The notes under the pieces were generated by a model. That model worked only from the letters and a program-made list of their open reading frames with translations. It made no database searches and was not told where the DNA came from. Positions 1-27,723 of a stretch of DNA of 27,723 bases are shown here, piece after piece. The DNA comes from Candidatus Heimdallarchaeota archaeon (lineage in GTDB: Archaea; Asgardarchaeota; Heimdallarchaeia; Heimdallarchaeales; Heimdallarchaeaceae): contig JAAFKI010000198.1 of NCBI GenBank assembly GCA_021399345.1, positions 1 to 27,723 of the forward strand, in the 5' to 3' direction. Both the position numbers and the translations under genes were made by a program. The number at the start of each line of letters is the position of its first letter. Positions within the stretch are counted from its first letter, which is position 1.

Positions 1-144
1 TTATCTTACAGAGCTTATTACGGAGTTCACTCAAAAAACAAACAAAGCAAGAAAGTATCCGAAGATCCACTAGATAATCCAGAAGAGATGAAACGAAAAG
101 AATGGTTTAGACAATTAGTAAGGATGTTTACACAGAAATACTAG
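1..144 (+). CDS. 3' end of an unknown CDS entering the window (partial)
   Basis: Frame 1 is open from base 1 (LSYRAYYGVHSKNKQ...FRQLVRMFTQKY) to TAG at 142-144. No family recognised. Confidence 0.5.
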   Translation, partial: LSYRAYYGVHSKNKQSKKVSEDPLDNPEEMKRKEWFRQLVRMFTQKY

Positions 145-264
145 AAAAAATTTTTGCACAATTAAGACATGTAAGGCAAATGCACTCTTCCAATAAGGTC
201 CTCTAAACAGCAAGGTTAATCCAGAGATTTCAGAGTAAACATGTTCTCATTATACTGTAAAAAA

Positions 265-1395
265 CTAGAGAGGAGAAGTTAGAAGCGGATATATGTCTTC
301 AGTATCAGTATTCCCATCTATTGTATAATTTCCTGAACCTAAATAATTGCTCCAGTAGTTTCCTTGAAGAATAATTTCGTTATACCATCTGTTATTGTTT
401 GTTACAGAATATTCATATCCTTGAGAATTTCCAAAGGAATTGTCAATGAAGGCATTAAGATAGATTTCATTCAAAATACAATCTTGGAAAAAGCTAAGGC
501 CGTAGTTTTCACAGTTTTCGATTAGATTGAATACAAATATGCTAGAATTTGTATAATATATTTTAATTCCATCTTCAAATCCTGCAAAAGTATTATTGTT
601 TATGGTCATATCCATACACCTTCTCATGTATAGTCCATTTCCTGAATATTCGTTACTTGAACCAATATTAATAAGATAATTTCCAGTGATATAACACGAG
701 TATGTTTCAAGAATCTCAATAATATTATAATCACAGTCATAAATAATATTTCCAAATATGGATGTATTGAATGAATTGCTAACTTTGATACCATCACTAG
801 TTTGTGAAACATTATTTTGTGAGCATACAATCTTTGATGAAAACTCAACTTCAATTCCATCGCCACAGTATTCTATATAATTCTCTTTAATTGTACAATT
901 CTCTGAAAATTTAAGTGAAATTCCGTTAATTCCTGTTCCAGATAAGGTGTTGTTTTCTATTAAGACATTGCTTGAATTTGTGACTGCTATACCATCATAA
1001 CCTCCTACTTCAGGCCATGAACCATTTACAATTTCATTATTAATTACCCGAGCAGAATCACTACGGATGTCACTCAAAAAGATTCCTACATTAAATTCCG
1101 TGATTGTGCAATTTCTAATAATGAAACTTCTAGTAACATTTTGTATTAATACTCCCATATATTTACCATTAAAGACATAGTTTTCGATGATATAAGGATC
1201 TACTGAGGATCCTGTTCCAGAAAAATCATATTTTAAAAAATCCTCATCAGAACGAATTTCAATACCATATTCTATCGTTCCAAAAAGTGAGAGGAACATA
1301 TTCCAAAGAAAATAACCTACTACTGAGACTATTATCATGGTTACAATAATAATAGAAAAAAGAATTATCATTCTTTTCTTTCCCATAGGAGACAT
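265..1395 (-). CDS. NosD/right-handed parallel beta-helix repeat protein, N-terminal membrane anchor
   Basis: Hydrophobic N-terminal segment; repeated GI.l..s.n..I.nN.i units; GTGSSVDPYIIENY N-cap; C-terminal GNYWSNY...DIYPL motif. Confidence 0.85.
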   Translation of the reverse strand: MSPMGKKRMIILFSIIIVTMIIVSVVGYFLWNMFLSLFGTIEYGIEIRSDEDFLKYDFSGTGSSVDPYIIENYVFNGKYMGVLIQNVTRSFIIRNCTITEFNVGIFLSDIRSDSARVINNEIVNGSWPEVGGYDGIAVTNSSNVLIENNTLSGTGINGISLKFSENCTIKENYIEYCGDGIEVEFSSKIVCSQNNVSQTSDGIKVSNSFNTSIFGNIIYDCDYNIIEILETYSCYITGNYLINIGSSNEYSGNGLYMRRCMDMTINNNTFAGFEDGIKIYYTNSSIFVFNLIENCENYGLSFFQDCILNEIYLNAFIDNSFGNSQGYEYSVTNNNRWYNEIILQGNYWSNYLGSGNYTIDGNTDTEDIYPLLTSPL

Positions 1396-1548
1396 AACAA
1401 AGCACCATCTAGTATTATAGGATTCACCATATTTAAACAGTTTTAATTTTTACACAAGTGAAAAACAACAAGGTTATTTTCTCAAATTCAAGAAAAAACA
1501 TTTTGCGTTATACTGAAAAAAACTTATGAAGCTTGTTTCTTTATTATC

Positions 1549-3366
1549 TTGATAGATTTGAAACTAAAATGTATATTTATACTAATGTTTCTCGTCTTGC
1601 CTGTTATGGTCAGTTCTGATGCAGAATGTGTTTATCAAACACCAGCTCTAGAAGGAAGAGAGCCACCAATTATTAACTATGAGTCAAGACTGAAGCAAAA
1701 AGAATATACAACTAGCTATATTTCCCATCCTTCGATAGAGATTTTGTCAGATGCTTATTTTAACAATTATAGTTCTTCAGGAATAGGAACTTTTGACGAA
1801 CCTTTTGTTATTGAGAATTACAATATTACAACAACCAATGGAACAGCTATTACAGTTGAAAGTACTACCAAGTATTTCATAATACGTAACTGTTTCTTAA
1901 GAGCTAATAATCAAGGAATTTATCTATATAACGTTTCTTTTGGTACCGGTTTGCTAGAAAATAATAATTGTTCAATGACCAATAAGGGGATTTGGGGAAC
2001 ATATGCACATGGCATTAAAATCGTGAATAACACATGTTCTGAAAATTATTGGAGTGGTATTTACTTAGAGGAATGTATTGATGTCACAATTGTTGGTAAT
2101 TTGTGTGAAAAGAATCGTTGGGGAGGAATTGTTTTACAAGAGTGTCCGGATTCTGAAGTAAAAAATAATATTGTCATCGAAAATGATCACTCATCGGGTA
2201 TAATGCTTTCCAAATCACTCAGAACCAGAGTAATGAATAATACATGTATTAACAACGGAGTTGCTGGAATACAATGCCATGAATCTAATTATGCCATTAT
2301 TGAACAGAATCATGTTTACAATGATAATGGTTGGTCCGGTATCGCAGTTGGTGGTTCTTTATATGTGTCTGTTTTGAATAATACAATAACATCGGACAGA
2401 GGATCTCTATCTTTTAGTAGGTCGTATAATGCTTGCATTAAACATAACAAACTTTACTCTACAGGATTAGATTTATACGAATTGGATTTATTACAGTATC
2501 AGTTTCTAGATATTCAAGATAATCTAGTAAATGACAAGAAATTAGGTTTTTATACTAATCTGAATAAGATAGAAATAGTTGAACCTAACTATGGACAACT
2601 TATTCTTGTAGATTGCAATGAGATTGTTATTGCAAATCAAAGAAATGAAGAAGGTTTCATTGGTATAACCATTTACAAATGCAATTTTATAGAGATCAAA
2701 GATTCAATAATTACTTCTTTAGATGGTAGTGTGAAAACTTGGGGGATAAGAGTATATGTTTCAGAGAACATTGATATTGTCAATAACGTTTGCAGTTATG
2801 GAAGAGGAATCTATCTAGAAGATACAAAAAATGTTCTAATCAAATCAAATTTAGTCGAAAACGGTTCATATTATGGCATATACCTTGTGAATGCAGATTA
2901 TAGTAGAATAATCAATAATATCTGCAAATTCAACATAAAATCTGGAATGGTGGTTAGTTTGTCAGAGAATTGTGAAATTATCTATAATCGTATTGAGAGT
3001 AATGGATTTTCTGAATACCAAGATTTTGGGTTGTCGATTGGAGGTTCAAACAACATTCTGCATCATAATATTTTCCTAGATAATACTTTCAATGGAACAA
3101 TTCAAGCTGAGGATTCAGGAATCAATAATACTTGGTATGAGGAGAAGGCTCAAGAAGGCAACTTTTGGTCTGACTGGTCAAACGTTGGTCCATACTTAAT
3201 TTATGGTTATTCAAACTCTACAGATCCCTATCCTTTATTAAAAATCCCAGTTTATAGTGACTTTAACTACAAGAATTTCTATTATTTCTTTCTTGTACTA
3301 GTTATCATTCCTGCTTATGGTATTTTCAGGGCAGGTAAGTTTCTAAAAGAAATAAGAATAGATTAG
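1549..3366 (+). CDS. NosD/parallel beta-helix repeat surface protein, signal peptide plus C-terminal TM anchor
   Basis: N-terminal hydrophobic leader; GIGTFDEPFVIENY cap; many PbH1 repeats; GNFWSDW...DPYPL motif; C-terminal FYYFFLVLVIIPAYGIF helix. The TTG start is uncertain. Confidence 0.85.
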   Translation: MIDLKLKCIFILMFLVLPVMVSSDAECVYQTPALEGREPPIINYESRLKQKEYTTSYISHPSIEILSDAYFNNYSSSGIGTFDEPFVIENYNITTTNGTAITVESTTKYFIIRNCFLRANNQGIYLYNVSFGTGLLENNNCSMTNKGIWGTYAHGIKIVNNTCSENYWSGIYLEECIDVTIVGNLCEKNRWGGIVLQECPDSEVKNNIVIENDHSSGIMLSKSLRTRVMNNTCINNGVAGIQCHESNYAIIEQNHVYNDNGWSGIAVGGSLYVSVLNNTITSDRGSLSFSRSYNACIKHNKLYSTGLDLYELDLLQYQFLDIQDNLVNDKKLGFYTNLNKIEIVEPNYGQLILVDCNEIVIANQRNEEGFIGITIYKCNFIEIKDSIITSLDGSVKTWGIRVYVSENIDIVNNVCSYGRGIYLEDTKNVLIKSNLVENGSYYGIYLVNADYSRIINNICKFNIKSGMVVSLSENCEIIYNRIESNGFSEYQDFGLSIGGSNNILHHNIFLDNTFNGTIQAEDSGINNTWYEEKAQEGNFWSDWSNVGPYLIYGYSNSTDPYPLLKIPVYSDFNYKNFYYFFLVLVIIPAYGIFRAGKFLKEIRID

Positions 3367-3491
3367 TTCTGCTTCTTGTAAAAACATATTTTCTTTTATT
3401 AATCTAGAGTGTAAAAGCCATGTAAAATTAATTATTTTGAAAACTCTATTAGGAAGTTTAATATTCTCCAAAAATTCTGTGAGATTTAGAA

Positions 3492-4325
3492 ATGCTAATT
3501 GATTCCTTTGAAGCTGAGAAGATTTTAGAAGCTTATCATCAAGGGAAGGAATCCATTGTTGCCTTTTTTGATCTCAGGTTTACTCAACATAAAGTGGTTT
3601 TCAAACACAATAAGATAATAATTGGTGACTTTAGCTACGATCCAAAAACTATTCAGAAAATTGCCAAAAACCCCTCTGTTTTTTTAATTGATAAAAAACC
3701 TAAGAAAATTGCTTTTTTCGATGAAAGATACTACAAGCTTGAACCAATTGAAAATACTGCTCCAACTATTGAGATAGATGGTATCAGAATGCATAGAACC
3801 AAGCATGTCACACCTCTAGAGGATGCTAGAAGGAAAATCTTTGCTGTTAATGTTGCTGCTAATGAGAAGGTTCTAGATGTTTGTACAGGTTTGGGGTACA
3901 CTGCTATTGAATCATTGAGAATGAAGGCTTCTGTTACAACCATTGAAAAAGACCCTAATGTCATTGAAATAGCTAAATATAACCCCTACTCAGCTGATCT
4001 TTTTACAGGAATTGAAAGCAATAAAATTGAATTAATTTTGGAAGATGCATGTGTTGCTGTTAAGCAAATGGCTGATGAGACCTTTGATGTCATTCTCCAT
4101 GACCCGCCCAGATTTGCTTTAGCCGGTGAGCTTTACTCACAGGAAATTTATGTGGACTTGTTCAGAATCTTAAAAGAAGAAGGTCGTATGCTTCATTATG
4201 TAGGAAAACCTGGTTCAAAGTATAGGGGGAAGGATTTCATCAGTGGAATTCAAAGAAGATTAAATGAAGTTGGTTTCAAAACAAAACGAACTGATGATAA
4301 TGAAAGTGTGCTTGCATATAAGTGA
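3492..4325 (+). CDS. Class I SAM-dependent methyltransferase (COG2521-like predicted archaeal methyltransferase)
   Basis: Motif I VLDVCTGLGYTA, acidic motif II TIEKD, motif IV HDPPRF, and PTIEIDGIRMHRT typical of this archaeal family. Confidence 0.85.
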   Translation: MLIDSFEAEKILEAYHQGKESIVAFFDLRFTQHKVVFKHNKIIIGDFSYDPKTIQKIAKNPSVFLIDKKPKKIAFFDERYYKLEPIENTAPTIEIDGIRMHRTKHVTPLEDARRKIFAVNVAANEKVLDVCTGLGYTAIESLRMKASVTTIEKDPNVIEIAKYNPYSADLFTGIESNKIELILEDACVAVKQMADETFDVILHDPPRFALAGELYSQEIYVDLFRILKEEGRMLHYVGKPGSKYRGKDFISGIQRRLNEVGFKTKRTDDNESVLAYK

Positions 4326-4360
4326 CGGAATCTCTTTTAAGGTGTAAAATTAAGCGTTTC

Positions 4361-4390
4361 ATGATGAGTTGTTGTCATCTTGTCATAATA
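4361..4390. repeat. Terminal inverted repeat, tnpB-distal end
   Basis: atgatgagttgttgtcatcttgtcataata aligns with the reverse complement of 5767-5796 (atgatatcattttgtcatgctgtcatatta) at 22/30 positions without gaps. Confidence 0.7.
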
Positions 4391-4391
4391 G

Positions 4392-5687
4392 TCAAGATAG
4401 TTGAGTGACTTTTGCAGAAGATTTGGGTATCATTCCTTGTGGGTCAACACAAACTCTACGTGGATACATCACGTATCCTCCTACCCCGTTCACACGCCGT
4501 TTAGGCAATGCTTTCGGATCGCTTTTGAGTAAAACATTATAGGCAGCATTAATATCAGCATTAATTTGATGACCTTGAGCAGAGGTGAAGAGCCCTCGAG
4601 GAGAGCGTTTCCCTGCATAGATTGATCGTTTTTGGGGAAATTCATTATCTAAGAAACTGCTTTTGGAGGTGTAATGTTCAGGAATCATTTCAACATTGAT
4701 TCCTTGTTCTGCTCCTTTGTATTTTAGCTGGTTGATGATTTTCATAAAGGGGATAGCGACAAACATCTGGGTGATTTTCTTTTGGAAATGCACTCCTTGT
4801 TTCCATTTAGGATTATAACCAATGATCACTTCATGTAAATCACGTTCAATCCACAAGTCGATCAAGTACTTTGTTAGCTTGTGGATGGCATTTTTAAGTT
4901 TCTTTCTGAACTTCTCGCGAAGGTGGTAATAAGCTGAACCATACACTAATTTTTTTTGATGTTTTAATTGTTTTTTTTGCTGCTGAACGTATTGTTCTCT
5001 TAATTTTGTTTGGAATTTAAGATAATAGTGGATAATACTTTTGATTCCTTTTCCGTGATCCTTGATAACAATTGGTTGACTACCAAGGTTATCCACAAAG
5101 GCCACGATGTTGATAGCCCCTAAATCTATTCCTCCTTTCCTGGTACAATGTTTCCTTTTTTTAGGAAGGATTTTCTCATACACTAATTCGAGAGTATAAC
5201 CTACTTGTCTGGGAACAACCCTTACTTCTTTCAGTTTCGAGCTAGCTGTTAATCTAGTTTTGTAGTAATAGTCTACTTTCTTAGGTAGAACCAACCATCC
5301 ATTTCTTATCCTTGCTTGTTGGTTGGTGAAGATTGCAACAACTTCCCCATTTTTCGCTTTATAGTTCGGAGGACGAGGCATGGCAAAGAACTTGTCGGGG
5401 TGTTGTTTCCACTCCTTCAGTGCTCGAAAGTATCCTCTCCAATTCCTACAGAGGAGTTTGAGAGTATGTTGCGCAGTATGAGCTGGGAGAATTTTATAGC
5501 ATTCTTCGTTTTTGAGCAAAGAGTTGAAATCGTAATACATTAGTAACTTTTTCTCTTTGGCGTTCAAAGATTGTTTTAACAGAAAGTTCGCTCGATTATA
5601 GAGGTTTTTCACTTGATGACAAAGCGTGCTCAAAACTTGATGAAACTCTACTTCTATACATTCTATTCTTAGTACCTTCGTCATCAC
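4392..5687 (-). CDS. tnpB: RNA-guided endonuclease TnpB
   Basis: N-terminal KNLYNRAN and PxPPNYK motifs; RuvC-I GIDLG; IIGYNPKWKQ; PEHYTSKSSFLD; GKRSPRGLF; RuvC-III INADINAAYNVL. Confidence 0.95.
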   Translation of the reverse strand: MMTKVLRIECIEVEFHQVLSTLCHQVKNLYNRANFLLKQSLNAKEKKLLMYYDFNSLLKNEECYKILPAHTAQHTLKLLCRNWRGYFRALKEWKQHPDKFFAMPRPPNYKAKNGEVVAIFTNQQARIRNGWLVLPKKVDYYYKTRLTASSKLKEVRVVPRQVGYTLELVYEKILPKKRKHCTRKGGIDLGAINIVAFVDNLGSQPIVIKDHGKGIKSIIHYYLKFQTKLREQYVQQQKKQLKHQKKLVYGSAYYHLREKFRKKLKNAIHKLTKYLIDLWIERDLHEVIIGYNPKWKQGVHFQKKITQMFVAIPFMKIINQLKYKGAEQGINVEMIPEHYTSKSSFLDNEFPQKRSIYAGKRSPRGLFTSAQGHQINADINAAYNVLLKSDPKALPKRRVNGVGGYVMYPRRVCVDPQGMIPKSSAKVTQLS

Positions 5688-5766
5688 TTTTTCTCTTTGA
5701 ATTCCCTATAAAAACTCCCGTAATATTCTCCTCTTTACTGTATTTCTAAGTTATTCACCGTCAGTT

Positions 5767-5796
5767 TAATATGACAGCATGACAAAATGATATCAT
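5767..5796. repeat. Terminal inverted repeat, tnpB-proximal end
   Basis: taatatgacagcatgacaaaatgatatcat; two ATGACA copies 8 bp apart mirror the two TGTCAT copies at the other end. Confidence 0.7.
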
Positions 5797-5797
5797 A

Positions 5798-6448
5798 ATG
5801 GAGAAGGAAATCTATCTAACGAAGGAAAATCAAAAGGAGAAAGTTTCTCAATGGATTACTGAATGTAGAAAGATGAAAAAATACATTGCTTTTGATTTTG
5901 ATGTTTCCAAAGCAGCATTACTTATTCTTGACATGCAAAATTTCTTCCTTAACGAATCGAATCATGCCTATGTCCCTTCAGCTTCAAACATTATTGATAA
6001 CATATCTAGACTAATAGAGCATTTTCATAAAAAAGAAAGACCAATAATTTTCACTAAACATATTGATACAGAGAAACCAGAAGAAATGATGACAAAATGG
6101 TGGAGAGATTCCATTCAAATAGGAACAAAAGAAGCAGAAATATCTCCGCATTTAAACACAGATGGATCAGAGATATTGCTGAAGAATAGATATAGTGCTT
6201 TTGAAGAAACAGATTTAGAAGACATACTTAGGGATAAGAATGTAAATCAAGTTATCATAACTGGAATAATGTCCCATCTCTGCTGTGAGACAACTGCAAG
6301 AGATGCGTTTATGAAGGATTTTGAAGTGATCTATATTATCGATGCAACTGCAACCTATACTGAAGAATTGCATCTTGGAACTATAAGAGCGATTTCTCAT
6401 GGATTTGGTCGTTGTACTTCAACTGAGGAGATTGTAAATGAAAGATAA
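5798..6448 (+). CDS. Isochorismatase-family cysteine hydrolase
   Basis: ALLILDMQNFF (Asp), LLKNRYSAF (Lys) and TGIMSHLCCETTARDA (Cys) catalytic triad motifs. Confidence 0.92.
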   Translation: MEKEIYLTKENQKEKVSQWITECRKMKKYIAFDFDVSKAALLILDMQNFFLNESNHAYVPSASNIIDNISRLIEHFHKKERPIIFTKHIDTEKPEEMMTKWWRDSIQIGTKEAEISPHLNTDGSEILLKNRYSAFEETDLEDILRDKNVNQVIITGIMSHLCCETTARDAFMKDFEVIYIIDATATYTEELHLGTIRAISHGFGRCTSTEEIVNER

Positions 6449-7382
6449 ATTAGAAACTGTTGTTGCTTTAATTGGTGGAGGACCTGCATGCGTAACAGCT
6501 GCAATGCAATTAACTAGAGCAGGTTTAGATAATCTCTTGATTACAGATGAAATCGGAGGAAAAATACGAAATGCCAATCTTATTGAAAATCTACTAGGTT
6601 TTCCTAAAGGAATTAGTGGAGAAGATTACGTCCAATTACTCAAACAGCAGATTAGAAAACAGAATGTCGAATATGTTACTAGAACAGTTAAATCCGTTGA
6701 ATACAAGAATATTGGAATGAATGTTTTTAGATTTCTAATTGAAACAAATAAGGAATTGATTCAGAGTCAATATCTCATTATAGGTACTGGTTCAAAGCCA
6801 AAAAAGCTTGGGATCCAAGGAGAAGAAGAAGCTTTTTCCACTAAGAAACTATTTTATGAAAATTATAATGCCAGAAAACATGTTAAAGGGAAGAATATAA
6901 TCATCATAGGTGGAGGAGATGTAGCATATGATTACGCACTCAACCACAAAGATTCTGCTGATAATATATCTATAGTTCAAAGATCCAAAATATCAAAAAG
7001 TATACCCATCCTTCAAAGCCGAGCTCATCTTGCAGAAAATATAAGTATTTTAGCAGGTGTAATTCCGAGTAGAATTAAGTTTGATGGAAAAACAGTAGTA
7101 CTTAATGCAAAGAAAGATGACAAAATATTACTTGTAATAGGGGACATGATTATTGTTGCAATAGGTAGAGAACCCGATTTAGGTGCTCTTTCAGAAAAAT
7201 TACTAGAAGTGTATGAAGGTAAAGCTGAAAATTCTCATTTATATTTCGTAGGAGATGTGAAAAAGAATAACTACAGACAAGTCTCTATTGCAATGGGAGA
7301 TGGCATGAAAGCTGCAATGGAAATAGTTAAAGAGATAACTCATGAAGAAAGTTATCATGGAGCTTCTCGGGAAATATGGTAA
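6438..7382 (+). CDS. Thioredoxin-reductase-like FAD/NAD(P)H oxidoreductase lacking the redox CxxC
   Basis: IGGGPA FAD loop, IENLLGFP, GTGS, IIGGGDVA NAD(P) loop, AIGREP, VGDV...Q...AMGDG. No CxxC at the usual position. Confidence 0.88.
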   Translation: MKDKLETVVALIGGGPACVTAAMQLTRAGLDNLLITDEIGGKIRNANLIENLLGFPKGISGEDYVQLLKQQIRKQNVEYVTRTVKSVEYKNIGMNVFRFLIETNKELIQSQYLIIGTGSKPKKLGIQGEEEAFSTKKLFYENYNARKHVKGKNIIIIGGGDVAYDYALNHKDSADNISIVQRSKISKSIPILQSRAHLAENISILAGVIPSRIKFDGKTVVLNAKKDDKILLVIGDMIIVAIGREPDLGALSEKLLEVYEGKAENSHLYFVGDVKKNNYRQVSIAMGDGMKAAMEIVKEITHEESYHGASREIW

Positions 7383-8301
7383 GGAAGATTTAGCTATTCT
7401 TTACATAGCCAAACAAGATGATAAAATTGTAGAATTTGTTGAAAGTCTACAACCGCCTATTCCTAGAGAAGAAAAATGGGTTCTGGTTATTTCGACTATG
7501 TATGGATGTCCTGTTGGTTGCTTAATGTGTGACGCAGGGGAGTACTATCACGGTAAAATTTCTACAGAAGGTATGCTCGAAGAAATCGACTTCATGATCA
7601 AAAAACGTTTCCCTGATGGAAAAATACCTATTCCTAAATTCAAAATTCAATTTGCCCGAATGGGTGAACCTTCATTAAATAAAGACGTTCTAGAAGTTCT
7701 AAGATTGCTTCCTGAAAAATATGAAGCTCCAGGATTAATGCCTTGTCTTAGTACCATTGCTCCAAACAAAGGTGCAGATTTCCTTGATGAACTAATTGAA
7801 CTGAAGAATCACTTTTATCCTAATGGTAATTTCCAACTACAATTCTCAATTCATTCCACAGATCAAGAAGAAAGAGAAAAATGGATGACTACAAATATCT
7901 GGAATCTTGGGGAAATTGCAAAATTTGGTGAAAAATGGTACACAAAGGGAGATAGGAAAATAACACTCAACTTTGCAGTGGCTGAAGATTCTAAGATCAA
8001 TCCCGAAATAGTCGCTCATATTTTTGATCCAGAAAAGTATTGGATCAAGTTGACCCCAATTAACCCTACTAGCAAAGCTATGGATAATAAACTCCAGAGT
8101 GGGATTACTGTAGAAAATACAGAAGTCTTCCCATTAGTTAAAGAGTTCAGAAAACTAGGTTTTAGTGCTGCCATCAGTATTGGTGAATGGGAAGAGAATG
8201 ATATTGGTACCAATTGTGGTCAATTTGCAACACAGTACACTAATGGTAAAGTGAGTATAAGAGAATCATATACCACTACAGAATATGCTCTAAGCGATTA
8301 A
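7342..8301 (+). CDS. RlmN/Cfr-like radical SAM protein (divergent); start may be ATG at 7357
   Basis: CPVGCLMC cluster motif, RMGEP, FSIH and C-terminal DIGTNCGQF matching RlmN DIDAACGQL. Confidence 0.85.
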   Translation: MKKVIMELLGKYGKEDLAILYIAKQDDKIVEFVESLQPPIPREEKWVLVISTMYGCPVGCLMCDAGEYYHGKISTEGMLEEIDFMIKKRFPDGKIPIPKFKIQFARMGEPSLNKDVLEVLRLLPEKYEAPGLMPCLSTIAPNKGADFLDELIELKNHFYPNGNFQLQFSIHSTDQEEREKWMTTNIWNLGEIAKFGEKWYTKGDRKITLNFAVAEDSKINPEIVAHIFDPEKYWIKLTPINPTSKAMDNKLQSGITVENTEVFPLVKEFRKLGFSAAISIGEWEENDIGTNCGQFATQYTNGKVSIRESYTTTEYALSD

Positions 8302-8317
8302 TAGAAAAATATAAGAA

Positions 8318-10366
8318 TTATTTTTGAACTAACCCAACCTTATCAAGAACATTAGCATAAATAAATGCAGTTTCTTTCATAGATTCATATCGTCCAGAAG
8401 CTCCATGATGCCCAGCTCCCATATTTGTCTTAAGTAGTAAATCGTTGTTATCAGTCTTAAGTGTTCTAAGCTTAGCAACAAATTTAGCTGGTTCCCAAAA
8501 AGCAACTCGAGGATCATTTAACCCAGAAGTTACAAGTAAATGAGGATAATTACGTGATTCTACTTGGTCATATGGAGAATAGGAGAGCATGTAATCAAAG
8601 TATTCTTTATCTCTTGGATCTCCCCATTCTTTCCATTCCTGAGCTGTTAGCGGAATACTTTCATCCAGCATTGTATTTATAACATCTACAAAAGGTACTC
8701 TAGCAACAACGAAGTGGAACAAATCAGGACGCATTGTAACTGCACCCCCAACCAATAATCCCCCTGCACTAGCACCAGCAATAACTAGTTGTTTTTTGGT
8801 GGTGACATTGTTTTCAATCAGATGTTCAGCAGTATCTATGAAATCATAGAAGCTGTTTTTCTTTTTTAATAATCTACCTTCTTCATACCAGGGTCTGCCT
8901 AGAACGCCGCTTCCTCTGACATGAGCGATGACATATATTATTCCTCTTTCAATTAAACTAACAGCTGTTGGAGAGAAATACGGATCTACAGATACTCCAT
9001 AAGAGCCATAACCATAAAGAAATGTTGGAGCAGGAGTACTAATATTCTTCTTATGAACAATAGAGATTGGAACTTCAACTCCATCACGTGCGGTAATATA
9101 TTTTCTTTCTGTAACAAAATCTTCTTTGTTGTAATCCTTAATTTCATCTTGTTTCTTTAAAATTAATTTTCTTTCATTTACATTGTAATCATATACTGAT
9201 TTAGGAGTTATTAGTGAAGTATAAACTAATCTAAGATAATCAGAAGAATATTCAAAGTTGGCGCCATTCCAAACACCATACACTGTTTCAGGCATCTCTA
9301 TTGTGTGATTATTTTCACTAGTTCTTTCGTAAAATATGTCTACTTTAGCTAAACCTGCTTCTCTTTTATAAATAACTAGAAAATCCTCAAAAGCCTCTGT
9401 CCACATGAGACGTACATCTTTATTATGAGAAATAATCTCTTCCCAGTTCTTAATTTCAAAGTTATTAACAGTGGATTTCATTAACTTAAAATTAGTAGAA
9501 TCATTCGAGTTTGTTACAATGTAGAAAAATCCATCTTTATGCGTAATATGATATTCATGTTTCTCTTCTCTTTTATAGAATATCTGGAAATCACCCAGAG
9601 GGTCAGATACATCCAAAAATCGTATTTCAGAACTTAGAGTTGATTCTGAATTCATAAAGAGATATTTGTTGTCCTTGCTTTTCCAAACATATACACGTCT
9701 TTCTATATCTTTCTCCTCAAAAATTACAGGATCATCTTTTGATGAAGAGCCAAGTATGTGTCTTTTCAATGCATAAGGTCTCTGTGCATCATCCCTTATA
9801 TTATAGTAAATAGTTTTATCATCAGCCCATTCAAAATTCCAACCAATGTTTTCAATTCCAGGAGTGTTAGTTTCTCCTGTTTCTAAATTCTTAATCTGGA
9901 TAATGAATTTCTCATAACCAGTGTTATCTATGGAATAAGCTAGTATTTTCTGATTTGGGCTTATTTTAAATGTTCTAAGCTTGTAGTACTCGTAATCTTT
10001 GGCTAATTCATTTATATCAAGGAGTATTTCTTCTTCATTTTCTAAACTCAAATGCTTACGACAATAGATTTTGTACTCCTTACCTTTCTCATCTCTATTA
10101 TAGTAATAATATTCTTTGAATTTGTACGGAACGCTTTCGTCCTCTTCCTTAATTCTATTTTTCATCTCATTGAACAGCTCATCGGTGAAAGTATCTAGAT
10201 GCTTAGTTTTTTCTTTAGTATAGTCATTTTCAGCTGTTAAATAATCTATAACTTCTTGATTTTCTTTAAATCTGAGCCAGAAATAATCGTCTTCCATTTT
10301 CTGACCATGAATCTCGGTTATTTTCAACTCTCTTTTAGCAACTGGTGGTTGAAGTGGATCACTCAT
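8318..10366 (-). CDS. ptrB: Oligopeptidase B (S9A serine peptidase)
   Basis: PPVAKR...DDYFWLR N-terminus, YGYGSYG, HVRGSG, nucleophile GASAGG, NDPRV (Asp) and GAGHHGASGRY (His). Confidence 0.95.
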   Translation of the reverse strand: MSDPLQPPVAKRELKITEIHGQKMEDDYFWLRFKENQEVIDYLTAENDYTKEKTKHLDTFTDELFNEMKNRIKEEDESVPYKFKEYYYYNRDEKGKEYKIYCRKHLSLENEEEILLDINELAKDYEYYKLRTFKISPNQKILAYSIDNTGYEKFIIQIKNLETGETNTPGIENIGWNFEWADDKTIYYNIRDDAQRPYALKRHILGSSSKDDPVIFEEKDIERRVYVWKSKDNKYLFMNSESTLSSEIRFLDVSDPLGDFQIFYKREEKHEYHITHKDGFFYIVTNSNDSTNFKLMKSTVNNFEIKNWEEIISHNKDVRLMWTEAFEDFLVIYKREAGLAKVDIFYERTSENNHTIEMPETVYGVWNGANFEYSSDYLRLVYTSLITPKSVYDYNVNERKLILKKQDEIKDYNKEDFVTERKYITARDGVEVPISIVHKKNISTPAPTFLYGYGSYGVSVDPYFSPTAVSLIERGIIYVIAHVRGSGVLGRPWYEEGRLLKKKNSFYDFIDTAEHLIENNVTTKKQLVIAGASAGGLLVGGAVTMRPDLFHFVVARVPFVDVINTMLDESIPLTAQEWKEWGDPRDKEYFDYMLSYSPYDQVESRNYPHLLVTSGLNDPRVAFWEPAKFVAKLRTLKTDNNDLLLKTNMGAGHHGASGRYESMKETAFIYANVLDKVGLVQK

Positions 10367-10657
10367 AATTTAAATTAAATAGAACTCTATAAAAAAATTT
10401 ACTAAAAGCAAAAGAGAATTATCAAAATACTAAGTTTTGTTTGATTATTTTCCACCATATTCTAGCGGTTTTGTATAGATAGTTCAGTATATGTATCGAA
10501 TATGGACTATACTTATCAGAATACAGCAACATTTAATCAATTAATGAGTGAATATATAGATGAATTGAGATAGTTATAATTATAAAACGAGTATTATTTA
10601 GATTTTCTAACGGAAAAATATATTTATGGTTAATTAAAAAACTTCTTGGCGTAGAGC

Positions 10658-10879
10658 ATGAATGAACTATTACACGGACAACAAATGCAAAAGAAAAATT
10701 ACGTACAAATGATGGTTAGCACAGCAATTTTAATTATATTAGGTGTAATTCTAACGATTATAGGAATAAACAAGCATAATGAAAGTTTATTTGTAGGTTC
10801 TGGAACACTCGCAGGATTGAGTATTATGTTCTTTATTCTAATTCTTCTAGATATTAATGAAACAGCTAGTACCAAGTAA
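10658..10879 (+). CDS. Small two-TM membrane protein
   Basis: 73 aa with two hydrophobic helices in an otherwise non-coding gap. Confidence 0.6.
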   Translation: MNELLHGQQMQKKNYVQMMVSTAILIILGVILTIIGINKHNESLFVGSGTLAGLSIMFFILILLDINETASTK

Positions 10880-10975
10880 AAAGATGGTAATAATTTAGTA
10901 GAAATGAAGAGAGATTAGTCTTTAAATTTCAAATCTTAGGTTTCTTCTTAATTTAATCACATTAAAGAAAGAAAA

Positions 10976-11854
10976 TTAATGAGGGTGCCATTCAACATTT
11001 CCTTCACGATCAATTGTTGCACCTGCATGCCTTAAAGCCCAACATGAAATTACTACGCCCACTGGTAAACTTGCTGGGTGTCTTGCAGCAAATTCCATAT
11101 GAACGTCAAATACAGATGTTCCTTCACCAAGCCCCATTGCACCAATTTCAAGTTTGTTTAGAATATCTTTGAGTTCTTTCTCAATTGAAGCAATATTTTC
11201 ATCTTCATGATATTGATAAAGAGGTCTTAACAAGGCTTTCTTAGCAAGGTTCATACACATATCTTCTCCACCACCGACACCTACACCCACAGTATAAGGA
11301 GGACATGCAAGAGGACCAGCAGCAGCTACCGCTTCTACTACAAACTCTTTCACTCCTTTGATTCCTTTTCCAGGAGGAACCATCTTCATTTTCCCAACAT
11401 TAGAACTTCCTCCGCCTTTTGGCATAGCAATAATTTCACATTTATCTCCTTCAACCAAATCAAAATAGAACCATGGTACATATCCCCTTAAACCTACGTT
11501 ATTTTTGGTATTTCCTTCAAACATATCTACTGCGTTAGGTCTGAGAGGTACTTTCTCTGTTGCTTTCTCTGTTGCTTTGATTAGAGCTGTTTTAACTTCT
11601 GATTTAATAGGAAACTTATCCCCTATTTTAACGAAGAAAGAAACTAATCCAGTATCTTGACACATAGGTTTAGTGAAGGTTTCAGCTAGAATGACATTTT
11701 CGTTAATAGCTTTTAACTGTGATTTACCTAAACTTCCCTCAGTATCTTTTTCGTCTTGAATCAGTGCTTCCTTTACTTCACTTGGAAGTTTAGTTGCTGA
11801 TATTTCGAGTAATTTAGCTGCTGTATCTTCTACTACTTGTGCAATATCCATCAT
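10976..11854 (-). CDS. Class I fumarate hydratase / L(+)-tartrate dehydratase, alpha subunit
   Basis: PMCQDTG, PLRPNAV, MPKGGGS, ACPPYTVGVGVGG, RHPASLPV and SCWALR (Fe-S ligating Cys motifs). Confidence 0.93.
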   Translation of the reverse strand: MMDIAQVVEDTAAKLLEISATKLPSEVKEALIQDEKDTEGSLGKSQLKAINENVILAETFTKPMCQDTGLVSFFVKIGDKFPIKSEVKTALIKATEKATEKVPLRPNAVDMFEGNTKNNVGLRGYVPWFYFDLVEGDKCEIIAMPKGGGSSNVGKMKMVPPGKGIKGVKEFVVEAVAAAGPLACPPYTVGVGVGGGEDMCMNLAKKALLRPLYQYHEDENIASIEKELKDILNKLEIGAMGLGEGTSVFDVHMEFAARHPASLPVGVVISCWALRHAGATIDREGNVEWHPH

Positions 11855-11858
11855 TTTT

Positions 11859-11984
11859 TTACAACTCCTGTAAAATCTTTTCTTTATTAACCTCGATGTT
11901 CTTCTTTGATTCAGCAGTTAGGTTACCACCATGAGTATCAATTGTAACGGTTAAAGGACCAAATTCATCTACTGCGTATACCCA
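11859..11984 (-). pseudogene. Displaced 3' end (41 codons plus stop) of the fumarate hydratase beta-subunit gene
   Basis: Translates WVYAVDEFGPLTVTIDTHGGNLTAESKKNIEVNKEKILQEL*, 26/41 identical and ungapped to the last 41 aa of 14979-15575. Its stop lies 4 nt before the alpha ATG and it contains AGGAG. Confidence 0.92.
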
Positions 11985-12087
11985 AGAGACAATCAAGTTA
12001 ATCAACAATTCCGAGAAAAATTAGCAAGTTTAAAATCTTCTGATATACACTTAAGTTTCTTAATGCATACCTAAAATAGGATTTAAG

Positions 12088-12108
12088 TCAAAACTAAAAC
12101 AAACAAAA
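12088..12108 (-). terminator. Oligo(T) archaeal terminator candidate after the 914-aa gene
   Basis: Minus strand reads ttttgtttgttttagttttga immediately after the stop. Confidence 0.4.
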
Positions 12109-14853
12109 TCAGATATCGTTCCAGTTTGAAATAATAAAATCCCAAGTTTCAGCAACTTTTATTTCCTGATCAGAATTTAGCACTTCCGTCCAAATTTGAT
12201 ATTGAATGTCTTCTACTAGATTATTAAACAAATTATTTTGAATAGGAAGGATAAAAGTTCTATCAATTTCCTTTCTAACATTCCATTTATCAACACCATA
12301 TTTTGTTCCAAAACCTAAAAGAACTTCTTTCCAGCCTCCATTTCCCGTATAATCAAATTGAACTTGTTTGCCGACAACCCGAATTCTAAACCCATTTCGA
12401 GGTTCAATAGAACTAGGTAAATAGAACGACCAATCATCTATGGTTTGTATATATTCTAGTATCCACGAAAACAGAGTTGTCCAAACTTTTTGATACTCAA
12501 ACACTATTGCAAAGAAAAGTTTGATATTGAAATCTCCATCAGAGTTTCTAAAATTATATTTAGTTCCTAGAAAATTCACAGGTTCTACAGGAATACCTGA
12601 CTGAATTAATCTTTTCTTCCAAGCATCAACTATCTTGATAGAATTACTGAATTCAACCCCTCTTACATTGAATTTAATTGGAAACTGGAGTAGCATTTTG
12701 CTTAAAGTTTCATTAGCTTTAAAAAACTGATCCAAATTCAATTTAACACCTAGCCAAGGTAATCTCTTATTAAATCCTACAACTTCAACAGGCGATATTG
12801 TTTTTCGATCAAAGAAAATTAGAGGTTGAATTAATTTTGATCTATGATTTAGATTAAACCCATCTGGTACTTTATATGGTGGTTTCAAATCTCTCAGTAT
12901 TTTCTGTATCCAATTAGGATTATCCAAATAATGTTGCCAAATTTCCTCTTCACATTTAACACTTACACTATCATTTACTAAGAGATCTCCAAAGAATTTA
13001 GATTTCAATTTACTCCAACCATTATAAAAATCAGATTTATTTGTTATGTGAATTCTTTTAAAAATTTTCTCAAGTGAGTAAATACATTCCCAATGCTGGT
13101 GAAATTTATAGGGTACTACAGATTTACTTTTGAAGTTTTTGTCCAGTTTCTTAAGTGTTTTTTGACCTAAATTATTTAATGTTTCTAGACAATGAAACAT
13201 CATCCCACAATTAAAAATTGAGAATTCCTTTATAATACCTTTTTGGCTAAGATTCATTATTTCATAGTAAGTAGTTCTTTGCATTTCATTCATTTTTTTA
13301 ACTATTTCATCTTCAGATATACCATCAAGAATCAAACAATGAGAGAGTTTACCTATAGCATTTTTCAAAATTGAATTGAGCATTGAATAGGTTCTGTATT
13401 CATCAGATGATTGTTTTCTTGATTTTCTCATATTTTTAAGATTTGTATCAAAACAGTCTAGTGATAGTCTTATTGCTCCATCTTTTGTTTTTACAAAGTT
13501 TGGTAGAAATACATCTCGTTGTATTTTAATTGATACAAATTTATCATTGTTATTTATTGTAGTTTTTACATTAAGTTCTATTTCCTGAACAGCTTCATCT
13601 GCAACGGTGAAATACCCGTTTTTCTTTACTAATTTATGAGCATTACCATGTTGAATTAAGGAAATTAATTGGTTTTGTCTTATAGCTCCTTTCAAGATTT
13701 GATTAATTGTAATTTGGGGAAGCCCAGAATCTATCAGAGCATTTCGTAAATTTCCTGATTTAATTTTTTTGTTGAAATTGAAACCCACACCAGAGGTTGT
13801 AAACAAATATTTCTTATTTAGGGCTACAACCAGGTCATCTACTTTCATGAAACTAATCTTTAACTTCGAAAGTTCCTCACGTTTTACTTTCAAAAATGAA
13901 TCAATATCATCAGATATTTGTGTAGTAAATTTGATATTCGTATTTGTTCTAATATAATCAAAAAAACCACCCAAATCTTCTCCTACTTTCATTTCTACAG
14001 TCCTAAGATCATATTTTGTAGAATTTCTGTTTCCAATTACTCCTAACATTATATCATCGAATCCATTGGAACTGGAAAATTTACCTTTTAATCCTCTTAT
14101 TAACACCTTATCCAGCTTTAAAGGAACTCCATTAATATTCCAAAAACGTCGCATTTTATCTTTTTCGAAATTTAGTTTAATTTGAGCCTTTAGAAAACTC
14201 TCTGCTGTATGAGTACTGGTAATTCCTTTAACTCCAAATTTAGTCAATAATACTCTCACATATGAATCAGATTCTGAAGGTTCAAGGGGTGTTGAAAATT
14301 GTTTTAAATCAGGAGAATCAGTGGTTTTCTGAAACTTTTGATAATTTCCAGTTTTTGAATCATTAAAATCCTTTAATAGATGAATCCCAAGCTCATTTAC
14401 ATTACTTTCTCCATTTTGATTTAAAGGACCAAAAACCTTGTTGAGGCTTTCAGAATCATTAATGAGAGAATTTACCCATCTATCATAACTAATTTCTGGT
14501 CTTCCATACAGTTTTTTTACATCCTTTCTGAGACGATTTGAATATTTAATACTTTCATTTAAACGTGAAATTAGAACCTTCTTAAGTTGATTTTCGTTTT
14601 CCTCTAGTTCGTTTTGTATAACAAATCTACTCCTTACAAAGTTTGAATTATTCTGTTTTATCTTTTCCACACTAAGTTCTAGTTTTTGGCCAAGATTCTC
14701 TTTTAAACTATATTTATTCAGGGCCATTAATTTTGTTATTTGTTTCTTTATTAGTTTAATTTTCTTTAATTCTTCTTCTATTTTCTTATTCAAAATATCC
14801 AATTCTATCTGTTTGTAGTTTTTACTTTCAGTTGTCCTTGTATTAGTATTCAT
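12109..14853 (-). CDS. Large hypothetical protein: N-terminal coiled coil, putative PD-(D/E)xK nuclease domain, unknown C-terminal region
   Basis: Intact 914-aa ORF; K/E/L-rich aa 1-115; AE218...NGFD266DIML...TVE287MK289 resembles the restriction-nuclease E...D...ExK signature. Confidence 0.6.
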   Translation of the reverse strand: MNTNTRTTESKNYKQIELDILNKKIEEELKKIKLIKKQITKLMALNKYSLKENLGQKLELSVEKIKQNNSNFVRSRFVIQNELEENENQLKKVLISRLNESIKYSNRLRKDVKKLYGRPEISYDRWVNSLINDSESLNKVFGPLNQNGESNVNELGIHLLKDFNDSKTGNYQKFQKTTDSPDLKQFSTPLEPSESDSYVRVLLTKFGVKGITSTHTAESFLKAQIKLNFEKDKMRRFWNINGVPLKLDKVLIRGLKGKFSSSNGFDDIMLGVIGNRNSTKYDLRTVEMKVGEDLGGFFDYIRTNTNIKFTTQISDDIDSFLKVKREELSKLKISFMKVDDLVVALNKKYLFTTSGVGFNFNKKIKSGNLRNALIDSGLPQITINQILKGAIRQNQLISLIQHGNAHKLVKKNGYFTVADEAVQEIELNVKTTINNNDKFVSIKIQRDVFLPNFVKTKDGAIRLSLDCFDTNLKNMRKSRKQSSDEYRTYSMLNSILKNAIGKLSHCLILDGISEDEIVKKMNEMQRTTYYEIMNLSQKGIIKEFSIFNCGMMFHCLETLNNLGQKTLKKLDKNFKSKSVVPYKFHQHWECIYSLEKIFKRIHITNKSDFYNGWSKLKSKFFGDLLVNDSVSVKCEEEIWQHYLDNPNWIQKILRDLKPPYKVPDGFNLNHRSKLIQPLIFFDRKTISPVEVVGFNKRLPWLGVKLNLDQFFKANETLSKMLLQFPIKFNVRGVEFSNSIKIVDAWKKRLIQSGIPVEPVNFLGTKYNFRNSDGDFNIKLFFAIVFEYQKVWTTLFSWILEYIQTIDDWSFYLPSSIEPRNGFRIRVVGKQVQFDYTGNGGWKEVLLGFGTKYGVDKWNVRKEIDRTFILPIQNNLFNNLVEDIQYQIWTEVLNSDQEIKVAETWDFIISNWNDI

Positions 14854-14978
14854 TACAATAACTCTATAATATAATGTCTAAAATGATTTAAAAACTCAAG
14901 AAAATCTTTAAACTAAATAGAGGGATGCTGAAGCGATTAAGATTTATTGGTCTTATTGAGAAAAACAAGATTTTTACT

Positions 14979-15575
14979 TTACAAATTTTGCAGAATCTTG
15001 TCTTTATTCTCTTCTATCTTTTTTATCCTTTTTTCAGTCATATTACCCCCATGGGTATCGATTGTTATAGTTAAAGGACCAAAGTTTTCAACATCGAAGA
15101 GCCAAAGTGATTCTGGCATACCTAGTTCCTCATACCAAAAAACATCCTTTACTTTTTTAATTCGATCAGCTGCTAATAGAGCTGCACCTCCAGTAAAGTA
15201 ACCATAGATGCAAGTTTCTTCTTGGCATGCTTTTGTTGTTCTTGCACCCATTCCTCCTTTTCCAATGATAATTCCAGGTTGAAAAGTTTTGATAAACTCA
15301 TCTTGGAAGATTTCCATTCTTGCTGAGGTAGTTGGGCCAGCTGCAACAACAGTCCATTCTCCTTGCTCATTCTTCTTCATTACAGGACCACAGTGAAAGA
15401 GTCCTATACCTTTGAAATCAACAGGTGGTTGTTTTCCTTCTTTATGTAACTCCAGAGCTTTCAAATGAGCTTCATCACGTGCTGTAACAACAGTTCCTGT
15501 AATATAAACTACATCCCCTATTTTGATTTTCTTAAGTTCTTCAGGGGGTAGTGGAGTAGTTAAGTGATATTCCAT
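14979..15575 (-). CDS. Class I fumarate hydratase / L(+)-tartrate dehydratase, beta subunit
   Basis: GDVVYITG...TARDEAH, HCGPV, AAGPTTSARME, IIGKGGM and LGMPESLW...FGPLTITIDTHG. Confidence 0.94.
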   Translation of the reverse strand: MEYHLTTPLPPEELKKIKIGDVVYITGTVVTARDEAHLKALELHKEGKQPPVDFKGIGLFHCGPVMKKNEQGEWTVVAAGPTTSARMEIFQDEFIKTFQPGIIIGKGGMGARTTKACQEETCIYGYFTGGAALLAADRIKKVKDVFWYEELGMPESLWLFDVENFGPLTITIDTHGGNMTEKRIKKIEENKDKILQNL

Positions 15576-15598
15576 GAGGGCCGACTTCTATTGATGTT

Positions 15599-15611
15599 CT
15601 TTAACTTTTCG
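15599..15611 (-). promoter_or_regulatory. BRE/TATA-like promoter of the beta-subunit gene
   Basis: cgaaaagTTAAAG; the T-run begins 29 nt before the ATG, a leaderless geometry. Confidence 0.45.
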
Positions 15612-15683
15612 AAGAGGACTTAACATTCAGATAATTTTCCAGTCAAAAATATAAACAAGCTATTCAATAATATAACAACTGGA

Positions 15684-16457
15684 GTGATTTTACTGACATC
15701 AATAATTGACATCATCAATTCTGTGGCTCAACTTATTAAAGAAGCAGACAATGTTGTTATATTCACTGGAGCAGGAATTAGTGTTCCTAGTGGTGTTCCT
15801 GATTTCCGTTCTCCAGGAGGACTGTGGGATAAATACGACCCTTTTGAGGTTTCTACACTAAAAGCTTTCAAGAAAAAACCAGAAAAAGTCTGGGAGTTTT
15901 TTAGAGACTTGTATAAGAACTTTGGAGATACTAAACCAAATATTGCACATTATGCTGTAACTGAAATTCAAGAGATGTTTGGAGAAAATAAGATTCACAT
16001 TGTCACTCAGAATATTGATAGCTTACATATCAAAGCAGGTTCCAAAAATGTTTATGAAGTCCATGGAACTGCAGAGATGATGCATTGTATAAAGTGCTCT
16101 TTTGAAGAGTATTTGGATGAAGATAAGCATTTGAAAGTTTTACCTTATCCTGAATGTCCAAAATGTGGAAAACCTATGAAACCCAAGGTAGTGCTTTTTG
16201 AAGAGCTCTTGGATCCTTCAATTATGCGAGAAGCCATGAGAATAGCTGTTAAGAGTGATATAGCAATAGGAATAGGAACAAGTTTAGGAATTTTCCCTGC
16301 TGCAGATGTTTTGTTAGCTCCACCTCCTTCTACTAAAAAAGCTATTTTTAATTTGACACCAACTTACTATGATCACCTTATTCATTATAGGATACGAGGA
16401 GATGTTATTGAAACATTACCTTGGTTAGTAGAATCTTTGAAAAAAGAAGAAGAGTAG
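15684..16457 (+). CDS. cobB: NAD-dependent protein deacylase (sirtuin/Sir2)
   Basis: FTGAGISVPSGVPDFRS, TQNIDSLH, VHG, CIKC/CPKC zinc site and GTSL. Confidence 0.93.
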   Translation: MILLTSIIDIINSVAQLIKEADNVVIFTGAGISVPSGVPDFRSPGGLWDKYDPFEVSTLKAFKKKPEKVWEFFRDLYKNFGDTKPNIAHYAVTEIQEMFGENKIHIVTQNIDSLHIKAGSKNVYEVHGTAEMMHCIKCSFEEYLDEDKHLKVLPYPECPKCGKPMKPKVVLFEELLDPSIMREAMRIAVKSDIAIGIGTSLGIFPAADVLLAPPPSTKKAIFNLTPTYYDHLIHYRIRGDVIETLPWLVESLKKEEE

Positions 16458-16540
16458 CTTTTCGTTTTTTATTATGTAGCCATTTTCATTTACATACAGA
16501 AAGTTTAAAGTACTGAAACTATTAATTTAATGTCGTAAGG

Positions 16541-17551
16541 TTGATTCGTATGTCTTTTGAAGAAAACAAGCAATATGAAGAAGAAAAGAAAGAAGAAAGT
16601 CAATTCACAAGTGAATTACAAGACGCTATTGAAGAACAGAGAGAAGAAATTGTCAAACAGGAACCAGTTAATGAAAAAGAACCTGAACCAGAGCCTGAAC
16701 CCGAACCAGAAGAAGTCAAAGAAGAGACAGTAGCTCCTGTTAAAGCTGCACCCCCCGTAGAGGAGAAGAAGAAAAAAGAAGAAAGAATATCTTATTCTCA
16801 CATCGATGTAGATTTATGGCGCACAAAAATGCATAAAGAAGAGTGGGGTATCAGACTAGATGCTCAAAGAGCTCAAAAAGATAGACAATGGACTAGAGAT
16901 ATGGATGCTATTGGAACTGTAAAAGTTGATGGAGAAGATTATGGACTGCTCGCAATCAGAGAAAATCTTTGGAAAGGAAAAGATCCTCTCGAGAGAAGAT
17001 TTGTTATGAAACTCTTTTCGCCAAGCGGTTATTGGAGAGCGAGTATTGAAAGATTACAAGGTGAGAGTTTTGCTAATTCTCATGCTACTAAAGAACCATG
17101 TCCAGCGTATGTTTGTATTTTCAAGCATACACGTAACTTGTTTAGAATTCGAAGGCTATCTCATTTTCCACGTTTTCAAGGTCAGATCTTTGGTTTCAGT
17201 TATTTAGATGAAAACGATAAATTCCAGTCATTTGTCATTGATGATAAAAGACTTAGATTAGGATCTGATTGGGTAATAAAAAATATTCATAATAAAGTTA
17301 TAGCAAAAATAAATGGAAAGTTTTTAAATGTTGGCGGAAGGTTCAAAATCGATATATTTGAAGAGAAATTAGCCAAAGATAAAACTTTTTACAACATGTT
17401 AATACTATTCAGTTCAACTCTTAGATTCTACAGAAATATAAAGAAGAACATAAAGAAGTCACTTAAAGAATTGAAAATTTCAGACACTGAAGTAAAACTT
17501 GATGATAGTGAATCAAATCTCTATCTCAACCCAAGGAAGCTCTCAATTTAG
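16541..17551 (+). CDS. Hypothetical protein: acidic disordered N-terminus with EP repeat, possible LURP-one/tubby/scramblase-like C-terminal domain; likely start ATG 16550
   Basis: E/K-rich aa 1-80 with EPEPEPEPEP; C-terminal FVIDDK...DWVIKN...VIAKINGKF...FKIDI followed by a hydrophobic helix. Confidence 0.6.
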   Translation: MIRMSFEENKQYEEEKKEESQFTSELQDAIEEQREEIVKQEPVNEKEPEPEPEPEPEEVKEETVAPVKAAPPVEEKKKKEERISYSHIDVDLWRTKMHKEEWGIRLDAQRAQKDRQWTRDMDAIGTVKVDGEDYGLLAIRENLWKGKDPLERRFVMKLFSPSGYWRASIERLQGESFANSHATKEPCPAYVCIFKHTRNLFRIRRLSHFPRFQGQIFGFSYLDENDKFQSFVIDDKRLRLGSDWVIKNIHNKVIAKINGKFLNVGGRFKIDIFEEKLAKDKTFYNMLILFSSTLRFYRNIKKNIKKSLKELKISDTEVKLDDSESNLYLNPRKLSI

Positions 17552-17578
17552 CTTCTCTTTTATATTTTTCTTTTTTTT
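17552..17578 (+). terminator. Oligo(T) terminator candidate
   Basis: cttctcttttatatttttctttttttt directly after the stop at 17551. Confidence 0.45.
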
Positions 17579-17651
17579 ACTCAAGTGTTCAGATTCTTTA
17601 ATTAATAGCCTTTTTATATTTAAAACTAGTATTTAAACTAGAGGAAGAATA

Positions 17652-19055
17652 ATGCCTACAGAAGTTAAGATATTCTTTAGAGTAGCTTTTGATCTTATTC
17701 TAGAATCAAATCAAAAAATAGAGGATAGAGAATTATTAACCTACCTAAAAGCTAATCCAAAGAAAGAAAAGGAATACAGGGCATTACCAATAAATTATTT
17801 CAAAATCATTCAAATTCTTGAAAAAAAGAATATCAAAATTAATTCATCCATTTTACAAGATACAAGCTTATCTCATGTTTACCAAAGTAAATTCAAAGTG
17901 AGACTGGAGTTAAGAGAATATCAAGAACAAGCTTTAGATGAATTTCTACAAAATGATGGTAAAGGCATCATTATTTTACCAACTGCAGCAGGTAAAACCA
18001 TTATTGGATTAAAAGCTATTGAAAAGCTAAAACAAAAAACAGTTATTGTTGTTCCGACCAAGAACTTACTCTACCAATGGATAGAGCACTTGAAGAAATA
18101 TTCTTCTCTTACTCGTGACATGATTGGTCAACTTGGAGACCAGATAAGAGAGATTAAAGAGATTACAGTAACAACTTATGATAGTGCAAGATTAAACATT
18201 AATCTACTAAGAAAAAATTTCAATTTTATCATTCTAGATGAAGCACATCATGCAGGAGCAAAAGAAACACTCAAAGTGCTTAGAGGCTTACCTTCAGCTT
18301 ATCGCTTAGGACTAACCGCAACACCAGATCGATCTGATCGAGGAGAAGAACGTCTATACAAATTAATTGGGAGTCCAATTAAGGTTGCTAGTGTTTCAGA
18401 CCTTTCAAAAAAAGGATTTGTAGCGGAATATGAACAAATGGCCATAAAAGTTCCTTTAGATGAAGAAGAAAGAGAAACCTATGATAAGCTCATGGCAACA
18501 TACAGAGAGTATCTCCGAAAAAGGAACATTCAGATTAGAACTCCTGAAGATTATGAAAGATATCTCATTTTCAGAGTAAATCAAGACCATGAAGCAAAAG
18601 AAGCTTTAGATGCTCATCGCTTGGCAAGGAATCTTGTTTTTTCATCAAAGGCAAAACTGAGTAAAATCGAGGAAATTCTAGTAAAACACCAAGAGGACCA
18701 TATAATTATTTTTTCAGAGTTTAATGATATGGTATATGATATCAGTCGAAGGCATTTAATTCCAGCAATCACTCATGAAACAAAGAGTGCTGAACGCAGT
18801 GATATACTACGAAAATTTAGCAGAGGTACTTACTCTAAGATAGTTACTGGTAAAGTTCTTGATGAGGGGTGGGATTGTGGAAATGTAAATGTTGGAATAA
18901 TAGTAAGTGGAACAGGGCAAGCAAGGCAATTTATTCAAAGATTAGGAAGAATTCTACGACCAAAGGAAGGAAAAGCTATCCTCTATGAACTTGTTACACC
19001 AGAAAGTCTTGAGACTGCAACGGTCAGAAGAAGAAAACAAAGTGATGTGATCTAA
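17652..19055 (+). CDS. xpb: XPB/Rad25-like superfamily 2 helicase
   Basis: LREYQ Q-motif, PTAAGKT, DEAH, GLTAT, LDEGWD and QRLGRILR. Confidence 0.9.
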   Translation: MPTEVKIFFRVAFDLILESNQKIEDRELLTYLKANPKKEKEYRALPINYFKIIQILEKKNIKINSSILQDTSLSHVYQSKFKVRLELREYQEQALDEFLQNDGKGIIILPTAAGKTIIGLKAIEKLKQKTVIVVPTKNLLYQWIEHLKKYSSLTRDMIGQLGDQIREIKEITVTTYDSARLNINLLRKNFNFIILDEAHHAGAKETLKVLRGLPSAYRLGLTATPDRSDRGEERLYKLIGSPIKVASVSDLSKKGFVAEYEQMAIKVPLDEEERETYDKLMATYREYLRKRNIQIRTPEDYERYLIFRVNQDHEAKEALDAHRLARNLVFSSKAKLSKIEEILVKHQEDHIIIFSEFNDMVYDISRRHLIPAITHETKSAERSDILRKFSRGTYSKIVTGKVLDEGWDCGNVNVGIIVSGTGQARQFIQRLGRILRPKEGKAILYELVTPESLETATVRRRKQSDVI

Positions 19056-20776
19056 TGAGAATAGCTTTATCTGATTTGGAACATGAAATAAGGGGAACTG
19101 GAAATAATACAGTGTTTGTTCCGATTTTCTTACAAACAGAAGAACGAAACAAAGTTCTTGCTTATATTCAATTTCTCGAAAAAAACTTAGGAAGAAAGAA
19201 ATCAGAAGTATTATTCGAAATTGTTGAAGATCTTTTTCCATCATATAAAATAATCAAATCTCTAAATGTATCTTCTGCGAGGTTTTATTATTATTCTTCT
19301 AAATCAACAGACGAGATTATAGGTGTTAGAAAAACAAAAGAACCTAAGAAGACTGGAAGTGACATCACCTCATTTATTGCCGATAGTGTTTCTAATAAAA
19401 ACGCCATTTCTAGTATGACTCCAGCTCAGTTTCGATCCAAAGTATATGAAAATGTTTCCAAGAAACAAAATAGTTTTGTTATCAATGAATTAAGAGAGGA
19501 AATAGTTAGCAATATTGAACGAGAGTTGGGAATTCCTGCCTTTTCTCTAGATAAACTTCTGTATAGAGATATAGATTCAGAAAGAGTACTTTTGAAACAT
19601 GATAATGTTAATCCTTTGCAACTAATCAGATATTTTAATTATGACACGATTGAAACTATCTTGTGTTTTTCAATAGATTTTCAAATGCGAATAAAAAAAT
19701 TACCAGGATATCTAGCAAAAAAAGTCATCTATCTCTCAAAGAAAAATTATGTTTTTACTGACATAATTCTTGAAGAAGATGGTTACAAAATTACAATTCA
19801 CCCCCCACTGGAACTTTATACTGAGCAAGGAGGATGGGGGAAGAACATTGCTAACGTCGCTACATATATTCTACGAGTTTTATTGCGAGAAGAAATAGAT
19901 TTCCAAATTAATGCTATTGTTAAACCAAGAAACAGAAAGGCAAAGTTTTCACTTAACTCATCTGAATTACCACTACTCCCTACCTTCAAAGCAGATGAAG
20001 ATGATGGAATCAATTTTAGACCGGAAATAGATTCTAAAGTAGAAAACCAATTCTTAAAAACTTGGAGAAATTATCATGGTTGGAAGGCAACTCCGGAACC
20101 TGAAGCTATAATTATCGGAAAAAAAATGTATGTCCCTGATTTTCTTTTACAACGAGGGGAAAAAACACTTTATTTAGAGATTGTTGGTTTCTATACAACA
20201 AAATACATCTTGAAGAAGAAAAAACAGATGGAGGAGTTAGATAAAGTAGACATTCATATCATCTATGTTATTGATGAAAATCTTAAACCCCATTTCACAG
20301 AAAAGAGAAAAATCAATCACATATTCTACACTGGAGTAAGGATACCTAACAATGAATTAAGCCAACTATTAGAACAACACTATTCAGATTTTGAAGAGAG
20401 ACTTCCTGTTTTTCAAGCGATAATAACAGAAGTAGGAAGGGAACTAGACAAGAGCAAAAAAAGTATAACTCTCAATGATTTGGATACAAAATTCAATGCT
20501 TATTCAACAGATGAAACAACCAAAATACTCTCTTCCTCAGAAGTGGATAAAATATACAAAGAATTTAACTTGACATTTTTAACAAGTTATGGATTGGTTC
20601 ACTCTGAAGTTTTTGACACTGTTCAGAAGCATATGAAATCTATTGGTAAGTCATCTCTTTTGGCTTTAAAAGACCAATTTCCTGAGTTCAAAGAGGCAAT
20701 AATAGCAATTTGTCAACATATAGGTTGTACTGTTAAATGGAAATCAATTGATGAGGTAGAAATTTCTTTGGACTAG
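19055..20776 (+). CDS. bax1: DUF790/Bax1-like endonuclease, partner of XPB
   Basis: Overlaps the xpb stop (TAATG); nuclease core DSKVE...EPE...VPDF...YLEIVGFYT. Confidence 0.82.
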   Translation: MRIALSDLEHEIRGTGNNTVFVPIFLQTEERNKVLAYIQFLEKNLGRKKSEVLFEIVEDLFPSYKIIKSLNVSSARFYYYSSKSTDEIIGVRKTKEPKKTGSDITSFIADSVSNKNAISSMTPAQFRSKVYENVSKKQNSFVINELREEIVSNIERELGIPAFSLDKLLYRDIDSERVLLKHDNVNPLQLIRYFNYDTIETILCFSIDFQMRIKKLPGYLAKKVIYLSKKNYVFTDIILEEDGYKITIHPPLELYTEQGGWGKNIANVATYILRVLLREEIDFQINAIVKPRNRKAKFSLNSSELPLLPTFKADEDDGINFRPEIDSKVENQFLKTWRNYHGWKATPEPEAIIIGKKMYVPDFLLQRGEKTLYLEIVGFYTTKYILKKKKQMEELDKVDIHIIYVIDENLKPHFTEKRKINHIFYTGVRIPNNELSQLLEQHYSDFEERLPVFQAIITEVGRELDKSKKSITLNDLDTKFNAYSTDETTKILSSSEVDKIYKEFNLTFLTSYGLVHSEVFDTVQKHMKSIGKSSLLALKDQFPEFKEAIIAICQHIGCTVKWKSIDEVEISLD

Positions 20777-20798
20777 AATCCTTTGAAGGGATTTCAAT

Positions 20799-20815
20799 CG
20801 AAAAATTCTTTTAAG
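20799..20815 (+). promoter_or_regulatory. BRE/TATA promoter of the phosphorylase gene
   Basis: cgaaaaattcTTTTAAG; the T-run starts 27 nt before the ATG at 20836. Confidence 0.5.
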
Positions 20816-20835
20816 TCAAATTGTATTTGTAATCA

Positions 20836-21627
20836 ATGCAAGGCAAAATAGCAATTATAGGAGGGTCAGGAGTCTATGGGTTATTCAGGAAAGCCAAAAA
20901 AGTTTCTGTGAAAACTCCTTATGGTAAAGTAGATAATATAACTAAAGTCAAACATAAAGATCAAGAGATGTTTTTCCTACCTAGACATGGGCCTAAACAT
21001 TCAGTTCCACCTCATCTAATTAACTATAGAGCAAACCTTTATGCTCTATATGAATTAGGCGTTTCTAGAATTTTTGCTACTAATGCAGTAGGTTCAATAG
21101 ATACAAGCATTAATCCTGGAGATTTTGTTATTCCTGATCAGATAATAGATATGACCAAACATAGACCGCTAACATATTATGATGGTCAAACCAAAATCAA
21201 CTTCAGTGATGGAACCTCTAGACAAGGTGTTGTACATCTAGATTATACAAATCCTTATTGTCCAAAATTGAGAACACAATACATAAAGGCTGTAGAAGAA
21301 GTAGGTGGGATGGTGCAAACAAAGGGAGTTCATATTTGTGCAGATGGACCAAGATTTGAAACACCAGCTGAAATAATCATGTACCAAAAGATGGGAGGAA
21401 CTGTAGTAGGTATGACTACTATTCCTGAAGCCATTCTAGCCAGAGAGCTAAAAATGTGTTATGCTACATTATGTTTGATCACAAATTATGGTGCAGGAAT
21501 GCAAGAAAAAATTACACATGAAGAAGTTGTAAGGCTTTTCAAGGAAAAAACTGACACAATCAAAGAAATAATGAAGAATATTGTAGCACAAAAAATGCTA
21601 GATATTAAGTGTGATTGCAAGGATTAA
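20836..21627 (+). CDS. mtnP: MTAP/PNP-family nucleoside phosphorylase, probably 6-oxopurine/methylthioinosine-preferring
   Basis: IIGGSG, FLPRHG, NYRAN, GPRFETPAE and VGMT. ITNYGAG has Asn instead of the MTAP-type DYD. Confidence 0.88.
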   Translation: MQGKIAIIGGSGVYGLFRKAKKVSVKTPYGKVDNITKVKHKDQEMFFLPRHGPKHSVPPHLINYRANLYALYELGVSRIFATNAVGSIDTSINPGDFVIPDQIIDMTKHRPLTYYDGQTKINFSDGTSRQGVVHLDYTNPYCPKLRTQYIKAVEEVGGMVQTKGVHICADGPRFETPAEIIMYQKMGGTVVGMTTIPEAILARELKMCYATLCLITNYGAGMQEKITHEEVVRLFKEKTDTIKEIMKNIVAQKMLDIKCDCKD

Positions 21628-21790
21628 TTGAAATTTCCCTTTAAATACTAAATAAAACAGGTGTATATCAGAAAGGGGCGTAAAAGTCATCTAGATGCAA
21701 CAGAGAACGATTTCAATAAACTTGAGATAAAAAGCTTTTTAAATAGATGTTAATTAGTTGCCTCAATATATAAAGGATAGATGGGATAAA

Positions 21791-22372
21791 ATGACACCAA
21801 AAGGAATAGATTATGGTATAGTAATCCAAAACGTTGTAGCAAGTATCAATCTTTTTACAACAATTGATTTAGTTACTGCTTATCAAACACTCATTGATGA
21901 TGACGATTTATTTGTAAGTTATAATCCAGAAACCTTCCCAGGACTAATATTAAAAATAAAAAAACCAAAGATTTCTAGTCTTGTTTTCAGCTCTGGAAAA
22001 TTAGTTTTAACCGGTGCTAAGTCTACTGAGATGGTTCATGAGGGAGTTGTGCAAATGGCCAAAATCCTAAGAACTGTAGGAACCAAGATAGATGAAGATC
22101 CAGAAATAATAGTTCAAAATATTGTAGCCTCTGGTCATTTCAATCATAGAACAATAAACCTAGAGTTAGCAGCATTGTGGTTAGAACATTCCATGTATGA
22201 ACCTGAACAATTTCCCGGTCTAATTTACAGACTTGCAGAGCCTAAAACCGTTCTTCTCTTATTCCAATCTGGAAATCTTGTATGTACTGGTGCAAAGACA
22301 GAAGCGCAAGTTCGCCAAGCTGTTGAAAATACTTACAATACTTTAGACGAAATCAACGCTTTTGATTTCTAA
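21791..22372 (+). CDS. tbp: TATA-box binding protein (ATG 21791 preferred over TTG 21758)
   Basis: Two TBP repeats: IQNVVAS...YNPETFPGLI...FSSGKLVLTGAK and VQNIVAS...YEPEQFPGLIYR...FQSGNLVCTGAK. Confidence 0.97.
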   Translation: MTPKGIDYGIVIQNVVASINLFTTIDLVTAYQTLIDDDDLFVSYNPETFPGLILKIKKPKISSLVFSSGKLVLTGAKSTEMVHEGVVQMAKILRTVGTKIDEDPEIIVQNIVASGHFNHRTINLELAALWLEHSMYEPEQFPGLIYRLAEPKTVLLLFQSGNLVCTGAKTEAQVRQAVENTYNTLDEINAFDF

Positions 22373-22401
22373 ATTCTTTCCCCTCCCTTTTTTCCACTAT
22401 T

Positions 22402-23598
22402 TCATCGTATTTTTGAGAGAGCTTGGTCTACATCCTCTATTAGATCGTCGATATCTTCCAAACCAATTGACATTCTTATCATCGTATCAGGAATTCCAAT
22501 GGTTATTCTTTCTTCTTGAGTTAGTTGCTGATGAGTTGTAAATGCGGGATGTGTAGCTAAAGTTTTAGTTGCTCCCAAATGTCCAGTATGTATTATTAAC
22601 TCAAAGGAATCAATAACATTTTTCGCATCTAATAGTTCCCCTTTAGTTACAAATGACAACAAAGAGCTATATCCACTGAGTTGTTTCTTAGCTAATTCAT
22701 GCTGAGGATGACTCTTTAATCCTGGATAATGCACAGATTCAACTTTTTGATGATCTTCTAGATATTCAGCAAAAGCTAAAGCATTTTCACAATGTTTCTT
22801 CATCCTCAAACTTAAAGTTTCCATACCTAAAAGTAATAACCAGCTGTTGAAAGGACTGATTGAAGGACCTATATTGCGGTAATCTTTTTCTCTCATTTTA
22901 TCAATGTAATCTGCAGGACCGGCTATAACTCCAGAAATACAAGAAGCATTTCCACTCAAATATTTGGTTGCTGAATGGATAACAATATCTGCACCTAATG
23001 TTATTGGTTGTTGAAGAGCAGGGGAAGCAACAGTATTATCAACTAACAAAGGCAAATTATTTTCATGTGCTAATTTTGCTAACGCAGGAATATCAGCTAT
23101 GAATAAGTTGGGGTTTGAGGGAGATTCAACATAAAGGAATTTGGTTTTGTCATTAATAGCTTCCGACCAATTTTCAATGTTGGAAGCGTCACTGACAAAA
23201 ACTGGGTTAAAACCCATTTTTGGGAAAGTTTCTGAAAAGAGTTTATTTGTACCTCCATAGATCTTACTTGGAGTTAGAAATCCTTCACCTTTACCCAATA
23301 GATGCAAACAAGCTATGAATATTGCGGACATTCCTGAAGAGGTCGCTAGAGCCTTATCAGTTAATTCAACAGCTGCTAACCGATCTTCAAACATCTTATT
23401 TGTTGGGTTGTCCATTCGGCCATACATAAATCCTTCAATCTCATAACGAAAGAGTTGAGCAGCATATTCTGCACTTTCATAAGGATATGCAACACTTTGA
23501 TAGATTGGTGGGGTAATAGTTTTGGTTTCTAGTACATCATGTCCAGCGTGAACACAAAGAGTATCAAAATTGAAATCTCTTTTCTGTTTTTTAGGCAT
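22402..23598 (-). CDS. Cys/Met metabolism PLP enzyme (O-acylhomoserine sulfhydrylase / methionine gamma-lyase / cystathionine gamma-synthase family)
   Basis: PPIYQS, YGRMDNPT, SSGMSA, ESPSNP, VDNT, HSATKYLSG (PLP Lys) and RMSIGLE. Confidence 0.9.
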   Translation of the reverse strand: MPKKQKRDFNFDTLCVHAGHDVLETKTITPPIYQSVAYPYESAEYAAQLFRYEIEGFMYGRMDNPTNKMFEDRLAAVELTDKALATSSGMSAIFIACLHLLGKGEGFLTPSKIYGGTNKLFSETFPKMGFNPVFVSDASNIENWSEAINDKTKFLYVESPSNPNLFIADIPALAKLAHENNLPLLVDNTVASPALQQPITLGADIVIHSATKYLSGNASCISGVIAGPADYIDKMREKDYRNIGPSISPFNSWLLLLGMETLSLRMKKHCENALAFAEYLEDHQKVESVHYPGLKSHPQHELAKKQLSGYSSLLSFVTKGELLDAKNVIDSFELIIHTGHLGATKTLATHPAFTTHQQLTQEERITIGIPDTMIRMSIGLEDIDDLIEDVDQALSKIR

Positions 23599-23620
23599 GA
23601 GTAAATTAAGAGAATGTAAT

Positions 23621-23633
23621 TCTTAAACTTTTC
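23621..23633 (-). promoter_or_regulatory. BRE/TATA promoter of the PLP enzyme gene
   Basis: gaaaagTTTAAGa; the T-run starts 29 nt before the ATG at 23598. Confidence 0.5.
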
Positions 23634-23704
23634 ATTTTCTGTAGCGCAGAGGTTATTTTAATAAAATATTATATATAGAAGACTGCTTATATTATAGCTT
23701 AAGG

Positions 23705-24982
23705 ATGAAGAAGGGTGCTAAGAAGATTAAAGGATTGTTTAAGAAAAGATATTTGGAAATAATTGTGATTATACTTGTTGCAATAGCTTCTGTAATATTA
23801 TTTTTCTCCTTAAGTAATGTATATAATTTTCTAATTGTCGAAGCAGTTCTAGTTATTGCCATTCCTATAATTATTAGACTAAATAGAAAAACAGCAGATA
23901 GAAAAACAAGAAATGAAATTGACGCTCTTTTGAGAGTAGGAAGAGAACATCAAATTCCAAGAAGTGTGCATATAGACACTGCAAGATATTCAAGCCCAGG
24001 ATATATAGATAAAGGCGCAGGAGCAGAATATGGACGACCAGTTGGAATAATGATTAGCTCAGCTGAAGTGATGTATGATGACGAAGTAAGAAAGAAAAAA
24101 TTCTTTGGGAAGAAGGGGAGAACAGTTTCTCAATATTATCCACTGGATGGAGCAAGTCCTATTTACCAATTTATGATGACATCTTCAAGAGTCAAAGATT
24201 CCTTTGATAAAGGACCAAGTTTACATGAGGTATTTGATGAGAAATCTCTACAATTTCTAGAGAATATCCGAAAAGATATTGTTGATATGGGTGGAAAAAA
24301 TATAAAATTGTATTATGATGAAGTTAAACCTAGTTTAGTATTTATGTTTTCAAAAAGTAGTAAATATAGTTTTATCACAGGAATTATTTTACACATATAT
24401 TCTGATAAAGAAATGATACTAGAAGGGATTCTCAAAAAATATCAACATTTTTCATTGACTCTCCACAAGAATGAAGTTGGGGAAGAAAACAAATATTCTA
24501 TTATCAGCAGTTATTCAGTGGTTAAAGAAGGGATTCTAGCAAAAGATGAATTTAAACAGAAGTTGGAAACAGTTTACGAAAACGTTGAACATTTAATGAT
24601 TAATCAGAAATACGTAACGGGGAATATCTCAAACATTAAGGATTTGAAAGCTTTTCTAGGTCTAGTTAAGGAATTGTCCTTAGAACTCTCAAGACTCGAT
24701 ATTGGAATTATTGAAGTTGAAGAATTGGAATGCCTTAACTGTGGTGAAAAAATAAGTTTAAATGATGCAGAGTGTTCATCATGTGGTACAAGCAGACCAC
24801 GCTGTAAGGTCTGTAGATTGGAGTTATATCCATCTGAAAAAGAAGATATAGTTCAAACCCCTTGTTGTGGTGTGTATGCTCACAAACTACATATGATTAT
24901 GTGGTTGGATAACCATCGAAAATGTCCTAACTGTCAAAAGCTTCAAACAAGATGGCTGGATCAACTTAAAGAATCATACTAG
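23705..24982 (+). CDS. Membrane-anchored zinc-ribbon plus RING-finger protein (putative E3 ligase-like)
   Basis: Two N-terminal TM helices; CLNC-x10-CSSC; CKVC-x16-CC-x4-H-x2-H-x3-W-x6-CPNC. Confidence 0.75.
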   Translation: MKKGAKKIKGLFKKRYLEIIVIILVAIASVILFFSLSNVYNFLIVEAVLVIAIPIIIRLNRKTADRKTRNEIDALLRVGREHQIPRSVHIDTARYSSPGYIDKGAGAEYGRPVGIMISSAEVMYDDEVRKKKFFGKKGRTVSQYYPLDGASPIYQFMMTSSRVKDSFDKGPSLHEVFDEKSLQFLENIRKDIVDMGGKNIKLYYDEVKPSLVFMFSKSSKYSFITGIILHIYSDKEMILEGILKKYQHFSLTLHKNEVGEENKYSIISSYSVVKEGILAKDEFKQKLETVYENVEHLMINQKYVTGNISNIKDLKAFLGLVKELSLELSRLDIGIIEVEELECLNCGEKISLNDAECSSCGTSRPRCKVCRLELYPSEKEDIVQTPCCGVYAHKLHMIMWLDNHRKCPNCQKLQTRWLDQLKESY

Positions 24983-25044
24983 GAGTTTTTGTTAATATAT
25001 GAGATAAATTTTAAAGAGGATAATCTAAACAAAAATCGAGAATT

Positions 25045-25563
25045 ATGACTTTGGAAGAAGTATATAATAAAATTGAACAAAACAAAGATGCTTCAGTCGA
25101 CCTTTTGTGTGAACTACTTAAGATCCCTAGTATAGCTGCTAAAGAAACAGGTGGACCAGAAGCTATTGAGTTTCTCTCTTAATATTTTGAAGAAGCAGGA
25201 TTTACATATTTTCTCGCTGAAACCTCTGGTAATCCTGTTTTCTGTGCAGAAATGAACGTTGGATCAGACAAAACCCTTCTATTCTACGATCATTATGATG
25301 TTCAACCAGAAGATCCTATAGATTTATGGGATTCTCCTCCTTTTGAACCAACTATTAGAGACGGAAAAATATTTGCTAGAGGTGTTTCAGATAATAAAGG
25401 AGAGATAATTTGCAGACTTCAAGCAATAAAAGCGTATAATGAAGTTTTTGGGAAACCTCCCGTTAATGTCAAGTTTGTTATTGAAGGCGAAGAGGAAGTT
25501 GGTTCTCCCAATTTAGAAGAATTTGTGAATAACAACAGAGAAAATTATGGAATCAGTTTCTGA
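25045..25563 (+). pseudogene. M20/ArgE-DapE-family dipeptidase pseudogene (in-frame stop and C-terminal truncation)
   Basis: ATG 25045 MTLEEVYNKI...LLKIPSI; in-frame TAA at 25180-25182; then YDHYDVQP, ARGVSDNKG and EGEEEVGSPNL. Homology ends near 25541, far short of a full M20 enzyme. Confidence 0.85.
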
Positions 25564-25852
25564 GGAGATATCTGAAGAAGTATTGCAGAAAATGGTAGAA
25601 GTATCAAACGATGCTTTCTCACAAAGTATAAAGAAAGTCAAAGAATGGACTAACAAAATTGAAAAAATGCCAATACAGGTTAAAGGTGGTCTTGTTTACC
25701 AACGTTACTGGAACAAGCAAAATAAACAGGCTAAACTGAAATTGTAAATAAAGCGCAGATTCAGAGGTGCCTTTGATTTCATTGTTAAGAACTCCAACGG
25801 TAAAACCTACATCACTATCTACGCAGAACTACGTTCTTTTTTTCAAAAATAA
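25547..25852 (+). pseudogene. Possible remnant of an unrelated gene fused at a deletion junction
   Basis: 66-aa ORF whose frame continues 34 more codons after TAA 25745-25747. No recognisable M20 C-terminal motifs. Confidence 0.3.
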
Positions 25853-25900
25853 ACTTTCCCTTGCGATAGATTTAATTTATCTTCAGTAAACATATTTGTA

Positions 25901-27658
25901 ATGAAGGATGCTGTTTACCAATTTTTAGAGAAGGAATATCAAGAAGCGAAAAGAGTTCATCAGCTTCAAACTCTATTTGAACGTTATAAAATAATGAGTA
26001 AAGATCTCATAGAAGAATTCCAAGCAGATTTTGATAACTCAAATAATCTCGTTCTTTCTGCCCTCTACACTGCTGATTATATCATAATGTCTTCTGAAGT
26101 GAAATTTGAACTAGAAGATTCTGTAAGAAGGCAAGAAATTATTGATTTTTGGAAAAAATTATCATTGCCTAAGGAAGAAACATGGTATGAATTAACACAT
26201 ATTGTAGCATTTTCATTCAAAGTTGCTTCTATATTGAGAAAGAGATTCTATTATCTTCTTGATCGAGGAGTTGCCAAACATATAGCGGCTGCATTAGTTG
26301 CAGATTATTATACCAGACATCTTTTGGTTTTTGTAATAGAAAAAATGCAATACATTCCAATGTGGTGGGCAGCATTCCTGATGGAAACTGCTTTGTGCCA
26401 ATCTATTTTCTCAAAATCCTTAGAAAAATGGGTGAATCTTCGAGATATTATGGAATCACAACAACCAGGAATTATCTCTCAGATTATTGCCAAACATTTT
26501 GCTATTGAAACAGAAGGAGAACCAAACCCAGCTGTTCCAATCCCTTATTTCAAAGAATCTACAATGTTTTATTATTTCAGATGGCAAGATGGTGAAACCA
26601 AAAGTGAAAAATTTGAATCCATTATACCAGTACTCAAGACTGCACAATTTGCCAAGGAATTCAAGAATACCACAAAGCTGCTTAGTGGAGATTATCCTCA
26701 CATACTAAAGTATATCAGATTTACAAATAAACTAGAATCAATAACCTCAGAAATCAATTTTTTTATTGTCAATGCTAAGACTGCAACAGCTGAAGGATGG
26801 ATAGGATTACTAAGTCCTCTAGATGATATTAATCTCAAGGAAGTTGAAGCCCTTCTACAACAGAAATTAGAAGATATCAGTGCATTTGAAAAATTCAAGA
26901 AAGATTTACCTCAAATGGATGTTTTCAATAGAGTTAAGGAAGAAAGAGAGATTATAGAAGAAAAGATTGAAATTGAAGAACAACCCAAGCCTACAGGTTT
27001 CTTTGGAAAACTTTTCTCTGCTTTCAAAAAGAAAAAGGAACCTAAAATTAGGAAATCAACAATTAAGAAATCAATACCAATTGATGCCTGGTCTCGACTG
27101 ATTCTAGATGAAATGATTTTAACCAGTGTATCCGGTATTGGCATAGGTGAAGAAGTTTACGACTCCTTCAGAGAAGATGATTTTGTTATTAGTGGGGTGA
27201 TTGAATCCGAACAGAAACAAACCCAGCCAACAGTTTTCTATTCTGAATCACCTATTCAGTTTCCTACTGAATTCTTAGATCCAGTTATTGGTATCTTAGA
27301 AACTGCTAAACGGTTTATATCAGTTAGTTATAGTGAAAAGATACTGTCAATAATTCCTGAAGAGGCTTTCTTTGAGAATAAGTTGAATCCCGAAGTTTTT
27401 CGATTAGTAGAATTCGTCAAAGGAGAGAAGGTTGTAATTGGTATCTTAGCTGAAAAACAAGCAAAAACTGCTTTGACAGTAGCACGACCTGAGCCTAGCT
27501 ATCAAAGAAGATCACTTATCAGGAAAGCAAATGAAATTTTACATGCTAGAAGAGTCAATAATATAATAGACTCAGGGAAAAGAACACTTGCTCGAGAAAT
27601 TGACTGGGATAAGGTAAATAAAAGCTTTGAAGAAAAAACGTTGTTCTTTGTGAGTTAG
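25901..27658 (+). CDS. Hypothetical protein: helical N-terminus, possible longin-like domain(s), internal amphipathic helix
   Basis: Intact 585-aa ORF; beta-beta-alpha-beta-beta-beta-alpha patterning in the middle and C-terminal parts; GFFGKLFSAFKKKK motif. Confidence 0.55.
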   Translation: MKDAVYQFLEKEYQEAKRVHQLQTLFERYKIMSKDLIEEFQADFDNSNNLVLSALYTADYIIMSSEVKFELEDSVRRQEIIDFWKKLSLPKEETWYELTHIVAFSFKVASILRKRFYYLLDRGVAKHIAAALVADYYTRHLLVFVIEKMQYIPMWWAAFLMETALCQSIFSKSLEKWVNLRDIMESQQPGIISQIIAKHFAIETEGEPNPAVPIPYFKESTMFYYFRWQDGETKSEKFESIIPVLKTAQFAKEFKNTTKLLSGDYPHILKYIRFTNKLESITSEINFFIVNAKTATAEGWIGLLSPLDDINLKEVEALLQQKLEDISAFEKFKKDLPQMDVFNRVKEEREIIEEKIEIEEQPKPTGFFGKLFSAFKKKKEPKIRKSTIKKSIPIDAWSRLILDEMILTSVSGIGIGEEVYDSFREDDFVISGVIESEQKQTQPTVFYSESPIQFPTEFLDPVIGILETAKRFISVSYSEKILSIIPEEAFFENKLNPEVFRLVEFVKGEKVVIGILAEKQAKTALTVARPEPSYQRRSLIRKANEILHARRVNNIIDSGKRTLAREIDWDKVNKSFEEKTLFFVS

Positions 27659-27723
27659 TCTTTGTCACTTTCTTTCCTTTGTTTTTATTTGCGGATAAAA
27701 CTATTAGAAAGTATATATTACAA

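Follow-up and report, generated by a model that had tools for sequence, protein, structure and literature searches.

The layout described here was known before from homing-endonuclease elements of fungal mitochondria. These mORF elements, reported at atp6 (ORF360) in Allomyces macrogynus and as atp6, atp9, cox2 and nad3 hybrids in Glomus sp., are made up of a foreign C-terminus, an endonuclease ORF and a native remnant, C*, and the Allomyces endonuclease was reported on biochemical grounds to be responsible for mobility (PMC3630166). The same layout is found here in the fumarase beta gene (fumB) of an Asgard archaeon of the Heimdall group, in which a foreign in-frame C-terminal end, a free-standing ORF for a predicted endonuclease and the displaced native C-terminus succeed one another, and neither intron nor intein is present. 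In both systems the native remnant is closest to a sister taxon (91 - 98% identity for mORF elements and 88 - 96% for the fumB cassette) and the inserted end is divergent (64 - 81% and 66 - 75%, respectively). The cassette also shows what characterises the mORF type, namely a presence/absence polymorphism at one site and a replacement end that travels whilst the displaced end is of host type. There are, however, clear differences. The fumB cassette sits on an archaeal chromosome rather than in mtDNA, and its protein, P0001, is a multidomain PD-(D/E)xK protein of 914 aa whose cleavage activity is only predicted, compared to a LAGLIDADG or GIY-YIG enzyme of ~200 - 350 aa. Furthermore, its ORF is separate and has its own promoter-like box, whereas the mORF ORF is fused in frame, and the cassette adds a promoter-like box that points outward to the operon partner downstream.

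The explanation favoured here is that P0001 is a giant, lineage-specific PD-(D/E)xK homing nuclease and the sole gene of a selfish cassette that homes into fumB at codon ~155, a proposal that at present has about as much chance of being right as of being wrong. Restriction-fold enzymes can serve as homing endonucleases, as is the case for I-Ssp6803I, but the PD-(D/E)xK homing endonucleases of that type are small, intron-encoded and tetrameric, and no similarity between them and P0001 was detected in any search. To our knowledge no homing endonuclease approaches 914 aa. P0001 has no detected relationship to any characterised homing enzyme, and whilst its fold class is PD-(D/E)xK, its size and architecture are unprecedented.

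Anatomy of the fumB cassette

The window, by which is meant the whole stretch of 27,723 nt that was analysed (genome G000), contains a cassette of ~3.12 kb inserted at fumB codon ~155 (GMPE|CLW), and all the features described below lie on the minus strand. Codons 1 - 154 of fumB (15114..15575, Fumerase_C) are the host part of the gene and have 92 - 97% nucleotide identity to the nearest empty-site genomes of the host clade. They run on into an element-borne replacement 3' end, codons 155 - 198 and the stop (14979..15113). This end is 72 - 75% identical to the alleles of the host clade, whereas its identity to the replacement ends of G023 and G002 is 89% and 86%, respectively. A spacer (14854..14978), in which a conserved TTTTTAAATCATTT promoter-like box lies ~35 nt before the ATG, leads from the replacement stop to the P0001 gene (12109..14853). 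An earlier note on this DNA had described a 914-aa ORF in that interval and the ORF does exist, though the plus-strand reading is riddled with stops and the real ORF is that of the minus strand. The cassette has no further non-nested ORF of 50 aa or more, the only other one, of 62 aa, being antisense inside the P0001 gene, and the GC content of this gene is 29%, compared to 38 - 39% for fumA and fumB. The 3' non-coding end of the cassette (11991..12108) carries a conserved AAGATTTTAAA promoter-like box that faces fumA and is common to both element lineages described below. Then comes the displaced native fumB 3' end (11859..11990), a remnant with a frameshift at its start and 88% identity to the functional 3' ends of the empty-site sisters G009, G017 and G024, which abuts the start of fumA (10976..11854), encoding the class I fumarase alpha subunit with 97 - 98% protein identity to its nearest relatives.

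There are no terminal inverted repeats in the cassette other than AT-rich chance pairs, and no RNA was accepted in an Rfam search of it, a sub-threshold CRISPR-DR row (E 0.64) being rejected. A chimeric 31-mer, offered in the earlier note as the empty site, does not occur in the window, as expected of a reconstruction. The pair formed by an XPB-type helicase and DUF790, at a distance of ~3 kb, belongs to the conserved synteny of the host and is present beside empty sites too.

Recurrent insertion at one site

The site was compared in 31 genomes of the family. In most of them it is empty and fumB runs straight into fumA across a gap of about 3 - 12 nt (7 - 10 nt in most). The empty alleles of G018, G016, G031 and G009 are mosaic and might mark places from which a cassette was lost. 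The site is occupied in seven genomes (G000, G023, G002, G014, G008, G015 and G025, the last two each being divided between two contigs), where the order is fumB with a foreign 3' end, a P0001-type gene, a fumB remnant of 42 - 56 codons and fumA. The replacement ends group by element lineage (85 - 94% identity) and the remnants group with the nearest empty-site host (88 - 96%); the remnant of G025, for example, is 96% identical to G017, that of G002 94% identical to G003 and that of G014 89% identical to G026. Unlike the replacement ends which they share with G000, the 5' parts of fumB in G023 and G002 are only ~79% identical to that of G000. In the host tree the occupied genomes fall into five supported clades, each with empty-site relatives, and the elements themselves form two deep lineages that are ~49% identical in amino acid sequence, a member of each (lineage A in G000, lineage B in G025) being found within one tight host clade. 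The cassette has been inserted repeatedly and independently at one exact site in fumB, and the replacement fumB end travels with the P0001-type gene. The transfers were not very recent, as the elements of G000, G023 and G002 have diverged to 79 - 82% amino acid identity. These data record that species of Heimdallarchaeaceae, whose genetics are otherwise inaccessible, have repeatedly exchanged DNA laterally and recombined, and the fact that the last 44 codons of fumB are foreign in occupied genomes is a warning for phylogenetics and annotation.

G010 has an insertion of another kind at this locus, with a fumB remnant but no P0001-type gene, so that duplicated gene ends at the fumB locus can arise without a protein of this type. 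A 222-aa gene beside a fumA remnant in G023 was also considered, but it bears no resemblance to P0001 and is a resident gene that commonly lies next to fumA.

The structure of the inserted locus, with a hybrid end, cargo and a displaced native end, is identical to that produced by integrase insertion into the 3' ends of genes. The well-known example is provided by e14 and phage 21 at the icd gene of E. coli, where the element supplies an alternative 3' end and the displaced native end becomes a downstream pseudogene; the fumB cassette likewise supplies the 3' end of a metabolic gene and displaces the native one. It might be argued, therefore, that the cassette belongs to this type of site-specific integrative element, with an attP containing the substitute 3' end and an integrase that would be either P0001 itself, as an unrecognised recombinase, or a protein supplied in trans. 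Such an origin would suit the observation that the junctions in all events lie within a few bases of ...CC|NGAATGY... and the short palindrome CATTCA(N2-4)TGAATG found across the right junction of G025, G023 and G002. It is nevertheless improbable. Whereas e14 and phage 21 are multi-gene prophages with a tyrosine integrase, Pfam and NCBIfam searches detected no tyrosine or serine recombinase family in P0001 or in the rest of the cassette, no identical att core is common to the left and right junctions beyond the duplicated gene-end homology, and we know of no PD-(D/E)xK enzyme that integrates DNA alone.

If P0001 is instead a homing nuclease, as preferred here, it would cut the uninterrupted fumB allele at or near the codon ~155 site and the break would be repaired using the occupied allele as template. 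The left end would pair via the 5' part of fumB and the right end via the remnant of the donor, so that the recipient would receive a copy of the nuclease gene together with the replacement 3' end, and its own native 3' end would turn into the new remnant. Harm to the host would be limited in two ways, firstly by the supply of a diverged in-frame fumB 3' end, which would probably also abolish the target site, and secondly by the outward promoter-like box for fumA. That P0001 is the driver of mobility, as the earlier note had suggested, has strong but indirect backing from the single-gene content of the cassette and its recurrent insertion at the same fumB codon, with a foreign 3' end brought in and the native end of the host displaced, as in the endonuclease-driven mORF elements. 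We infer that the protein is catalytically active, that it is specific for its target and that it, rather than another factor, drives the insertion.

The predicted nuclease domain of P0001

P0001 is a basic protein, with a pI of 9.5 overall and 9.4 for aa 330 - 914. The earlier note had been unable to assign the basic sequence, and this was borne out by searches of Pfam, NCBIfam, PADLOC and PDB sequences, in which the whole protein had no match at E <= 10; four sub-ranges, and a PDB profile search with the alignment of homologues, gave no family match either. The N-terminal region (aa 1 - 180, 14314..14853), whose first 115 aa had been thought to resemble a coiled coil, is modelled with low confidence as long helices compatible with one, and the structure search with the full-length model was dominated by coiled-coil matches. 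This region is missing in distant homologues, and the giant proteins discussed below have transmembrane and extracellular regions in its place. Next comes the predicted first half of a PD-(D/E)xK core (aa 190 - 300, 13954..14286), which contains E218, D266 and E287-x-K289, followed by a large helical and beta-meander insertion within the nuclease fold (aa 301 - 550, 13204..13953, pLDDT > 90). The second half of the core (aa 551 - 595, 13069..13203) consists of a strand, a helix and a strand and contains the invariant motifs HCLET (554 - 558) and HQHW (585 - 588). The remainder is a C-terminal domain (aa 600 - 914, 12112..13056), modelled mostly at pLDDT 80 - 90, and for neither this domain nor the insertion was a known fold found in structure searches with the full-length and aa 181 - 600 models.

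The model of aa 181 - 600 (pLDDT 86.8, pTM 0.90) is nearest in its predicted fold to PD-(D/E)xK nucleases, in keeping with the cryptic signature of this class reported in the earlier note. In a structure search of the ESM-Atlas, PD-(D/E)xK families accounted for nine of the ten nearest clusters, including Transposase_31/Rpn (Rpn/YhgA), PDDEXK_4, PDDEXK_2, Mrr_cat (twice), HamA, UL24 and R-HINP1I (HinP1I), and the family matches cover model residues ~11 - 417, thus bridging the aa 301 - 550 insertion. The HamA match had a TM of 0.62 by target over 151 aligned residues (rmsd 3.7), and the Hachiman nuclease HamA (PDB 8vxy) was also the best of 48,161 PDB chains (Z 5.9, 160 aligned residues, rmsd 4.0), scoring 1.6 Z above the next unrelated row, with MspI and PaqCI also listed. 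All the structural matches are weak in absolute terms, with a TM normalised by query of at most 0.30, and these modest scores are explained by the splitting of the core by a 250-aa insertion. Foldseek searches against the PDB, with the full-length and aa 181 - 600 models, and against BFVD gave nothing at E <= 0.001, and REase, UL24 and ABC-ATPase rows from Foldseek were set aside as being at the level of noise; the ESM-Atlas feature search (scores of 0.76) was not informative.

HamA (PF08878), the best structural match, shares with P0001 a PD-(D/E)xK core whose catalytic strand carries ExK, but the two differ in other respects. No PF08878 match was found in Pfam at E <= 10 for the whole of P0001, for aa 185 - 310 or for aa 540 - 600, the HamB helicase partner is absent, the neighbours of P0001 being fumB and fumA only, and the P0001 core is broken by the insertion of ~250 aa and flanked by the coiled coil and a C-terminal domain of 315 aa. 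P0001 is, moreover, located in a gene-targeted cassette and not in a defence operon. The recombination-promoting nucleases Rpn/YhgA (Transposase_31, PDDEXK_2), of which Rpn has been connected with DNA rearrangement, and the Mrr-type restriction nucleases share the PD-(D/E)xK fold superfamily with P0001 and appear in the list of the ten nearest Atlas clusters. They have, however, no detectable sequence relationship to P0001, are much smaller, single-domain proteins and have no association with the replacement of target-gene ends.

The residues of the signature, HTAE(218)S, NGFD(266)D and TVE(287)MK(289), were all located at the positions given for them in the earlier note. DSSP analysis of the models places E218 within helix 214 - 228 (helix 1), D266 directly before strand 267 - 273 (strand 2) and E287 and K289 within strand 280 - 290 (strand 3). 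Conservation of these four residues had been put forward as a check on the nuclease assignment, and they proved to be invariant across 13 close homologues and at least 90% conserved in 20 sequences that include distant homologues and giant proteins (23 - 28% identity). The aa 181 - 600 model thus has the alpha-beta-beta-beta-alpha-beta core fold, and the conservation the catalytic signature, by which the PD-(D/E)xK superfamily is recognised. The presence in P0001 of a restriction-enzyme-like PD-(D/E)xK nuclease domain is a supported prediction because the four residues are conserved and are sited on a confidently modelled PD-(D/E)xK-like domain.

It has to be considered whether this domain might be catalytically dead or repurposed, for instance as a scaffold, a regulator or a binder of DNA or RNA, in which case P0001 would be an ordinary lineage-specific gene at a locus prone to rearrangement. 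The weakness of the structural matches, the two thirds of the protein that are without an assignable fold and the replacement of ExK by NxK in one distant homologue (P0020, which alone deviates) are all compatible with such a fate. The retention across 23 - 28% identity of E...D...ExK, and of E557 of HCLET too, argues for retained catalysis, and recurrent insertion at the same site with a recoded gene end that travels alongside is not the behaviour of an ordinary gene; the possibility is accordingly a very slight one.

Relatives of P0001 and the alternative of a conflict effector

The earlier note regarded P0001 as an orphan, which is not the case, as there are 13 full-length homologues (48 - 81% identity), all in Heimdallarchaeia MAGs, as well as remoter relatives (23 - 33% identity), among them the C-terminal ~730-aa stretch of giant proteins that are 2979 and 4628 aa long. 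The family is nearly limited to Heimdallarchaeaceae, being present in 17 of 28 genomes compared to one of 272 other Asgard genomes. The giant paralogues have a signal/transmembrane region and a long extracellular region with the P0001-like module at the C-terminus; they have no Pfam domains, and the NosD-like cargo proteins of some cassettes show no similarity to them. Giant proteins are typical of Heimdallarchaeial mobile elements (PMC8813620). Other paralogues, apparently resident, adjoin the gene for the DNA polymerase small subunit in both complete Heimdallarchaeum-like genomes, and self-tblastx of five paralogue loci for flanking gene-end duplications gave low-complexity noise only.

The giant-protein and polymerase-adjoining contexts are a better fit to conflict or defence effectors than to homing enzymes. 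P0001 may on this basis be a defence, abortive-infection or toxin nuclease that is a passenger in a cassette moved by hotspot recombination or a trans factor and is kept because it is beneficial or addictive, which is rather unlikely but is the main rival to the homing proposal. Its closest folds are those of defence and restriction nucleases (HamA, Mrr, MspI and HinP1I). Conflict systems typically expand within a lineage and vary in architecture, as does this family, in which C-terminal fusion to giant surface or transmembrane proteins occurs, and the distribution of the family within a genus is patchy. Some cassettes hold extra genes for secreted proteins, NosD-like and others, so that the unit can carry passengers, and this further variable cargo, like the unrelated insertion with a fumB remnant in G010, points in the same direction. 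On the other hand, the PADLOC search was empty and the cassette has no partner genes, whether a Hachiman-type helicase, an immunity gene or a further non-nested ORF of 50 aa or more. The 914-aa form also lacks the layout of a polymorphic toxin, since its N-terminus is only coiled coil and a downstream ORF is absent. Five or more independent events have both of their exchange points exactly at the borders of the cassette, with the host-type 5' part and a host-type remnant kept, as would follow from breakage or recombination at one defined position and not from generic exchange through flanking homology, and the P0001-type gene is always kept in the minimal unit.

Should P0001 prove to drive the insertion, the fumB cassette would become, so far as could be found, the first homing element of the mORF type to be reported from outside organelles. 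It would use a nuclease family that has no characterised member and would belong to the archaeal lineage that is closest to eukaryotes, and an enzyme of ~900 aa with a single recognition site in a conserved metabolic gene would also be a new scaffold for long-target nucleases. Should it be a passenger effector, there would still be a new lineage-restricted PD-(D/E)xK family that links single-gene cassettes and giant proteins. More tentatively, and with the balance tipped slightly against it, it can be proposed that Heimdallarchaeaceae harbour an undescribed class of chromosomal homing element, an archaeal counterpart of the mORF elements that would have neither intron nor intein, be driven by a ~900-aa PD-(D/E)xK protein of a new family, heal fumB with a recoded 3' end and provide fumA with a new promoter, and that the same module may have been recruited as the cytoplasmic end of surface proteins of several thousand residues. 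The C-terminal domain of P0001 (aa 600 - 914) is also found as separate short ORFs, one of them in the genome from which the window comes (G000:C41:24741-25142).

A predicted restriction-fold protein and its relatives

The 914-aa ORF occupies 12109-14853 of the window, as the earlier note had it, and is encoded on the minus strand; the motif residues E218, D266, E287 and K289 sit where that note placed them, and the protein as a whole is basic (pI 9.5). The description of the protein as an orphan was, however, mistaken. It had no match at E<=10 in Pfam, NCBIfam, PADLOC or PDB sequences; a word-indexed search yielded 13 homologues of 742-936 aa (48-81% identity), those with a named source all being Heimdallarchaeia MAGs, and more distant relatives, at 23-33% identity, came from an exhaustive HMMER scan. 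When 301 Asgard genomes were searched with a profile, members turned up in 17 of 28 genomes from the window's own taxonomic family, against 1 of 272 others. Partial relatives are also present elsewhere in the window's own genome (G000), namely an ORF of 1340 aa whose match is to the middle part of the profile (C17:9628-10494) and one of 150 aa that corresponds to the C-terminal domain (C41:24741-25145).

The four residues that had been put forward as a nuclease signature are invariant across an alignment of the 13 homologues and stay at least 90% conserved when the alignment is widened to distant members, among them the C-terminal portions of two giant proteins; G264-F265 and E557 (in an HCLET motif) are conserved to the same extent, and the sole exception to ExK is the distant homologue P0020, which has NxK. 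Of the rival readings of the gene, one in which the protein is non-catalytic is rated the least likely. AlphaFold gave a mediocre model of the full-length protein (pLDDT 71), in which the coiled-coil N-terminus is disordered; residues 181-600 modelled alone gave a pLDDT of 86.8 and a pTM of 0.90. By DSSP, E218 lies on a helix, D266 opens a strand and E287-x-K289 falls within the next one, which is the canonical arrangement. Foldseek searches of the models against PDB and BFVD gave nothing significant. In an exhaustive structural alignment the top rank went to the Hachiman nuclease HamA (Z 5.9, rmsd 4.0 over 160 residues), MspI and PaqCI appearing further down, and nine of the ten nearest ESM Atlas clusters were PD-(D/E)xK families (Transposase_31/Rpn, PDDEXK_4, PDDEXK_2, Mrr_cat twice, HamA with a TM of 0.62 by target, UL24 and R-HINP1I). 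These results support the nuclease fold suggested in the earlier note, and assignment of the predicted structure to the restriction fold can be regarded as well supported. As the Atlas alignments span model residues ~11-417, the nuclease core is split by an insertion of ~250 aa (aa 300-550); neither this insert nor the C-terminal 315 aa has an assignable fold.

Occupied and empty fumarase loci

The minus-strand gene order is fumB (Fumerase_C), the 914-aa gene and fumA (Fumerase), and it recurs at homologous loci. On its upstream side fumA is adjoined by a 128-nt duplicate of the fumB 3' end, which lies 3120 nt from the end of the intact gene and shares 70% identity with it. When fumB and fumA were sought in 31 genomes of the window's family, the gap between them was about 3-12 nt in most (7-10 nt in most), whilst G000, G023, G002, G014, G008, G015 and G025 carried the 914-aa gene and a fumB remnant adjoining fumA (the loci of G015 and G025 are each split over two contigs). 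The remnants cover fumB residues ~143/158-198 and start at E155-C156-L-W, the point at which the hybrid fumB changes ancestry.

The minimal cassette, defined from G000, G023, G002 and G008, consists of a replacement fumB end, a spacer of ~125 nt that contains a conserved promoter-like box, the gene for the 914-aa protein, and a tail of ~120 nt in which a conserved AAGATTTTAAA box faces fumA. Apart from a 62-aa ORF nested antisense within the 914-aa gene, there is no further ORF of at least 50 aa. The GC content of the 914-aa gene is 29% as against 38-39% for fumA and fumB. This gene is the only cargo of a cassette that inserts repeatedly and at a specific target. No recombinase family, Rfam RNA or terminal inverted repeats were found in the cassette. 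Integrase-type insertion into gene ends, of the kind seen with e14 and phage 21 at icd, yields the same product. It requires a recombinase, however, and the cassette has no detectable one. An integrase-type element is rated an unlikely explanation. Larger versions of the cassette add genes for secreted proteins, NosD-like and others. In these and at the locus of the distant homologue P0017, genes for signal-peptide proteins (NosD-like beta-helix proteins of 494-554 aa, others of 364, 386, 471 and ~609 aa) lie next to the family member (L004 8921-9366; L005 3876-6728; L045 4331-6416; L006 10171-15383) and may be hitch-hiking cargo or reflect a functional link.

A short palindrome, CATTCA(N2-4)TGAATG, to which the end of the cassette and the opening bases of the native remnant both contribute, occurs at the right junctions of L015 (G025), L043 (G023) and L044 (G002), and so in both lineages of element proteins; it has decayed in G000 and is missing from G008 and G014. 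Beyond the other side of fumB, at 15684-20776 of the window, lies a syntenic host block conserved in cassette-bearing relatives, with a SIR2-family gene, a 336-aa gene that has no family assignment, and genes for an XPB/RAD25-type helicase (467 aa) and a DUF790 protein (573 aa), a Bax1-like partner. A different rearrangement of the fumarase locus, without any 914-aa family member, is seen in G010 (L042, C76, 1486-6490), where fumB and fumA are followed by genes for a membrane protein of 415 aa and a protein of 297 aa, both on the reverse strand, then by a fumB 3' remnant and a second full fumA. In G023 (L003 8965-10823 / L043 1532-3384) a 68-aa fumA remnant (residues 226-292) stands after fumA and a 222-aa gene, and thus represents a second gene-end duplication in that operon; the 222-aa gene has homologues on the downstream side of fumA in several further genomes, and decayed fumA 3' fragments are also found in G030.

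Ancestry of the cassette and its mobility

Codons 1-154 of G000 fumB have 92-97% nucleotide identity to those of G009, G017, G024 and G025, whereas codons 155-198 are only 72-75% identical to these genomes, and 89% and 86% identical to G023 and G002, whose fumB 5' parts are only ~79-81% identical to that of G000. Every remnant is nearest to the functional 3' end of the closest empty-site genome (88% for G000, 96% for G025 to G017, 94% for G002 to G003 and 89% for G014 to G026). In a host tree built on fumB codons 1-154 plus fumA, the occupied genomes fall into five supported clades, each with empty-site genomes. The proteins of the elements fall into two deep lineages, A (G000, G023, G002) and B (G014, G015, G025, G008), and G000 and G025, from the same tight host clade, carry different ones. 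Vertical inheritance with loss can account for neither the host-like remnants nor the incongruence of host and element. Judged from these comparisons, the cassette has been inserted at this one site on several separate occasions. Both exchange points lie at the cassette borders in every event, a pattern that favours breakage or recombination at a defined site over generic exchange through flanking homology.

Some "empty" fumB alleles look mosaic (G018, L033; G016, L038; G031, L039; G009, L028). In the first three, codons 155-176 are 83-89% identical to the lineage-A replacement end, as against 76-82% to native ends, and the second half of the 3' end is native; the G018 allele and the G023 replacement end share an identical 36-nt run, and the G009 allele has the Ser codon TCA typical of occupied alleles. 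Such alleles could be footprints of cassette loss through recombination between the duplicated ends, or represent the lineages from which the replacement end came.

The most likely mechanism, although its chances are put at about even, is homing, in which the 914-aa nuclease would cleave the empty fumB allele and the cassette would be copied into the cut gene by recombination. The cassette shares the anatomy of the "mobile ORF" elements of fungal mitochondria, found first in Allomyces atp6 and later in Glomus atp6, atp9, cox2 and nad3, in which a foreign C-terminus and an endonuclease ORF are inserted, the native C-terminus is left downstream and this native copy is nearest to the sister species; the Allomyces endonuclease was reported to be biochemically responsible for mobility (PMC3630166). 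The fumB cassette differs in residing in an Asgard archaeal chromosome, in encoding a PD-(D/E)xK protein of 914 aa where the mitochondrial elements have a small LAGLIDADG or GIY-YIG enzyme, and in carrying a promoter-like box for the nuclease gene and another facing outward.

Related modules outside the cassette

A module of ~730 aa (aa ~186-912 of the 914-aa protein) also forms the C-terminus of two giant ORFs, one of 4628 aa (L048 2058-15944, G002:C38) and one of 2965-2979 aa (L049 43-8940, G028:C25). Neither has a Pfam domain, and both keep the catalytic motif in their last ~730 aa. The 4628-aa protein begins with a signal or transmembrane segment, continues with a very long stretch that is presumably extracellular and has clustered transmembrane helices just before the module. 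Giant proteins are a noted feature of the Heimdallarchaeial mobile elements termed aloposons (PMC8813620), the comparison here being one of size. In two complete genomes, further paralogues are found at a conserved location alongside the DNA polymerase small-subunit gene. These giant-protein modules and polymerase-adjacent paralogues, together with the unrelated G010 insertion, which has a fumB remnant and second fumA without a family member, speak against a simple homing role and keep alive a reading in which the 914-aa protein would be a defence or toxin effector carried as a passenger, a possibility rated clearly below homing but above an integrase-type origin. One of those paralogues beside the polymerase gene adjoins a TnpB gene.
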